From a virus, in IMG/VR virus record IMGVR_UViG_3300007169_000025, positions 1 through 64,000 of that record: a stretch of DNA of 64,000 bases, one strand, 5' to 3'. The notes beneath the pieces were generated by a model, which saw only the letters and a program-made list of their open reading frames with translations, made no database searches and was not told the origin of the DNA. A program made the translations under genes and the position numbers. Position 1 is the stretch's first letter. Each line of letters begins with the position of its first letter. Shown piece by piece: positions 1 to 64,000 of the stretch.

Positions 1-3000
1 ACTGTTAAGTAACTGTTTGCTTTATATGCACTAGAACCCAAACTTGAAATAGCTGATGAGTTTCTAGAATTGGTCCACTCTTGTGTTTTAGTTGTTGTGC
101 CTGTTGAAATAATATTAAACGGAGACTTTAGCTCACCGTTCTCGTCAACAGGTATAACCATGTGTAATCCTTCTCTACGGAAAGGATTATTAGTTAAATA
201 TTTGCTATTTGTAACATTTTCTCTATCGCCCTGGCGGATAATACCTTCTTCTAGATCGTTCCACATAGCAATATTGTTGCTGCTATAGTCTGTGCCGTAT
301 TGGTTGTCCCACCATGTTGGCTTTTCAAAGAAGCCTAGCATTTCCCATGGATGACGATGTGGTTCGTATGTATCGTAATAATACTCCATCCAACCACGCC
401 AGTGTCCGGGTATATCAGAAGTGCCTCTGTAGTTCCACGAAAACTCGTCGTTTTCATCAAAATATTCATTCTTAACGAAATCTAAATTATATTGTGACAC
501 CCAGTTAGCAAAGCTGAATCGTAATAGATCAAACCATTCTCTGTTGGCAAAATTTGTATTACGGAAAGCACCTGTCTTAACAGCACTAAAGTTTAACGCT
601 GGTAAACTGTTTGCTGATCGAAATTCAGCTTTGGCTGCGTTGTAAATTCTCTTTTCAAACTCGAGCAAGATCTCATCGCGACGATCTCCAAGCACTGGTG
701 TACGAGATCCATCATGACCTAGAACAACCTGTATAGGTGTTTCATATGTATAATCATACATAATTTCTGGTCTTGAGAGGGGATACAATCCAGCTGTACT
801 TGGCGTAGGAGGACATTGTGCGCTGTCTCTATTTTCATTATAAATTTTAAAAATTATTTGATCGCCAAGAACAAATGAAACATCACTAGTTGTCTGAATA
901 GTAATAGGACTGTAATTTGTTATAGAATAGTCCCTGTCAACTGTTAATAGTGATACAACATTGTTTGTCTTTTTGTACACTAACAAACTGTTTTCAATCT
1001 TATCTAGATCTGAGTCAATTGAAGATACAAATTCTGTTCGTGTAACATCGTTTATTACAAATGTTTCCTCGGAATAATTGTCGCCAAACGGTACAACATA
1101 AGTTCTATTGAATACATTGGTACCGGTACGATAAGAAATCAAATTGCGTAGAACACGCTCTAATACATATTCATTTGAAAAGTTTTCTATAGAAAATGTA
1201 TTATAGTAGTTGTCAATTTCTTTCTTTAATCTGTTTTTGTATTTCTCATATTCAGCTGAGTTAAATCGAAGAGCATTAACTAAATTATGAGGCTGATCGT
1301 CAATTAAGAACGCACCAAGTACTAGATTTTGATCTGTGTAAACAATATCCTTGGCATACTTACTTTCCTTAGCTGTATTACTAAAATTGTTTGACTCTAA
1401 AGGATTTCCCTGGAATCCATCCTGAGATTCCATATAATTTTTGAAATGTGGCAGGAATTCTGGCTCTGATATTGAAATAACGTCAACTACGTTACTTGGA
1501 TCCTGTCTCCAAGAAATAGGTAGTTCAAACTTACTAATTCTATCTAGAGATAATAAACCGCTATCACTGAGCACACTAATTTCAATGAAGTCATTTAGAC
1601 TAAAATTAAAAGTATCAAATCTAATAAATCCTGGTTTTAGTAGATCTGTTACATAGGTAAAGTCTTCTCTTTTAATACCGTTGACTGTTACTTTAATATC
1701 GTAACCGCTATTTTCTGTAGGTTTTACGTTTGGTACAGCACCAATATAAAATAGGGTCTGACTTTCATCAACATCATATTGATCTATGTTATAAGTTGTA
1801 ATGATTCTCTGTTTATTACTGTCACTACTTGGCTTCCAGTGGGTTTCAAATAAACCAGTATCACTATTTTTGTAAAAATAATAGCCAGCCACAGACTGTG
1901 CTGTAGTTGTACCAATTGGGGTGTAATTTACAGATTCATTAATGATGTCGTTTTCAAATTCAATTTCGCTGCTGGCTTTAAAGGCTCTATATGATAGAGG
2001 GAAACCTAAAATGTTGTCATCGTCAGCACCAACTATTGTTGATACCTTATAACTGAAAATTTCATTACCAGCAAAGGAGCTTGCAGGATATAAACCTTCG
2101 TCACCAAGATAATTACCCTGATCGTCATATAAATTAAACAGTGGAGGCTGATTATTGCTAATTTTTTGCTGTGCTAGCTTCCATCCATCTTCTGTCCAAT
2201 AATATTCATTACCAATATTAAAGCGACCTGATGTGATTTGTATGACATCACCTACTTCAACTTCCCATGGCACGAAGCCAACATCACCATCGGCTTTATT
2301 TGACGGATTAAGTGTTGGGTGACCTAATCGTCTAACTTTAATTTTACCAAAAGTTGGACTCGACGAATCAATATCTGTAGATGCTAGATAAACATATTTT
2401 GCTACATCAAGAGTTTCATTTGGGAATATTAATACTGCATTTTCAACAGGTACATCGTCAATGGTGCTACCAGACATCATACCAATGACGCCGCCGCCTA
2501 CTTCAACATTACTACCGCTAACTTGTGTATATTGCTGATCCTTTTTGTATTCGGTGGCAGCAATAGTAGCAGTACCAATGTGCTGAGAACCATGATTATA
2601 TAGTTCTATATTGTGGTGAAACTCAATAATTGGACGCTTTGCACGCCAGGTATTTTCTGGTACTTCGACACCGGCATCAATGAAGTTATCTTTATGGAAC
2701 CAAAAGTTTGTACGACTCCATACGTTTTTATTTCTTGCGCCGCGGCCAATTAGAATATAGTCAGGCGCAACTTCATTTTTTCGGCCGCCCCACTTTAAGT
2801 CGCCGGTATTGCTATCGCCGTCTCCGCCTTCTAGAGTAGTTAGATTTTTATCAAAAGAGTATCGTCCGCCTCTAAAATAATATTCACCAGTGTTTGGATC
2901 AATACCTGTAACCGCCTGTGTTGCTAACACATTAACATTGCTACCAGTAATGGTATGCATTAAATCTCTACGAACTTCTCCTAGGAAATCTCTACCAGTG

Positions 3001-4193
3001 AAAGATAACGTTGGGTTCGTATTTGCTTCAGCATAGTTAAAGGTTTGTGCATCTTCTAAAGTTAATGTATGCACCCAAGTATTAGCATTTGAATCAAAGT
3101 CTGACGAAATTGTATCAACTATTCCAGATACGAAACCTGTTACTACTTGCCCAACTTTAATATTAGTATTAGTGTTTAAAACAAACTGTTTAGCTACAAT
3201 AGGATTAGATCCGTATGATACAAAATCACTAACAGTAACATTTGCTGTTACACTAATATCGTTGAGAATTACACCAACAGGACCGCTATATTCGATACCA
3301 CCGTCAGTAATAACAAAGGTTGTAACACTACCGTTACTATCTAGAGATACTGTAGCCAAAGCAGGTGAGTCGTTTGCACCTATAAATGATACAGTTGGGT
3401 TTACATAGCCAACACCAGCATTCACAACAATAACATTTGAGATGCTTGCTGCACTAAACACAACATTAGAATCACTTAGGCTGTATATTGATGAGTCAAA
3501 CTGGTCAGCTGGATCTGGTAGTACAGTATAAGAAGTACTAGCAAAACTTTCAAAGCTATCGTCTTTTTCAACTAAACGGATCTGCTCGCCAACACCTTCA
3601 ATAATATATTCAGTGTTCAAGTAAGCTCTAGGAATAACAAAGTCGCCAACAAAACGCACAACCATGCCGTTTTTTAGTGAAAGCCCGTTGGGTGTTGTAT
3701 GACTTGTTTTGCCAATAATATCTTTTTCAATATCAATTGGCTTAGACAATGTGCCTTGAATTTGAATACTTGGCGGACCTTCTGGACTCCAAAAATATTC
3801 TTGGTAGTTTAACAGTTTGTCAGAATCAATTGGTGGTAGATATGAATAGTAGTTTTCACCAAAGATCTTATTTTGATTTTTTGTGTCTACGCCGTAGGTC
3901 TTTAATGTATCTAATAGCTCGTCAAAGAAGATTAAGTTTTCGCTTTCACCAGTTGCACTATTGATTGTATTAACTACAGGCGATAAGCTATAGAACTGTC
4001 TAGTAGCGGTTTCTTCCTGTAAGAAAGCAGCGCCAGATTTGTGATTTTCTGGATTTCTTTCGCCAATAAAACCGTTAATAATTTCAGAATTGGCTTTACT
4101 AAACAACTGCTCAACAGTACTTTCAAAGAAGTTCTTAATAGCTGTTGTTTGTAAAACACCTGGTAACTTTTTATAAATCTTATTTTCTGACAT
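1..4193 (-). CDS. Giant baseplate/virion structural protein (partial, runs off the left window edge; absent from the ORF track)
   Basis: ATG at 4193 (MSENKIYKKLPGVLQTT...RQFYSLSPVV). Frame spot-checked as open at ~4000, ~350 (PHRHPWEMLGFFEKPTWW) and 1-60. Lies directly downstream of the gp6-like gene. Confidence 0.8.
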   Translation of the reverse strand, partial: MSENKIYKKLPGVLQTTAIKNFFESTVEQLFSKANSEIINGFIGERNPENHKSGAAFLQEETATRQFYSLSPVVNTINSATGESENLIFFDELLDTLKTYGVDTKNQNKIFGENYYSYLPPIDSDKLLNYQEYFWSPEGPPSIQIQGTLSKPIDIEKDIIGKTSHTTPNGLSLKNGMVVRFVGDFVIPRAYLNTEYIIEGVGEQIRLVEKDDSFESFASTSYTVLPDPADQFDSSIYSLSDSNVVFSAASISNVIVVNAGVGYVNPTVSFIGANDSPALATVSLDSNGSVTTFVITDGGIEYSGPVGVILNDISVTANVTVSDFVSYGSNPIVAKQFVLNTNTNIKVGQVVTGFVSGIVDTISSDFDSNANTWVHTLTLEDAQTFNYAEANTNPTLSFTGRDFLGEVRRDLMHTITGSNVNVLATQAVTGIDPNTGEYYFRGGRYSFDKNLTTLEGGDGDSNTGDLKWGGRKNEVAPDYILIGRGARNKNVWSRTNFWFHKDNFIDAGVEVPENTWRAKRPIIEFHHNIELYNHGSQHIGTATIAATEYKKDQQYTQVSGSNVEVGGGVIGMMSGSTIDDVPVENAVLIFPNETLDVAKYVYLASTDIDSSSPTFGKIKVRRLGHPTLNPSNKADGDVGFVPWEVEVGDVIQITSGRFNIGNEYYWTEDGWKLAQQKISNNQPPLFNLYDDQGNYLGDEGLYPASSFAGNEIFSYKVSTIVGADDDNILGFPLSYRAFKASSEIEFENDIINESVNYTPIGTTTAQSVAGYYFYKNSDTGLFETHWKPSSDSNKQRIITTYNIDQYDVDESQTLFYIGAVPNVKPTENSGYDIKVTVNGIKREDFTYVTDLLKPGFIRFDTFNFSLNDFIEISVLSDSGLLSLDRISKFELPISWRQDPSNVVDVISISEPEFLPHFKNYMESQDGFQGNPLESNNFSNTAKESKYAKDIVYTDQNLVLGAFLIDDQPHNLVNALRFNSAEYEKYKNRLKKEIDNYYNTFSIENFSNEYVLERVLRNLISYRTGTNVFNRTYVVPFGDNYSEETFVINDVTRTEFVSSIDSDLDKIENSLLVYKKTNNVVSLLTVDRDYSITNYSPITIQTTSDVSFVLGDQIIFKIYNENRDSAQCPPTPSTAGLYPLSRPEIMYDYTYETPIQVVLGHDGSRTPVLGDRRDEILLEFEKRIYNAAKAEFRSANSLPALNFSAVKTGAFRNTNFANREWFDLLRFSFANWVSQYNLDFVKNEYFDENDEFSWNYRGTSDIPGHWRGWMEYYYDTYEPHRHPWEMLGFFEKPTWWDNQYGTDYSSNNIAMWNDLEEGIIRQGDRENVTNSKYLTNNPFRREGLHMVIPVDENGELKSPFNIISTGTTTKTQEWTNSRNSSAISSLGSSAYKANSYLT

Positions 4194-4205
4194 TACTTTT
4201 TACCC

Positions 4206-7200
4206 TTAACGATCAGTTCTTAAAGTATTTGAATTAATTTTTTCAATAATCTCAATATCGTCAACTGTGGCTACACTTAAAAATAATTCGTTTGGTTCAG
4301 CTTTAACTTGGAATAGATTTCCAAATGTTCCTGTTGAAATTCTAGGTATGATTACTACTGTACCTATCGCACTACCTAGTTGTTGATGTATATAACTGCT
4401 TAGTTCAGTAAAATAAAATGTTTCACCAAACTCCCAGTTTTCAACATTAAAGTAGTCATTAATAGCAAGCAAAATTCTAGTCTTAATTTCGTTGTCACTT
4501 AATTGATTATTAAGTTTTACTACTCTAAATTTTGCTTGATAGTTTGTGTCTGCTAAGGAACCAAACAATAATTTAAACTTAGCACTTCTAAACACTAACG
4601 TATCACTTGCAGACTTGTATTCGTTTAGTTTACTAAATTCGTTTGCCAATTCGGCGCTGGTTGGCGGCAGTGGGAAGGTTGTTCTAGTTGGAGCAGCCTT
4701 CCACTCATTAATTAAATTGTTATAATTGTTAGTTAATACAAGCATTTCTACTACATTACTTATGCTCGGATCAATTCGTACATCTTTAGGCGCAACATGC
4801 TCCCAACGAATAATACTTTGATCAAAATTACTTGCGGCTGTATTTTGTGTTGGGCCGCGTCCGCGAACAACAAAGAAATCTGTAGTTTCTACAGGATATA
4901 CATTTAATGGATCTGTACTTTGCTGAGTCATTAGATAAACTTTATCTTCTTCTTCAGCATATACTTTGATACCAGCAGCTTTACCCTGATTGTTTTGCAA
5001 TGGTTGTAATGACGAACCGCCAGTAGCAATAACGTTTAGGTTCTTAACTAACAACCATTCTACGGCAGAAAGTGTATATTCTAACTTATAACTTGTTGCA
5101 CTGATTGTATCGTCAGCAAAGTTAATATTTAACGCATTTTCGTTGCGGTAATCTAGAATCACATCATATACTGGTCTGTCGTAGCTGTACCCATCAAAGT
5201 CAGTGTAATATTCATATACTGTAACGTCATCACGGTCAACATATTCAGAAAACTGTAGCGGACGATCAGGTATTAAATCGCCATCACTATCTACTGGGGC
5301 AACAATAACTTTTCTTGGATCTACATAACCGTCTGGATATTTGTAAACGTCAATAATTTGCCATTCGATTGGCTGAGAAATTCTATCTCTATTAGTTTTG
5401 TATGTTACAATAATTTGATCTTTATAAGATGTAAACCTATCTTTAGATATAAAATAATCGTTCTCTTCTAAATGGCTGTATACAAGATTACCAGTACCAG
5501 CAGTAACGTTTGCATTTGCTAGATATAGTCTACCTGATTTAGATGTATCAATAGCTGCGCCTGATGCACCATAGGAATAGCACACAGCGTTGCCATGGAA
5601 AATAGTTTCGTTAACGCTATTATTAGCAAATTGTCTGTAAGTAATATTTCCGTTAGCATCTAAAATGTTTTTACCAAAAGTTGTAGTATCAAATGGTATA
5701 ACAATAGAACTTGGAATTCGAGTTATCTGGCCTGTGTTGTTAGCAATTGTAACGTTGCTAGTAATAGCAGATTCAGTACCATCATCAAAGTATGTGTTAA
5801 GGGCAACAGTTGCTTCACCTACATAACGGTTTCCTGTTGATGGATTAATAATATTAGCAATTCTTGTTACCGGATTTGAACTAGTACCTGCACTAGAAAC
5901 ATCAAATAAACCAAAGTTGCTCTTCCAAGATACGCTGATGTCAAACCATCGTGTATCTCTAGTTTTTAGTGCAATGTCAGTGGCATATGCTCTAGGAATA
6001 TGAAATGCGCCGGTTTCTGTATTTCTCCAGCCGTAGGTCTCGCTATCTTTTTTATACCACTCAAACATTTCATTTGAACCTGGTGCTGTATTCAGCGTAG
6101 TAAATGTAATTGTATCCTGCGATGACTTATTGGTAACGTCAACTACTTTAACATTTTTTACATTGTAGAATTTTAGTTCATCGCGACTTTGAACAACATA
6201 ATGTTCACCGCGTAGTGTAACATTGTAGCGATATCTAAAATTATCAATTGGCGAGTATTCCATTAATACTAACCAAGATGAATCTTTTCCTAGACCGGAT
6301 GTATTCTTAGCATTAGCTGGGTTAAAGTCATCATCCCTGTTTAAGTTTTGGCTTTCAATTATATACCATTGATCCAATGACACATCATAACCTAGGCCAA
6401 ATGTTTGTCTATTTGTAATAGCAAATTGAATCAATGATGCTTCTGCAGACGTAAATAACTTTCTCAAGCTCACAATCATTTCGTCAGCGAACCAGCCTTG
6501 TGGAATTTCGCTACTTAATGTCCATGATCCCGTCCCGGATGTTAGTCCGCTAGTCAATGCGCCGTTATTTGTAACACCTAGAATTCTCACCCACTTATAA
6601 CTTAGATCAGATGAACTAACAAATTTAACAAAGTTATTTTCTCTAAACATTGATGTTCTAGTATCGTTGTTAGTCATAACAACTTTAGTACCACTACTAA
6701 ATGTCTCAGTCATATAGCCAACATCACTGCTGAGTTTCTGTGGCAATGGTTCCCATCTAATGTTTAGTGAATTAACTTTAAACTTGTTTGTAGTATAATC
6801 GGTCCATAGATTTCTTAATCCATAATATACAAAATTGTTTAAACTTTGTGTTTTTAATAGATTAGGTAAAATACCTGCTGTTACTTCTGCTGGAGTAGTA
6901 TTATCATTGATAATAATAGTATCAGTCTTGTTATTTTCTTCTGTGAATAAAATAGCATCGCGGGCAAACATATCAACGTTCTGATATGTACCTGTTGGAT
7001 CATTAATATCAATATATCTACTGTGACCAGCATGAGTTCTATTAATAGCCTTAATCTTAGTAATATTGGTGCTCTGACTTAATGGAAATACATTATAGTC
7101 CTGTGCGCTAACCATTCTGTTTTGAGTATAATAAACCTGTGGAGCACGTTGTTTAATTGACAACAGTGATTCTGGCGGTAAACTATTAGAAACTTTCTTT

Positions 7201-8405
7201 TCTAATCGGAAAGTTAGTGTAATAGCCTGACCTTGATTTTTATTATTCACATATGGAACAGTAATTGTTAGGTTGCGAGCATCTTCTGGCTGTATAACAT
7301 AACGCTCAGGTAAGCTGGTTCGATACCATAAACGGTATACCCCAACTGGAATATTACCAAAGTTACCGTCTGAGAATTTTAATTTAATTCCACCGTTATT
7401 TAGATTTTCAACGGAGTACAAGTTTCGTGTATTAAACAATTCACTGTTATAATTTAATGTCTGACCAATTAGATTTGGAACTTGTACCCATTGTTCTAAA
7501 ACTGCGCCTGCTGTGTTAATCTTTTGTAGGTATACATCAGTTTCGTTAATATTAGGAACAGTAATATCCTCTGTTCTATTTTGCACAGGTGCAGTAAATT
7601 CAAAATCTACGAAATCAAGTAGGCCCTGTTTGAACATCACAAAGAAACCAGTATCGCTGCTTTGTAGTCCTAGACCATCATTTCTATAAATCAAATTAAA
7701 CAAATTTGTTGGATCTGGTGCTTCTTCATAAAAGAAACCGCTATCTAAGAAATTTGGATTTACAATGTTGAATGCTGTACTAGCACCGTTGATGCTCATT
7801 TCAACGTTGTATGTAATTGGTGCTGTAATAGGAGTAGCAATTCGGTATAGTTCGGTATTGATACCCCCAACCTTACCAACTTTATAAGGTGAGGTAAAGC
7901 GATTTGAACCTGCCATTGCAGCATTTAGAATTGTAATAAACTGCTCGTAGCTTTGAGGATTATTAGCGTCATTCCAATAAATCTGACGATTGCTGAGGTT
8001 GTTACCTAAACTGTCTGAGAGAGCCTCTGTGGTACGCACAGATGTTAGTTTCATTAAGCCGCTGGCTGTGAAATTTCGCTTTGGATTATAGCCTAGCATA
8101 CGAGCTAGCTTAAATACGCTGTCGCGACGTTCAGCTGATTCTAAGAAGTTTTCGCGTGTGTTTAGATCCATTCTAAACACAATGGTTTGAGCCAAATAAG
8201 CTAGCATTTCAATGATAGCAATGAATTCACTGCTTTCTAGATAGTCATTGAAATTCTCTGGAAAATTCTGCTGAATATAGTTTACTAGAGCAGCTCTAAT
8301 AGTATCGTAGTCATAAGCCTGGTAGTTAGCATTGGTAAATGCTTTATACGCAACTGTCCAGTCTTCTGCTGCAAATAGGTTATTCTGTCTGGCTACTAGC
8401 GACAT
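4206..8405 (-). CDS. gp6: Baseplate wedge subunit, T4 gp6-like
   Basis: N-terminal YDYDTIRAALVNY...ENFLESAERRDSVFKLARMLGYNPKR and QNRMVSAQDY motifs typical of gp6/baseplate J; adjacent to gp25. Confidence 0.85.
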   Translation of the reverse strand: MSLVARQNNLFAAEDWTVAYKAFTNANYQAYDYDTIRAALVNYIQQNFPENFNDYLESSEFIAIIEMLAYLAQTIVFRMDLNTRENFLESAERRDSVFKLARMLGYNPKRNFTASGLMKLTSVRTTEALSDSLGNNLSNRQIYWNDANNPQSYEQFITILNAAMAGSNRFTSPYKVGKVGGINTELYRIATPITAPITYNVEMSINGASTAFNIVNPNFLDSGFFYEEAPDPTNLFNLIYRNDGLGLQSSDTGFFVMFKQGLLDFVDFEFTAPVQNRTEDITVPNINETDVYLQKINTAGAVLEQWVQVPNLIGQTLNYNSELFNTRNLYSVENLNNGGIKLKFSDGNFGNIPVGVYRLWYRTSLPERYVIQPEDARNLTITVPYVNNKNQGQAITLTFRLEKKVSNSLPPESLLSIKQRAPQVYYTQNRMVSAQDYNVFPLSQSTNITKIKAINRTHAGHSRYIDINDPTGTYQNVDMFARDAILFTEENNKTDTIIINDNTTPAEVTAGILPNLLKTQSLNNFVYYGLRNLWTDYTTNKFKVNSLNIRWEPLPQKLSSDVGYMTETFSSGTKVVMTNNDTRTSMFRENNFVKFVSSSDLSYKWVRILGVTNNGALTSGLTSGTGSWTLSSEIPQGWFADEMIVSLRKLFTSAEASLIQFAITNRQTFGLGYDVSLDQWYIIESQNLNRDDDFNPANAKNTSGLGKDSSWLVLMEYSPIDNFRYRYNVTLRGEHYVVQSRDELKFYNVKNVKVVDVTNKSSQDTITFTTLNTAPGSNEMFEWYKKDSETYGWRNTETGAFHIPRAYATDIALKTRDTRWFDISVSWKSNFGLFDVSSAGTSSNPVTRIANIINPSTGNRYVGEATVALNTYFDDGTESAITSNVTIANNTGQITRIPSSIVIPFDTTTFGKNILDANGNITYRQFANNSVNETIFHGNAVCYSYGASGAAIDTSKSGRLYLANANVTAGTGNLVYSHLEENDYFISKDRFTSYKDQIIVTYKTNRDRISQPIEWQIIDVYKYPDGYVDPRKVIVAPVDSDGDLIPDRPLQFSEYVDRDDVTVYEYYTDFDGYSYDRPVYDVILDYRNENALNINFADDTISATSYKLEYTLSAVEWLLVKNLNVIATGGSSLQPLQNNQGKAAGIKVYAEEEDKVYLMTQQSTDPLNVYPVETTDFFVVRGRGPTQNTAASNFDQSIIRWEHVAPKDVRIDPSISNVVEMLVLTNNYNNLINEWKAAPTRTTFPLPPTSAELANEFSKLNEYKSASDTLVFRSAKFKLLFGSLADTNYQAKFRVVKLNNQLSDNEIKTRILLAINDYFNVENWEFGETFYFTELSSYIHQQLGSAIGTVVIIPRISTGTFGNLFQVKAEPNELFLSVATVDDIEIIEKINSNTLRTDR

Positions 8406-8779
8406 TAATCTACGCCCTCAATAATCTTTCTTGTATATTCTAAATACAAGGTATCAGTGTTGTTGAATGGAAGCATTCTTAAAACTACTTCAATTCTAAT
8501 GCTGTGTTCTAGTGTAAAAATTGTTGCATCAAGGTATTCTACTCTAGGGTCAGCTTCAACTATTTTTTTAATATCTTCGATGATTTCGCTGTTTGTAAAA
8601 CCATCCTCAGGATCCATTAATAAATCCCATATGATACTTCCATAGTTGGGACGCATTAATCTTTCACCCTTTTTTGTGTAAAAGGTATTCAATAAATCTC
8701 GCTTTACAAGTTCATTATCGACTAGAGTGTATGGTGCTCTAACCCTATCAACTGTGCTGAAACCTTTGAATTTTGCCAT
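8405..8779 (-). CDS. gp25: Baseplate wedge subunit gp25-like
   Basis: KGERLMRPNYGS...DPRV motif. Start moved from 8794 to 8779 (MAKFKGF) because the upstream extension overlaps the late promoter. Confidence 0.88.
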   Translation of the reverse strand: MAKFKGFSTVDRVRAPYTLVDNELVKRDLLNTFYTKKGERLMRPNYGSIIWDLLMDPEDGFTNSEIIEDIKKIVEADPRVEYLDATIFTLEHSIRIEVVLRMLPFNNTDTLYLEYTRKIIEGVD

Positions 8780-8784
8780 ACAAT

Positions 8785-8792
8785 TATTTATC
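8785..8792 (-). promoter_or_regulatory. T4-type late promoter (GATAAATA), leaderless for gp25
   Basis: tatttatc on the + strand, 5 nt from the ATG at 8779. Confidence 0.7.
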
Positions 8793-8801
8793 ATATTCTT
8801 T

Positions 8802-8818
8802 AACAGATATTTTAATTA
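8802..8818 (-). repeat. 17-bp intergenic element TAATTAAAATATCTGTT, copy 1 (inverted relative to copy 2)
   Basis: Exact reverse complement of 16590-16606. Confidence 0.6.
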
Positions 8819-8832
8819 GGCCGGTTTTTCGC

Positions 8833-8860
8833 TTGACAAAAATAAAAAAACAAGTATAGT
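8833..8860 (+). promoter_or_regulatory. Sigma70-type early promoter
   Basis: TTGACA-N16-TATAGT upstream of ORF 8937. Confidence 0.65.
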
Positions 8861-8936
8861 AAGACTTGTAGTGCATAACTACATAGGGCGGTGATTTAGA
8901 AATAAATCACTATTGGTTCAACCTTAAGTTGAGAGC

Positions 8937-9197
8937 ATGAAAATGCGTAATAAACTTTCAAAGAAGTTTGATGAAATCTGCGCTAGCGCCGAGAAGTACA
9001 ACAAGGAACATCGTACTGATCGATTTTTGCGTATGTTTGATCAAAGCAGAAAGTTCGTTAGCATGGGACTGTATGATTCTGTAACCAAGAAGTATGTGTT
9101 GTTTGATACAATCAATCTAACAGGCAACTTCCGTTATAGCAATAACATCCTGCCAAACGAATTTGCTGAAATGGAAAACATGATCAAGCGTGCATAA
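8937..9197 (+). CDS. Small hypothetical protein (moron-like insertion)
   Basis: 86 aa ORF with its own promoter and terminator, opposite in strand to the flanking structural genes. Confidence 0.7.
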   Translation: MKMRNKLSKKFDEICASAEKYNKEHRTDRFLRMFDQSRKFVSMGLYDSVTKKYVLFDTINLTGNFRYSNNILPNEFAEMENMIKRA

Positions 9198-9234
9198 GCA
9201 TACTTGTTATCAGGTGTAGAGCGTAGAATAAAAT

Positions 9235-9262
9235 GAATATAGGGCCGAAAGGCCCTATATTC
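9235..9262. terminator. Hairpin between convergent genes, probable bidirectional terminator
   Basis: gaatatagggcc-GAAA-ggccctatattc, a perfect 12-bp stem. Confidence 0.75.
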
Positions 9263-10414
9263 TTATCTGGAGCCAAATTCTCGTATTTTTTGTTCAATGT
9301 AGCTATTTCGTCTAAGTTCTAAAATTGCTGCCAATTGTGCAAATGTTAGTTCGCCCGGATTTACACCTTCTGGTGGAGAAATATCAACTTCGTCAGGCGT
9401 TTGAAATAGTTCAGCTTCATATAGTCGTCTATCATAATAGTCTTGTCTAAACACAGCCGCGCCAACGCCACCTGGAGGTGAACCCATTACCCAACCCATT
9501 AATAGTCTTGGAACTTCAGCATAGGCTAGTTCGTTAAGCGCAATTAAAACATCACTGTTTAAAAAGTTTTCTGCACCAACATGGTTTGAAAAACTTGCCA
9601 TCGCTAGTGTCTGGTTATTACTCATTGGGGCAGTAATTCTTCCTTTCACATCTTCCCATGCTTTGTTAAGATCGGCTAGCAAACCTAAACTTGTGCCAAT
9701 TGGCCCTAGGCCGTTTGAGAAGTCAACAATCTTATTACCGTTAGCGTCTTCAAAAATTGTACCGGGAGGATCTGAAATAATTTTATATCCTGCATCCTCT
9801 AATCGTTTTAGTGCTTCAGCATTATCTTTTGATGTAGCCATGATATCTTTGATATCATTCATCATATTTCTAAACGCCGCATCTGTTAGTGCTGCGGGCA
9901 AGCCAGTATTGCCTGCGATAGCAAATGCTCTTAACTGTGCTTCAAGTTCTTTTAATTGTTTTGCGATCCCAATGATTTTATCTAAGTTTTCGTTAGTTAC
10001 TGGAAATCTAATTGGCGGTATTACAACATTAAGTGATTTTGCTAAATCTCTAAGCCTATCAAGACCAAGTAGATTTTTTAAATTACCCAAATCAATGTTG
10101 TTCAACACGTTGTTTAATTGTTTATATAGAGGACTGTTTTTAATAGCATCTGACGCTGCTTTTTGTGCGGCAGCAATGGCTGCACCTTTTGGATCTCTAG
10201 CAATATCAGCAAATTTGTTTAGTAGTGCTTGTGCTGATGCTAGAGCCGCTTGTGCTTGATTAAATTTCTCTCTATCAAGCTCAGCAATATTTTTTTCAAA
10301 GTCTTTTACACTTGAAACTTTTTTATCACTAGCACCTGCCGCCGGTGCTGTGTTTGATGACGCTGGTCCTGAAGTGCCAGCTGGGGTGCTGCCTGTGGGT
10401 GATGTGTTAGCCAT
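9263..10414 (-). CDS. Baseplate-associated protein with C-terminal GH24 lysozyme-like lobe
   Basis: MSNNQTLAMASFSNHVG...NS...LN...W...RRLYEAELF matches the C-lobe of RrrD/GH24 lysozymes; follows gp5. Confidence 0.6.
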   Translation of the reverse strand: MANTSPTGSTPAGTSGPASSNTAPAAGASDKKVSSVKDFEKNIAELDREKFNQAQAALASAQALLNKFADIARDPKGAAIAAAQKAASDAIKNSPLYKQLNNVLNNIDLGNLKNLLGLDRLRDLAKSLNVVIPPIRFPVTNENLDKIIGIAKQLKELEAQLRAFAIAGNTGLPAALTDAAFRNMMNDIKDIMATSKDNAEALKRLEDAGYKIISDPPGTIFEDANGNKIVDFSNGLGPIGTSLGLLADLNKAWEDVKGRITAPMSNNQTLAMASFSNHVGAENFLNSDVLIALNELAYAEVPRLLMGWVMGSPPGGVGAAVFRQDYYDRRLYEAELFQTPDEVDISPPEGVNPGELTFAQLAAILELRRNSYIEQKIREFGSR

Positions 10415-10417
10415 AAA

Positions 10418-12169
10418 TTATCCTCTTCCTCCTGGTCGTGTACCTGTAACTAGGTTACCGTTAGCATCTGCATACCCTGTGCCAACAGAAACTGTACCGT
10501 TGGGATTAATTACTGTTGCTGGTACTGTGCTGTTTGACGGGCTTGCACCCGGCGCCCCAGGAACAAATGCCTTATTATTAGCTATGGCTCTTGGATTTTC
10601 TTTAGTTGGATCTGCGTTTGAGTGACCGGAGAATGGTTCGGCTGTGATAAAGTTAGCAACAATACTTTGTACATTGTCAACCTTACCAGTTCGTAGTCCG
10701 CCGCCCTCGAGGGCAGTTCCACCTTTTAGTGCTGCTTCTCGGTTAAACTTTGGTGCATCAAATGGTTGGTCTTTGTTTGCTGTTAGTGCCATTTGTGGTG
10801 CTGCAACTGCTGGTACAGGTATAACCGGTGGTAATACACTAGAGTTTAAATTAATAAGTGGTCCGCCAACAATATTAACTGCTCCGGCAGCGGCTGAGAT
10901 GCCAACTGTAGTTTTTGATTGTATTCTTGTTTCAAACGCAGAATCCAGTAAAATTCCGCCGGGCGTTGTCATCGAGATGCCGCCTATCGGTGCAGCCGCT
11001 GGATTTCCTGCGGTCATTCGTATTTTTCCGCCAATGCTTAAATCATAGTCGCCGCCTAGTGCTGTATGCTTCATGCTAGTAGTAGCTAATGCATTCAGCT
11101 GTCCCGCTGCTTCAATTCTTACGTCGCCACCGGTCCCTAAAGGTCCTTTACCAAGTTTGCTCATTGGATTTGGGCCTAGGTAATCGTATGTTGAAAGCAC
11201 ACCTATATTGTCGCCTGCTGCACGAATCTGTACGTCATTACCTGCTTCAATGTTAACATTTTTATCTGCTCGTAAATTAAAGTTGCCTCGGGTACGCATA
11301 CTAATGCCACCTTCTGCATAGATTTGAACATGGCCGTTCATATCCATTTCAAACCAGGCATTACCTTTCTTATTAATCAAATATATTAGACCCAACATGT
11401 CGTCCATTAATATCTGATTGCCTTGTGCGGTACGCAACCTTATATGGCGTGATCCGGATCTTAGGCCGTCGTCCATTATGAACTGGTGGCCGCCTAATCT
11501 AAGTTTTGGATCCTTGGGATCGGGAGGGCCAGGTGTTAAAATACCAAATACTTCGCTTGGTGCTTCTCTTCTTGAACCGCTGGTGCCTGTGCCTCTCAAA
11601 GGATCATTAATTAACCCTTGTTTAACAATCCACTCTGCAATGTCAACATGCATGGGCCGTGTTGCATCGTTGTGCGTAGTTTTTTCATCGCGCGGATTCT
11701 TTTCAGCTACTGGAACATTAATCCCCGACTCACTATAGCTTTTACCAGCTGGCACACCGGGTACCATATGGGTAAGCATAGGAGGAAACGTACAACCAAT
11801 AATATAAGGATATTTTCTATTGCCGTCTGCAAAACATACTAATACAACATTATCTTTGTCAGGTGGGCGCATCCACATGCCGTAGCTTTGTCGTGTGTTT
11901 TTATAATTTTTAATATCAGTGCCAGTGTTTGGTGTTGTTGCACCTGCGAATGGACTGCTCCAAAAACAATCAAATACACCATTGTTAGATCCTGCGTCTT
12001 TACCTAATTCAGGAATAAAAACCTGTATTTTTCCTGTAAATGCTTCGTCTTGTGTAGATCTAACAATACCAATGAAAATGCCCCATTTTTTATCAGCAGA
12101 ATCTTCTGCTCTGCCCACTGGGTCGTTAGTTAATCTATCAGTTACTGCGTTTGGTGCTTTTAATGCCAT
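10418..12169 (-). CDS. gp5: Baseplate hub/spike protein gp5-like (VgrG-type OB fold + beta-helix)
   Basis: GKIQVFIPELG, SYGMWMRPPD..NVVLVCF, GHQFIMDD and IRLRTAQGNQILMDD motifs, followed by beta-helix repeats. Confidence 0.8.
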   Translation of the reverse strand: MALKAPNAVTDRLTNDPVGRAEDSADKKWGIFIGIVRSTQDEAFTGKIQVFIPELGKDAGSNNGVFDCFWSSPFAGATTPNTGTDIKNYKNTRQSYGMWMRPPDKDNVVLVCFADGNRKYPYIIGCTFPPMLTHMVPGVPAGKSYSESGINVPVAEKNPRDEKTTHNDATRPMHVDIAEWIVKQGLINDPLRGTGTSGSRREAPSEVFGILTPGPPDPKDPKLRLGGHQFIMDDGLRSGSRHIRLRTAQGNQILMDDMLGLIYLINKKGNAWFEMDMNGHVQIYAEGGISMRTRGNFNLRADKNVNIEAGNDVQIRAAGDNIGVLSTYDYLGPNPMSKLGKGPLGTGGDVRIEAAGQLNALATTSMKHTALGGDYDLSIGGKIRMTAGNPAAAPIGGISMTTPGGILLDSAFETRIQSKTTVGISAAAGAVNIVGGPLINLNSSVLPPVIPVPAVAAPQMALTANKDQPFDAPKFNREAALKGGTALEGGGLRTGKVDNVQSIVANFITAEPFSGHSNADPTKENPRAIANNKAFVPGAPGASPSNSTVPATVINPNGTVSVGTGYADANGNLVTGTRPGGRG

Positions 12170-12186
12170 AATTTATTTGACCTGTT

Positions 12187-15100
12187 TTATCTCTTAATGT
12201 AAGGTTCTGGATCTTGTGGAACGCCGTTAATTCTAACTTCGTAGTGCAAGTGGTTGCCTGTGCTGCGTCCAGTACTGCCAACGCCCCCAACTAATGCTCC
12301 TGGTGATACCGGATCGCCAACACGCAGAGTTGGCGCATCAATCATATGTAAGTACCGGGTGGTAACTCGTTGGCCGTTGATAAGGCCGTGATCAATTTCT
12401 ATATAATTACCAGCAGCACTAGTGCCGTCCCAAGCTACTGCTCTGGATACTGTTCCACCTGCTGTAGCAAAAATTCTAGTTCCTGCCGGAGCGCCAATAT
12501 CGAGACCCTTATGATCCCTGCTCGCCCCAGGCGTTGGTTCTGCACGTGGACCAAAATCAGAAGTTACTGAAAGACCTTTAGCATCACCTAACGGGTGAGC
12601 GAACCCTGTACTGTTAGCTGCTACTGGTTTGTTACTACCAGTTACGCCCGGTGAACCAGGGCCGCCTCCAGCGCCACCCGGATTCCCTCCGCCGGTGGTG
12701 CTACCTGGACGTGGAGCCCTTACAAGATTATTAGCTAAGTTTGTTTCAGCATCGGTACGAATTGGATTACCGTTAGCGTCAAACTCGATGCCCCCAAAGT
12801 CTGAAGCAGGTTTACCGGGCTCTAGCGGCCTAATTTTATGTAGAGGCACCATGAAGTCTTTAGAACCTGTTAAACTAGTTGTGAATACACCGTTTTGAAA
12901 TTTATTTTCAACCTTCAATAATTTATAAACACCGCTGAACGAATTACTTAGGCCGTTCATATTCCAATATCCGGTATTATTATCTTCGTCGTTGAGATCT
13001 AAGTCAAACGGCGGCGGCGTTGCTACCTGTAATAAAATAAATGACTCGTTTGATGCACTTAATGCAGCTTCTTTTTCAGTTGACTTATCTCTTGCTGAAC
13101 CTAAATACCAGGGATCGCCTCGAATTGACATATCAAGTGCGATCATATCTTGACGGGTGGAATGCTTTGTGTACATATAGTTGAACAGCACGTTTGTAGG
13201 TGATGCTCGTTTTGAAATCATTGATGTTGCAGGACCAGAAGATGCAGGTGTTGAATCAACTGTAGCTGGCGGTCTCATTTCATAGGGATTAGGACCTAAA
13301 TCACTGGCTCGAATAAGTCCTGCATCGAGGATCTGCTGTAAAGTAAGTCCCCCGGCTCTTTCCATAATGTCAGTGAGCAAATCTTCAGCGTATGTTGCGC
13401 CTGATGATTCAGGTTTATATGGTGTACCGTCTGGATTCTTAACATTATTATTACCAGACCCTGCTGCCGCTGCTCGCTCTGCTTCAGCTGCTGAATTTGC
13501 AGCCTGATTCAATGTTCTAGCACTTAATTTATTTCTTAATTCTTCTGCTGCTTGTGTTGTGCCGCTCTTTATTGAATTTTTTAATGATTCAATATCAGCG
13601 GCGGCTGTAATGCCTAATGATTTTGCAATATTGCCTATTTGTCCTTCCGTCATACTCTTGAGAACATTAGCAAATTTTGCAGCATCTCTAGCCTTATCAA
13701 CCAAACCAAGCAACCCTCTTGCTGTGCTAAGATCAGCATTAAGAGGCTGTGTTGGATTCAACATCGGTGCTGTGATTAACTCTGTATCGCCAATCATACC
13801 ATTTCTAGGGGGTAGAAGTAAATTGTATCCGTTATCAAATTTTAAATTTAAATTTAGAATTTGGTCGTTCAATCCTGTAAACAAATACTTGTAGGATTTT
13901 AATAACTTCTTTTCTTTTCTTAATTTTTGTAATTTAAAGGTAGCAGCATTTTCCTGATTTCTACTTTGCTGATCAGTATCATCAGGGCCTAGTAATTTTA
14001 AATCTAGGTCCGGTCTTACTGTTTCGTATATTACAGGTCTGACGATGATTTTCTTTTGATAGTCGTTTCTAACCTTATCATACTTAATATATTCAACGTC
14101 CATCTCAACAGAAATCCAACTCAATGCTGCTTTTTTAATAGTTTTTGAAGTAGGATTATTAATGTTTTCTAAGTTTGTTGCACCGTTAACAAAGTTGTCA
14201 CAAATTGACAGAAGTTTAATAAAGAAATTATAAAAATCTGTTTTTGCAGGAACCATCCAGGAACCTTCTTTGTAAGTTATTTCTGCTTGCCCGGTATTAA
14301 CAAGAGTATTGGCCGCAGGAGCATCATTGGCTTTATCGGTAGCCGCAGCGCCACCGCTGCTTACAGCACTAGCTGGGTTAGTGTCCGGATCAGATGGTGA
14401 ACGAAGAGGAGAATTTGGAGGCAACAGTGGTTGTGAAGATCCTAGTAATCTACTAGTATCAAACACATATTCATCTGGGCCAACCCATTCTGCTGGACAG
14501 GTTTCTTTCAAGTAAGTATTAAGCGAACGCTTAAAACTGTCAACCGATTCTTGTACCGTTGACCCGGTACATTTAATTTCAACAGGAATTCTAAAATCTC
14601 TGTCATTGTATAAAATATTTTTTGTTGGGGTAGCTATAAAGTGATATTTGCTACCAGTTTGGTCAACATTAATTTCAATACTGTTTACTGCAATAATCCA
14701 TCCATACGGCCCGTCAACCAGTACTGGTGCGCCGCCTTTGTCTTCATCATCAGGATCAGCACTTCGTCCCATAAACGAAACCTCTAGGGACATCAAAAAT
14801 TGAGGACTGGTACTCTCAACTTTTAACCATTTTCTAGCTATTTGCATTTGGTCAATTAAATTTGCAGCTCCGGGCTGGATCAAATCAAATTCAATTTTCA
14901 TAGGCCAATAATTCAATGCATCGTCAACATTAGATACAATTGTTAAGTTGTCTATCACGATGCCAGTAACACCGGTTTGTGCAATAATAATTTGATCGCC
15001 AGGCTTTACAGGCTGAGTTCTACCCAATGCGGCGGGCGCCGGTGAGGCACTAGTAGTACCGCCGGAAGTGCTTGAGTTTCCAGTTGGCGTATCTGCTCTA

Positions 15101-15327
15101 GGGTTGGCCGTTGTTGTTGTGCCGCCGCTGGCAGATGCGTTACCTTGTGCGGTATTAACTACACTAAGATCTCGAATTACTGCTAATTTTATGTTGTATG
15201 TAGCGTTGTCGTATAAATCTAATACGTTACCGTATGCTCGTCCTAGATAAGGATCAAATATTTCTGGTACTGGTTTATCAACAGCGCCGCCTGTGGTAGC
15301 AGTGGTAGATGATGCTGGATCAGCCAC
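12187..15327 (-). CDS. Baseplate hub protein (gp27-like by position) with C-terminal M23 peptidase
   Basis: IRGDPWYL and FSGVYKLLKVENKFQNGVFTTSL hub-type motifs; C-terminal HKGLD and HLHYEV zinc motifs of M23. Confidence 0.7.
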   Translation of the reverse strand: MADPASSTTATTGGAVDKPVPEIFDPYLGRAYGNVLDLYDNATYNIKLAVIRDLSVVNTAQGNASASGGTTTTANPRADTPTGNSSTSGGTTSASPAPAALGRTQPVKPGDQIIIAQTGVTGIVIDNLTIVSNVDDALNYWPMKIEFDLIQPGAANLIDQMQIARKWLKVESTSPQFLMSLEVSFMGRSADPDDEDKGGAPVLVDGPYGWIIAVNSIEINVDQTGSKYHFIATPTKNILYNDRDFRIPVEIKCTGSTVQESVDSFKRSLNTYLKETCPAEWVGPDEYVFDTSRLLGSSQPLLPPNSPLRSPSDPDTNPASAVSSGGAAATDKANDAPAANTLVNTGQAEITYKEGSWMVPAKTDFYNFFIKLLSICDNFVNGATNLENINNPTSKTIKKAALSWISVEMDVEYIKYDKVRNDYQKKIIVRPVIYETVRPDLDLKLLGPDDTDQQSRNQENAATFKLQKLRKEKKLLKSYKYLFTGLNDQILNLNLKFDNGYNLLLPPRNGMIGDTELITAPMLNPTQPLNADLSTARGLLGLVDKARDAAKFANVLKSMTEGQIGNIAKSLGITAAADIESLKNSIKSGTTQAAEELRNKLSARTLNQAANSAAEAERAAAAGSGNNNVKNPDGTPYKPESSGATYAEDLLTDIMERAGGLTLQQILDAGLIRASDLGPNPYEMRPPATVDSTPASSGPATSMISKRASPTNVLFNYMYTKHSTRQDMIALDMSIRGDPWYLGSARDKSTEKEAALSASNESFILLQVATPPPFDLDLNDEDNNTGYWNMNGLSNSFSGVYKLLKVENKFQNGVFTTSLTGSKDFMVPLHKIRPLEPGKPASDFGGIEFDANGNPIRTDAETNLANNLVRAPRPGSTTGGGNPGGAGGGPGSPGVTGSNKPVAANSTGFAHPLGDAKGLSVTSDFGPRAEPTPGASRDHKGLDIGAPAGTRIFATAGGTVSRAVAWDGTSAAGNYIEIDHGLINGQRVTTRYLHMIDAPTLRVGDPVSPGALVGGVGSTGRSTGNHLHYEVRINGVPQDPEPYIKR

Positions 15328-15329
15328 GA

Positions 15330-15644
15330 TTAAGCACCTCTATACTTTAAAATATTGTCAATTGAAACAGAATTAGGAAGATATATCTGTGTACCTGCCT
15401 TAAAATCTCTAATTGGATCTATCAATACATCAGGATTTCGTAAAGCAAATACCCACCAAAGCCTAGAGTTTTCATAAAGTGCATGTGCTAAAAGATCCGG
15501 GCGTTCTTCGTAGCCGTATCCAATAACATAAGGCTCATCGTCATCAAGAATAGGTATTCTAGGTAATTCGTTTAGATCTAAAAATCTATCACCTAGTTGA
15601 ACGCTGCCTTTTAAAAAACTATCATTTCTAAAAAAAGTTGCCAT
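15330..15644 (-). CDS. gp53: Baseplate wedge gp53-like (LysM-like)
   Basis: RPDLLAHALYENSRLWWVFALRN motif. Confidence 0.8.
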   Translation of the reverse strand: MATFFRNDSFLKGSVQLGDRFLDLNELPRIPILDDDEPYVIGYGYEERPDLLAHALYENSRLWWVFALRNPDVLIDPIRDFKAGTQIYLPNSVSIDNILKYRGA

Positions 15645-16558
15645 TAGATAAACCCGTTCTTATATGCTTTACCGTTAGTAACATCACTGAGGCTAAATCT
15701 AGATCTCACCTTATGCGGTGTGTAAGACGGTGTTAGTGTTACTGATAAATTTAATTTTGTAGGCAGATAAGTTACTGTGCTCATTGTGCCCGGGCCGCAA
15801 ACAACTGGAACGTAATCAATATCATCCGGTAGTGTTGTGCCGTAGCTAGTAATAACTACAGGAACTTTATTAAATCCGTGTTCGCCTAAATATTCAAACA
15901 ACAAAACAGGCGGCGGTGTACCAAATGTACCTTCAGCAACTGAAGAATCACCAAAGTATGCTTTTGTTGCAATTCTCATAAAGATAAGCATTGCTAGCAT
16001 ATATCTTGCTTCATAGATGTCGTTAGCTGTAAAATCACCTGTAATGGTAATTTCATTAGGTCGACTATTAATGAAAGTTGTAATTGGGTAATTCATTCCG
16101 TGTAGCAATGTTTGATTGTATTCAACGCTGGCGCCCATGGTAACTGATGGGGTGTATTGCCAAACTAATCCGTTACTTTCTCGGATTGGTCTCATTAGAA
16201 AATCAGTGTCGGTACCGGCGGCGTAGAATCGTTCTTTACCGCCGGATTTAGGACGTAAGCGAGCCCGCCAGTCATAAGTAGTTTGTAATGCACCGGCTGC
16301 TTCGCTGTCCTTATAAACGGAGATTACAGTTTGAAGTTGATTATTAACAGCATTCAGTCTTTTATCAACTAAAGTTGAATAAGCCGATTCTCTAAAATCA
16401 GGAATGCCGCCGCCAAAGCCCGGAATGAACGAATTGAGCAACCCACCTGCAATATCTTTTACAAATGGATTTTTAATACCGCCAAGCGCCTTAGCAGCTT
16501 TTTGGTTCAAAAAACTGTCAATTGAGCGTTGTGTTGAATTCCATAATTGTGCAGACAT
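15644..16558 (-). CDS. Baseplate tail-tube initiator (gp48/gp54-like)
   Basis: YTPSV...GTPPPVLLFEYLG...VPVVITSY...P; SD GGAGG; position in the baseplate cluster. Confidence 0.6.
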   Translation of the reverse strand: MSAQLWNSTQRSIDSFLNQKAAKALGGIKNPFVKDIAGGLLNSFIPGFGGGIPDFRESAYSTLVDKRLNAVNNQLQTVISVYKDSEAAGALQTTYDWRARLRPKSGGKERFYAAGTDTDFLMRPIRESNGLVWQYTPSVTMGASVEYNQTLLHGMNYPITTFINSRPNEITITGDFTANDIYEARYMLAMLIFMRIATKAYFGDSSVAEGTFGTPPPVLLFEYLGEHGFNKVPVVITSYGTTLPDDIDYVPVVCGPGTMSTVTYLPTKLNLSVTLTPSYTPHKVRSRFSLSDVTNGKAYKNGFI

Positions 16559-16577
16559 TAGTAAGGTCCTCCAACAA

Positions 16578-16585
16578 TATTTATC
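16578..16585 (-). promoter_or_regulatory. Late promoter GATAAATA for the baseplate operon
   Basis: tatttatc upstream of SD GGAGG and the ATG at 16558. Confidence 0.7.
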
Positions 16586-16589
16586 AACT

Positions 16590-16606
16590 TAATTAAAATA
16601 TCTGTT
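16590..16606 (+). repeat. 17-bp intergenic element TAATTAAAATATCTGTT, copy 2
   Basis: Exact reverse complement of 8802-8818. Confidence 0.6.
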
Positions 16607-16637
16607 TATAAAAAAGTATTTCTGGACTAGAAAAGCA

Positions 16638-16665
16638 TTGACTGTTTTACAAAAGAATGTATAAT
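16638..16665 (+). promoter_or_regulatory. Sigma70-type promoter for gp55-gp47-gp46
   Basis: TTGACT-N16-TATAAT, followed by SD AGGAG and ATG 16689. Confidence 0.7.
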
Positions 16666-16688
16666 AGTTTTAAAATGTAGGAGATTAC

Positions 16689-17567
16689 ATGACAACTGTA
16701 AAGAAGCAAAATTATCTAAACAACAAAGACATCTTAAAAGAAATTCACAAAAGTAAGATGACCTATTGTTATGTTGAGGATGACAAGTACAACATGTACG
16801 ATATCATTCTTGATAATGTTAAAGATATCAACAAAAAGAACATTAAGAAAGCTAAAGAAAATAAGGCTGCAAGATTGCAGGCCGATCAATATGCTGAAGC
16901 AATGGCTACGTTTGACAGCAAGGATTATCGCAACAAGCCAAAGCAAAAAGAGTTTGCTATTGACATAAACGATATAGCCGATGAAGATGTTGTGTTTCGT
17001 GTTATGACCTACGAGCATATTCCCGAAGAGGAAGGCCGTAAGAAGAATCCAAAGAACGAAGCAGAAGAAAAGAGTCGTGTAAATTTCCCCCCATTTAAGC
17101 ATTATGCTTATCAAAACGGTGAGCTTAAAGAAGTTGTTCGCAGTCACTGGCAGGGCAGTATTAGTAACGGACATTTTTCAGCCGAACATGGTCGCATTAC
17201 AAACAAGTTAGGCACAATGTTCCTCAAGCTGGTTGAGCGTTACAGTCATCGTGCTAACTGGCGTGGTTATACCTACGTTGATGAAATGCGCGGGCAAGCA
17301 CTAGTACAGCTAAGTCAAGTTGGGTTACAGTTTAATGAAGCAAAATCAGATAATCCTTTTGCTTATTATACTGCCGCTGTAAACAACAGCTTTACTCGAG
17401 TATTAAACTTAGAAAAGCGTAATCAAACTATTCGCGACGATATTCTTATTGAGCAAGGACACTTGCCCAGTTTCAGTCGCCAGCTAGCGCACGAGCAAGA
17501 ACTACGAGCTCTTAGAGAAAACGTAGAAAGTGAACGTCCTGCACATGAGGAATATGACGACGTATGA
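16689..17567 (+). CDS. gp55: Late transcription sigma factor gp55-like
   Basis: NYLNNKD, NWRGYTYVDEM and FNEAKSDNPFAYYT motifs; adjacent to gp47/gp46 as in T4-like phages. Confidence 0.85.
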   Translation: MTTVKKQNYLNNKDILKEIHKSKMTYCYVEDDKYNMYDIILDNVKDINKKNIKKAKENKAARLQADQYAEAMATFDSKDYRNKPKQKEFAIDINDIADEDVVFRVMTYEHIPEEEGRKKNPKNEAEEKSRVNFPPFKHYAYQNGELKEVVRSHWQGSISNGHFSAEHGRITNKLGTMFLKLVERYSHRANWRGYTYVDEMRGQALVQLSQVGLQFNEAKSDNPFAYYTAAVNNSFTRVLNLEKRNQTIRDDILIEQGHLPSFSRQLAHEQELRALRENVESERPAHEEYDDV

Positions 17568-18580
17568 GTCAGCTGTTTAAGACAGCGGCTTGCTTTACAG
17601 ATATCCACTACGGTTTAAAGCAGAACAGCCGCATTCACTTAGACGATTGTCATCGCTTTGTTGATTGGTTTATTGCAGAAGCAAAAGCTCGAGGTGCAGA
17701 GACCTGTATCTTCTTAGGCGACTGGAGTCACCATCGTGCCAGCGTTAACGTTGCTACAATGAACGCTAGCATTAAAGATCTAAAAAAGCTCAATGACAAT
17801 TTTGAAAAAGTTTACTTTATCACTGGTAATCACGACTTGTACTACAAGGACAAGCGTGAACTTAACAGCGTAGAGTATGCTCGTGATCTACCCAATTTTG
17901 TAATGGTAGATGAAAAGTTTGTGCAAGATGACGTTGCTATTTTGCCGTGGCTAGTAGCAGACGAGTGGAAGCAAGTACAGAAGATGAAAGTTAAGTACTT
18001 GTTTGGTCACTTAGAGCTGCCCTACTTCAAAATGAACGCAATGGTGGAAATGCCTGATCACGGTGGTCTCAAAGCAGAGCATTTGAGTGGGCCAGAATAT
18101 GTGTTCAGCGGACACTTCCACAAGCGTCAATACAAGAACAACATTCACTATATTGGTAATGCTTTCCCGCACAACTATGCAGACGTTGATGACAATGAAC
18201 GTGGTGCTATGTTCCTAACATGGGGCGAAGAACCAGTATATGTGAATTGGCCAGACTGTCCAAAGTTTAAGGTAATTTCTCTTTCAGATTTATTAGACAA
18301 CCATGAAAAATTACTTGACAGTTATACCTATGCTCGTGTAAAGTTAAACATTAGCATCAGTTACGAAGAAGCTAATTTTATCAGAGAGAAGTTTGCTGAA
18401 CAGTATAATGTTAGAGAACTTCAGCTAATTCCCGTTAAAGAAGAAGAACAGGAATTTGTTGGGGGCGAAATTAAATTTGAAAGTGTAGACCAGATTGTTA
18501 TTAGCCAGTTGGATACTATCGAATCTAACACGGTTGAAAAAGAATTACTAATTAAGATTTACAACGGATTAGAAACTTAA
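17564..18580 (+). CDS. gp47: Recombination endonuclease subunit gp47 (Mre11/SbcD-like)
   Basis: TDIHYG, FLGD, GNHD and SGHFH metallophosphoesterase motifs. Confidence 0.92.
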   Translation: MSQLFKTAACFTDIHYGLKQNSRIHLDDCHRFVDWFIAEAKARGAETCIFLGDWSHHRASVNVATMNASIKDLKKLNDNFEKVYFITGNHDLYYKDKRELNSVEYARDLPNFVMVDEKFVQDDVAILPWLVADEWKQVQKMKVKYLFGHLELPYFKMNAMVEMPDHGGLKAEHLSGPEYVFSGHFHKRQYKNNIHYIGNAFPHNYADVDDNERGAMFLTWGEEPVYVNWPDCPKFKVISLSDLLDNHEKLLDSYTYARVKLNISISYEEANFIREKFAEQYNVRELQLIPVKEEEQEFVGGEIKFESVDQIVISQLDTIESNTVEKELLIKIYNGLET

Positions 18581-20361
18581 TGTTAAAAATCAGAAACGTC
18601 AGCGCACGAAACTTTATGAGTATCGGCGCACAGACACAGGCTGTTAATTTTGATAACTGTAACCTAACACTAGTACTGGGTCATAATCTAGACCTAGGAG
18701 GTGATGGTAGCCGCAATGGTACTGGTAAGACCACTATTATTAATGCATTAAGCTATGCACTTTACGGTGAAGCACTAACAAACATTAAGAAAGATAACCT
18801 TATTAACAAAACCAACGGTAAGGGAATGATTGTTACTGTTGATTTTGAAATTAACAATAAAAACTATCGCATTGAGCGCGGCCGTAAACCTAATATTCTA
18901 CGACTTATTGTTGATGGTAACGACACAGGCGATGCATCAAACGAAGATGATGATGCACAGGGCGATAGCAGAGAAACACAAAAAGAAATAGAAAAAATTA
19001 TCGGGTTTCCGCATGAAATGTTTAAACACATTATTGCGCTTAACACTTACACAGAGCCGTTTTTGGCTATGAAAAGTAATGACCAGCGAGCAATGATTGA
19101 ATTGCTGCTAGGTATTACTGATCTAAGTAAAAAGGCTGATGTCCTTAAGGAATTACTAAAACAAACTAAAGATTCAATCAAAGAAGAAGAGATACGCATT
19201 AGTACTGTTAAGCTCAGTAATGAACGTATTGAAAAAAATATCACAGAGATTGAGAGCCGTAGTAGAGCATGGGATAAAACTAAATCTGACAAACTAGCAG
19301 ATATGCTTACTACTATTGAGACTCTTAACGAAATTGACATTTCTATTGAGATTGAAAATCACAAGTTAAATCAGGAAAATAAAGAAAAGTCTGATTCTAA
19401 GACTGTTCTAGAAAACGAACGCGATCGTACTGAAACATCGCTTAATCGCAGTAATAAAAAACTATTCGAGCTTGAAAACAATATTAAAAACGCACTCGAA
19501 GGTGTATGTCCTGCATGTAAACAGAGTACTGCACATTTAGATACACACGAAGAATATACTAAAGATCTTTATATTAAACTTAATGAGGAAAAGAAGTATA
19601 ACAGTGAAGTATCAGCAAGACTAGCTGAAATAACTGAAGCCATAGATGCCTTTGGCGTTATTGATGATACTAAAGACACATTCTATGACACCCTTGAAGC
19701 AGCACTTGAGCACAAGCATAATTTAGAAACACTAGCTACTCAGTATGCTGAAAAATTAGATGAGGCTAATCCTTACATTGAGCAAATTAATAGTCTCAGG
19801 GAATCAGGCTTGCAGGATATTAGTTTTGATTTGATCAACGAACTAACTTATCTTAAGGACCATCAGGAATTCCTACACAAGTTGTTAACCAGCAAGGATA
19901 GTTTTATTCGTAAGAAAATTATTGATCAAAATATTAGCTATCTAAATCATCGACTTGCATATTATATTGAAAAAATTGGTTTGCCACACGATGTTAAGTT
20001 TAACAGTGATCTTTCTGTAGAAATCACAGAATATGGGCGCGATTTAGATTTTGATAATCTAAGTCGCGGCGAACGTAATAGATTGATTTTAAGTCTAAGT
20101 TGGGCGTTTAGAGACGTATACGAAAGCCTCAATCATCCAATGAACCTAATGTGCATCGACGAGCTCATTGATTCAGGGATGGACACTATCGGTGTTGAGA
20201 ATTCACTCGCTATTCTTAAGAAAATGAATCGTGAGCAGCATAAGAATATTTTCCTCATTAGTCATAAAGAGGAATTAGTTGGGCGAGTTAATAACGTATT
20301 AACCGTTATTAAAGAAGGTGGCTTTACCAGCTACAACACTGATACTGAATATGTAGAATAA
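18580..20361 (+). CDS. gp46: Recombination ATPase subunit gp46 (Rad50/SbcC-like)
   Basis: Walker A NGTGKTT, CPAC zinc hook, LSRGE signature, IDE Walker B, ISH. Confidence 0.93.
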   Translation: MLKIRNVSARNFMSIGAQTQAVNFDNCNLTLVLGHNLDLGGDGSRNGTGKTTIINALSYALYGEALTNIKKDNLINKTNGKGMIVTVDFEINNKNYRIERGRKPNILRLIVDGNDTGDASNEDDDAQGDSRETQKEIEKIIGFPHEMFKHIIALNTYTEPFLAMKSNDQRAMIELLLGITDLSKKADVLKELLKQTKDSIKEEEIRISTVKLSNERIEKNITEIESRSRAWDKTKSDKLADMLTTIETLNEIDISIEIENHKLNQENKEKSDSKTVLENERDRTETSLNRSNKKLFELENNIKNALEGVCPACKQSTAHLDTHEEYTKDLYIKLNEEKKYNSEVSARLAEITEAIDAFGVIDDTKDTFYDTLEAALEHKHNLETLATQYAEKLDEANPYIEQINSLRESGLQDISFDLINELTYLKDHQEFLHKLLTSKDSFIRKKIIDQNISYLNHRLAYYIEKIGLPHDVKFNSDLSVEITEYGRDLDFDNLSRGERNRLILSLSWAFRDVYESLNHPMNLMCIDELIDSGMDTIGVENSLAILKKMNREQHKNIFLISHKEELVGRVNNVLTVIKEGGFTSYNTDTEYVE

Positions 20362-20405
20362 CCAAGATCAATTATTAATGTTCATTTTCATATTTAAATA
20401 TGAAT

Positions 20406-20828
20406 ATGGAATGGACATATAAAGGTCAAACAGTATCAGACTTGCCAGAGGGTACAGAGGCGTTTGTATATCTAATTACTAACCTTACTAACAACAGAAA
20501 ATATGTTGGTAAAAAGTTAGCAAAATTTAGAAAAACAAAGCCGCCTCTTAAGGGTAGAAAAAACAAGCGTAGAAGTACGATTGAAAGTGATTGGCGAGAG
20601 TATTGGGGTAGTAACGATCATCTTAAAGAAGATGTAGTACAACTAGGACCCGATAACTTTACTAGAGAAATACTTTATTTTTGTCCTAGCAGAGGTGTAG
20701 CTAGTTACTTAGAAGCTCGTGAACAATTTGAGAGAAGAGTACTCGAAACTGATGATTATTATAACGGTATTATCAATGTTCGAGTAGGTAGCTCACAAAT
20801 TTTAAGAGAATCGCTCAAGGCATTATAA
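20406..20828 (+). CDS. Stand-alone GIY-YIG endonuclease (EndoII/Seg-like, catalytic domain only)
   Basis: AFVYLITN...KYVGKK, YWGS, YLE and YYN motifs. Start placed at 20406 because of TAAATA-N5-ATG. Confidence 0.85.
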   Translation: MEWTYKGQTVSDLPEGTEAFVYLITNLTNNRKYVGKKLAKFRKTKPPLKGRKNKRRSTIESDWREYWGSNDHLKEDVVQLGPDNFTREILYFCPSRGVASYLEAREQFERRVLETDDYYNGIINVRVGSSQILRESLKAL

Positions 20829-20840
20829 CTACAAATACAC

Positions 20841-20919
20841 GGCACACATGGCATTTTTAAATTCCTTTCCGGCACATTAATTAAACTATTTTAGGCACAT
20901 TATAGGAACTGTACGGCAC
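20841..20919 (+). repeat. Four dispersed GGCAC(A) direct repeats in AT-rich spacers
   Basis: GGCAC at 20841, 20871, 20894 and 20915, plus GGCAT at 20850. Confidence 0.6.
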
Positions 20920-21240
20920 CCACGATGGTAGTGGGCTCCTTGAGGCTCCGTAGTTTTGGCTACGGCGTCAGATCTGGAGATACAGTCGCAAAGATGCAAT
21001 CTGCGTTATGGCATTGAAAGTATGTGGGCTCTGAGAAAAAGCAACCCACAAGTTGGTATAACTGAACTCTACCAGGTTATATCAATTTCCGCGGGATATC
21101 AGTGACGGAAGTGTATGGGGGGAAAAGGCTCGCTGCCTCCTAGTAGCACCCGGGTTAGAGATGGTGAAGCTCATCGTGATGACGCTTTTCTTTTTGTTCA
21201 CTCCGTAAGGGGTGAACTATGGCTCCACTTTCGTGATAAC
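20906..21240 (+). ncRNA. Candidate structured non-coding RNA or RNA-primed origin
   Basis: GC-richer stretch without a listed ORF, containing at least 7 stems: 20919-20935, 20948-20965, 20987-21005, 21023-21050, 21053-21085, 21087-21110 and 21196-21217 (GTAA tetraloop). G-U pairs favour the + strand. Confidence 0.5.
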
Positions 21241-21320
21241 TTCTTAATAATTAAATCAACTAAAAAAATATCTTACAAGTGAATGAGTGTAGTGAAACGA
21301 AACGAAAGAACGCAGTAAGA

Positions 21321-21338
21321 TAAGACCTTTAGGTCTTA
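21321..21338. terminator. Hairpin at the convergence of the + and - transcription units
   Basis: taagacc-ttta-ggtctta. Confidence 0.45.
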
Positions 21339-21353
21339 ACAGTATAGATGATG

Positions 21354-21596
21354 CTATAGGAATTCGTTCTTGGGTTTGCCTGCCTTAATGCGATTGAAGT
21401 CATTTATAACTTTAATGGCAGTTTCGCGATCATAATTGCTAAGGAACCACACTTCACTCCAGCTGAATGCACCTTCACTGTAAACGACTAGTTCAGTGAG
21501 CTGTAGATGAATTGCGGTTGCTTCGCTTCTTAGCCTGCCTAGATATGAAACTATCTCTTCAGGCGTGGCTCGTGCTAAGAAGCCGTGAAAAAATTT
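21354..21596 (-). CDS. gp51: gp51-like hub/tail assembly chaperone domain, -1 frameshift extension of gp26 (not in the ORF track)
   Basis: 80 sense codons, KFFHGFLARATPEEIVSYLGRLRSE...GAFSWSEVWFLSNYDRETAIKVINDFN...EFL*. No ATG; begins at a slippery site. Confidence 0.7.
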   Translation of the reverse strand, partial: KFFHGFLARATPEEIVSYLGRLRSEATAIHLQLTELVVYSEGAFSWSEVWFLSNYDRETAIKVINDFNRIKAGKPKNEFL

Positions 21597-22423
21597 ACAG
21601 GATCAAATCCAATGTCTTGTTCAAATGGACCGTGCTTGTCGCATTCCAATTGGATTTTCTTATTAACACCAATTTTGTTAATACTTTCAATTTGTTCTTC
21701 AATCTTACGGCCAATTGCAGTTTCACAGTTCTCTAAGAACTCTTTAATTTGTGCGCGGTCATAAACAGTGAACTCTTCTCCATTAGCTACACCGCTAACG
21801 CTGGCTACGCTGTCAACAACTAGATCAAAGTTCATTTGTGCAATACGCACAAAACTTTCGTTAAATGCTTTTAGCTGTTCCATTTCATCTGTAATTGAAG
21901 AAATACTTTGTAGGCTGCGAGTGCTTTGGAAATTTGCAATACCTGCCTTAACAGTACTTTCATATGTAAACGGTCTTAGTGTAATTTCTAAGCCGCTGTC
22001 AGTTTTAAAACTATAAGTTTCTTCTAGAATACTCATAGTTTCTAGTGCAGATTCAACACTAGCAGACGCTGAACACACTTCCCCACATTCTGGACATTTA
22101 CCCGAAACGTCTACACTATCACCGCGACTAGCACCTTGAATAGCAACTAATAATGCTTCAATATCGTTGGAAATCATTTTGCGTGGATTTTTTACTGCGG
22201 GTACACAGCTCATGATAACCTGTGCAACAGCTTCACCGTTAAGCAGCGCATCAGGATTTTTCAAAAGTACTTCGTCCTTAGCAGTCATTGGAAAAATTGG
22301 TAGTTCGCCTGTTTCAGGCATGTCAACTACGTCTTCTGTATAAAATCTTCCAAGACTTGGAAGTTTAGTATACATCTTTGGTGTTCTAAAAAATCCTGCT
22401 AATGGATTGTGTGTCTTTGCCAT
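21575..22423 (-). CDS. gp26: Baseplate hub assembly protein gp26-like
   Basis: KLPSLG, PMTAKDEVLLKNPDALLNG, CPEC and C..H motifs; C-terminal NFF. Confidence 0.8.
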   Translation of the reverse strand: MAKTHNPLAGFFRTPKMYTKLPSLGRFYTEDVVDMPETGELPIFPMTAKDEVLLKNPDALLNGEAVAQVIMSCVPAVKNPRKMISNDIEALLVAIQGASRGDSVDVSGKCPECGEVCSASASVESALETMSILEETYSFKTDSGLEITLRPFTYESTVKAGIANFQSTRSLQSISSITDEMEQLKAFNESFVRIAQMNFDLVVDSVASVSGVANGEEFTVYDRAQIKEFLENCETAIGRKIEEQIESINKIGVNKKIQLECDKHGPFEQDIGFDPVNFFTAS

Positions 22424-22446
22424 ATAAAACTCCTGTTTATAAAACA

Positions 22447-22494
22447 GATAAATATAATTTGATGGTGTTATCTAATCTGCTAGATATATTTATC
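22447..22494. promoter_or_regulatory. Face-to-face late promoters: GATAAATA (+, 22447-22454) for tape measure and (-, 22487-22494) for gp26
   Basis: Both motifs read directly from the sequence. Confidence 0.6.
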
Positions 22495-22525
22495 ACCATA
22501 AAAACTGTGTTTAATGGGTTTTTGA

Positions 22526-25500
22526 ATGGAAATAGGTTTACCTGACGGCAGTACCGCTAAAATCTCAAGTCTACCTGATTTTGCGACCGAAGCCACGCAG
22601 AAGCGTATGCTGGCGCAAATTAGGGCGATGGCTAAGAATAATGACAAACATAAAGACGCATTAGATTCTTTAGTTACTCATGCCGCTGGCGCTGCTAAGG
22701 CCGATGCAAAAGCAGCCGAAGAGCAGAAGAAAGCCACAAAAGAAATAGCCAAAGAAATTGGTACCGGCCTTAAAGGACTCCGCACACGATTTGCTGATCG
22801 CATTGAAGCAGATACTCAACAGGTATTTGGCTTTGCTACAATGGCATTGGGTAAACTAGCTACCGCTGCCGTAGCTGCTACTGGATTTATGGTTGGCCTT
22901 GCAAAGGCCACAGCGGCATATGCTGAAGATACTGGCCGTCAGCTAGATGCTGTAACCGCTGCCGGCGCCGGATTTGGTGATAGCTTTGGCGGTAGCATGA
23001 GTGGCGTTATTAACGGCATGCGAGGCTATGGTTTAACACTTGAACAATCTGCAGGATTAATGTCAGAATTTAGTCGTGCAACCCAAACAGTTGGCAAGTA
23101 TCGTATACCAGCACTATCTGGACAGTTTTTAGCACTTACTAGAAATGGTAAAGAGTTAGGCTTAACAATTTACGAAGCATCTCGTGCAATGATGGACGAA
23201 TTGCAGCAAAGATCAGAGTTGTACGATGTGTCTCAAATGGATTCTCGTACACTATCAATGAGTGTTGCTAGATCTATTAAATTACAGAACCAATATGCTG
23301 GCGCATTAGGCATGAGTGTTGACCAACTTAGAAAATCAGTAGCAGCACAAGTTAAGGGTAATGATTATATTCTAGCTTCATCGCTAAAGTTTGGTCCTCA
23401 GTTTACACAAAACATGGCTGATTTTGCTACAGTTCTTAAAGGTTCTGCAGGCGACAGCATCGCGCCAGTCAGCGATGCAATTATGAGTTTGATTGCAGCA
23501 CCAGAATCTCAAATAACTGAGCAAGGTCAAGCAATCAGAATGTTTGGTTCGCAACTAGCAGGTGTAGGTGTTGATCTAAACGGATTCATTAACAAGTATC
23601 AACAGCAGGTATTAGCTACAGGTCAGTTTGATGGCCAAGCCGTAGGCGAAGAATTATTAGGTATCTTTAGAGCTGCAATTGGTAAAGGTGCTGATCTTTC
23701 AACAATTCTAAGTCAAGCTAAAGCAGCCGGTTTGAATCCAGAAATGATTCAATCTTTGACACAATCATTGGTTAATCTGCAGACTAGTGCAAATACAACA
23801 GCAAAAGATTTAAAACCAGATCCTTTCCAAGAGCAGGTAAATTCAATGCGTAATACAATGAATGCATTGAACGCTGTATTAGACGGCGCCAAACAAAACT
23901 TGTTTGGTGCAGCATACAAAGACATGCAGGCTATTATTGAAGGAATAACATTACTAATAGAGCCATTAAGTCAGGCATTTGTTGAAATAGTTCGTGCATT
24001 AACCGGCACAGGTGCAGGCGAGAGTCTCAAAGATTCGATTAAATCTTTTGGCCCTACAATTAGAGAAGCTGGTACAACTATAGCTAATTTTATCAGAGGC
24101 ATACGAGAGACCTTTGACAAATTTAAAGGTGAAGATGGAAAAATAAACTGGGCAGGATTTATTGGCCAAATGGTAACTGATGCAATATGGGGAGCATTTA
24201 GTTTAGCAGGCGATATTATTGCTGCCGCAGCAGGAGCAATTTGGGAAAATCCAAAAATTCTTGGAGCCATACTTGCAGGCCTCGGTACACTATTTGCTAT
24301 AGCCGCTGCTAAAGCAGCCGCTGGTGCAGTGGTTGGTGGGTTAACAGATAAAATTAGAGATCGAGTTTCAGGTCGAGCAGCCGCCGCTGCAACACAGGCT
24401 GCACCTGCTGGCCGTGCAGGCCGAGGTGCAACAGCTACCATGGGAGAATCGTTTGGCAAATCTCTAAGTGGTATTGGTAAAGGAATTGGAGACTTTGCTA
24501 AAAATGTAGGTAAAGGCGCCGGCGCATTATTAACTTCTGTAGGTACAGGTATAGGTAATTTAGGCACAGGATTAGCTAAATTTGGCGCCGCGGCAGGACG
24601 AGGAATAGGTCAAGCTATTGCTGGTATAATGACAGGATTAGCAACCGGTGCAACAGCATTAGGTACGGCAGTTGCTACAGGTGTTGGTGCATTAGGTCTA
24701 GCTGCATTTGCAGGTATTATTCTTGCTATTGGCGGCGCATTAAGATTAGCAGCACCGTTTATGAAAGAAGCTGCACCTGTGTTAATGAAGCTAATTGAAG
24801 TAGTTGGCCAAGTGGCACTAGGCGGCCTAAAAGAAATCGGTGAAACAATTCGAGCAATTGCTGATGTAATTGGAAACGTATTAATTTCTGCAATACGTGA
24901 AGTTCCAAATATTATTAGAGCTGTAGGAGATGGTATTAAATCTGTATTTGATGGTGTTAGTGGTTTAGTTACATCCATGGGTACACAGATTCAAGGTATT
25001 ATTAATAGTGTTGCTGGCGGTATTTCACAAGTAATCAGTACTATGCGCGGCGCCCAAGATGAGGCAATGCTAATAAAAGCACAAACTGATTCTGTTAAAG
25101 AATTATCCAATATTCAACCAGGTAATATATCAGCAGTAGCAGGTGCAATTAAACAGTTAGCCGCTGCATTATCAGCCTTTGGTGATGCATCAGGGGGCAC
25201 CTGGAACGAAATGATCAAGGGTGCAATGGGCGGCGGCAGAACCAATGCTATTGCAGCACAAATTGAATTGTTTAATCAGTTTGGTACACTTAATACTCAA
25301 GCATTACTTGCTGGTGCATCTGCAATTACAAAGTTGACTGAGTCTCTAAACAAATTTACTGAAATTGATGTAAAGAAAATGACATCAGTGAACGAATCTA
25401 TTCATGCAATGACTCGAGCTAATGATGCTACTATTAAAACAATGGAGCGAGTAGCAAAACTTGATGGTAAAGTTATTGCTGAAAATGCTCGTGCTATTAT

Positions 25501-25765
25501 GATTTATAATGGCGCAGCACAAGGTGAAATTATTGTCCCACCAACACCGGCAGCCGGCGCTGATTTATCTAGTTTCTATCAAGCTATTGTTAGAGCATTA
25601 AATGGCGGCACGCCAGTAAGTCAAGCAAACCTAAATCCAAATAGAGATAGCGGAAGCCAGCCTGAAACACTACAACAGCAAATGGTAAGACTACTTTCTA
25701 CCATTGAATCTAATACTGCAACAGCAAATAGAAAATTAGATGAAGTAACCAAGGCTGTTCGATAA
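22526..25765 (+). CDS. Tape measure protein
   Basis: 1079 aa, Ala/Gly-rich helical composition with hydrophobic segments; lies between the chaperones and the portal. Confidence 0.75.
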   Translation: MEIGLPDGSTAKISSLPDFATEATQKRMLAQIRAMAKNNDKHKDALDSLVTHAAGAAKADAKAAEEQKKATKEIAKEIGTGLKGLRTRFADRIEADTQQVFGFATMALGKLATAAVAATGFMVGLAKATAAYAEDTGRQLDAVTAAGAGFGDSFGGSMSGVINGMRGYGLTLEQSAGLMSEFSRATQTVGKYRIPALSGQFLALTRNGKELGLTIYEASRAMMDELQQRSELYDVSQMDSRTLSMSVARSIKLQNQYAGALGMSVDQLRKSVAAQVKGNDYILASSLKFGPQFTQNMADFATVLKGSAGDSIAPVSDAIMSLIAAPESQITEQGQAIRMFGSQLAGVGVDLNGFINKYQQQVLATGQFDGQAVGEELLGIFRAAIGKGADLSTILSQAKAAGLNPEMIQSLTQSLVNLQTSANTTAKDLKPDPFQEQVNSMRNTMNALNAVLDGAKQNLFGAAYKDMQAIIEGITLLIEPLSQAFVEIVRALTGTGAGESLKDSIKSFGPTIREAGTTIANFIRGIRETFDKFKGEDGKINWAGFIGQMVTDAIWGAFSLAGDIIAAAAGAIWENPKILGAILAGLGTLFAIAAAKAAAGAVVGGLTDKIRDRVSGRAAAAATQAAPAGRAGRGATATMGESFGKSLSGIGKGIGDFAKNVGKGAGALLTSVGTGIGNLGTGLAKFGAAAGRGIGQAIAGIMTGLATGATALGTAVATGVGALGLAAFAGIILAIGGALRLAAPFMKEAAPVLMKLIEVVGQVALGGLKEIGETIRAIADVIGNVLISAIREVPNIIRAVGDGIKSVFDGVSGLVTSMGTQIQGIINSVAGGISQVISTMRGAQDEAMLIKAQTDSVKELSNIQPGNISAVAGAIKQLAAALSAFGDASGGTWNEMIKGAMGGGRTNAIAAQIELFNQFGTLNTQALLAGASAITKLTESLNKFTEIDVKKMTSVNESIHAMTRANDATIKTMERVAKLDGKVIAENARAIMIYNGAAQGEIIVPPTPAAGADLSSFYQAIVRALNGGTPVSQANLNPNRDSGSQPETLQQQMVRLLSTIESNTATANRKLDEVTKAVR

Positions 25766-25806
25766 CTGTTAGTGTTCTATATATTTGATAAAAAGTTTCT
25801 TTCAAC

Positions 25807-25814
25807 GATAAATA
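25807..25814 (+). promoter_or_regulatory. Late promoter GATAAATA
   Basis: Upstream of the portal gene. Confidence 0.65.
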
Positions 25815-25845
25815 GTGCTATAATTCAAAAGAAAGAGGCTAATTA

Positions 25846-27576
25846 ATGAGTTGGCGCAAACATTTTACACCAGTTAACAACAGCGGCTTACCGCTGAATA
25901 TTCAGCGAGCTGATTTTTCAACTGGCGGCGGCGCCGCAGTAGCTAGTAGATATGCAAGTTGGCTACCAGAAGTTTATGCCGGTTCTCCAAATCGCTTAAT
26001 GCGTTATATCCAATATGATCAGATGGATCAGGATTTGGAAATTAATGCTGCCTTAGATACCATTGCTGAATTTGGCACACAGGAAGATGAATATAGTGGT
26101 TTGCCATTTACTATTGAATATGACGGCGAACCAACTGACACTGAAAATAAAATTCTAGTTAAAACACTACAACAGTGGTGTAATCTTAACCAATTAAAGA
26201 AGCGTGCTTTCCGTATTTTCCGCAGTACTATTAAGTATGGCGACCAGTTTTTTATTCGTGATCCTGAAACCTATGAATTATATTGGGTTGATCCTGCTAA
26301 CATTGAAAAAGTAATTGTCAATGAAAGCGAAGGTAAAAAGATTGAAGCATACTACATTAAAAACCTAGATCCTAACTTTGCTGAAATGTCAGCTACCACA
26401 ACCGCTGCACTACATGCTCGTCCTTATGGCAGTGGACAAGGTTTAACAGGCGTAATGAGCAGCGTTGCTACTAGCACCAGTAATTATCTAACAGGTGCAA
26501 TGAATGGCGTTGACCAAGGTATGCCTATTGATGCAAAGCATGTGGTTCATATCAGCTTAACAGAAGGCATGGATAATGCTTGGCCGTTTGGTGTTAGCAT
26601 CCTAGAACCAATCTTTAAAGTATTCAAGCAAAAAGAACTGTTAGAAGATAGTATCATTATCTATCGTGTACACCGTGCGCCAGAACGCCGTGTGTTCTTT
26701 ATTGATGTAGGTAACATGCCTCCACACAAGGCACGCCAGTATCTAGAACAAGTTAAGTATGAAGTACAGCAAAAGCGTGTACCTAATAAAAATAAGAATG
26801 GTGAAAGTGTAGTAGACGCTGCATATAATCCTATGAGCATGTTGGAAGATTACTTCTTTGCCCAAACAGCAGACGGCCGCGGCAGTAAAGTTGACACACT
26901 ACCAGGCGGCGAAAACCTAGGTCAGATTGACGATTTACGCTACTTTAATAACAAACTGCTACGCGGTTTGCGTATTCCATCTAGCTATTTGCCCACAGGC
27001 CCAGAAGACGGTTCTGCACAATACAACGATGGTAAAGTGGGTGTTGCATACATTCAAGAATTCCGCTTTGCCAAATATGTAGAACGCCTACAAAAGCAAA
27101 TTGAAGAAGATCTAGACAACGAATTTAAAATGTTTTTAAAGAAGCGCGGTATTGAGATTGATAACAGCGATTTTAAAATTGCATTCAATAAGCCAATGAA
27201 CTTTAGCAGCTATCGAGAACTACAATTAGATTCGGAAAGAGCAACATTGTATACTACATTGCAGAATACACCTCATCTAGCTAATCAGTTTAAACTAAAG
27301 AAATATCTTGGCTTAACTGATGTTGAAATTAAAGAAAATGAAATGCTATGGCGTCAAGAAAATGGTGCTGAAAAATTCAACGATGACGATCGTCAAACAA
27401 CACTTAAAAATATTGGTATAAGACCTGCACCTGAACTTGAGGTAAATACAGATATAGGTACAGAAGATTTGGAAAATATTGAACCTACACCAGATCAGCA
27501 GGGTATCGAAGCTTCACCAGCTGGCGGCGCAGAAGCACCAGCAGTGGGAGCAACAACACCGGGGGCAGGGCTATAA
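25846..27576 (+). CDS. gp20: Portal vertex protein gp20
   Basis: LEDSIIIYRVHRAPERRVFFIDVGNMP and MLEDYFF...GRGSKVDTLPGGENLGQIDD motifs. Confidence 0.95.
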   Translation: MSWRKHFTPVNNSGLPLNIQRADFSTGGGAAVASRYASWLPEVYAGSPNRLMRYIQYDQMDQDLEINAALDTIAEFGTQEDEYSGLPFTIEYDGEPTDTENKILVKTLQQWCNLNQLKKRAFRIFRSTIKYGDQFFIRDPETYELYWVDPANIEKVIVNESEGKKIEAYYIKNLDPNFAEMSATTTAALHARPYGSGQGLTGVMSSVATSTSNYLTGAMNGVDQGMPIDAKHVVHISLTEGMDNAWPFGVSILEPIFKVFKQKELLEDSIIIYRVHRAPERRVFFIDVGNMPPHKARQYLEQVKYEVQQKRVPNKNKNGESVVDAAYNPMSMLEDYFFAQTADGRGSKVDTLPGGENLGQIDDLRYFNNKLLRGLRIPSSYLPTGPEDGSAQYNDGKVGVAYIQEFRFAKYVERLQKQIEEDLDNEFKMFLKKRGIEIDNSDFKIAFNKPMNFSSYRELQLDSERATLYTTLQNTPHLANQFKLKKYLGLTDVEIKENEMLWRQENGAEKFNDDDRQTTLKNIGIRPAPELEVNTDIGTEDLENIEPTPDQQGIEASPAGGAEAPAVGATTPGAGL

Positions 27577-27577
27577 C

Positions 27578-27775
27578 ATGAGATTAAACGAGTTTTATAA
27601 TCCAGAAAACGATGCATGGCAGCGTAAAGAAATAGGTGACACTCGTAAGCCTAAGCTAACTTTAGAACAGTTAAACAAGCTACGCAAGGTGAGAGAAATC
27701 AAGAAAGCAGAACAAATTGAGCATGATAAATTTGTTCGTATGATGTATGCTCAGCCCGCACAAAGCCAGGTCTAA
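27578..27775 (+). CDS. Small head-region protein
   Basis: MRLNEFY...DTRKPKLTLEQLNKLRK; ATG just after the portal stop, preferred over the track start at 27479. Confidence 0.65.
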   Translation: MRLNEFYNPENDAWQRKEIGDTRKPKLTLEQLNKLRKVREIKKAEQIEHDKFVRMMYAQPAQSQV

Positions 27776-27952
27776 ACTACATAGTTTATATTTGAAAATC
27801 AGCTACTAAATAAATTTAATAAGCTAAATTCTTCAAAATTCTTCAAAAACACACCATTATAGTGGTAAAAACTCCATAAATCTATAAGTAATATTGTAGA
27901 AGGGTGCCTGTAGTGTACCCTATCTTGTATTTTCTAATTTTAGGAGGCCACA

Positions 27953-28717
27953 ATGTCAGAATCAAGAGCTAAATTAGAGCAGATTCTCGAACTCCTTCTT
28001 GCTGAGGATAACGAAAAAGCCGAAGAAATGCTACATGAATATGTAGTAGCTAAGGCTCGTTCAGAATATGAGCGTGTTCTCGAAGCAGAAGATGAAGTTG
28101 AAGAATCAGCTGAAGAATCAGAAGAATCAGTAGAAGAAACAATCGATCAAAGCAATGACTTTGAAGATGATATTCTAGCTGACCAAGAAGAAATCGATGC
28201 CGACGAAACAGGTCTTTCAGAAGAAGGCGATGAAGAAGAAGGCGAAGAAGGCGAAGAAGAAGGCGAAGGCGACCTAGAAGATAAGGTCGACGAGCTAGAA
28301 TCAGAATTAGCCGATCTTAAAGCAGACTTTGAAAAGCTAATGGCTGGTGACGAAGGCGAAGAAGGCGACGACATGGGCATGGATATGGGCATGGACGACG
28401 CTGAAGATGCAGAAGATGCTGAAGACAAAATGATGGATTCAGTTGAATATGATCTAGACGAAGAAGTTGAAGAAGACAGCGAAGTTGTTGAAGAAGCTAC
28501 AAAGCTTCAGGACAAAGTTGCTGCTCCTAAGGCTCCAGCTGACGAAGGCGCAAAGTCTTTTGCAGCACCAAAGAAGCACTTCAATCTAAGCGGTCAATCA
28601 GTTCCAAAGATCAAAGATGGCAGCGAAGGCGACAAGGGCGCTAACAAGCCAAAGGATCACACACCTACAAACAACATGGGCATCAAGCCAGCCAAGGTCA
28701 GCGTACCTAAGGCTTAA
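27953..28717 (+). CDS. Acidic prohead core protein (gp67/gp68-like by position)
   Basis: Very E/D-rich; SD AGGAGG; between portal and protease; TATAAGTA late-like motif at 27883-27890. Confidence 0.65.
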   Translation: MSESRAKLEQILELLLAEDNEKAEEMLHEYVVAKARSEYERVLEAEDEVEESAEESEESVEETIDQSNDFEDDILADQEEIDADETGLSEEGDEEEGEEGEEEGEGDLEDKVDELESELADLKADFEKLMAGDEGEEGDDMGMDMGMDDAEDAEDAEDKMMDSVEYDLDEEVEEDSEVVEEATKLQDKVAAPKAPADEGAKSFAAPKKHFNLSGQSVPKIKDGSEGDKGANKPKDHTPTNNMGIKPAKVSVPKA

Positions 28718-28737
28718 TTGTAGGCGAGGAAATTATA

Positions 28738-29361
28738 ATGGCACGCAAACTTTATGAATTTATGAACCCAGAAATGGGTAAATTCAAGCTCATGGAAAGT
28801 GAAGACGGCAAGGAATTATTCATGCAAGGTCTTTTCATTCAGGGCGACATAAAGAATCAAAACGGTCGCGTTTACCCTGGTAGCGAGATCGAGCGTGCCT
28901 GTAATGCAATCAGAGAACGATTGAAGAAGGGCGAAACAGTTTTAGGTGAACTAGATCATCCTGAAGAACTTCAAATCAATCTTGATCGTGTGAGCCACAT
29001 AATTACAGACATGTATTGTGATGGCTCAGACGGTATTGGTAAACTTAAGATCATAGATACACCTATGGGTAATATTGCTCGCAGTTTGTTAAAAGCTGGA
29101 GCAAAACTGGGCGTTAGTAGTCGTGGTAGCGGAAATGTTACAGATTCAGGTCGCGTATCTGACTTTGACATTGTTACTGTAGACATTGTGGCCCAGCCCA
29201 GTGCACCAGATGCATATCCAAAAACAATCTATGAGAGTTTGTTTAATATGCGCGGCGGTGCCGCTGTTCATAGAATAGCAGCCGCTGCAAGTTACGATAA
29301 AAGTGCAGAAAAACATCTAACGAGTGAAATCACTAAACTCATTAGAGAACTTAAACTATAA
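28738..29361 (+). CDS. gp21: Prohead protease gp21
   Basis: NQNGRVYP, GELDHP, GVSSRGSG and DIVAQPSAPDA motifs. Confidence 0.93.
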   Translation: MARKLYEFMNPEMGKFKLMESEDGKELFMQGLFIQGDIKNQNGRVYPGSEIERACNAIRERLKKGETVLGELDHPEELQINLDRVSHIITDMYCDGSDGIGKLKIIDTPMGNIARSLLKAGAKLGVSSRGSGNVTDSGRVSDFDIVTVDIVAQPSAPDAYPKTIYESLFNMRGGAAVHRIAAAASYDKSAEKHLTSEITKLIRELKL

Positions 29362-29376
29362 AAGTAGGAGACTACT

Positions 29377-30486
29377 ATGGCAGTGACATTTAACGATCTA
29401 CTTGAAGGCGCCGGACTCAGCAATGAAGCCCGTGTGGCTGTTCAAGAAGCCTGGGAGTCACGCCTTGCCGAAGCTAGAGAAGAAGTAACAGCAGAGCTTC
29501 GTGAAGAGTTCGCACAGCGTTACGAGCATGACAAAGGTCTAATCGTAGAAGCTGTAGAAAACTTCATTAATAAGAAGGTAGAAGCTGAAGTAGCTGAGCT
29601 AGCTGAGGATAAGAAGGCCCTCGCAGAAGAAAGAGTTAAGTATCGCAAAGCCGTAAGTGAACATGCAAAACTACTTGACAAGTTTGTAACTGAAATGGTT
29701 GCAAAGGAAGTTAAGGAATTGCGTGCTGATCGTGCTCGTGTAGCTGAACATGTAACAAAGTTAGATGACTTTGTTGCAGAGCAGCTAGCAGAAGAATTAA
29801 AAGAATTCCACGAGGATAAGAAGGCACTAGTAGAGCAAAAGGTCAAAATGGTACGTGAAGGCAAGCGTCAGCTTGCTGAAGCAAAGAAAGACTTTATCAG
29901 CAAAGCTGCTGGCAAGATTGAATCAACAATCAATCGTGTTATCAGCGAAGAAGTTAAGTCATTCCGTGATGACATCACAGCGGCTCGTGAGAACGACTTC
30001 GGACGTAGAATTTTTGAAGCATTTGCAAGTGAATTTGGTGCAAGCCACTTAAACGAAGCAAAAGAAATCAAGAAAGTACAGAAGACAATCGCCGAATTAG
30101 AAAAGAAACTTGCAGAAAGTCAAGCAATTATTGCAGCTAAAGAAGATGCAGTAAAGCTAACAGAAAGCAAGCTTCGTATCTCAGAAGATCGTATGGCTCG
30201 TAAGCAAAAGCTCGACGAACTATTACGTCCTTTAGGCAAAGAGAAGAAAGAAATCATGTCTGATTTACTTGAGTCAGTCAAAACAGAAAAGCTAGAAGAA
30301 TCTTTTAACAAGTATCTTCCAAGCGTTCTTGATGGCGAAACAACAAGAGTGAAAAAGACTTTGTCAGAATCAGTTGTGCGTGAGCACACTGGTAATAAGC
30401 AGGCAACTGTTACCGCAGAAGCCGATGACAGCGCGGACGTAGTTGAATTAGACCAAATCCGCAAATTAGCCGGACTTTCAAAATAA
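29377..30486 (+). CDS. gp22: Prohead scaffold gp22-like
   Basis: Coiled-coil E/K/A-rich protein with IFEAFASEF motif; immediately before the major capsid gene. Confidence 0.8.
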   Translation: MAVTFNDLLEGAGLSNEARVAVQEAWESRLAEAREEVTAELREEFAQRYEHDKGLIVEAVENFINKKVEAEVAELAEDKKALAEERVKYRKAVSEHAKLLDKFVTEMVAKEVKELRADRARVAEHVTKLDDFVAEQLAEELKEFHEDKKALVEQKVKMVREGKRQLAEAKKDFISKAAGKIESTINRVISEEVKSFRDDITAARENDFGRRIFEAFASEFGASHLNEAKEIKKVQKTIAELEKKLAESQAIIAAKEDAVKLTESKLRISEDRMARKQKLDELLRPLGKEKKEIMSDLLESVKTEKLEESFNKYLPSVLDGETTRVKKTLSESVVREHTGNKQATVTAEADDSADVVELDQIRKLAGLSK

Positions 30487-30499
30487 TAGGAGTTAAGAG

Positions 30500-31642
30500 A
30501 TGGCAAATTTATTTGAAAGCAACTGGTCTGCAACCAAGGAAGCCCTACTAGAAGGTCTATCTGGCAACAGAAAGAACTCATTGGATGTAGTCCTCGAAAA
30601 TACAAAGCGTTATTTGTCAGAGGCCGCTACAGCAGGTGCAACAGGTGCAGGTTCAGTCGCAACACTAAACAAGGTAATGTTACCACTAATTCGTCGCGTA
30701 ATGCCAAGCGTTATTGCTAACGAACTAGTTGGCGTTCAGCCAATGACTGGCCCAGTAGGCCAGATCCACACTCTCCGCGTTCGTTACGCTGAGACAGGTG
30801 GCGGCGCAACAGCAGGTGATGAAGCTCTAAGCCCATTCCTACTTGCTTCAACTTATGCAGGTAGCCCAAATGCTACAGCAGCAGCTGAAGGTACAGCAGG
30901 TCGCAAGATGAGCATTCAGATCCTAAAGGAAACAGTTGAAGCTAAGACAAGACGTCTAAGCGCACGCTGGACATTTGAAGCTGCTCAAGACGCAGAAGCA
31001 ATGCACGGTGTTGACGTAGAAGCTGAAATCATGCAAGCACTAGCTCAGGAAATCGTTGTTGAAATCGACCAAGAAATTATCGGTTCACTACGTTCACTAG
31101 CTGGCGCAGGTACAACACTAGACTTTGGTGGTTCCCTAACAGGTACACCAACTTATATTGGTGACCGTCATGCTGTTCTAGCTATTGAAATCAACCGCGC
31201 TGCAAACAGAATTGCTGCTCGCACACGTCGTGGTGCAGGTAACTACATCGTAGTAAGCCCAGAAGCACTAACAATTCTACAAAGCGCAACAACATCAACT
31301 TTCGCTCGTACAACAGAAGGTTCATTCGAAGCACCAACAAACACTAAGTTTGTAGGTACATTGAACGGAACAATCCGTGTGTTCGTAGACAACTATGCAG
31401 CTGACGGTACTAAGGTACTTGTTGGTTACAAGGGTTCAAGCGAAACTGATGCTCCAGCATTCTACTGCCCATACATTCCATTAATGAGCACAGGCCCAGT
31501 AATGGATCCAAGCACATTTGAGCCAGTAGTTAGCTTTATGACACGTTATGGTTATAAGGAACTAACAAATACTGCTTCATCACTTGGTAACGCAGCAGAC
31601 TACGTTGATGCAATCACACTTGCCAACGTATCATTCCAGTAA
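30500..31642 (+). CDS. gp23: Major capsid protein gp23
   Basis: LVGVQPMTGPVGQI, RRLSARWTFEAAQD, FYCPYIPL and MTRYG motifs. Confidence 0.96.
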   Translation: MANLFESNWSATKEALLEGLSGNRKNSLDVVLENTKRYLSEAATAGATGAGSVATLNKVMLPLIRRVMPSVIANELVGVQPMTGPVGQIHTLRVRYAETGGGATAGDEALSPFLLASTYAGSPNATAAAEGTAGRKMSIQILKETVEAKTRRLSARWTFEAAQDAEAMHGVDVEAEIMQALAQEIVVEIDQEIIGSLRSLAGAGTTLDFGGSLTGTPTYIGDRHAVLAIEINRAANRIAARTRRGAGNYIVVSPEALTILQSATTSTFARTTEGSFEAPTNTKFVGTLNGTIRVFVDNYAADGTKVLVGYKGSSETDAPAFYCPYIPLMSTGPVMDPSTFEPVVSFMTRYGYKELTNTASSLGNAADYVDAITLANVSFQ

Positions 31643-31668
31643 GATTAACCCTTAACGGAAAAAAGAAG

Positions 31669-31700
31669 GCCCTCGTTGGAAACAGCGGGGGCTTTTTTTT
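31669..31700 (+). terminator. Rho-independent terminator after gp23
   Basis: gccctcgttg-GAAA-cagcgggggc followed by T8. Confidence 0.85.
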
Positions 31701-31714
31701 GACTAAATATTTTT

Positions 31715-32935
31715 ATGTATAAAATGCTGCTTCTTGAGCATCCTGAAAATAATCATTACTTTACTAATGGCTTTTCTAATGCAGATTTAAAACTTTTAAG
31801 TTTTAAACATCTGTACGGTAAGCATATGCTTAATGATAATCATTTTCCGTTTGAAACAACAATGGTTCCAACATCGCAGTATGTTTTTCCAATACGATCA
31901 GACAAATTGGGGTTTTTTGCAGGAGAAACTACTCTTAAAGAATTACTAACAGACTTTTCTTTTAATATACCTGATTATGTAATTAATGATGTTAAAGAAA
32001 ACCGCTGTAAAATTCTTATTGATAATAGCATTGAAAGCTATGATGTCGTTGTAACAGACGACATGTCTATTATTAAAGAAATCATTATTAACACTATTAA
32101 GAAATATGACCTTAAGAAAACTGATGTTATTTTATTAACAGCAAATTTTAGAACTTGGTTAAGTAATGATTTTCTCGTAGCAGTTAAAAATTGGGGAGAT
32201 ACTAGGATTACACCTTGCGACAGCAATTTTTTTAATCTACAGAAAAATCTAATATTATCAAAAGCTGAACGATCTAAAAAAATACTTACTTTTATGCGTA
32301 AAGAAAGATCGTTTAGATTTCACTTTGCTAAATTTATATATGATAACAATTTAAAAGAAGATAATATTGTTACTTTTGGTAAAAATGTATCACCTTATTA
32401 TTGGGATAATAATTCAAAACAATTTTCAGCTGACTTTATTGATTCACTGCCCTGGGAATATGATATTGATTTAAAAAACAATAAAGACTTTGATCTTCTT
32501 TTAGCTCGAGGCGACGCTGAAGTTAATGCTTACCTTGAGACATACATTAATTATGCTGTTGAAAGAAGCATTACATATTTAGAATACGAATTGGATATTT
32601 CAGAGAAAAGTTTTAAGCCTATAGCGTTTTTACAGCCGTTCGTTATATTTGGGCAACCAGGAAGTTTAGTGTTTTTTAAAGATTTAGGATTTAAGACCTT
32701 TGATCGCTGGTGGGACGAAAGCTATGACAGTATCAAAGACGAAGCAATTAGATTTAGAGCAATAGCTAATCTATACAAGCGATTAACTCGTATGTCTAAA
32801 CAGCAACTTGCAGAAATTATGTATGAAGCATGGCCTGTTATAGAACACAACTACTATAACTATTGTGATTATATCAAAACTGGAAAAAGCGACCAAAATC
32901 TACTTAAAATAATTAAAGAAAGTTTTGATAAATAG
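31715..32935 (+). CDS. Hypothetical protein, possibly glycosyltransferase-related
   Basis: ISEKSFKPI...PFVIFG..G...LGFKTF..WWDESYD motif; AT-rich; leaderless late promoter at 31704. Confidence 0.55.
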   Translation: MYKMLLLEHPENNHYFTNGFSNADLKLLSFKHLYGKHMLNDNHFPFETTMVPTSQYVFPIRSDKLGFFAGETTLKELLTDFSFNIPDYVINDVKENRCKILIDNSIESYDVVVTDDMSIIKEIIINTIKKYDLKKTDVILLTANFRTWLSNDFLVAVKNWGDTRITPCDSNFFNLQKNLILSKAERSKKILTFMRKERSFRFHFAKFIYDNNLKEDNIVTFGKNVSPYYWDNNSKQFSADFIDSLPWEYDIDLKNNKDFDLLLARGDAEVNAYLETYINYAVERSITYLEYELDISEKSFKPIAFLQPFVIFGQPGSLVFFKDLGFKTFDRWWDESYDSIKDEAIRFRAIANLYKRLTRMSKQQLAEIMYEAWPVIEHNYYNYCDYIKTGKSDQNLLKIIKESFDK

Positions 32936-32969
32936 TTACAATAGACTTAATTCTGGTAGGGACTTCTAA

Positions 32970-35900
32970 ATGTCAACAACAAAGCGTACTGTTATCAAAG
33001 CTGACGAAGAGCTGGTTATCAAAGGCAAACTTACCATTGAAGGTAACGTTACTCAGCTTGAGCAAACAAATGTTATTACTGTTACAAATTTAGCAGGTAA
33101 TACCTTTACTGTTAATAGTGTTGACCCCGGAAATCCAGCAGCTAGTAACACTACAGCAATATTAAGTCTCAACAGCTTTAATACTCAGGCTAATCTTTCT
33201 TATAGCAATACCACAGGCAAACTAGTAATTAGTGTACCATTACAGGTTGCTGCTAATTCAAATATTGAAACTACTGGTAATATTATAGCAGGGTGGTTCC
33301 ACGGTGATGGCAGTAACATCACAGGATTATCAACAACAATAGTATCCGAAGGTACAAATCTATATTTTACAAATGCTCGTGTTAGAGCTGCTATTACGCA
33401 TGTAGATGCCGGCGGCGATGGCAGCTTTAGTTATAACGCTTCAACAGGAGTGTTTACATACACTGGTCCAAGTGCTAGCGAAACTCGCGCACATTTTAGT
33501 GCCACTGACGGACTTGTTTATAATAGTACCACAGGTGTATTTACTTTAGATAGTGTTGCAGCCGGTAATGGTTTAGTTTATTCAAACGGCGTATTTCATG
33601 TAGGCGCCGGTGACGGTATTACTATAGGACTTAATGATGTTGGTGTAGATGGCACAGTTGTTCGCACGAGCGGCAATCAAGATATATACGGCGTCAAAAA
33701 GTTTGAAAACGGTATAGTATTAGCTGCTAATATTAATATTGTACCTGAAACAAATAATACTTCTTCAATTGGTAACAGTACAAATTGGATTAAAGAAGTA
33801 TATGCAAACGTTATTCATGTTTCACACTTAAACATTGGCGCCGATGCTAACTTAGAAGATGTACATACAACATTCTATCCCGGCACAGCCGCTAATGCAT
33901 TAGTTACAAGAACCTCTGATGGTTTAACATTTACGCATAATACAACCGGCGCATATTATAAAATTAATGTTGGCGACGGATTACAAGTTGACGGTAACGG
34001 TAATCTTGCAGTTAATAATACTGTAATTAGAACTTCTGGTGATCAAAGTATCGCAGGCAATATTACACTTACAGGTAATCTTGCTATTACAGGTAACTTA
34101 GATGTTACTGCAAATATTAATAGTTTAAATGTTGTTGATTTAAATGTTCAAGACACTCAAATTATTCTTAATGCTAATGCCGGTTCAGGTGCAAATAGTA
34201 ATATAGCAGTTAATAGAGGTAGTGATCCTACAGTATACATTAAGTGGAATGAAAGTAATGACACTTGGATGTTTACAAATAACGGCGTTGCAGAATATCC
34301 AATACCTGTTAGCACAGATGACTTAGATGAAGGTAATAATAATCTTTATTACACTACTGATCGTGCTAATAGTGCAATAGATGATTATCTTGTAGGCGGG
34401 AATGGTTTAACATATTCAACTGGGAACATCAGTGTAGGCGCAGGTGATGGCATTGTTGTAAATGCTGATAACGTTTCAGTAGACGCAACAGTGGTTCGTA
34501 CTAGTGGTGATCAAACCATTAGCGGCACCAAACATTTTACTGGAGAATTAGTAATACCGTCAACAATGCCCACTAGCAATAACTCACTTTATGTTAATGC
34601 AGGCAATTCAGCAGTTTTTGCTTATGTAAATGGTGTGCATGTTCAGCTAACGGCTGATAGTGATGTTGGACAAGTTGAAGATGTTGGTAACACTGGTATC
34701 AATGTTTATGCAGGTTCTAGACAGCAGATACTTGGAAATGCTAACGTATTCTTTCACGGTATTAAAAGTATTGATGCAGGAACATATTTAAATATTTCTG
34801 AAGCAAGCAATGTTATTACCATGTCTGGTAATATCACTGCAATTAAAAACGAATTTAGTGTTTCAAACCTAAGTGGCTTTGGAAATCTAAGTTATGCAAA
34901 CGGCGTTATTAGTTATACTGGTGCAAGCAATGCTGATGTTAGAGGATTGTTTAGTGGTACAGGTCTAATTAATGTTAACCCTAGCACAGGTGTTATCAGT
35001 ACCACCGCAGACAATTACGGTAATTGGAGTGTTCAAACAGATAGTGGTGCCGGCGCAAAAACAGCAGTCAGTAGCGGGCATACACTAACACTTCAGGGTA
35101 CTTCTGGAATCGTTGTTACAAATTCTGGTAATACTGTTTCTATTGCAATGGCTGTTGCTAATGCTGATATTACAGGTGTAACAGCTGGTGCAGGCCTAAC
35201 AGGCGGCGGAACATCAGGTACAGTTACATTAGATGTTGGTGCTGGTGCATACATGATTGTAAATGCTGATAATATATCAGCAAATGCAGCCAGTGTTGCT
35301 ACTGCAAACGTTCTTGTTGCTAGAGATGCAAATGCAAACGTCTCAGCTAATAACTTTGTTGGTACAACTGCAAACGTAGATTTGGTTGCAGGTAATAATA
35401 CATTAAGACTTGACACAACCGGTCAAACAACTATACCTGGCAATGTAATTCCAAATGCTAACGGTGTGTACAGCTTAGGTAGCCCAACGGCTCGTTGGAA
35501 AGACTTGTATGTAACATCAGCTTCTATCTACATTGGCGATGAAGCACTGTCTGTTAACGAAGATGGTAACATTTTATTTGGTAATGATCAATTAGTCACA
35601 TCGCAGCAAGTAACTGGCGGTCTTGGACTAGTAGTTTCAAATGCCTCTCTGTCAGTAGGACAAGGTAACGGTATTATAGTTACATCTGAATCTGTATCTG
35701 TTAATGCAGGTAACGGTTTAATTATTGCTGCTGATACGGCTTACCCTGTTGTTACAGGTAACTTTAGTCCAAATGTAAGTTTAGAATATTATGCTAATAG
35801 CTCTGAAACAGGTAACGTATTAATATTTGAATATGCAACACCTGCACTACTTGGATTCCAAACAATAAACTCTGGTAATAGTTCATTAGCAACGGATTCT

Positions 35901-37028
35901 ATTATTACTATTCCAACAGGTTATAACAGAGCTAACATTTCTGCAAGATTGGATCTAAGTGTTGTAGAAACAAGCGATCCTCAAACATTCTCAGCAAATG
36001 CTTATATTGTTAAAAATGGTGACATTGAAAATGTATTACAGTCTAATACAGTTACATTTAATAATGTTACAACAAATTCAAATATTCATCTAAGTCTTAC
36101 AAACATTGATGTAAGCCCAACAGATGAAATTACTGTTAGATACGCATTTAGTGTTGTAGGCAATGCTAATACTGCGGTGGGTAATATTACAGTTGCAAAT
36201 ACATCTGTAACAAGTATTACACTTTCAAATACTGGTAATGTTGAAGTTGGCGCCGGCGCTGGTATTGTTGTTAACGCTGATAATGTTGCAATCAATACTT
36301 CTTATGTAAGAGGCTTAGTAAGTGCAACCGATGCAGGCGGCGATGGCAGCTTTAGTTATAACAGCTCAACTGGTGTGTTTACATACACTGGCCCAAGTCA
36401 AGCAGAAGCAAATTCTCGCATTGATGCATATCTAGTAGGCGGTAGCGGATTAGTATACAGCGCCGGTACATTTGAAGTTGGCGCAGGCCAGGGTATTACT
36501 GTTGGCGCTAACGATGTAGCAGTTAATTTATCTGACACTAATGTCTTTACATCTACTAACACCGCAAGTAAAGCAGTAGTTCGCGACACCAACGGCAGTT
36601 TTGCCGCAAACGTTATTACAGCAACAGCTACCAGCGCACGCTATGCTGACTTGGCAGAAAACTATCAAGGTGATGCAGATTATCTACCTGGCACAGTTCT
36701 TGTATTTGGCGGTAACGCAGAAGTTACTATAGCAGTAACACACGAATCAACAAGAGTAGCAGGTGTAGTAACTACAAACCCTGCTCACGTTATGAACAGT
36801 GAATTAACAGGACCAACAGTTGCATGTATTGCACTTCGCGGCCGCGTTCCAGTAAAGGTTAAAGGAATTGTTCGTAAGGGCGATGTACTTGTTACCGCTG
36901 GTGAAGGACACAATGGTTATGCTGTAGCTGCACTTAATCCTCGCAGCGTACCAGCCGCAGCCATTGTTGGTAAAGCAATCACTGACAAGTTAGACAACGG
37001 CCTAGGCGAAGTTGAAGCACTAATTTAA
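32970..37028 (+). CDS. Tail fibre/virion fibre protein 1
   Basis: G/N/T-rich fibre repeats and a C-terminal YADLAENY...GRVPVKV domain; late promoter at 32927-32934. Confidence 0.8.
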   Translation: MSTTKRTVIKADEELVIKGKLTIEGNVTQLEQTNVITVTNLAGNTFTVNSVDPGNPAASNTTAILSLNSFNTQANLSYSNTTGKLVISVPLQVAANSNIETTGNIIAGWFHGDGSNITGLSTTIVSEGTNLYFTNARVRAAITHVDAGGDGSFSYNASTGVFTYTGPSASETRAHFSATDGLVYNSTTGVFTLDSVAAGNGLVYSNGVFHVGAGDGITIGLNDVGVDGTVVRTSGNQDIYGVKKFENGIVLAANINIVPETNNTSSIGNSTNWIKEVYANVIHVSHLNIGADANLEDVHTTFYPGTAANALVTRTSDGLTFTHNTTGAYYKINVGDGLQVDGNGNLAVNNTVIRTSGDQSIAGNITLTGNLAITGNLDVTANINSLNVVDLNVQDTQIILNANAGSGANSNIAVNRGSDPTVYIKWNESNDTWMFTNNGVAEYPIPVSTDDLDEGNNNLYYTTDRANSAIDDYLVGGNGLTYSTGNISVGAGDGIVVNADNVSVDATVVRTSGDQTISGTKHFTGELVIPSTMPTSNNSLYVNAGNSAVFAYVNGVHVQLTADSDVGQVEDVGNTGINVYAGSRQQILGNANVFFHGIKSIDAGTYLNISEASNVITMSGNITAIKNEFSVSNLSGFGNLSYANGVISYTGASNADVRGLFSGTGLINVNPSTGVISTTADNYGNWSVQTDSGAGAKTAVSSGHTLTLQGTSGIVVTNSGNTVSIAMAVANADITGVTAGAGLTGGGTSGTVTLDVGAGAYMIVNADNISANAASVATANVLVARDANANVSANNFVGTTANVDLVAGNNTLRLDTTGQTTIPGNVIPNANGVYSLGSPTARWKDLYVTSASIYIGDEALSVNEDGNILFGNDQLVTSQQVTGGLGLVVSNASLSVGQGNGIIVTSESVSVNAGNGLIIAADTAYPVVTGNFSPNVSLEYYANSSETGNVLIFEYATPALLGFQTINSGNSSLATDSIITIPTGYNRANISARLDLSVVETSDPQTFSANAYIVKNGDIENVLQSNTVTFNNVTTNSNIHLSLTNIDVSPTDEITVRYAFSVVGNANTAVGNITVANTSVTSITLSNTGNVEVGAGAGIVVNADNVAINTSYVRGLVSATDAGGDGSFSYNSSTGVFTYTGPSQAEANSRIDAYLVGGSGLVYSAGTFEVGAGQGITVGANDVAVNLSDTNVFTSTNTASKAVVRDTNGSFAANVITATATSARYADLAENYQGDADYLPGTVLVFGGNAEVTIAVTHESTRVAGVVTTNPAHVMNSELTGPTVACIALRGRVPVKVKGIVRKGDVLVTAGEGHNGYAVAALNPRSVPAAAIVGKAITDKLDNGLGEVEALI

Positions 37029-37745
37029 TTAGAGCGTTGCCCTATCAATTCTGCGTATAGCTCTGTGCCTAAAGAAAGAGGTATAGAAATTACCTGTTTG
37101 AACAGGACTATAAATGCCGCCAGCAGCTTCCCATGCCCATTGATACCATGCTGAACCTATTTTTCTTGTAGTCGAAGACCACATGCCTGTGGTGATTGAA
37201 TTATCGCCGCCGTTGTTTGGCGCATTTAATGCTTGAGCACCACCAGTTTGAAATAATGCGGCAGTAGTTGTGCTTGGGTGTAGATTATTAACAATTACTG
37301 TTAGTTCGTCAATACTGGGTATATACCAACCAGTGAAACCATTAATTCTAAATAAACTAGTTGGATGTCTAAGTTCCCAGTACACTGAATTTTTGTTTAC
37401 TGATGTACTCCAGCCGCTCGACCCGCCAAAAAAACTAGGATTTGCATAATAACTGCTGGCATTTAGACCGTCACTATTGCTGGTGTAAATATCACCTTTA
37501 GTGCCACCGCCTAAGCCATTTGATCGTTTTGCATATTGTCCTGTATTTGTGCCAATCTGCGAAGATCCGCTAATAGGAGCAATAATTAGCGCATATGTAA
37601 CACTACCTGAGGTATAATTTCCAGCAAAGTATCCACCGCCATATGGCTCACCTATTGTTGTTAATAATGGTGCAGGTGCAGCAGAAACTGTGGCTCCGGA
37701 TCCAACAAATCTACCGCCAACTAATCTAGTCCCTTGAATTATCAT
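37029..37745 (-). CDS. DUF1566/Lcl-like C-type-lectin-fold protein
   Basis: IGEPYGGGYFAG, WYIPSIDEL, WSST and RAIRR motifs. Confidence 0.65.
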   Translation of the reverse strand: MIIQGTRLVGGRFVGSGATVSAAPAPLLTTIGEPYGGGYFAGNYTSGSVTYALIIAPISGSSQIGTNTGQYAKRSNGLGGGTKGDIYTSNSDGLNASSYYANPSFFGGSSGWSTSVNKNSVYWELRHPTSLFRINGFTGWYIPSIDELTVIVNNLHPSTTTAALFQTGGAQALNAPNNGGDNSITTGMWSSTTRKIGSAWYQWAWEAAGGIYSPVQTGNFYTSFFRHRAIRRIDRATL

Positions 37746-37750
37746 ACAGT

Positions 37751-37772
37751 TATTTATCGCAATAGATAAATA
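37751..37772. promoter_or_regulatory. Back-to-back late promoters (- 37751-37758; + 37765-37772)
   Basis: tatttatc...gataaata. Confidence 0.65.
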
Positions 37773-37839
37773 GTTTTAACGGATAGACTAAAACGCAAGT
37801 TTTAGACAGGTGCATTGCACTTGACTGACCGGAGAAGAG

Positions 37840-38859
37840 ATGGCTATTTTTGGTAACTTTAAAGGTACCACTCAGACTGATTTTAAAATCGGAAAGAGAG
37901 GTCCTACATTATTCACTTCCCCACGCGACGGATCGTCGTATACCCTCGCCGGTCAATTAGAAGGCGATTATTGGATTGACCCGGGCAATTCTACAATTAA
38001 TGTATATACAACTGAACTAGTAAACGGCAATATTGTAGCTGATTGGCGCAGTATAGGTTCTTATCTAAGTGATTTAAATGTTGATAACGGCACATTATTT
38101 GTTGACAGTTCTAACGATACAGTAAGTATTGGTTCTACAAGCTCAAACGAAAAACTATTCGTTAACGGTAGCTTACGACTAGGCACTAACCCATCCATCA
38201 AATACTCCGGCGCATATTTAGATCTTAAACATGCCAATGGCACAGGCACAGTAGTTCGTGTTAGAGATAATACTGGAAATAACAATCCGGTGTTTAAGAT
38301 TTACGGATCAAACAATACTAACGAAGTTTTCAAAGTTGAAGGCACAAACGTTACTATTGCAAATTCTTATATTTTACCTACCGAAGACGGTACCAACGGC
38401 CAAGTAATTACCACAGACGGTAATGGTGTTTTAACATTTGGCAACATAGCAGTATCCACTACCGCAGCAGGGTCTAACGGTCAAATTCAATTTAATGAAT
38501 CAGGTACTCTTGCAGCTAATGCTAGTTTAACATATGATAGTGCAAACTATGTTTTACAGACTGGTGTTGTTAGAGGTATTCTATTTGAACAAATAACAGA
38601 ATATGGCGACATGATCGCCCCAGTAGTTTTAGGCTATAATTATGGCTCGATAACTAACAGTACTACATCAATTGGTTCCTACGGCTATATGTCGGCTACA
38701 GTTGGCGAAGTTTCACAATCTTTTACAGTTGGGACTTTACCAAATCCTAGTGTGCCAGGACAAATGATTTTTGTTAGCAATGAGTCTGGCGGCGCAACAA
38801 TGGCATTCAGCGACGGAACAAATTGGCGTAGAGTTCAAGACAGAGCAATTGTAAGTTAA
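37840..38859 (+). CDS. Virion structural/fibre-associated protein
   Basis: LPTEDGTNGQVITTDGNGVLTF, AAGSNGQIQFN and AFSDGTNWRRV fibre motifs. Confidence 0.7.
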   Translation: MAIFGNFKGTTQTDFKIGKRGPTLFTSPRDGSSYTLAGQLEGDYWIDPGNSTINVYTTELVNGNIVADWRSIGSYLSDLNVDNGTLFVDSSNDTVSIGSTSSNEKLFVNGSLRLGTNPSIKYSGAYLDLKHANGTGTVVRVRDNTGNNNPVFKIYGSNNTNEVFKVEGTNVTIANSYILPTEDGTNGQVITTDGNGVLTFGNIAVSTTAAGSNGQIQFNESGTLAANASLTYDSANYVLQTGVVRGILFEQITEYGDMIAPVVLGYNYGSITNSTTSIGSYGYMSATVGEVSQSFTVGTLPNPSVPGQMIFVSNESGGATMAFSDGTNWRRVQDRAIVS

Positions 38860-38873
38860 CACAGAGGACACAC

Positions 38874-40226
38874 ATGGCTAGACCCAAGAAAACAAATTCA
38901 AAAGAAAAAATACTTAAAGAATCTGTTGAATTAGAAACATTAGTATTACAGGAAATTCCACCTGTAAAAACTGAAGCTATAGACATTGATATAGACGCAT
39001 TGGTTGATAATATAACTAATACAGTTACAGAAAAATTAAAAAAAGAATTTGAAGATAAATTTAATTCAGCTGTTGCAACATTAAGTAAATCTACAGAGAG
39101 TCGCCGCGACCGTGTAGTTGTTACAGGTGAAAAACAATATTTCATTGATGCTACATCAGATGGGCTACAATTCAGTAAAGATAACGATGTAGTACTTTTA
39201 GTTGGTAAAAACGGACAGTTAGCTACAGGAACCAAAGCACCTAAAACTGTAGGCAAAGGATCTGTTCATTTTAAAGCTGGTGCATCTAGCGAAGCAGTTA
39301 TACCTTCAAACAACTTAGGTTCAACCCGCGGTCTAATTGTTGAAGGCGATGGCGATGATGAAAAGACATTTGTACTTCGCGCAGTAAGCAGAATGAATCG
39401 CCAAGGTTTTAACGTATTCAGCGATGGTAGTGTAGCATTAGGTAGTATGCAAAAAATTAATAATGCATCTTTTAGTGTATATCATCGTCATCCTGTTGAT
39501 GATGCGATGTCAGTAAAAGTACCAAGTTTACAATTTGAAGATAATGCTATTAACATAGATGTTGATGCAGCACCTAGCGGTATTTGGGCAGCAATATCAG
39601 CTAAATCAGGCAACGAAAATATTTTTAAAGTCAGCGGCACAGGCTCAACCTATTCAGCTGGAGAATTTAATTCAAACTTTAGAGGTTATGCTGAAATGTT
39701 TGAATGGGCTGATAGAAATAATCGTAATGAAGAGCGAGTAGGTTTTACTGTAGCATTTGATTCTACAGGAAAAATTATTAGTGCCGATGAAGGTGATACT
39801 GTTGTGGGTGTTGTTGTTAACAATGCTGCAATTATTGGTAATACTGCATGGAATCATTGGCATACTAAAAAGCAAAAAGATTTTCTAAACAATTATGAAA
39901 CTAGCGAATTTAATATTATAGAATGGCTAGAAATGGAAACATCTTTACTAAAAAGTTTTGATAAAACTACATTGTCTAGTAATTTTATTATGCCGGAGAA
40001 TGCAACCGAAATACAAAGCGACAGTAAAGGTAATCAATTTTTTAAAATTAAGAATAGCGCAGGTTATGATTTAAACAAAGAATATTCTTCTAGAGAATTG
40101 CGCTCATCGTGGGCAAAGGTTTGTGTATTAGGTGTTGCACCTGTTTATAAAGGACAGCAAACCGGTAAGAATTGGGTTAAAATAAAAAGTTTAAATGATG
40201 AATTAGAATTATGGCTAATTCGTTAA
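38874..40226 (+). CDS. Protein with Peptidase_G2-like (intramolecular chaperone) C-terminal domain
   Basis: GYAEMFEWAD...VGVV...WAKVCVLG. Confidence 0.55.
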   Translation: MARPKKTNSKEKILKESVELETLVLQEIPPVKTEAIDIDIDALVDNITNTVTEKLKKEFEDKFNSAVATLSKSTESRRDRVVVTGEKQYFIDATSDGLQFSKDNDVVLLVGKNGQLATGTKAPKTVGKGSVHFKAGASSEAVIPSNNLGSTRGLIVEGDGDDEKTFVLRAVSRMNRQGFNVFSDGSVALGSMQKINNASFSVYHRHPVDDAMSVKVPSLQFEDNAINIDVDAAPSGIWAAISAKSGNENIFKVSGTGSTYSAGEFNSNFRGYAEMFEWADRNNRNEERVGFTVAFDSTGKIISADEGDTVVGVVVNNAAIIGNTAWNHWHTKKQKDFLNNYETSEFNIIEWLEMETSLLKSFDKTTLSSNFIMPENATEIQSDSKGNQFFKIKNSAGYDLNKEYSSRELRSSWAKVCVLGVAPVYKGQQTGKNWVKIKSLNDELELWLIR

Positions 40227-40265
40227 AAATGATAAATATAAACATATAATTTAGGGGTTTTTGAG

Positions 40266-43200
40266 ATGGCAACAGCAATTCAGAGACGTGGTGGTACTAC
40301 TGCTGAACACGCAAACTTTACAGGTTTAGCAAGGGAAATCACGATTGATACAGATAAGAATACAGTTGTGGTTCATGACGGTACTACTGCTGGCGGACAT
40401 CCTTTGGCTACCGCAGCAGACCTTGCTAACATTTCAGGTACAGTAGGCAACATTGTAGCTGACATTACTAGTGTTATAGCAGGTAATGGTTTATCAGGTG
40501 GTGCAAACTCCGGCGACGCTAACTTAAACGTTGGCGCAGGTGATGGTATTACTGTAAACGCAGATAATGTTGCTGTAAATGTTGCGTTTGTTAGGAATCA
40601 GTTTAGTGCATCTTCACCCCTATCATATGATGCTGTAACCGGCGCTTTTAGCATTACTGAAGTTGGCGATATTAGTGCAGTAACAGCAGGCAATGGTTTA
40701 ACAGGTGGCGGCTCATCAGGAGCAGTCACACTAGATATTGGTTCGGGTTACGGTATTACTGTTTCTTCAGATGCAGTTGCAGTTAGTAACGTTGATGTTC
40801 GAGCATTGTTTAGTGCAGCAGGCGACCTAAGTTATAACGCCTCAACAGGTGTGTTTAGTTTTACAAATGATGCAGGTGATATCGAATCAGTTACCGCAGG
40901 TGACGGTCTAAGTGGCGGCGGAGCAAGCGGCGCAGTAACAATCAATGTTGTTGCTGGTCCCGGTATCGATGTTGGTGCTGATAACGTTGCAGTTAATACA
41001 GCCTTTATCAAAGGTATGTTTAGCGCAACTGACACGGGCGGTGATGGCAGCTTCAGCTACAGCAACGGCGTATTTACATATACCGGCCCAAGTCAAGCAG
41101 AAGCTAACGCTAGAATGGATGCATATCTAGTAGGTGGCGGCGGCCTAACATATACTAGCGGCACTTTTGCAGTTGGCGCAGGTACAGGTATTACTGTTAA
41201 TGCTGATGATGTAGCAGTTAATGCATCATATATTAAGAGCTTGTTTAGCGCAACTGATTCAGGCGGCGACGGGTCGTTCTCATATAACGACGGCGTATTT
41301 ACATACACTGGTCCAAGTCAAGCAGAAGCAAACTCACGTATTGATGCACGTCTAAGTGGCGGCACAGGTGTTTCTTATACATCAGGTGTTATTGCAATTG
41401 GTCAAGCAGTTGCTACAACTAGCAACGTTACATTTAATAATATTAATGCATCAGGTACAGTAACCATTGATGGTAACCTAGTTGTAAATGGCAATACTAC
41501 AACAATTAGCGCAACTAACTTAGCAATTGATGATAACCTAATTTACTTAAATTCTAATAGTACAATTACAAATCCAGATCTGGGCTTTGTTGGTAACTAT
41601 AACGACGGCACATATGCACACACTGGTGTGTTCCGTGATGCTACCGACGGCCGCTGGAAATTCTTTAAAGGATATGTTCCAGAGCCTGGTCAAACAATTG
41701 ATACTTCAAATAATACTTTCCAGTATGCTGATGTACAAGCCAACGTATTCTACGGCACATTCGTAGGTAATATTACAGGTAATATTAGCACACTTGGTAA
41801 CTTTACTACTACAGATTTAGCAGAAGGTACAAATTTATATTTTACCGCAGCAAGAGCCCGCGGCAACATCAGTGTTACTGATTCAGGCGGTGATGGTTCA
41901 CTCAGTTACGATAACAGTACTGGTGTAATCACATATACTGGCCCAAGTCAAGCAGAAGCAAACTCACGCATTGATGCACGTTTAAGTGGCACAAATGGTG
42001 TTAGCTACAGTAGTGGTGTAATCAGTCTAGCTAGCTCAACAGCAGGTTCAGGTTTAACATTTGCATCAGGTGTATTAGCAGTTGGTGCAGGTACAGGTAT
42101 TACTGTAAATGCTGACGATGTTGCACTAAGTGCATCAGGCGTAGCAGCAGGAACATATGGTAATGCTACAGCAGTAAGCCAAGTAGTAGTTGATACTTAT
42201 GGTCGCGTTACTAGCGCAAGTAACATTGCTATTACTCCAGCAGTAGGCTCTATTACTGGTTTAGGTACAGGTGTTGCAACATTCTTAGCAACACCTTCAA
42301 GTGCTAACCTAGCAGGTGCAGTTACAGACGAAACAGGCTCGGGTGCATTAGTATTTGCTAACAGCCCATCCCTAACAACACCAACATTGGGTGTGGCAAG
42401 TGCTACAAGCATTAACAAGGTTGCATTTACTGCTCCAGCAACTGGTGCAACACTAACACTAGCTGATGGTAGCACACTAGCAACCAACGGTGCGTTTGCA
42501 CTAACATTGACAACTACAGGTGCAAGTAATGTTACACTACCAACTAGTGGAACATTAGCAACACTAGCTGGTACTGAAACACTAACCAACAAAACAATTA
42601 ACGGTGCAAACAACACACTAACTGTTCGCATTGCTAACGATGTAAGTGGGTTAGGCACAGGTGTTGCAACTGCACTAGCAGTTAACACCGGCACAGCAGG
42701 TGCATTTGTTGTTAATGGCGGCGCATTAGGCACACCAAGCAGCGGTACATTAACTAACTGCACCGGCTTACCACTAGGGTCTGTCACAGGCCTAGGCACA
42801 GGCGTAGCAACATTCTTAGCAACACCTTCAAGTGCTAACCTAGCAAGTGCGGTTACAGATGAAACTGGCTCCGGCGCATTAGTATTTGGCACAAGTCCAA
42901 CCTTTACTACACAAATCAGTGTTCCTGTGATTGTTAAGACTGGTACTGACGGTGTTGGTGATATCGGACAGAGTGCTAATAAGTTTGCTACTGTTTATGC
43001 AACTACATTTAGCGGTACATCCACAACAGCAAAATACGCTGACTTGGCAGAAAAGTATTCAGCAGACGCAGATTACGAACCAGGTACAGTTCTACACTTT
43101 GGTGGTGAAGCAGAAGTTACACTATGCGACTCAGATATGTGCCGCAAGGTAGCAGGCGTTGTAACAACAGCACCAGCTCACTTGATGAACAGTGAACTAG

Positions 43201-43406
43201 AAGGCACAGCGGCAGCTATTGCGCTACAAGGTCGCGTACCTTGTAAGGTAGTAGGTCCAGTTGCTAAGGGTGACATGATGGTATCCGCAGGCAACGGTCG
43301 TGCTCGCGCAGAAGCAAACCCAGTAATGGGCTCTGTAATTGGTAAGTCACTAGAAAACTTTGATGGCGGCGAAGGCGTTATCGAAGTAGCAGTTGGTAGA
43401 CTATAA
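40266..43406 (+). CDS. Tail fibre protein 2 with Mtd-N-like N-terminus
   Basis: IQRRGGTTAEH..FTG...EITIDTDKNTVVVHDGTTAGG; shares repeats and C-terminal domain with fibre 1; late promoter at 40231-40238. Confidence 0.8.
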   Translation: MATAIQRRGGTTAEHANFTGLAREITIDTDKNTVVVHDGTTAGGHPLATAADLANISGTVGNIVADITSVIAGNGLSGGANSGDANLNVGAGDGITVNADNVAVNVAFVRNQFSASSPLSYDAVTGAFSITEVGDISAVTAGNGLTGGGSSGAVTLDIGSGYGITVSSDAVAVSNVDVRALFSAAGDLSYNASTGVFSFTNDAGDIESVTAGDGLSGGGASGAVTINVVAGPGIDVGADNVAVNTAFIKGMFSATDTGGDGSFSYSNGVFTYTGPSQAEANARMDAYLVGGGGLTYTSGTFAVGAGTGITVNADDVAVNASYIKSLFSATDSGGDGSFSYNDGVFTYTGPSQAEANSRIDARLSGGTGVSYTSGVIAIGQAVATTSNVTFNNINASGTVTIDGNLVVNGNTTTISATNLAIDDNLIYLNSNSTITNPDLGFVGNYNDGTYAHTGVFRDATDGRWKFFKGYVPEPGQTIDTSNNTFQYADVQANVFYGTFVGNITGNISTLGNFTTTDLAEGTNLYFTAARARGNISVTDSGGDGSLSYDNSTGVITYTGPSQAEANSRIDARLSGTNGVSYSSGVISLASSTAGSGLTFASGVLAVGAGTGITVNADDVALSASGVAAGTYGNATAVSQVVVDTYGRVTSASNIAITPAVGSITGLGTGVATFLATPSSANLAGAVTDETGSGALVFANSPSLTTPTLGVASATSINKVAFTAPATGATLTLADGSTLATNGAFALTLTTTGASNVTLPTSGTLATLAGTETLTNKTINGANNTLTVRIANDVSGLGTGVATALAVNTGTAGAFVVNGGALGTPSSGTLTNCTGLPLGSVTGLGTGVATFLATPSSANLASAVTDETGSGALVFGTSPTFTTQISVPVIVKTGTDGVGDIGQSANKFATVYATTFSGTSTTAKYADLAEKYSADADYEPGTVLHFGGEAEVTLCDSDMCRKVAGVVTTAPAHLMNSELEGTAAAIALQGRVPCKVVGPVAKGDMMVSAGNGRARAEANPVMGSVIGKSLENFDGGEGVIEVAVGRL

Positions 43407-43427
43407 TTTAATTTAAAATTAAACATT

Positions 43428-43454
43428 AAAAGGCTAGGTAACTAGCCTTTTTTT
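43428..43454 (+). terminator. Rho-independent terminator
   Basis: aaaaggctag-GTAA-ctagcctttt followed by a T run. Confidence 0.85.
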
Positions 43455-43498
43455 GTGGCTTTTGTTTGTATAGTAATATAATGATTATTAGTCTTAAG

Positions 43499-43506
43499 TA
43501 TAAATA
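43499..43506 (+). promoter_or_regulatory. Perfect T4 late promoter TATAAATA heading the holin-like/curli/cyclase operon
   Basis: Exact T4 consensus downstream of a terminator. Confidence 0.75.
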
Positions 43507-43574
43507 ATAGCGTAAGTACACATACAATTAACACACACCTTAAAAACAAATACTAACACAAAGGTGGTGTCCCC

Positions 43575-43856
43575 ATGGAACAGATTTTTCAGCTTATCGG
43601 TGAGGTAGGGTTCCCTATTGCCGGATCGTTGATTGCTGGCTATTTTATCTTTCTTAGCGTTAGTTACATTTTACAAGGTGTGACTAAACAGGTATTGGGT
43701 TTAAAAGGTATTATTACTGCATTAGATAATCGTGTCAAAACTATGAATAATGACATTATTCGCGTTGATATGACTATAAGCAATGTTATAGGACTTAAAC
43801 CTGATATTGACCGTATTGCGAGAGCAGACGGTAAGGTAGACGCAAGGAGAGATTAA
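43575..43856 (+). CDS. Small single-TM membrane protein, holin-like paralog A
   Basis: VGFPI + TM segment + coiled coil containing NDIIR. Confidence 0.6.
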   Translation: MEQIFQLIGEVGFPIAGSLIAGYFIFLSVSYILQGVTKQVLGLKGIITALDNRVKTMNNDIIRVDMTISNVIGLKPDIDRIARADGKVDARRD

Positions 43857-43857
43857 A

Positions 43858-44034
43858 ATGTTGTTTGTAGATTATGTGTTTTCATTAGTTGGCGATAATA
43901 TTTTAATGGATGCTGAGTTAACACCTCAGCACATTAAAGTAAAAGACGGCGACAAGTTTGAAGTAGTGATTAATAATAATCAAATTCTATTTAGAAAGAT
44001 AATCCAAGAGGTATCTTTAAATGGACGCGATTAA
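43858..44034 (+). CDS. 58-aa AbrB/MazE-like small protein (not in the ORF track)
   Basis: MLFVDYVFSLVGDNILMDAELTPQHIKVKDGDKFEVVINNNQILFRKIIQEVSLNGRD; SD AAGGAG; fills the gap between the paralogs. Confidence 0.6.
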   Translation: MLFVDYVFSLVGDNILMDAELTPQHIKVKDGDKFEVVINNNQILFRKIIQEVSLNGRD

Positions 44035-44326
44035 TTTAACACAGCTATCGGAAGTTATAAGCAAATATGGTTTCCCTATAGTATCTAGTGTACTTTTGTT
44101 ATATCTGGTATACTATATTTGGAAATACATTACAGAAAATATCACACCCACATTAATAGAAAGCAATGTGACTTTAGTTGCACTTATTGATAGAATTCGT
44201 ATGCTGGATAACGATATTATTCGTTTACAGCAAAAACTTGATACTGTTATTGTGTTGAGAGATATTGAAGAAATAAGGGAATCAGCACATGGGAAGCCGA
44301 CTAACAAAACTGAGAAAAATATTTGA
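44021..44326 (+). CDS. Small single-TM membrane protein, holin-like paralog B
   Basis: YGFPI + TM segment + NDIIR, the same layout as 43575. Confidence 0.6.
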   Translation: MDAINLTQLSEVISKYGFPIVSSVLLLYLVYYIWKYITENITPTLIESNVTLVALIDRIRMLDNDIIRLQQKLDTVIVLRDIEEIRESAHGKPTNKTEKNI

Positions 44327-44510
44327 TTTTTCAAAGCTGAAAAAAATATTTAATCTGGGGAACAGACACATGAACATGAAATTAAAGATGGAAGTCTTAA
44401 AAGTATTTTTACTAGAGTTTGAATTATCTAGTGAAAAGAAACACAATGAGGAAGAAAAAAATGAGAGTAAAGAAGATCCTGCTCCTAAGCATCCTGGCGG
44501 CATTCAGTAG
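44289..44510 (+). CDS. Possible small hypothetical protein (start uncertain)
   Basis: Fills the gap before csgF and overlaps both neighbours. Confidence 0.35.
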   Translation: MGSRLTKLRKIFDFSKLKKIFNLGNRHMNMKLKMEVLKVFLLEFELSSEKKHNEEEKNESKEDPAPKHPGGIQ

Positions 44511-44928
44511 TGCGGCTTCGGCTTCCGAAATAGTTCATCAATTTAACAGCCCTGCTTTTAGTGGTATTGGATTCACACAACATGTGTTGAGCATCTATAA
44601 TCAAGAACAGGCAGCAAAACAAAAAATTAAAGATGAAAAAGCTCAAGCAGAGGCAAAAGCAGAATTAAAATTAATGCAAGATCCAATCTATCGTTTCAAG
44701 CAAGCTCTTGAAAGTAGAATGTATCAAGAACTTGCAAAACAGATTACTGATAATTTGTTTGGCGAAGGTGGAGTAACCGAAGGGTTAATTAACTTCCCAA
44801 CAGGCGGCAGTGTTGCATATAAAAAATTAGGCAATGAAATTGAACTTACAATTACAGATGCAAATGGTACTGTTACAGTTATTAAAGTTCCTGTAGCAAC
44901 AGTAATTAATGCATCAGGTGGTGGCTAA
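44461..44928 (+). CDS. csgF: Curli assembly component CsgF-like
   Basis: Signal peptide then SEIVHQFNSPAFSG, resembling the CsgF N-terminal F.NP.FGG; C-terminal ITDANGTVTVIKVP. Start is 44446 or 44461. Confidence 0.75.
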   Translation: MRVKKILLLSILAAFSSAASASEIVHQFNSPAFSGIGFTQHVLSIYNQEQAAKQKIKDEKAQAEAKAELKLMQDPIYRFKQALESRMYQELAKQITDNLFGEGGVTEGLINFPTGGSVAYKKLGNEIELTITDANGTVTVIKVPVATVINASGGG

Positions 44929-44929
44929 T

Positions 44930-45847
44930 ATGAAAAAAATATCAATAGCATTACTAGCAAGTGTAAGTCTTGTATTGAGTGGATGTGCAAGTTATTCACA
45001 AATGGATAAGTTGTTTACTAAAACGCAATTTCAAGATGCAAAAATTGAACCCACAACGCTAGACCGTCCAGAGTTTGTGTTACCAAAGCCAGCTAACGGT
45101 CCTGTTGTGGTTGCAGTTTACAATTTCCTAGATAGGACCGGTCAGCGTAAGCCAAGTCCAATGGTTGCACAGTTAAGCAGCGCAGTTACACAAGGAGCTG
45201 AAACGTACTTAATGAAAGCACTTCAAGATGTGGGCGGCGGAGGCTGGTTTAAGGTTGTTGAACGTGTGGGCTTAGACAACTTAATGAAGGAACGTCAGAT
45301 GATTCGTCAGATGAGAGAAATCTATGACGGGCAAAATGCAAAACCATTACCACCAATGTTGTTTGCAGGTATCTTAGTAGAAGGTGGTATCGTAGGTTAT
45401 GATAGTAATATCATAACAGGCGGTAGCGGTATGCGTATACTAGGCATCGGACCACAAACACAGTATCAAGCAGACATGATTACAGTTAGTCTAAGAGTAG
45501 TAAGTGTTACAACTGGCGAAGTTTTAGTTAGTATCACAACTACAAAGACTGTATACAGTTACATGGATAAGTTAGGTGTACTACGATTTGTAGAAGCCGG
45601 TACTAAATCTATTGAAGCTGAAGTAGGTATGGGTGTAAATGAAAGCGCAAACAGAGCAACTAATATGGCTATTCAAGCCGCAGTAGTTGAAATGATTCGC
45701 GAAGGGCAGAGAAAAGGCTTCTGGGAGTATGATCCAAAATCTGTAGAGGAAATTGAACAAGCTCAAGCAGCTAAAAAGAAAGAAAAGAAAGTTGAGAAAA
45801 ATCTCAAAGTAGATAATGTTTTTGAAAAAGGAGAGCTAAATGACTAA
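44930..45847 (+). CDS. csgG: Curli secretion channel lipoprotein CsgG
   Basis: Lipobox LSGC; VAVYNFLDRTGQRKP, SSAVTQGA, WFKVVERVGLDNLMKERQMIR and EGGIVGYDSN motifs. Confidence 0.92.
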   Translation: MKKISIALLASVSLVLSGCASYSQMDKLFTKTQFQDAKIEPTTLDRPEFVLPKPANGPVVVAVYNFLDRTGQRKPSPMVAQLSSAVTQGAETYLMKALQDVGGGGWFKVVERVGLDNLMKERQMIRQMREIYDGQNAKPLPPMLFAGILVEGGIVGYDSNIITGGSGMRILGIGPQTQYQADMITVSLRVVSVTTGEVLVSITTTKTVYSYMDKLGVLRFVEAGTKSIEAEVGMGVNESANRATNMAIQAAVVEMIREGQRKGFWEYDPKSVEEIEQAQAAKKKEKKVEKNLKVDNVFEKGELND

Positions 45848-46532
45848 GACATTTATGGGCTTAATGTTAAGCCTCGCGATGGCGTTGGGCTCTACTGGTG
45901 CATATGCTCAAGCAACTAGCACAACCAATAAAGTTTTTATTGATCAAGTTGGTAGTAGCAACACAGTTACATTAACACAAACTGGTAGCGGCAATAACAT
46001 TGGTGTAAGCGCCAGTGATTATGCAACTATCACCGGCAATAGCAATTCAGTAACAATGACCCAAACTGGCGATAACAATAAAGCCAATTATAAAATAACA
46101 GGTAATGGTAATACATATACTAGTGTAGTAACTGGTAATAGTAACGATATACTTGTAACTTGCGGTACTAGCAACGGTGCATGTACTGGTGTTACAATTG
46201 ATCAAAACATTCAAGGTAATACAAACAAACTAGTAGAAACAATCTCAGGTAGTGCTATTAGCAGCAAGACCAAGATTGTTGGTGGTTTAAACGACCTAGC
46301 ATACACATTAAGCAGCAGCAACGGTAAGTTAGATGTTGATATTGCTGGCGACAGCAACGTTATGCGTCATACACAAACTGGCGCCGCAGGTGTTAGCGGC
46401 CATGACCTAAAAGTAGTATTAACTGGTTCATTAAACCAAGTAACAACTACACAGGCAGGTACTATTGATACCACTGTGAACATTAAAATTAATGGTGGTA
46501 GTAACATCATCAATGTTACAACCAATAACTAA
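45840..46532 (+). CDS. Secreted curlin-repeat protein (CsgA/CsgB-like)
   Basis: Signal peptide; repeated Q.G..N.....Q/T.G..N units. Confidence 0.75.
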   Translation: MTKTFMGLMLSLAMALGSTGAYAQATSTTNKVFIDQVGSSNTVTLTQTGSGNNIGVSASDYATITGNSNSVTMTQTGDNNKANYKITGNGNTYTSVVTGNSNDILVTCGTSNGACTGVTIDQNIQGNTNKLVETISGSAISSKTKIVGGLNDLAYTLSSSNGKLDVDIAGDSNVMRHTQTGAAGVSGHDLKVVLTGSLNQVTTTQAGTIDTTVNIKINGGSNIINVTTNN

Positions 46533-47608
46533 TGTTTCGTTGGTTTAACACACTAGTTTTTGCGTGTTTGATTAGTTCAGTGCCAGCTTGGGCTGAGATT
46601 GGTAAAATCTCAACTCAGGTTGGCCCTGACTCTTCTATTCAACGAGGCAAACAAATTATTGCTGGTAAACCTAATACAGGTATTGTGTCTAATGATACTG
46701 TTAGTACTCGTAAGGGTACAACACTAAACATTAATTTTAAAGATAATACAAAAGTAAAAATTACCGAAAACAGTCGTTTAGTAATAGACGACTTTGTTTA
46801 CGATCCAAAGAAAAGTGACGCTGGTAGATTAGCAATGAAGGTATCAATGGGTACTGTTCGTTATGCCAGCGGTCAGATTGCAAAAGTAAATCCTCAGCGT
46901 ATTAATATTAAAACGCCTAGTGCTGCAATTGCAGTTAGAGGTACAGATTTTCACATGACCGTCGACGAAGCAGGCAGAAGTCTAGTAGTACTAGTGCCTA
47001 GCTGCCGTGACGAGAATGAAGTTATTCGCAGCGATGAAGAAAAATTAATTAATTGCCAAACCGGTAAAATTATAGTAGAAAATGCAGCAGGATCTGTAGA
47101 ATTAACAGAACCATTCAGCGCCACATATGTGTCAAACTTTGATGCATCTCCGAGCGCAGCTATTATTTTAAAGCTAACAACAGTTGACCCTAGAATTAGT
47201 TTTGACAGTCAAGTTACTAATGATTTAATTATTAGTCCTCCTGAGGCAGTTCAGGAGCAAATGGCTAAAACTACAAAAGAAAATAATTTTGAGGAAGATG
47301 AAGAAGAAACGGTAACTAGAACCGCTAATGCAGACGCAGCTAAAAGCAAAAAAGAAGATTCTAAGGTAGTTGCTGTGACCACGTCTACTAGTACAAGCAA
47401 AACTTGTTCTGAGAAGATTATTTGCGTAGAAGTAAATCCATATGTAACTTTTTATAGAACTACTGATAGCGACCATTATGCTGAAGTAAGAGCAAGATTA
47501 AATTCTAATTTAACCTTAACTATAATTCATAACGGTGATGAGGGTAAGTTGGGTTGGGGACCTGCGCCTAACTCTGGTAATCAAGTAATTATTAGGCAGA
47601 GCAAATGA
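46532..47608 (+). CDS. Secreted/periplasmic FecR-domain protein
   Basis: Signal peptide; F.DNTKVKITENSRLVID and IKTPSAAIAVRGTDF FecR motifs. Confidence 0.85.
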   Translation: MFRWFNTLVFACLISSVPAWAEIGKISTQVGPDSSIQRGKQIIAGKPNTGIVSNDTVSTRKGTTLNINFKDNTKVKITENSRLVIDDFVYDPKKSDAGRLAMKVSMGTVRYASGQIAKVNPQRINIKTPSAAIAVRGTDFHMTVDEAGRSLVVLVPSCRDENEVIRSDEEKLINCQTGKIIVENAAGSVELTEPFSATYVSNFDASPSAAIILKLTTVDPRISFDSQVTNDLIISPPEAVQEQMAKTTKENNFEEDEEETVTRTANADAAKSKKEDSKVVAVTTSTSTSKTCSEKIICVEVNPYVTFYRTTDSDHYAEVRARLNSNLTLTIIHNGDEGKLGWGPAPNSGNQVIIRQSK

Positions 47609-48999
47609 GAAAGATTTTAGCAGCACTATTGTTTTTCATAAGTGTGCCAGTAGCAGCACAAGAAGCTAACTTTGGTTTTGAAAATGGCAACTACACTAAC
47701 TGGACTGTTAGTAATGGCAGCACCACAGTAAAGACTGGTGGTTGGAGCAGTAACGGCTCAGGCGCACAAGTAACAACAGGTATGAGTAACTACTGCCCGG
47801 GCGGCGGCAAATGTTGGACAGTTACCCCTTATGGCACATACATGATGTCTATCCAAGCTGGTGGTGGTTCTCCAACGTTTGATAGCTCAATGTCAACTCT
47901 TGGATTTACCAGTGCCGAAACAACATCAATTAAAAATACCATTTACCAGAATGGTAACATGTACCCAACAAACGCTTCTTATGCTAGACGCAGTGTAGTA
48001 CTAGAAGCTGGCAAAACATATACCTATGCGTGGAACTACGTGAGTACAGACTATACTCCGTACAATGATGGGTCGATGGTGGTAGTTACTGGTCCTGCTG
48101 GTCCTGTTACAGTTAATGGTCAACAAAAATACGCACTACTAGGTTTTACTAATCCAGGAACCGGTAACTATTCAACTGGCAGCTATGGCTCAACAGGTTG
48201 GCAACAGATTGTTATTACAGTAAGTGTAACAGGCACTTACGACTTAGCATTTATATCTTTTAACTTAGGTGATACAGCACTAAGTCCAATTCTATTCATT
48301 GACGAAATTATAGGTGCTACCTTACTAAATGGCCAAACCTTTACATCAGTTCAACCAAACTCGGGAAGTACTGCCCCTCCACCACCTAGTGAACCAACCG
48401 TGCCAGAATATTGCTGCGGCGGCAGTGGTAGTTCGTTTAATGCCAGTACTGTTAATACAAATAAAGTTAACACATTCTCAAGTAGAACAGTAAAAGATTC
48501 TAAAGTTATTATTGAACAGATTGGTTCTAGTAATAGTATTACTATAACACAAAGTGGTACAAGAGAAAACTATTTCAAGTATTACAGCAGCGGCAATAAC
48601 AATACTACAACTGCTACACAAAGTGGCACAAATAATTCTGTAACTAATTACATGGACTTAACAGTTAACGGTAGCAGTAATAGTTTAACACTAAGTCAAA
48701 CTGGCACAGGCGGCGCAAAAGGAATCTTTGCTAGTGTGTCAAATAATAATAATACGCTAAATATCCTGCAAAAAGATGGTGGTAATCATTATCTGGATCT
48801 AGCATTAACCGGTGGTAGCAAATCTGTTACTGTCGTTCAAGAAGGAAGTGCAGGCCATATGGCTAAGATTGACTTGTCAGGCAACCCAACAAGTCTTAGC
48901 CTAACACAAGTTGGCGCTACACAAAACTTCTATTCAATAACTCACAGTTGTGCTACAGCAGGCGGCTGCGGCACAATTACAGTAACACAAGGACAATAA
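47605..48999 (+). CDS. Secreted protein: N-terminal beta-sandwich domain + Pro linker + curlin-like repeats
   Basis: Signal peptide; NFGFENGNYTNWT; PPPPSEP linker; IEQIGSSNSITITQSG-type repeats. Confidence 0.7.
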   Translation: MRKILAALLFFISVPVAAQEANFGFENGNYTNWTVSNGSTTVKTGGWSSNGSGAQVTTGMSNYCPGGGKCWTVTPYGTYMMSIQAGGGSPTFDSSMSTLGFTSAETTSIKNTIYQNGNMYPTNASYARRSVVLEAGKTYTYAWNYVSTDYTPYNDGSMVVVTGPAGPVTVNGQQKYALLGFTNPGTGNYSTGSYGSTGWQQIVITVSVTGTYDLAFISFNLGDTALSPILFIDEIIGATLLNGQTFTSVQPNSGSTAPPPPSEPTVPEYCCGGSGSSFNASTVNTNKVNTFSSRTVKDSKVIIEQIGSSNSITITQSGTRENYFKYYSSGNNNTTTATQSGTNNSVTNYMDLTVNGSSNSLTLSQTGTGGAKGIFASVSNNNNTLNILQKDGGNHYLDLALTGGSKSVTVVQEGSAGHMAKIDLSGNPTSLSLTQVGATQNFYSITHSCATAGGCGTITVTQGQ

Positions 49000-49000
49000 C

Positions 49001-51034
49001 ATGTTGAAGAAAATTTTACTAAGTCCATGGACTGCACTACTCACACTATTTTTAATTGTTGGACTAAGAGCAGTAGATCCTAGTTTTGTTGAAAGTGTAC
49101 GTCTTAGATATTTTGACACACTTATTACCAGCAAAGCGCCTACTCCTAATAACATCTATACAGTTAACATAGATGAAGCTGCACTAGACAAGTATGGTCA
49201 GTGGCCCTTTCCACGTGATCAGTATGCAGGCATTGTAAAAGACCTTTATGATAGGGGTGCAGGCTTAGTAGTATTCAATGTGTTAATGGCAGAGCCCGAT
49301 CGCTTCAAAGGCGACAAGGCCATGGAAGCAGCAATGCTACAGTATCCAGTTATACTACCAAATGTGCCATCGGACAAGTCAAAAAATAATCCTCGCGAAA
49401 CTGGTGCCGCAATTATGGGACCAGAGTATTTAGACACTGTGATTCAATATCCAGGTATCATTGCTAACTTGCCCAACTATGAAGGACTAGCAATTGGCAC
49501 AGGCACAGTTAATACACTACCAGAGATTGATGGCGTTAATCGCCGCGTACCATTAGTAGCCAGTGTAGACGGAACATTATATCCTGCACTAAGTTTAGAA
49601 GTACTTCGTGTTGTTGCAGGCGATCCTAGTTTTCAAATTAAGTTAAATGAACTAGGCGTAGAAAAAATGCGTATCCCTCAGTTTGGCCCAGTTACCACAG
49701 ACAGTTTAGGCCGTGTGTGGATTGATTGGAGCCAAAAGTCAAAGAGTGTAAGTTTAGCAGAACTTCCAAAAAGTTTTAACGGTGCTGTGGTATTTGTAAG
49801 TCCAACCGCAGCAGGTATTAGTAATCCGGTTCCTACAGCACTAGGACCAGTACACCCACATGAACTACAAGCAGCAGTAGTAGGCACTATGTTCAATGGT
49901 GTAAACATTCAGCGTGCTGATTGGTCTGATCTTGCAGAAGTAGGAGCATTGCTAGTGTTAGGCCTAATTATTATTTTACTATCAAGGTGGATATATGTTG
50001 GTCTTTTCACAACTGTTGTTGGGATCGCTGCCAGTGTTGGTGGCTCTTATTGGTTGTTTATTAACTACAACATGCTCACAGACGCAACGGCAACTGCTAT
50101 TGGTCTTGTTCTTGTTGCCTTGCACGTTTATGGCGTTAAGTTTGTAAGTGAGTTCTTACAGAAGCAACAGATTAAGAAACAGTTTGGCACATACCTAAGC
50201 CCAGACCTAGTAGCACAGCTACAGCGTCAGCCAGAGTTACTAAAGCTAGGTGGCACTGAGCAAGAACTAAGTATCATGTTCACAGACGTCCGTGGTTTCA
50301 CTACAATCTCAGAACACTATGGCAAAGATGTTCAGGGCTTGACAAGCATCATGAACCGTTATATGACTGCTATGACTAAAGCTATCCTAGAGAACAAGGG
50401 TACGCTAGACAAATATATCGGTGACGCACAGATGGCTTTCTGGAACGCACCAGTGAACAACTCACAACATGCTAAGGATGCTGTTCGTACAGCATTCCAA
50501 ATGTTAAAATCTCTAAAGGAATTTAATGATGAAATTAAAGCAGAAGGCGTACCAGCTTTTGGAATGGGCCTCGGTATTAATACTGATACTGTGGTTGTTG
50601 GTAATATGGGTAGCGATCAGCGTTTTGACTATACCTGTTTGGGCGACGGCGTTAACCTTGCTAGCCGCCTCGAAGGTCAAAGCAAACCTTACGGAGTTAA
50701 AATTATTATCGGACCCAAGACTGCTGACGCGGTTTTGGATACATACCAAGTAGTTGAGCTTGATTTAATTGCTGTTAAGGGTAAAACTGAACCAGCAAAG
50801 ATTTTTACAGTATTAGAAGAATTTAATAAACAAGACGAAAAAACACATAATCAATTCTTGCAAGAATACCGCGCAGGTAATTGGAATACAGCACAGAAAA
50901 TAGCTACAGACATGAGACACAGTTGGAAGGGCGAATTAGCACATTATTATGATGCTATGATTGATCGTATTTTAGAATACAAGAAAAGTCCTCCCAAGAA
51001 CTGGGACGGCATTTACAGAGCCACATCAAAATGA
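49001..51034 (+). CDS. CHASE2-domain class III adenylate cyclase
   Basis: IDEAALDKYGQWPFPR (CHASE2) and TM helices; catalytic FTDVRGFT, DKYIGDA and DYTCLGDGVNLASRLE with the ATP-specifying K and D. Confidence 0.92.
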   Translation: MLKKILLSPWTALLTLFLIVGLRAVDPSFVESVRLRYFDTLITSKAPTPNNIYTVNIDEAALDKYGQWPFPRDQYAGIVKDLYDRGAGLVVFNVLMAEPDRFKGDKAMEAAMLQYPVILPNVPSDKSKNNPRETGAAIMGPEYLDTVIQYPGIIANLPNYEGLAIGTGTVNTLPEIDGVNRRVPLVASVDGTLYPALSLEVLRVVAGDPSFQIKLNELGVEKMRIPQFGPVTTDSLGRVWIDWSQKSKSVSLAELPKSFNGAVVFVSPTAAGISNPVPTALGPVHPHELQAAVVGTMFNGVNIQRADWSDLAEVGALLVLGLIIILLSRWIYVGLFTTVVGIAASVGGSYWLFINYNMLTDATATAIGLVLVALHVYGVKFVSEFLQKQQIKKQFGTYLSPDLVAQLQRQPELLKLGGTEQELSIMFTDVRGFTTISEHYGKDVQGLTSIMNRYMTAMTKAILENKGTLDKYIGDAQMAFWNAPVNNSQHAKDAVRTAFQMLKSLKEFNDEIKAEGVPAFGMGLGINTDTVVVGNMGSDQRFDYTCLGDGVNLASRLEGQSKPYGVKIIIGPKTADAVLDTYQVVELDLIAVKGKTEPAKIFTVLEEFNKQDEKTHNQFLQEYRAGNWNTAQKIATDMRHSWKGELAHYYDAMIDRILEYKKSPPKNWDGIYRATSK

Positions 51035-51219
51035 TCACACTGGAAACTAACAGTAGCGGAACTAGATTTGCTGTAGTAGCAAACGATAGATTATTGGTTT
51101 CAACAACTAATTATCTACATGCTTTAGAAGTTTACGAGCGGGCAAAAAACAATGATTTGTCTTTTGCAGAAACATTATTTGTTCCGTTTAATCCTCAGGA
51201 CGCCAAGATCTTAGTGTAA
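51031..51219 (+). CDS. Small hypothetical protein
   Basis: ATGA overlap with the cyclase stop codon. Confidence 0.5.
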   Translation: MITLETNSSGTRFAVVANDRLLVSTTNYLHALEVYERAKNNDLSFAETLFVPFNPQDAKILV

Positions 51220-51814
51220 TAAAAGTATTTTTGTAGTGTCGAAAATCTTTTATTAATTGTCTTGCATGAAATAGTTCAAGCGGTATGCTATCGGTGTAAT
51301 TTATCATAGGTAGATAATATCTGCTGACTATTTTTTCTAATCTTTTAATATCTATGCTTAATGCATCAACGATTTTATTGTTGTACTCTAGATCTTGAAG
51401 TAACGATAATAACCATACATGATATTCACTTTCAATATTATATGTTCGTGTTAATTCTCTAACTTCATAAAAAAGTGCTTTAACTGGATTTATACTAGGT
51501 CTGTATTTTGTTAGTACTGAAGGAAATTTAAAATCGCTAGATTCAGTCTCTAGCTGATTCATTGTGCTAACATAATCTTTTCTCAGCGCAATTTTTAAAC
51601 TATCTAAATTATTTTGTATTTTTCTTTCGTAGTCTTTAATAAGTGCGTTGGCAATTTTCTGATATCTAGGATTTAGTTTTTCGTAGTATTCTTGTTTAAT
51701 ATCATCGATAGAATATGCCCCTTCGAGCAAGTCAAACGGCAGCGTTTTTGTTTTATGATATTTTTCTAGTTCTTGCTGAATTCGCAGCAGAACAAAATCA
51801 ACGATGTCATCCAT
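51188..51814 (-). CDS. Hypothetical protein
   Basis: 208 aa ORF with a leaderless late promoter at 51820-51825. Confidence 0.7.
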   Translation of the reverse strand: MDDIVDFVLLRIQQELEKYHKTKTLPFDLLEGAYSIDDIKQEYYEKLNPRYQKIANALIKDYERKIQNNLDSLKIALRKDYVSTMNQLETESSDFKFPSVLTKYRPSINPVKALFYEVRELTRTYNIESEYHVWLLSLLQDLEYNNKIVDALSIDIKRLEKIVSRYYLPMINYTDSIPLELFHARQLIKDFRHYKNTFITLRSWRPED

Positions 51815-51822
51815 TACAATAT

Positions 51823-52248
51823 TTATTCTGTATGGATTTTTAGGATAGTTTGTAGTTTATCTGTTCCGCCGTTTTTGTTCAGTGTAAGCCTAGCACCGTT
51901 GTGCAACGGCTGCGGCCAAACACCAATATCAACCCATGCATAGCCTGCACTTTCTCCGTTTAGTTGTGGAATAAATTCTTTATCTATTACAGCAACAAAA
52001 CTGTAATAATAAAATTTTTTATCCTTGCTTTGATAAACGTCAATAGGGTTGAGCTTTGTTAATTCTGGCACAAAGCCAATTTCTTCAGTGAGTTCTCGCT
52101 GAATACACTCGTAGGGAGTTTCGCCCTTCTCAATTATACCACCCCAAAAGCCCCAAGTATTCTTAAAGCGTTTGTCTGAGTTGCGTAATTGGAGTAAGCA
52201 ACGTCCTGTATCTTTAGCTAAAAAAACTACGCCAGCAGCAACAGTCAT
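51823..52248 (-). CDS. NUDIX hydrolase
   Basis: Nudix box GGIIEKGETPYECIQRELTEEIG. Confidence 0.9.
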   Translation of the reverse strand: MTVAAGVVFLAKDTGRCLLQLRNSDKRFKNTWGFWGGIIEKGETPYECIQRELTEEIGFVPELTKLNPIDVYQSKDKKFYYYSFVAVIDKEFIPQLNGESAGYAWVDIGVWPQPLHNGARLTLNKNGGTDKLQTILKIHTE

Positions 52249-53597
52249 TACAGTACAAGTCTCCAGTATCCAGGATTGTATTCACCTTCGTAACTACTTA
52301 TCCATGAACTACCGGTCCACTTGTATTGTTTTGATGTATAATCGTTGGTTATGTAATGCACAGTAGTAACATTTGCTGAATTAAATGCAACTTGCCACGC
52401 TGAGCCATTATATTGAATAATGTCGTTTTCTTTTGCAGCTATGCCCCAAGCAGGATATCCTGTAGGGTGAAGTTCTTCTGTTATTAGATATCGTTGTCCT
52501 AGCACGGCAGCAGGTAATCCTGCACCTGGAGACGCTGTTCTAGGGTCAATGATACGGTCTACATCAGTAAGTGTGTCGCTGGGTAATGTATCAGGGTCTA
52601 AATTAAAAATAAGTGCAGTTTCGTCTGTTGGGTTAGCAGTAACTGATCCAATAACAAAATTATCCTCGCTATCAGTATCGTTGCTGATATTTAATTTTAG
52701 CAAACTAGTTGCTGACAAAATACCTTGCATTTCAATTAAATCTGCCCATGGTTTTCTTATACCGGCCAAATCAACTAAAAATACACTTGAACCTGAAACT
52801 TGAACTCTATAATTGTTTGGCGTAATAACAACTTCAGCAGTATCAGGAATTGAACCAAAGAAGTCATTGTATTGAGAATCAAAACCGAGCTCGCCAATAC
52901 TACCAGTAGTACTATGCACATCTGCAATAATTTGTTGAATAATAGTTTGACGCTTAACTTTAGCTGGCGGACTAATCCAAATAGGTACACTAAATGTTAA
53001 TGTTGAAATGTCTAGAGATTCGTCAACGCCCGCTGGAATACTACGACTGCTCCAATTAATGTCAGTCATTTCTACTTCAAACACACTGGTCCAGTCTAGT
53101 GGATTATCATTGCTTTGTAATTGAATACTTGGATTAAAAATTACAAATAACTGCTCTAGTAACTGCAATTTAGTATCAGTATTAGTAGTCCATATGTCAA
53201 CTTGAATGGTCATGTTATATGGAACAGGCATATATCGTTGTGTAGTATACAAGTTTCCTTGATCACTACCATAGGTGCCCATGTCATTATTGTATGCCCT
53301 TTCAGCAACCTGTCTTGTATCAACTAAGAATGGTTCAGCAGTTCTATCTCGGGCAGGCTGTATACTCTGAATACTAATAGTGATCATTGGTGCGTTATTC
53401 ATCGCATTTTCACTATTGTTTCTTAAAATACTAGCAACCATACGACTCATGTCACCGTAACGAGCAGGTACACGATTATACTTAATACCGTTACGAGTAT
53501 TTTCTTTTACTTTAAAATGAGAAAAGATACGGATAATCTGAATCAGATATCGCTTTATTTGTTCATCATACCAATAATCTAAGTTTTTGCCTGCCAT
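52248..53597 (-). CDS. gp15: Tail sheath stabiliser/terminator gp15-like
   Basis: YWYDEQIKRY, MPVPYNMTIQVDIWT and QLLEQL..IFNP motifs. Confidence 0.8.
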   Translation of the reverse strand: MAGKNLDYWYDEQIKRYLIQIIRIFSHFKVKENTRNGIKYNRVPARYGDMSRMVASILRNNSENAMNNAPMITISIQSIQPARDRTAEPFLVDTRQVAERAYNNDMGTYGSDQGNLYTTQRYMPVPYNMTIQVDIWTTNTDTKLQLLEQLFVIFNPSIQLQSNDNPLDWTSVFEVEMTDINWSSRSIPAGVDESLDISTLTFSVPIWISPPAKVKRQTIIQQIIADVHSTTGSIGELGFDSQYNDFFGSIPDTAEVVITPNNYRVQVSGSSVFLVDLAGIRKPWADLIEMQGILSATSLLKLNISNDTDSEDNFVIGSVTANPTDETALIFNLDPDTLPSDTLTDVDRIIDPRTASPGAGLPAAVLGQRYLITEELHPTGYPAWGIAAKENDIIQYNGSAWQVAFNSANVTTVHYITNDYTSKQYKWTGSSWISSYEGEYNPGYWRLVL

Positions 53598-53605
53598 ATG
53601 TGTCC

Positions 53606-54682
53606 TTAGTTATCTGTCTTTGGTTTAATGACTTTACTGAGATTAGTTTTTTCAGGCTCACTTAAACCGTTTGAATCAATTCTATAATTGTCGTTGTTAA
53701 TGAATGTGCTGAGCACACGATTAGCCGCAGCCCACTCTCTACGATTATCGTCACCGACGCGAATCCATCTATTTCCCGATTTCTGGAATAGTCTATTTGG
53801 ACTAAAATCTGTACGCAGGAAATAATCGCCATCGCTAATACCAATTATTGGGAAACTTTCACCGCTACCAGCAATAGGTACTCCGTTTACAGGAACGCCA
53901 GTGTCACCCGCAAAGTCAAAGCCTATAGTTGGCTTATCTGGTACTTCGGGGTCAAAATATAAATGTCCAGTTCTTCTCCATTGTGGGTCATATGGAACAT
54001 CTCGTTCAGCTTGTGCAAGTATAGCGTCGTTGATAGCAATTTCGCTTTCGTATTTGCTAACAAGATTACGCAAGTCCTCTTCGTTTTCACCAGTACCAAG
54101 TATATCTCTGTATTCTTGGCTGTCGCTGATTGGACCGCACTTGACACGCCATAAATGTGGCCACCAGCGCGGATCAAAGCCTTCGCTGGGTCTAGCACCA
54201 TCTTGAACTACATAAAATCTATTAATAGCACCTTCTGCACCTAATAGAAGATCATCTCGCAAGTGAGGTAATTCAATAACATCACCGGGCATCAGTTTAC
54301 GACCCAATGACTCTACCATACTTTCAATATGGAACGTTAGAAAAACAGTATCGTTGGCTAAAAATAAGCCAAACTGTGTTAAATCATAACTATCGTTATC
54401 TTGTATATTGTATTGCCCGCGCAGCTCGTAAATGTTTGTATCATATTTGCGATCTCTGTTTTCTAAGAACAGCAAATCTTGAATGAAAACCTGATCATTA
54501 ACGGTGTTGCCCGCAGGTGGTCTAGTAGGATCAGCGGAATTAGCATTTACAGTATCATGTATACCTAAATATTTGTGAACATGTACACCTGTACCACCAG
54601 CATATAGGTGTTCACCTACAATTCTGTCGATGAATTTGTAGTCGTTGGTCTTAATAGGATTCCACAGGCTTATTTTGGGCAT
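53606..54682 (-). CDS. gp14: Neck protein gp14-like
   Basis: DLLFLENRDRKY, LTQFGLFL and GDVIELPHL motifs; next to gp15. Confidence 0.7.
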   Translation of the reverse strand: MPKISLWNPIKTNDYKFIDRIVGEHLYAGGTGVHVHKYLGIHDTVNANSADPTRPPAGNTVNDQVFIQDLLFLENRDRKYDTNIYELRGQYNIQDNDSYDLTQFGLFLANDTVFLTFHIESMVESLGRKLMPGDVIELPHLRDDLLLGAEGAINRFYVVQDGARPSEGFDPRWWPHLWRVKCGPISDSQEYRDILGTGENEEDLRNLVSKYESEIAINDAILAQAERDVPYDPQWRRTGHLYFDPEVPDKPTIGFDFAGDTGVPVNGVPIAGSGESFPIIGISDGDYFLRTDFSPNRLFQKSGNRWIRVGDDNRREWAAANRVLSTFINNDNYRIDSNGLSEPEKTNLSKVIKPKTDN

Positions 54683-54757
54683 AATACTATTTATCAGAAC
54701 TTCTAGAACATCATTCTACCAAACGATAAGTATTAGATAATCAGTCTAAAAGGCCCT

Positions 54758-55630
54758 ATGCATAGTTTAATTAAGGGCGCCCGCCCTATAAAAAGCAGCC
54801 AAATAAGAGATCACTATAATCGCTTTGAGTATAGTGATGTGTCCCTTGCTGACTATACCGAGATATGGCGAGAATGGCTAACTTACACTGATTTAAAAAC
54901 CTTAGATGGTTTAGAGCATTTTAAATACGCAGATTATACGCAAGGCACTAGTCAAACGTTTGACAATTTTGTACTAAAACACGGAAAAGAAAAAACAATT
55001 TTTGCCATGCGTGGCGACTTTCAGTATCACGCATGTATATCTAAGTTTTCTGATTTTGACTATATTGATGGCGACTTTAAAACATCTAAGTTTTTTGGCT
55101 TAGGTTTAGCGGCTGTTATAGTTAGCGCACCGTTCAGCGATTATGGTTGTATGCATCCAGAATTTGAAAAACTTATGGAAATGTGCGATTTTTATAAAGC
55201 GCCAGTTTGCTTAGATCTAGCGTATTGGGGCATATCAAAAAACATTCATATTGACTTAAACAAATATCCTATGATAACAGAAGTTACATGTAGTTTAAGC
55301 AAGCCATTTTATTCATTAGAAAATCACCGTGTGGGTGTTAGATTTACTCGAGAATATACTGATGATGGTATTAGTATGATCAATGAAGTAAACATGCAAA
55401 ACAACTACAGTATGAGTTTAGGTGCGTATTTTATGAAAAATTTTAGTCCAGATTGGAACTGGGATACATTCGGACAACAGTATGAAGATGTATGTAATGA
55501 TCAAGGATTAGTTTATACTGATACAGTAATTTTTGGTCTAGGTGACGAAGCACGTCATAAAAGTTTTAATCGAGGCGTTTTTAATAATTATCGGGTCTGT
55601 GTCAGCGAATTTTTAGGAGATATAAATTGA
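54758..55630 (+). CDS. PLP-dependent (fold type I) enzyme-like protein
   Basis: LDLAY and SLSKPF...HRVG motifs; GATAAGTA late-like motif at 54725-54732. Confidence 0.55.
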   Translation: MHSLIKGARPIKSSQIRDHYNRFEYSDVSLADYTEIWREWLTYTDLKTLDGLEHFKYADYTQGTSQTFDNFVLKHGKEKTIFAMRGDFQYHACISKFSDFDYIDGDFKTSKFFGLGLAAVIVSAPFSDYGCMHPEFEKLMEMCDFYKAPVCLDLAYWGISKNIHIDLNKYPMITEVTCSLSKPFYSLENHRVGVRFTREYTDDGISMINEVNMQNNYSMSLGAYFMKNFSPDWNWDTFGQQYEDVCNDQGLVYTDTVIFGLGDEARHKSFNRGVFNNYRVCVSEFLGDIN

Positions 55631-56685
55631 TTGTAAATTCACATAATGATTGGGATCCACTTGAGGAAATTATTGTTGGTCATGCACACCATAGTCGTAT
55701 CGCAACAGATATAAGTGCCCGAAGTTTTAGCTATGCTAATCATCCTGCAGAAAAAGTTATTCCGTTAGAAGGAACATATCCACAATGGGTAATTGATGAA
55801 GCAAACGAAGATGCAGATGGTTTAGCTGACACACTTACTAAGATGGGCGTAAAAGTTCATCGTCCTAAGATTATTGATTGGGATAATATTAATTACGACA
55901 TTGGGCAAGGATGGAATACCAAAGGTTGGTATAGCTGGTGTCCTCGCGACTTAATTCTTCCATTAGGCGATATGCTTATTGAAACACCCACACCAGTTCG
56001 CGCAAGATATTTTGAAACAAGATTATACGAAGACATTCTCTATCAAGCCTTTGAAGATGGTGCGTTATGGGTACAAGTACCAAAACCAAAACTACATGAT
56101 AATATGTATCAGTTTGAAGATCTGAGTAAAGCTACGTTGATGGATCACGAGATCTGCTTCGATGCTCCTAATATTGTTCGTGTAGGCCGCGACTTACTGT
56201 ATCAGGTCAGTAACAGCGGCAACATGAAGGGATTTAAGTGGCTCAAGCGTTTCTTAGAACCATTGGGTTATAGATTACATTACAGTGAGCTTTACAGCTT
56301 TGCACACTTTGACAGTACTATTGTACCATTGCGTCCTGGTTTAGTGTTGTTGAACAGTACACGAGTTACACCAGACAACTGTCCAGAGATCTTTAAGAAG
56401 TGGGATAAAATTTGGTTTGATGATTGTGTTGTGCAGGGAAGCAAACTAGCTGAGCAGGGTTACATTGCTCCTTGCAGTCCATACATTGGTATGAATATTC
56501 TCAGCGTTAACGAGAACACAATTATCTGCGATAGCGCACAAGAACCTCTTATGCGTGAACTAGACAAGCACGGCATTGATAGTGTGCCAGTTCGTTTCCG
56601 TCATAGTATGACACTAAGCGGCGGCATCCACTGTGCCACACTTGACCTACGCCGTAAGGGTACATTAGAGGATTATTGCAACTAA
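55627..56685 (+). CDS. Amidinotransferase (glycine/inosamine-phosphate amidinotransferase family)
   Basis: NSHNDWDPLEEIIVG, CPRD, HFDST and GGIHCATLDLRR motifs; TTG start with SD AGGAG. Confidence 0.9.
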   Translation: MIVNSHNDWDPLEEIIVGHAHHSRIATDISARSFSYANHPAEKVIPLEGTYPQWVIDEANEDADGLADTLTKMGVKVHRPKIIDWDNINYDIGQGWNTKGWYSWCPRDLILPLGDMLIETPTPVRARYFETRLYEDILYQAFEDGALWVQVPKPKLHDNMYQFEDLSKATLMDHEICFDAPNIVRVGRDLLYQVSNSGNMKGFKWLKRFLEPLGYRLHYSELYSFAHFDSTIVPLRPGLVLLNSTRVTPDNCPEIFKKWDKIWFDDCVVQGSKLAEQGYIAPCSPYIGMNILSVNENTIICDSAQEPLMRELDKHGIDSVPVRFRHSMTLSGGIHCATLDLRRKGTLEDYCN

Positions 56686-57230
56686 TGAATAACTTAGGTT
56701 TTATAAACATAGATTTCGTTACGAATGAGATGCTTTATACCTTGAAGTTTACTGAGCATAATCATGTAAATTATTCAGGCGGATACTGGGACGAAATAGG
56801 CACTCCAGTGCCGGATTATCCATTTGATGGCCCATGGGTTTATCAGATGTTTAATAATGATTGTCCAAACTGGGCGCACGATATTAAAAATATGTTTAGT
56901 GATAAACTTATATACTCGATGGTTGCAATTAACTTGTTAAAGCCCGGTCGATTCATTCCTCCGCACCGAGACAAGTTTGTTAGATTATTAGCAGATGCAA
57001 AAAAGAATGATTTGAATACAGAGAACCTTGTTCCAGTAAGAATAAATATTTTTTTACAGAATCACATACCGGGACACTTTTTTGAAATGAATAATTCTGT
57101 TTTTACAAATTATCAAAAAGGAAACTATAGTATCATACATAAAAATGTAATTCATTCTGTTGCTAACATAAGTCAATATAATAGATATACAATGCAAATA
57201 ACAGGCTTTGCGAGGGAAGATTTAATATGA
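56685..57230 (+). CDS. 2OG-Fe(II)/cupin-type oxygenase
   Basis: PPHRD...HSVAN...RYTMQITG; ATG overlaps the previous stop. Confidence 0.7.
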   Translation: MNNLGFINIDFVTNEMLYTLKFTEHNHVNYSGGYWDEIGTPVPDYPFDGPWVYQMFNNDCPNWAHDIKNMFSDKLIYSMVAINLLKPGRFIPPHRDKFVRLLADAKKNDLNTENLVPVRINIFLQNHIPGHFFEMNNSVFTNYQKGNYSIIHKNVIHSVANISQYNRYTMQITGFAREDLI

Positions 57231-58147
57231 AAATTTTTATGACAGGCAGTTCAGGATTTATAGGTCAGCACCTTTCTGAAAGATTATCAGGACACGAATT
57301 ACACTTTTTAGCTTGCGACCTTCGAGACCATCTTTCGGTTGTGTCTCAGGTTAAGTCAGTACAACCTGATATTATTATCCATCTTGCTGCCCGTACAGAA
57401 GTAGAGCAGAGTTTTTACGAGCAGAATGTATTCAGCGATGTTAACTATGTTGGTACTGTTAATTTAATTGAAGCAGCAAAGCATGTACCTAATTTAAAAA
57501 ACTTTATTTTTGCTAGCACCATGGAAGTATATGGATGGCAACCAATCAGTGATTTAATTCGCGACGGCAAGGAAGATCCAAGCAACATACCTGCATTTGA
57601 TGAAACTACATTACCAAACCCGAATGCACCATATGCAGTAGCAAAGTATGCCTGTGAAAAGTATCTAGAGTATGCACATCGCAGTTATGGTTTACCGTTT
57701 ACTGCTATTCGTCAAACAAACAGTTACGGTCGCAAAGACAACAATTTCTTTGTAACAGAACAAATCATTTATCAAATGTTAACTAATTCACATGAGGTAA
57801 ATTTAGGTTATGCAGAACCTTACAGAAATTTTATTTTCATCGATGATTTATTAGATGCTTGGGTAGCAATAGTTGAAAATCCTGAAAAGTGTAATAACAG
57901 TATTTTTTGTTTAGGCCCAAATGCACCTATTAAGATTAGACACTTTGCTGAAAAGATTGCAGATAAGCTCAATTGGTCCGGTCGTATTAACTGGGACACA
58001 AAACCAAAACGACCTGGGGAAATTTATCTGTTAAATAGTACTAACAAAAAAATTACTAACGCACTAGGTTGGGAACCAAAAATAGATTTAGATACTGGGT
58101 TGGATTTGACAATCGACATTTGGAAGAAAAATTTAGGGAGAAAATAA
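57227..58147 (+). CDS. NAD-dependent nucleotide-sugar epimerase/dehydratase
   Basis: TGSSGFIG, HLAA and YAVAK motifs. Confidence 0.9.
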   Translation: MKIFMTGSSGFIGQHLSERLSGHELHFLACDLRDHLSVVSQVKSVQPDIIIHLAARTEVEQSFYEQNVFSDVNYVGTVNLIEAAKHVPNLKNFIFASTMEVYGWQPISDLIRDGKEDPSNIPAFDETTLPNPNAPYAVAKYACEKYLEYAHRSYGLPFTAIRQTNSYGRKDNNFFVTEQIIYQMLTNSHEVNLGYAEPYRNFIFIDDLLDAWVAIVENPEKCNNSIFCLGPNAPIKIRHFAEKIADKLNWSGRINWDTKPKRPGEIYLLNSTNKKITNALGWEPKIDLDTGLDLTIDIWKKNLGRK

Positions 58148-58148
58148 G

Positions 58149-60035
58149 ATGAATGTTGCATTTGTGCAACCAAACTTCCAAACTGGCCCACGGCATCTAA
58201 ATGCATTTTATTTGCCCTACACCGTGGGTATCCTTTGGTCATATGCTAGTCAGTATTCTCACATTAGCGAAAACTTTTCTGTAAAACATTGGATATTTAG
58301 AAGAGATCCAGTTGATCAGGTTGTTGCTCAATTATCAGAGTGCGAGATTGTATTTTTTAGTCTGTATGTTTGGAACAGAGAATATTGTTTCAAAATAGCT
58401 AAAAAACTAAAAGAACTAAATCCTAAAGTTTATACTGTATTTGGCGGCCCTGATTTGCCTCATCGTAATAAGAATCTCTTTGACGAATTTCCTTTTATTG
58501 ACGTTGCTGTTATTGGCGAAGGCGAACACATGGTCTATGAAATATTAGATCAATATTTGCAAGGTAAAAAGCCTGTTAGACACAGAGCCCATGCACCAAG
58601 AATTCGTGACCTAGAAATACCAAGCCCATACTTGACTGGTATATTTGATGAACTAATCGCTGCTCATCCAGACATCGAGTGGATGCCTACACTAGAGACT
58701 GACCGCGGTTGCCCGTATAAGTGTACGTTCTGCGATTGGGGCAGTCTAACATCTAGTAAAGTAGTTAAATTTGGATTAGAACGTGTATTTGCTGAATTGG
58801 AGTGGTTTAGCAAAATGAAAATGCCATTTCTTACAATGACTAATGCTAACTTTGGTATTTTTAAAGAGCGCGATATTCTAATAACTGATAAGATAGTTGA
58901 ACTTTCTAGAGAAACAGGATACCCTAGCGGTCTCGGCGTAAGCTATGCTAAGAACAGTAATAAAGATGTCTTTGACATCGTTAGAAAGTTTCAAGAAGTT
59001 AACATACAAACTGGATTTATTTTAAGTCTACAAACTACTACTGATGAAGTCCTAGAAAATGTTAAGCGTACTAACATGAATATCAATGATGTTTCGGAAA
59101 TAGCAAATTATGGCAGATCTTTGCAATTGCCAATCTTTACTGAAATCATTATGGGACTACCTGGCGAAACTTTAGAAAGCTGGAAACAGAATATTGAAAA
59201 TATATTAGATGCTGGACTGCACAACGGCATTGATGCGTTTCTACTAAACATGATAGAAAACGCACCTATGGTAGATGATATTGAAAAGTATGATTTAAAA
59301 ACGTTTGCTGCATACGATATGTTTTACGAAACATCAGATAGTTTAGAAGAATCTGATAGAGTTAATGAAACGATACAAGTTATCAAAAGTACTAGTACAT
59401 TAACTGTAGAGGATTTGCTGGAAACAATCATCTACACATGGTTCGTTATTGGTTTTCATATACATGGTATATCTGATATTATTGCAATCTATTTAAGACG
59501 AGCAAAAAATGTATCCTATAAAGAATTTTATGATAAGTTAATTGATCAAGTACGAAAAGATCAAAACATAATTGAATGGGAAAATAAAATTCGGCATGCA
59601 TATTTAGATTGGCATAATACTGGTATCTTTAAGTTAGACTTAATTGGTTTAAAGTTATCTAGTTGGCAAGTACCAAATTCTATGAGTTTAATCATGCATC
59701 AAACTGATACAGTTGATCACTATATTGATACAGTGAAAGAATTTGTAATCGAGAATTATGATATTGACCCGGACATTATTAGCGATTATGAGGTATTATC
59801 AAAAAACAGAATTAAGCAGTGGGGTCGTTATAATATAACACCTAAGCAGATTTGTACAAAAACAACACTATTTGACTACACTCAAAACCTGTGTTATAAT
59901 GTTACAAATGAACAACAACAGTATTTGATTGCAGATAGGTATAACCAATTCCCTACAGAGCTGTCGCAACATATTGATTATGTTATATACGGCCGCCGAA
60001 AAATGTGGGTTTTAAATGTGGTTGACAAACTCTAA
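58149..60035 (+). CDS. B12-binding-domain radical SAM enzyme
   Basis: SLYVWN, GGP, GEGE and RGCPYKCTFCDW motifs. Confidence 0.88.
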   Translation: MNVAFVQPNFQTGPRHLNAFYLPYTVGILWSYASQYSHISENFSVKHWIFRRDPVDQVVAQLSECEIVFFSLYVWNREYCFKIAKKLKELNPKVYTVFGGPDLPHRNKNLFDEFPFIDVAVIGEGEHMVYEILDQYLQGKKPVRHRAHAPRIRDLEIPSPYLTGIFDELIAAHPDIEWMPTLETDRGCPYKCTFCDWGSLTSSKVVKFGLERVFAELEWFSKMKMPFLTMTNANFGIFKERDILITDKIVELSRETGYPSGLGVSYAKNSNKDVFDIVRKFQEVNIQTGFILSLQTTTDEVLENVKRTNMNINDVSEIANYGRSLQLPIFTEIIMGLPGETLESWKQNIENILDAGLHNGIDAFLLNMIENAPMVDDIEKYDLKTFAAYDMFYETSDSLEESDRVNETIQVIKSTSTLTVEDLLETIIYTWFVIGFHIHGISDIIAIYLRRAKNVSYKEFYDKLIDQVRKDQNIIEWENKIRHAYLDWHNTGIFKLDLIGLKLSSWQVPNSMSLIMHQTDTVDHYIDTVKEFVIENYDIDPDIISDYEVLSKNRIKQWGRYNITPKQICTKTTLFDYTQNLCYNVTNEQQQYLIADRYNQFPTELSQHIDYVIYGRRKMWVLNVVDKL

Positions 60036-60049
60036 ATTCCTGCTATACT
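60022..60049 (+). promoter_or_regulatory. Sigma70-type promoter
   Basis: TTGACA-N16-TATACT, with a TGn extended -10. Confidence 0.7.
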
Positions 60050-60079
60050 GTATTTGTATTTGAAATTCAGGAGTAACTT

Positions 60080-61240
60080 GTGGCTAGAGCTAAAGCACCT
60101 AGAAAGTTATCTGTTAACGGGTTTTCGGAACCCGAATGGCGTTTGGTCCAGCTGGACATGAAGCCCATTAGGATTAACGGAATCGAAAAAGATTATAATC
60201 GTTTGCTGTGGGAGGCTGACTCCTATGTGCATTCAGAGGTAGATGATAAAAAGAAGGCAGCATCTTTTATCAAATATTGTGAAAAGAATTTTGATAAAAA
60301 AAGTGCAGCCGCACTGAAGCGCCTACCTGAGTATAACTTTATTACAGTTGGTAAGATGGCTTACTTGCTGGAAAAAGGTGTAGCACTACCTGAACAGCGT
60401 ATTGCTAAACTTAAAGAGTGCTATGAAGGCTTTCTAGTACAGGCTGCTAATTTAGAAAAGAAGAAAGCAGATGTTGAGGCTGTTAAGCCCAAGGCAGTTA
60501 TTACTGTTAGTATTCAGCAGCGTATGAGGGAACAGGTTAGCGATCTATGCGCTCACTGGGATTATTTGTTAGACGAACTTTGTCGTAAGCGTCTCGATAT
60601 TTCTACATTTGATCCTTATAGCCAGATGCAAAGTTATAAGGATAATATGATTAAGGCAGCACATGCTAAGATCATTAAGGAAATGTACGAAGCACAACAT
60701 TCTGAGGCAAGAGAAGTTGTAGCATGGAAAGACGAGCAGATCAAGGAAGGCTATGCCTATATGACTCCTAAGATGCGTAAGGAGTTCCTTGAATTTTACG
60801 AAAAGATTGCTATTGCCTGCGACACCTTTATCAATACAGGTAAGGCTGTACGCAAGACTAGAAAGAAAAAGCCTGTTAGCAAGGAAAAGGCAATTGGCAA
60901 GCTCAAATATAAGCAGAGTGAGCCAAGTTTGGGATTAGCTAGTATCAATCCAATGAACATTCTAGATGCTCAGGTACTTTGGGTATATAACACAAAGAAC
61001 CGTAAATTGGGTGTATATGTTGCTGAAGAACATCATAACCTTCAAGTTAAGGGTACAACAATCTTAGGCTTTAACGCAAAGCAGAGTGTACAAAAAACGC
61101 TACGCAAACCCGAATTGCTTAAGGGCGCCGATAAGCTGGCTCGAACTAAGTTTCAAAAGCTCTTTGAGGGGCTGAATGCGGTTGAAACCGAGATGAATGG
61201 GCGAATTAACGAGCATACCCTGCTAATTAAGGTGTTCTAA
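60080..61240 (+). CDS. Hypothetical phage protein, basic C-terminus
   Basis: GTG start with SD AGGAG; LWVYNTKNRKLG, VKGTTI and QKTLRKP motifs. Confidence 0.7.
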   Translation: MARAKAPRKLSVNGFSEPEWRLVQLDMKPIRINGIEKDYNRLLWEADSYVHSEVDDKKKAASFIKYCEKNFDKKSAAALKRLPEYNFITVGKMAYLLEKGVALPEQRIAKLKECYEGFLVQAANLEKKKADVEAVKPKAVITVSIQQRMREQVSDLCAHWDYLLDELCRKRLDISTFDPYSQMQSYKDNMIKAAHAKIIKEMYEAQHSEAREVVAWKDEQIKEGYAYMTPKMRKEFLEFYEKIAIACDTFINTGKAVRKTRKKKPVSKEKAIGKLKYKQSEPSLGLASINPMNILDAQVLWVYNTKNRKLGVYVAEEHHNLQVKGTTILGFNAKQSVQKTLRKPELLKGADKLARTKFQKLFEGLNAVETEMNGRINEHTLLIKVF

Positions 61241-61254
61241 AGATAAATAGTAGT

Positions 61255-62013
61255 ATGGCAAATACTATCGGATACAGTAGCAGGGAAGACCTAATTAAGA
61301 GCTTGAAAAATCGCTTAGGCGATGGTATGGTTGATGTTGAGCTTGATCGCGAACATTACGATACTGCTATCGATATAGCTCTAGGCAAGTATAGACAACT
61401 AAGCAGCGGCTCAGTTGAAGAAAGCGTTATCTTTATTCAAACTCAGGGCGGCATAACAGAATATACTCTTCCCGATGAAGTTATTGAAGTGCGTCGACTG
61501 TATCGTAGAGGTATCGGTACAAACAGTGGCGGCGGCACAAACTTTGATCCTTTTGACGTAGCATTTAACAACATGTATATGCTACAAGCAGGTCAGATTG
61601 GTGGACTTGCTGTGTTTGATGCGTTTGCTCAGTACAAAGAAACAATTGGTCGTGTGTTTGGTAGCGAGTATAACTTCCTTTGGAATCGTAACACAAAGGT
61701 TCTAAAAATTCTTCGTAATGTTAATCACGAAGAAGAAGTTGCAATCGGTGTTTATAACTTTATTCCTGAAACTATTTTGCTCGGCGACATTTATGCTAGC
61801 CAGTGGTTAGCATCTTACTCTCTAGCACATTGTAAATTAATGTTAGGCGAGGCTCGCAGCAAGTATGCTAGCGGCTTACCGGGCGCCGGCGGTGCTATTC
61901 AGCTCAACGGTGCTGACCTCAAAGCAGAAGGCAAAGCAGAAATTGATGAGTTGTTGGTAGCTCTTCATAATATGGAAGAAGGTAATAGTCCTTTGGGCTT
62001 TATTATAGGTTAA
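61255..62013 (+). CDS. gp13: Neck protein gp13-like
   Basis: RLG..MVDVELD..HY and LGEARSKY..LPG.GG..QLNG motifs; leaderless late promoter at 61242-61249. Confidence 0.8.
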   Translation: MANTIGYSSREDLIKSLKNRLGDGMVDVELDREHYDTAIDIALGKYRQLSSGSVEESVIFIQTQGGITEYTLPDEVIEVRRLYRRGIGTNSGGGTNFDPFDVAFNNMYMLQAGQIGGLAVFDAFAQYKETIGRVFGSEYNFLWNRNTKVLKILRNVNHEEEVAIGVYNFIPETILLGDIYASQWLASYSLAHCKLMLGEARSKYASGLPGAGGAIQLNGADLKAEGKAEIDELLVALHNMEEGNSPLGFIIG

Positions 62014-62015
62014 TA

Positions 62016-62669
62016 ATGATTATTGGATTAGTTGGTTTCATTGGCAGTGGTAAGGATACTGTTGCTAGTAGGTTTATTTCGTACGGCTGTGTTAAAGATA
62101 GTTTTGCAGCACCACTTAAAGATGCGTGTGCAGCTATTTTTGGCTGGCGCCGCGAGCTACTTGAAGGCGATACAGTAGAAAGCAGAGAGTTTCGGGAAAC
62201 ACCAGATATGTTCTGGGCTCGCAAACTAGGTATTGATAATTTTACTCCACGTCTTGCACTTCAACTAGTTGGCACAGACGTTCTTCGTAATCACTTTCAT
62301 CAAGACATTTGGCTATCAAGTTTAGAGTATAGATTTAGGATCAAAAATAACGACCAAAATGTTGTTATCAGCGATGCTAGATTTAGAAATGAACTTGAGC
62401 TTATTAAGAGCTTAAACGGAATCATCGTTTGGGTTCAACGCGGTGAATTGCCACAATGGTTTGATGACGCTGTTAAGGCTAACGAAGGCAATGCTATTGC
62501 TCGCAAAATAATGCAAACTCGTTGGCGCGATGTTCACGAAAGTGAATGGAATTGGGCAGGCTTTCCGGTTGATTATGTAATTAATAATAACGGTAGCATG
62601 GAAGATCTAGACAAACTTGTAAATGATCTTCAACGTAATTTGTTTAAGACTCACCTTAGCGTGATCTGA
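62016..62669 (+). CDS. gp1: Deoxynucleoside monophosphate kinase (gp1-like)
   Basis: IIGLVGFIGSGKDT, SFAAPLKD, TPRLALQLVGT, SDARF.NE and HESE motifs. Confidence 0.9.
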   Translation: MIIGLVGFIGSGKDTVASRFISYGCVKDSFAAPLKDACAAIFGWRRELLEGDTVESREFRETPDMFWARKLGIDNFTPRLALQLVGTDVLRNHFHQDIWLSSLEYRFRIKNNDQNVVISDARFRNELELIKSLNGIIVWVQRGELPQWFDDAVKANEGNAIARKIMQTRWRDVHESEWNWAGFPVDYVINNNGSMEDLDKLVNDLQRNLFKTHLSVI

Positions 62670-62782
62670 GGCTATTTAGCTTTTTTTGTTATTTTTAAAT
62701 CTTGCTTCTCCTAATAATACCGGTTTAGGTGTGTTTTGCATAAATATATGCATCAAAACCAACCTTTTATGGGAGAACAAGA

Positions 62783-64000
62783 ATGGCAAGAACATTAGTA
62801 TCACCAGGCGTAAGTGTAAGCGTAACTGACGAAAGTTTCTACGCTCCAGCTGGTACTGGTACAGTTCCGCTAATAGTCATCGCAACAGCTCAAGACAAGA
62901 GCTCACCTGATGGCAGCGGAACAGCAGCATACACTACAGCCGCAGAAGCAGCTAACGTCAAGTTGATTACAAGTCAGCGTGACCTATTAACAAATTACGG
63001 CAACCCAATTTTCAAATCTTCGGGCGGCACAGCACTACATGGTCATGAATTAAACGAATATGGCCTACTAGCGGCATACAGTTTCCTAGGTATTGCAAAT
63101 CGTGCATATATCCTTCGCGCAGATATTGATCTAGATCAGTTAGCCGCAAGCTCAGTTGCACCATCAGGCGATCCAGCAGACGGCACTTATTGGTTAGACT
63201 CATCTTCAACAATTTGGGGTCTAAAGCGTTGGAGTGGTACTGCATGGGTACGCCAGACAGTTAAAATACCAGCAGTTGCAGATTTAGCAGCAGGTAACGT
63301 TCCTAAAACAGCATATGGTGTTAACGGTGATTATGCTGTAGTTTACTTTACAACAACAGGCGCAACTGCACCAACAATTAAATTCTATCATAAGATTGGC
63401 GGTCAGTGGTATCACATTGGTTCAACTGCATGGGACTCAGCATCAAGCGCCGATTTCCAAGAAGCTAGTTATTTAGATCTTCCAGGAACTCGCAGCGGCG
63501 GCGGCAGTTTGGTTGCCGGCGACCTAATGCTACAAAAAGAACCACAAAATAATGGTACAACATTAAGCGTTAAAGTATATGATTCAGCTTCCGGACAATT
63601 TACTGCTGAAGACGTTGTAATTAGAGACCTTTCATATCAGGCTCTAACCGCTTACAACATGAATCCACCTACAGGTGCTTTATGGGCAGATACCGTAACA
63701 GGTGAAGCAACATTAAGATTGAAGCGTTGGAACGGCGAAGGTACTGTTACCGCTACACCAACTTCAGCAGCCGCTGCTAATGCGGTTGTACTAGCTAACC
63801 ATGCTAACAAGATATCACTAGCATTTACATTTGGTGATGGTACACCAGTTAATGTTACATTTACAAGCGGTAACGTTAATGCTACAGTTGACGATATGGT
63901 TACTGATATCAATAATGCTATTAGCGGTGCTAATGCTACACTTTCAAGAACCAGTACTGCAATTGCAGCTAATGTTAGCGGTTTACTAACAATTACTAAT
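62783..64000 (+). CDS. gp18: Tail sheath protein gp18 (partial, runs off the right edge; not in the ORF track)
   Basis: MARTLVSPGVSVSVTDESFY...ITSQRDLL..YGNP...ELNEYGLLAAYSFLG; CATAAATA late promoter at 62739-62746. Confidence 0.88.
   Translation, partial: MARTLVSPGVSVSVTDESFYAPAGTGTVPLIVIATAQDKSSPDGSGTAAYTTAAEAANVKLITSQRDLLTNYGNPIFKSSGGTALHGHELNEYGLLAAYSFLGIANRAYILRADIDLDQLAASSVAPSGDPADGTYWLDSSSTIWGLKRWSGTAWVRQTVKIPAVADLAAGNVPKTAYGVNGDYAVVYFTTTGATAPTIKFYHKIGGQWYHIGSTAWDSASSADFQEASYLDLPGTRSGGGSLVAGDLMLQKEPQNNGTTLSVKVYDSASGQFTAEDVVIRDLSYQALTAYNMNPPTGALWADTVTGEATLRLKRWNGEGTVTATPTSAAAANAVVLANHANKISLAFTFGDGTPVNVTFTSGNVNATVDDMVTDINNAISGANATLSRTSTAIAANVSGLLTITN

Follow-up and report, generated by a model that had tools for sequence, protein, structure and literature searches.

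A probable new family of large structured non-coding RNA beside a minimal GIY-YIG nuclease gene in uncultured aquatic T4-related jumbo phages

What is encoded in the largest ORF-free gap (positions 20829–21353) of a 64,000-nt stretch of viral DNA, positions 1 to 64,000 of IMG/VR record IMGVR_UViG_3300007169_000025 (hereafter, the window)? The original prediction, made from the nucleotide sequence, had described this gap as the largest non-coding one in the window, and the claim was borne out: the run without an ORF of ≥60 aa measures 683 nt at the gap, against 177 nt for the runner-up. It had also proposed two models, namely an undescribed ncRNA partnering the nuclease encoded just upstream, or a primer-RNA (R-loop) replication origin. 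The genes on either side are as follows.

20400..20828, + strand, SegE-type GIY-YIG nuclease gene, catalytic domain only, 142 aa (PF19835, phrog_447)
21354..22423, − strand, gp26-like baseplate hub gene (PF12322), a neighbor outside the RNA

The nuclease matched PF19835 (E-value 2.3e−33, 115.5 bits against a cut-off of 25) over residues 5–125 of 142, as expected from its earlier description as a catalytic-domain-only protein, and matched phrog_447 with an E-value of 6e−36. Across 12 nuclease homologues, VY24, KY35xG37, R58, E90, and E105 were invariant and N122 nearly so; we take Y24, Y35, G37, R58, E90, E105, and N122 to have catalytic roles. A basic stretch, K38–R58, was also conserved, and no relative with a solved structure was found by sequence. 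The gp26-like gene is probably extended by a −1 frameshift as far as 21354, and transcription converges on the locus, where the end of the + strand operon faces the gp26 operon.

When the sequence of the gap was reread, all the predicted stems, boxes, and the G-rich tract were present. The non-coding locus, previously put at ~500 nt, is real, and its conserved RNA part amounts to about 430 nt (about 20907–21340), in which about 15 helices form a 5′ domain (P1–P4), a pseudoknotted core with invariant loops (P5–P10), a 3′ box module, and a tail with GA/GA motifs. The parts are listed below from 5′ to 3′.

20841..20906, + strand, spacer with GGCAC repeats (20841, 20871, 20894)
20893–20906, + strand, conserved 5′ motif AGGCACATTATAGG, directly ahead of the first helix
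20908–13/20981–86, + strand, P1 of the 5′ domain (ACTGTA/TACAGT), enclosing P2, P3, and P4
20919–23/20931–35, + strand, P2 hairpin, CCCAC/GTGGG (per-clade RNAalifold)
20936–39/20976–79, + strand, P3, CTCC/GGAG (per-clade RNAalifold)
20944–53/20960–69, + strand, P4 hairpin, containing CCGTAG/CTACGG at 20948–65 (per-clade RNAalifold)
20993..21015, + strand, P5 hairpin, GAUGC/GCAUU, 90.2% paired, both sides changed in 3 of 5 pairs
21024..21049, + strand, P6, GUGGG/CCCAC with the near-invariant loop CUCUGAGAAAAAGCAAC, 96.6% paired, 4 of 5 pairs compensatory
21051..21087, + strand, P7, 13-bp stem (21051–63/21075–87), 94.2% paired, both-sided changes in 13 of 13 pairs
21091..21133, + strand, pseudoknot helix, 21091–95 with 21129–33 (P10 loop)
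21106..21152, + strand, P9 (21106–08 and 21111–14 with 21146–52), enclosing P10, 87.7% paired, 6 of 7 pairs compensatory
21117–21/21136–40, + strand, P10 with the G6 tract, 86.1% paired
21174..21183, + strand, box M1 (TCGTGATGAC)
21196..21217, + strand, P12 hairpin with a GUAA loop, 80.6% paired, compensatory changes in 3 of 8 pairs (with alignment slippage within the loop)
21216–21, + strand, segment X, able to pair either with M2, as a local hairpin, or with M1, around P12
21231–40, + strand, box M2 (TCGTGATAAC)
21270..21321, + strand, P14, outer stem ATCTTAC/GTAAGAT, interior with GA/GA internal loops (RNAalifold, clades A and B)
21322..21337, + strand, P15 terminal hairpin, AAGACC/GGTCTT, 88.4% paired, 7 of 8 pairs compensatory

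The fold was assessed by testing alignments of homologous loci for compensatory changes, in the spirit of the covariation check that had been proposed for it, and it was supported. In the central part (79 homologues), the 55 pairs were 88.9% paired, compared with 40.3–48.8% when the partners were slid, and compensatory changes on both sides were found in 36 of the 55, pseudoknot included. The covariation score was 0.459, against 0.084–0.146 in controls, and was reached by none of 500 shuffles; shuffle controls overstate significance because the sequences are related, and the slid-partner controls are the fairer comparison. The tail (short-form P14 plus P15, 75 sequences) was 86.4% paired against 35–40% for slid partners, with compensatory changes in 13 of 16 pairs. 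The pseudoknot, which was discovered by an all-against-all column scan of the alignment, was 100% paired in 76 distinct rows, and four of its five pairs were compensatory, with three pair types each. The 13-bp P7 is the stem earlier described as ~15 bp (21050–21088), the P6 loop positions were invariant across the 79 sequences, and P12 was found in all clades. The 5′ domain was left out of these counts because MAFFT slips by 1 nt between clades; its P1–P4 architecture recurs in single-sequence folds of many relatives, and compensatory variants are visible in alignment A3 for both P1 (CUGUA/UACAG, CUAUAC/GUAUAG, CCAUAC/GUAUGG, GCAAC/GUUGC) and P3 (CUCC/GGAG, CUCU/AGAG, UACU/AGUA, AUCC/GGAU). 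A further helix, P11 as drawn (GAUG/CAUC), was poorly supported (66.8% paired), and other registers exist for it.

The minimum free energy of the whole gap was unexceptional (z-score −0.29 for the + strand and −1.56 for the − strand), so that the earlier term "highly structured" cannot rest on thermodynamics; it fails by folding energy and is strongly upheld by the comparative evidence. G-U pairs were numerous, for example at columns 150/169, which were G-U in 76 of 76 rows. Since a conserved G-U would be A-C on the opposite strand, the assignment to the + strand, first suggested by the wobble pairs, holds. A 55-aa reading frame of the window was open in only 7 of 79 homologues, and small peptides starting from AUG, GUG, or UUG within the boxes were not conserved across homologues. 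Selection acts here at the RNA level, and the fold is not due to chance.

Contigs from RNA libraries of four runs in four studies covered positions 20843–21294, two of them without any difference, although such contigs cannot tell the strand, the ends, or RNA from carried-over DNA; one such contig spans the 3′ end of a relative's GIY-YIG gene and continues into the RNA. Long contigs over gp46, gp26, or the tape-measure gene were absent from the four runs, an absence that carries no weight as evidence. The RNA begins at or just after a conserved AGGCA..TATAGG motif, located where the GIY-YIG gene ends, and finishes at the covarying terminal hairpin. The consensus AGGCA[AC]A..TATA[AG]G lies ahead of the RNA in all clades, also at loci without an adjacent GIY-YIG gene, and the spacer and 5′ motif may function as a dedicated promoter or else belong to the 5′ portion of the RNA itself. 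With only one site in 64 kb, the motif was ruled out as a general promoter of the phage. Scans for sigma-70 promoters and terminators gave chance-level results only, and P15, which has no U tract, was not called as an intrinsic terminator.

The statement that the locus matches no RNA family agreed with Rfam 15. No match reached the gathering score anywhere in the window, and at E ≤10 the region 20300–21500 gave four chance-level matches to eukaryotic snoRNAs or miRNAs (13–21 bits against cut-offs of 54–74); no tRNA or tmRNA was found. A description of this RNA was likewise not found in the literature searched. The candidate structured RNAs reported in PMC10690425 were likewise drawn from IMG/VR and rest, as here, on covariation in intergenic regions of phages, but in the accessible part of that paper the motifs are 29–151 nt long, whereas here a single RNA of ~430 nt is concerned. 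Four motif strings of the RNA were not found in its supplements, in a search that probably left out the alignment files, and single hairpins of the RNA may be in that catalog. Among the most similar known RNAs are GOLLD and ROOL, which, according to the accessible part of PMC12286853, form RNA-only homo-oligomers: these are also phage-borne and several hundred nucleotides long, with many covarying helices, pseudoknots, and modular conserved and variable halves. As in such large ornate phage ncRNAs, the RNA exceeds 300 nt, has many covarying helices, and is phage-encoded and non-coding. It differs from GOLLD and ROOL in being smaller, in having no sequence or structure match in Rfam 15, and in its T4-related jumbo phage hosts from aquatic samples, its twin concerted boxes, and its fixed nuclease-gene neighbor.

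The hosts of the RNA are uncultured aquatic T4-related jumbo phages, in which it occupies hundreds of loci. Using nhmmer, the gap could be aligned downstream of GIY-YIG homologues at 40 of 80 IMG/VR loci, and at 27 of the other 40 a regular expression picked out a second type, diverged but sharing the 3′ boxes and tail. The second type reaches about 540 nt, compared with about 430 nt here, and starts at the stop codon of the GIY-YIG gene. Two scans of IMG/VR with RNA motifs yielded at least 118 and at least 120 loci. Among 50,697 phage records, blastn at "distant" sensitivity found no match for queries from the window and from loci L047 and L024. A tail model, R1, gave a single genome-wide match in the cultured Pseudomonas phage PA5oct, at the syntenic spot, with a rough E-value of 0.018 and with P14 misregistered: the stem of the model is one column out of register (66.8% paired, compared with 79.3% in the corrected register), and R1 does not match the long-form tail of the window itself. 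At the PA5oct locus, nhmmer profiles of the RNA found nothing significant, and the four ncRNAs published for PA5oct map elsewhere, as far as the accessible part of PMC7318152 describes them. R1 found nothing credible in Melnitz, S-SRM01, Phosso, Atu_ph07, or Vibrio phage 2.275.O.

The twin boxes carry a signal of a different kind. Among 35 distinct box pairs, M1 and M2 change in concert: positions 3–9, 11, and 12 are the same within a genome (0.83–1.0 of the pairs) and different between genomes. In 12 distinct combinations, segment X formed standard pairs with M1 at 88% and with M2 at 90% of positions. A complement of the boxes was not found within the RNA, and a search elsewhere in the 104-kb contig, in which the P14 motif is unique, returned only the boxes themselves, with 3+8 one-mismatch matches against 11+11 for the control. 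The UGAUGA in M1 prompted a comparison with box C/D and kink-turn motifs, which were rejected by hand reading: type 1 has no conserved CUGA partner, the flanks are without the required kink-turn stems, and the second box, rather than being a D box, repeats the first directly. A ToxI-like type III toxin-antitoxin RNA was also rejected. ToxI is a tandem array of identical repeats that lies upstream of an endoribonuclease toxin gene, whereas this RNA lies downstream of a gene of the DNase type and has only two 10-nt boxes in a unique 430-nt fold.

On balance, we consider it somewhat probable that the gap encodes an autonomous structured ncRNA of a new family in uncultured aquatic T4-related jumbo phages, best read as acting in trans. 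Of the model of an ncRNA partnering the nuclease, the RNA itself thus stands, being conserved, covarying, on the + strand, and without an Rfam match; partnership was not demonstrated, and the link to the nuclease is not obligate. The mechanism is more tentative, and the one proposed here is in our estimate less likely than not. A stable RNA would act in trans by binding one or more partners, with the invariant loops and GA motifs as contact surfaces. A single sequence-specific partner would recognize both of the concerted boxes, or else the boxes would give segment X the alternative pairings of a two-state switch, and the RNA may serve as a scaffold or decoy in infection rather than as a cis regulator or replication primer.

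The neighboring nuclease gene bears on this proposal from both sides. Among the matches listed, which were found by the RNA motif alone, the gene lay directly upstream and co-oriented at 89 of 98 confirmed type-1 loci and at all 64 decidable type-2 loci, an adjacency so tight that it could reflect a functional tie underplayed by the trans-acting reading. At loci L107 and L142, other genes separate the two by 1–1.5 kb, with the GIY-YIG gene still upstream on the same strand, and in clade B, the gene and the RNA have been inverted as a unit within the interval from gp46 to gp26. However, two contigs of another phage (L110 and L123) carry the RNA and its 5′ motif beside terminase genes without a GIY-YIG gene, and PA5oct has no PF19835 gene. 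Conversely, the nuclease family occurs as a single-copy gene, basic stretch included, in 291 isolate phage records, and in both isolates inspected, Melnitz (72% identical) and S-SRM01, the RNA was absent downstream of it. The RNA is therefore an autonomous genetic unit that usually follows the nuclease gene directly but does not require this adjacency.

This mutual independence would suit a free-standing endonuclease of the homing type whose gene settled next to a highly conserved RNA gene, its target or safe harbor, with no interaction between the two products. The position of the cassette at a junction of conserved modules and the SegE-family match point the same way, since T4 seg genes have conserved genes as neighbors. 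We nevertheless regard this reading as rather unlikely: the gene is nearly universal in the lineage rather than sporadic, it is single-copy in the 291 isolate records, and the nuclease is without a DNA-binding domain, normally a requirement for site-specific homing.

A catalytic-domain-only protein with a conserved basic stretch would also be in keeping with the RNA as an adaptor or guide, a nucleic-acid-recognition subunit that aims the minimal nuclease, by analogy with HEARO and IscB. HEARO, the omega RNA of IscB, is likewise a large structured RNA beside a small nuclease gene, first found by comparative genomics, and is encoded upstream of the RuvC/HNH nuclease that it guides. The adjacency at the loci counted above, the start of the type-2 RNA at the GIY-YIG stop codon, the retained order and strand at L107 and L142, and the joint inversion in clade B are consistent with such a role, although joint inversion is expected anyway if the gene and RNA alone lie between the breakpoints. 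Unlike HEARO, the RNA here is downstream of a GIY-YIG nuclease gene, and obligate co-occurrence is not seen: the RNA is present on L110 and L123 without the gene, PA5oct has an R1 match but no PF19835 gene, and Melnitz and S-SRM01 carry the nuclease with no RNA downstream and no credible R1 match anywhere in the genome. No hypervariable guide-like segment was identified either, so that we consider a guide role unlikely. In a more specific and slightly less probable form of the idea, the RNA would supply the targeting subunit that the minimal nuclease is missing, and the two would make up an RNA-assisted or RNA-guided GIY-YIG system that jumbo phages turn on host DNA or on rival phages, the target being read by the boxes or by a variable linker; if so, copies of the RNA without an adjacent nuclease would use one encoded elsewhere or be orphans.

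Less probable again is a cis-acting role, as the 3′ UTR of the GIY-YIG mRNA or an insulator that stabilizes or terminates transcripts where they converge. The operon end facing the gp26 operon, the terminal hairpin P15, and the RNA-library contig joining a relative's GIY-YIG 3′ end to the RNA fit this role. Yet P15 lacks a U tract, a terminator would need far less than a pseudoknot, invariant loops, and about 15 covarying helices, and the RNA keeps its form elsewhere, for instance in mid-operon ahead of terminase genes. We give similarly low credence to a self-processing RNA or two-state switch, in which the boxes would be identical processing or exchange sites around P12 and X would toggle between them. 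Variants of this idea are ribozyme cleavage and template jumping between repeats, of the sort found in some retroelement RNAs. The concerted identity of the boxes, the ability of X to pair with either, and a size and complexity within the ribozyme range are compatible with it, but no ribozyme family in Rfam was matched, no reverse transcriptase is found nearby, and the RNA-library contigs, which are unable to reveal joints or ends, revealed none.

The second of the original models, a primer-RNA origin of the ColE1 or T4 oriF type, is very improbable. The RNA does resemble ColE1 RNA II and the T4 oriF and oriG transcripts in being a long structured transcript with a G-rich tract (G6A4 at 21117–26). 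In a primer, however, the G-rich segment would be free to hybridize with the template, whereas here G6 pairs with CCUCC in the conserved helix P10 (86% paired, one compensatory pair), the loop of which forms the strongly covarying pseudoknot, and the preserved G-U pairs signify selection for RNA folding. The genes at the locus are convergent, not divergent, and the GC-skew check proposed for an origin also spoke against one: the cumulative skew has its minimum at about 14–16 kb and is monotonic across the RNA locus. A degenerate group I intron or other intron remnant beside its homing endonuclease gene can be practically dismissed: the RNA is of similar size, and GIY-YIG genes are often carried in phage group I introns, but neither Intron_gpI nor gpII was matched even at E ≤10, exons are absent (gp46 stops before the GIY-YIG gene, each has its own stop codon, and what follows is encoded on the − strand), and the fold is under strong purifying selection at hundreds of loci.

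To our knowledge, large, intricately folded ncRNAs are rare, and the few with a solved function are ribozymes, guides, or self-assembling particles. The RNA described here is abundant in public viromes, with more than 230 loci from two scans, and the weak match in PA5oct may offer an entry point for laboratory work. Because the pseudoknotted core covaries strongly, a three-dimensional model or a cryo-EM study is realistic. The adjacent nuclease without a DNA-binding part provides a concrete, testable hypothesis of the HEARO kind, and boxes that mutate in step are an unusual evolutionary signal, pointing to a sequence-specific partner of the RNA in these phages.

The window takes in 64 kb at the start of an IMG/VR virus contig of 104 kb, and the locus lies within it. 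The RNA (approximately 20907–21340, + strand) has the following neighbors:

16689–17567: gp55-like late sigma factor gene, near the RNA locus
17564–20361: SbcD/SbcC-like recombination nuclease genes (gp47/gp46-like)
20400–20828: SegE-type GIY-YIG gene, 142 aa (PF19835, E 2.3e-33)
21575–22423, opposite strand to the RNA: T4 gp26-like baseplate hub gene

By gp46 (52.7% identity), PA5oct-type Pseudomonas jumbo phages are the closest isolates. The 142-aa product consists of the SegE-type GIY-YIG domain and no other part, in agreement with the original prediction of a catalytic-domain-only gene, and the gap behind it is indeed the largest non-coding one in the window (683 nt free of ORFs, versus 177 nt for the runner-up). 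Every sequence feature named in that prediction was found in place. The true non-coding span is 20829–21353, because the gp26-like gene probably runs on, through a −1 frameshift, as far as a stop at 21354. On the − strand, its 3′ end reads ...GTA AAT TTT TTC ACG GCT TCT TAG (stop 21575–77), and the −1 frame past the run T TTT TTC is open until the stop at 21354, taking in a 32-aa ORF (21354–21452); a programmed −1 frameshift would probably give a long gp26-like form (window 21354–21600, − strand). The 80-nt spacer ahead of the RNA contains GGCAC(A) three times and GGCAT once (window 20841–20898), and relatives carry tandem AAGGCACAC copies at the same spot; these repeats may be bound by a protein or belong to a promoter. 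The GIY-YIG family to which the gene belongs (phrog_447; window 20400–20828; 291 phage records) is commonly annotated “NAD synthetase,” which looks like a propagated misannotation because the Pfam match, SegE GIY-YIG, contradicts the label.

At least 596 relatives of the GIY protein were found in IMG/VR, and the best 80 loci were retained for analysis. An nhmmer profile of the gap detected a homologue directly downstream of the GIY gene, on the same strand, in 40 of these 80 loci, and a diverged second type of the RNA (type 2) was recognized by a regular expression in 27 of the remaining 40; the loci with neither type mostly end too soon past the GIY gene to decide. The 5′ motif, 3′ boxes, UUCG-type hairpin, tail motif, and terminal hairpin are common to types 1 and 2, whose cores differ. 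Type 1, that of the window, comprises four clades, for which RNAalifold applied per clade yielded one common architecture. The junction after helix P10 tolerates insertions, because a clade D locus (L015:3523–3821) carries an extra ~35 nt with its own hairpin there. A third variant, recognized neither by the profile for type 1 nor by the type-2 pattern, occurs ~190–640 nt past the GIY gene in four loci (L074, L077, L078, and L079), with an AT-rich spacer of ~190 nt, GGCACA..TATAGGCAC, a 5′ domain resembling that of clades C/D, and a different remainder.

The locus had been called highly structured. Folding energy does not bear this out, since that of the whole gap was no better than that of shuffles (z −0.29 and −1.56), but covariation in the homologues does. 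In an alignment of 79 non-identical type-1 RNAs covering the central and 3′ part (A2; window 20988–21246), the 55 pairs of a hand-curated structure were compared with controls in which the 3′ partners were slid by 1–3 columns. Standard pairs occupied 88.9% of cells versus 40.3–48.8% in the controls, both sides had changed at 36 pairs versus 19–27, and the covariation score was 0.459 versus 0.084–0.146; none of 500 shuffles attained any of five measures. These values indicate structural covariation among homologous loci. The 15-bp stem noticed in the window is helix P7 (21051–21087), with compensatory changes at 13 of 13 pairs. An all-against-all column scan revealed an extra helix absent from the drawn structure (21091–95/21129–33). 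One of its strands, 21129–33, is the loop of the hairpin G6/CCUCC, so that an H-type pseudoknot forms; the helix was paired in 76/76 distinct rows, and four of its five positions showed three pair types each. The tail (short-form P14 plus P15; alignment A5, 75 sequences) was 86.4% paired versus 35–40% in slid controls, with compensatory pairs at 13 of 16. The predicted nested domain proved to be the 5′ domain, in which P1 surrounds P2 and P3[P4]. Many compensatory variants are visible there, read by eye, as the MAFFT alignment slips one base between clades, and single-sequence folding recovers the architecture in distant members. Invariant G-U pairs in the alignment fix the strand as +, as originally assigned, and the longest frame in the window's gap is open in only 7 of the 79 homologues.

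In Rfam 15, the window gave no match at gathering scores, and at E ≤10 the locus gave only chance matches to eukaryotic snoRNA and miRNA models, which upholds the original impression that no RNA family is matched; ARAGORN found nothing. No description of the RNA was found in the literature, a search that stopped short of the large alignment files of the IMG/VR candidate catalogue. That catalogue (PMC10690425) lists candidate structured RNAs of 29–151 nt and may hold single hairpins of the RNA. The RNA is covered by contigs of four sequencing runs that are registered as RNA libraries and belong to four studies; some are identical to the window over 20905–21093 and 21122–21294, and others come from close relatives (20843–21190 and 20853–21176). 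These contigs hint that the RNA is transcribed, although they reveal neither strand nor ends and DNA can occur in RNA libraries. The undescribed noncoding RNA spotted originally is conserved, covarying, and encoded on the + strand; the family of large structured phage RNAs is real and, so far as found, undescribed, and the RNA is very probably an autonomous member of this new family.

The RNA had also been proposed to partner the nuclease, and an RNA-assisted GIY-YIG nuclease would be of high interest if true. To avoid circularity, loci were retrieved by RNA motifs alone. Among at least 118 loci matching the type-1 pattern, the GIY gene was directly upstream and co-oriented in 89, and the upstream DNA was too short to decide in 5; of those without a GIY match, 15 were chance pattern matches (no nhmmer match) and 9 were real RNAs, 5 of them with only 300 nt of upstream DNA. 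Among at least 120 loci matching the type-2 pattern, the gene was upstream in 64 and the DNA too short to tell in 56. In the clade B loci (L046, L049, L056, L066, L067, L069, L071, L081, L044, and L039), the GIY gene and RNA lie between gp46 and gp26 but have been flipped together relative to them, and 0.8–2 kb of other DNA follows the RNA. This adjacency favors a partnership, but the RNA and the nuclease each also occur alone. In two loci (L107 and L142), one or two genes separate the RNA from the GIY gene upstream on the same strand. Two contigs of 4.0 and 8.1 kb (L110 and L123) have no GIY gene and carry a complete, clearly homologous RNA, with the P6 loop, P7, twin boxes, P12, and the pseudoknot, whose pairs have changed to another compensatory set, a short way upstream of the small and large terminase genes; CheckV completeness figures suggest that the genome behind them is much smaller. 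In this other, apparently small phage (L345, G003 contig, ~4450–4900; L346), the full homologue is flanked by ORFs of 75 and 78 aa. In the other direction, 291 isolate records, 208 of them from Synechococcus phages, have the nuclease family in a single copy, and the phage Melnitz has a nuclease 72% identical, basic stretch included, with no RNA after the GIY gene and no match to the tail model genome-wide. These insertions, gene-free contigs, and RNA-free nuclease indicate that the RNA is an autonomous unit whose association with a neighboring nuclease gene, though strong in this lineage, is not obligatory, and an RNA-assisted nuclease is improbable.

The 287-kb PA5oct genome has no PF19835 gene. 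The tail model gave a single match there (76970–77030; 24.9 bits, E 0.018, rough), where a 1.3-kb stretch poor in ORFs ends; the stretch occupies the syntenic place, with the gp46 block on one side and the baseplate hub on the other. This stretch (L331:6555–8031; NC_071039.1, ~75.7–77.2 kb) has only four annotated ORFs of 117–153 nt; by eye, it contains a start motif, UAGGCAAUAUAAG, and a P12-like hairpin followed by UUUAUGAC, with twin box-like repeats of different sequence. Sequence profiles gave no significant match in it, and it is not one of the four published PA5oct ncRNAs (PMC7318152). A related RNA in PA5oct is a lead, not a result.

The other proposal, a primer-RNA replication origin at the locus, is hardly credible: the G6 tract is base-paired within the RNA as part of P10 (21117–21140), selection acts on RNA pairs, the flanking operons converge at the locus, and the cumulative GC skew is smooth across it, turning instead at ~14–16 kb, where gene orientation flips.

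The two TCGTGAT(G/A)AC copies (21174–21183 and 21231–21240) are present as predicted, and their identity is kept within genomes. Box positions 3–9, 11, and 12 are alike within a genome (0.83–1.0; 79 RNAs, 35 distinct box pairs), and positions 3, 4, 5, 11, and 12 vary between genomes; the boxes of L110 and L123 represent one more sequence state. Because these changes are identical rather than complementary, one box does not pair with the other. No complementary covariation with any other RNA column was found, nor any 10-mer complementary to the boxes in the contig beyond chance. The six bases immediately past P12 (21216–21) can pair with the first box or the second (88% and 90% of pairs standard, counted over 12 distinct combinations), which would create two exclusive folds. 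Such pairing alone does not explain the box identity, because wobble pairs tolerate variation. The boxes, the most curious part of the RNA, may be two sites recognized by a single sequence-specific partner, or may form a balanced switch. We tentatively infer that the RNA would act in trans as a scaffold or decoy carrying two sites for a partner, a mode that is possible rather than probable. As a whole, the locus is best explained by an autonomous RNA of a new family that may act in trans in this way, an explanation towards which we lean slightly.
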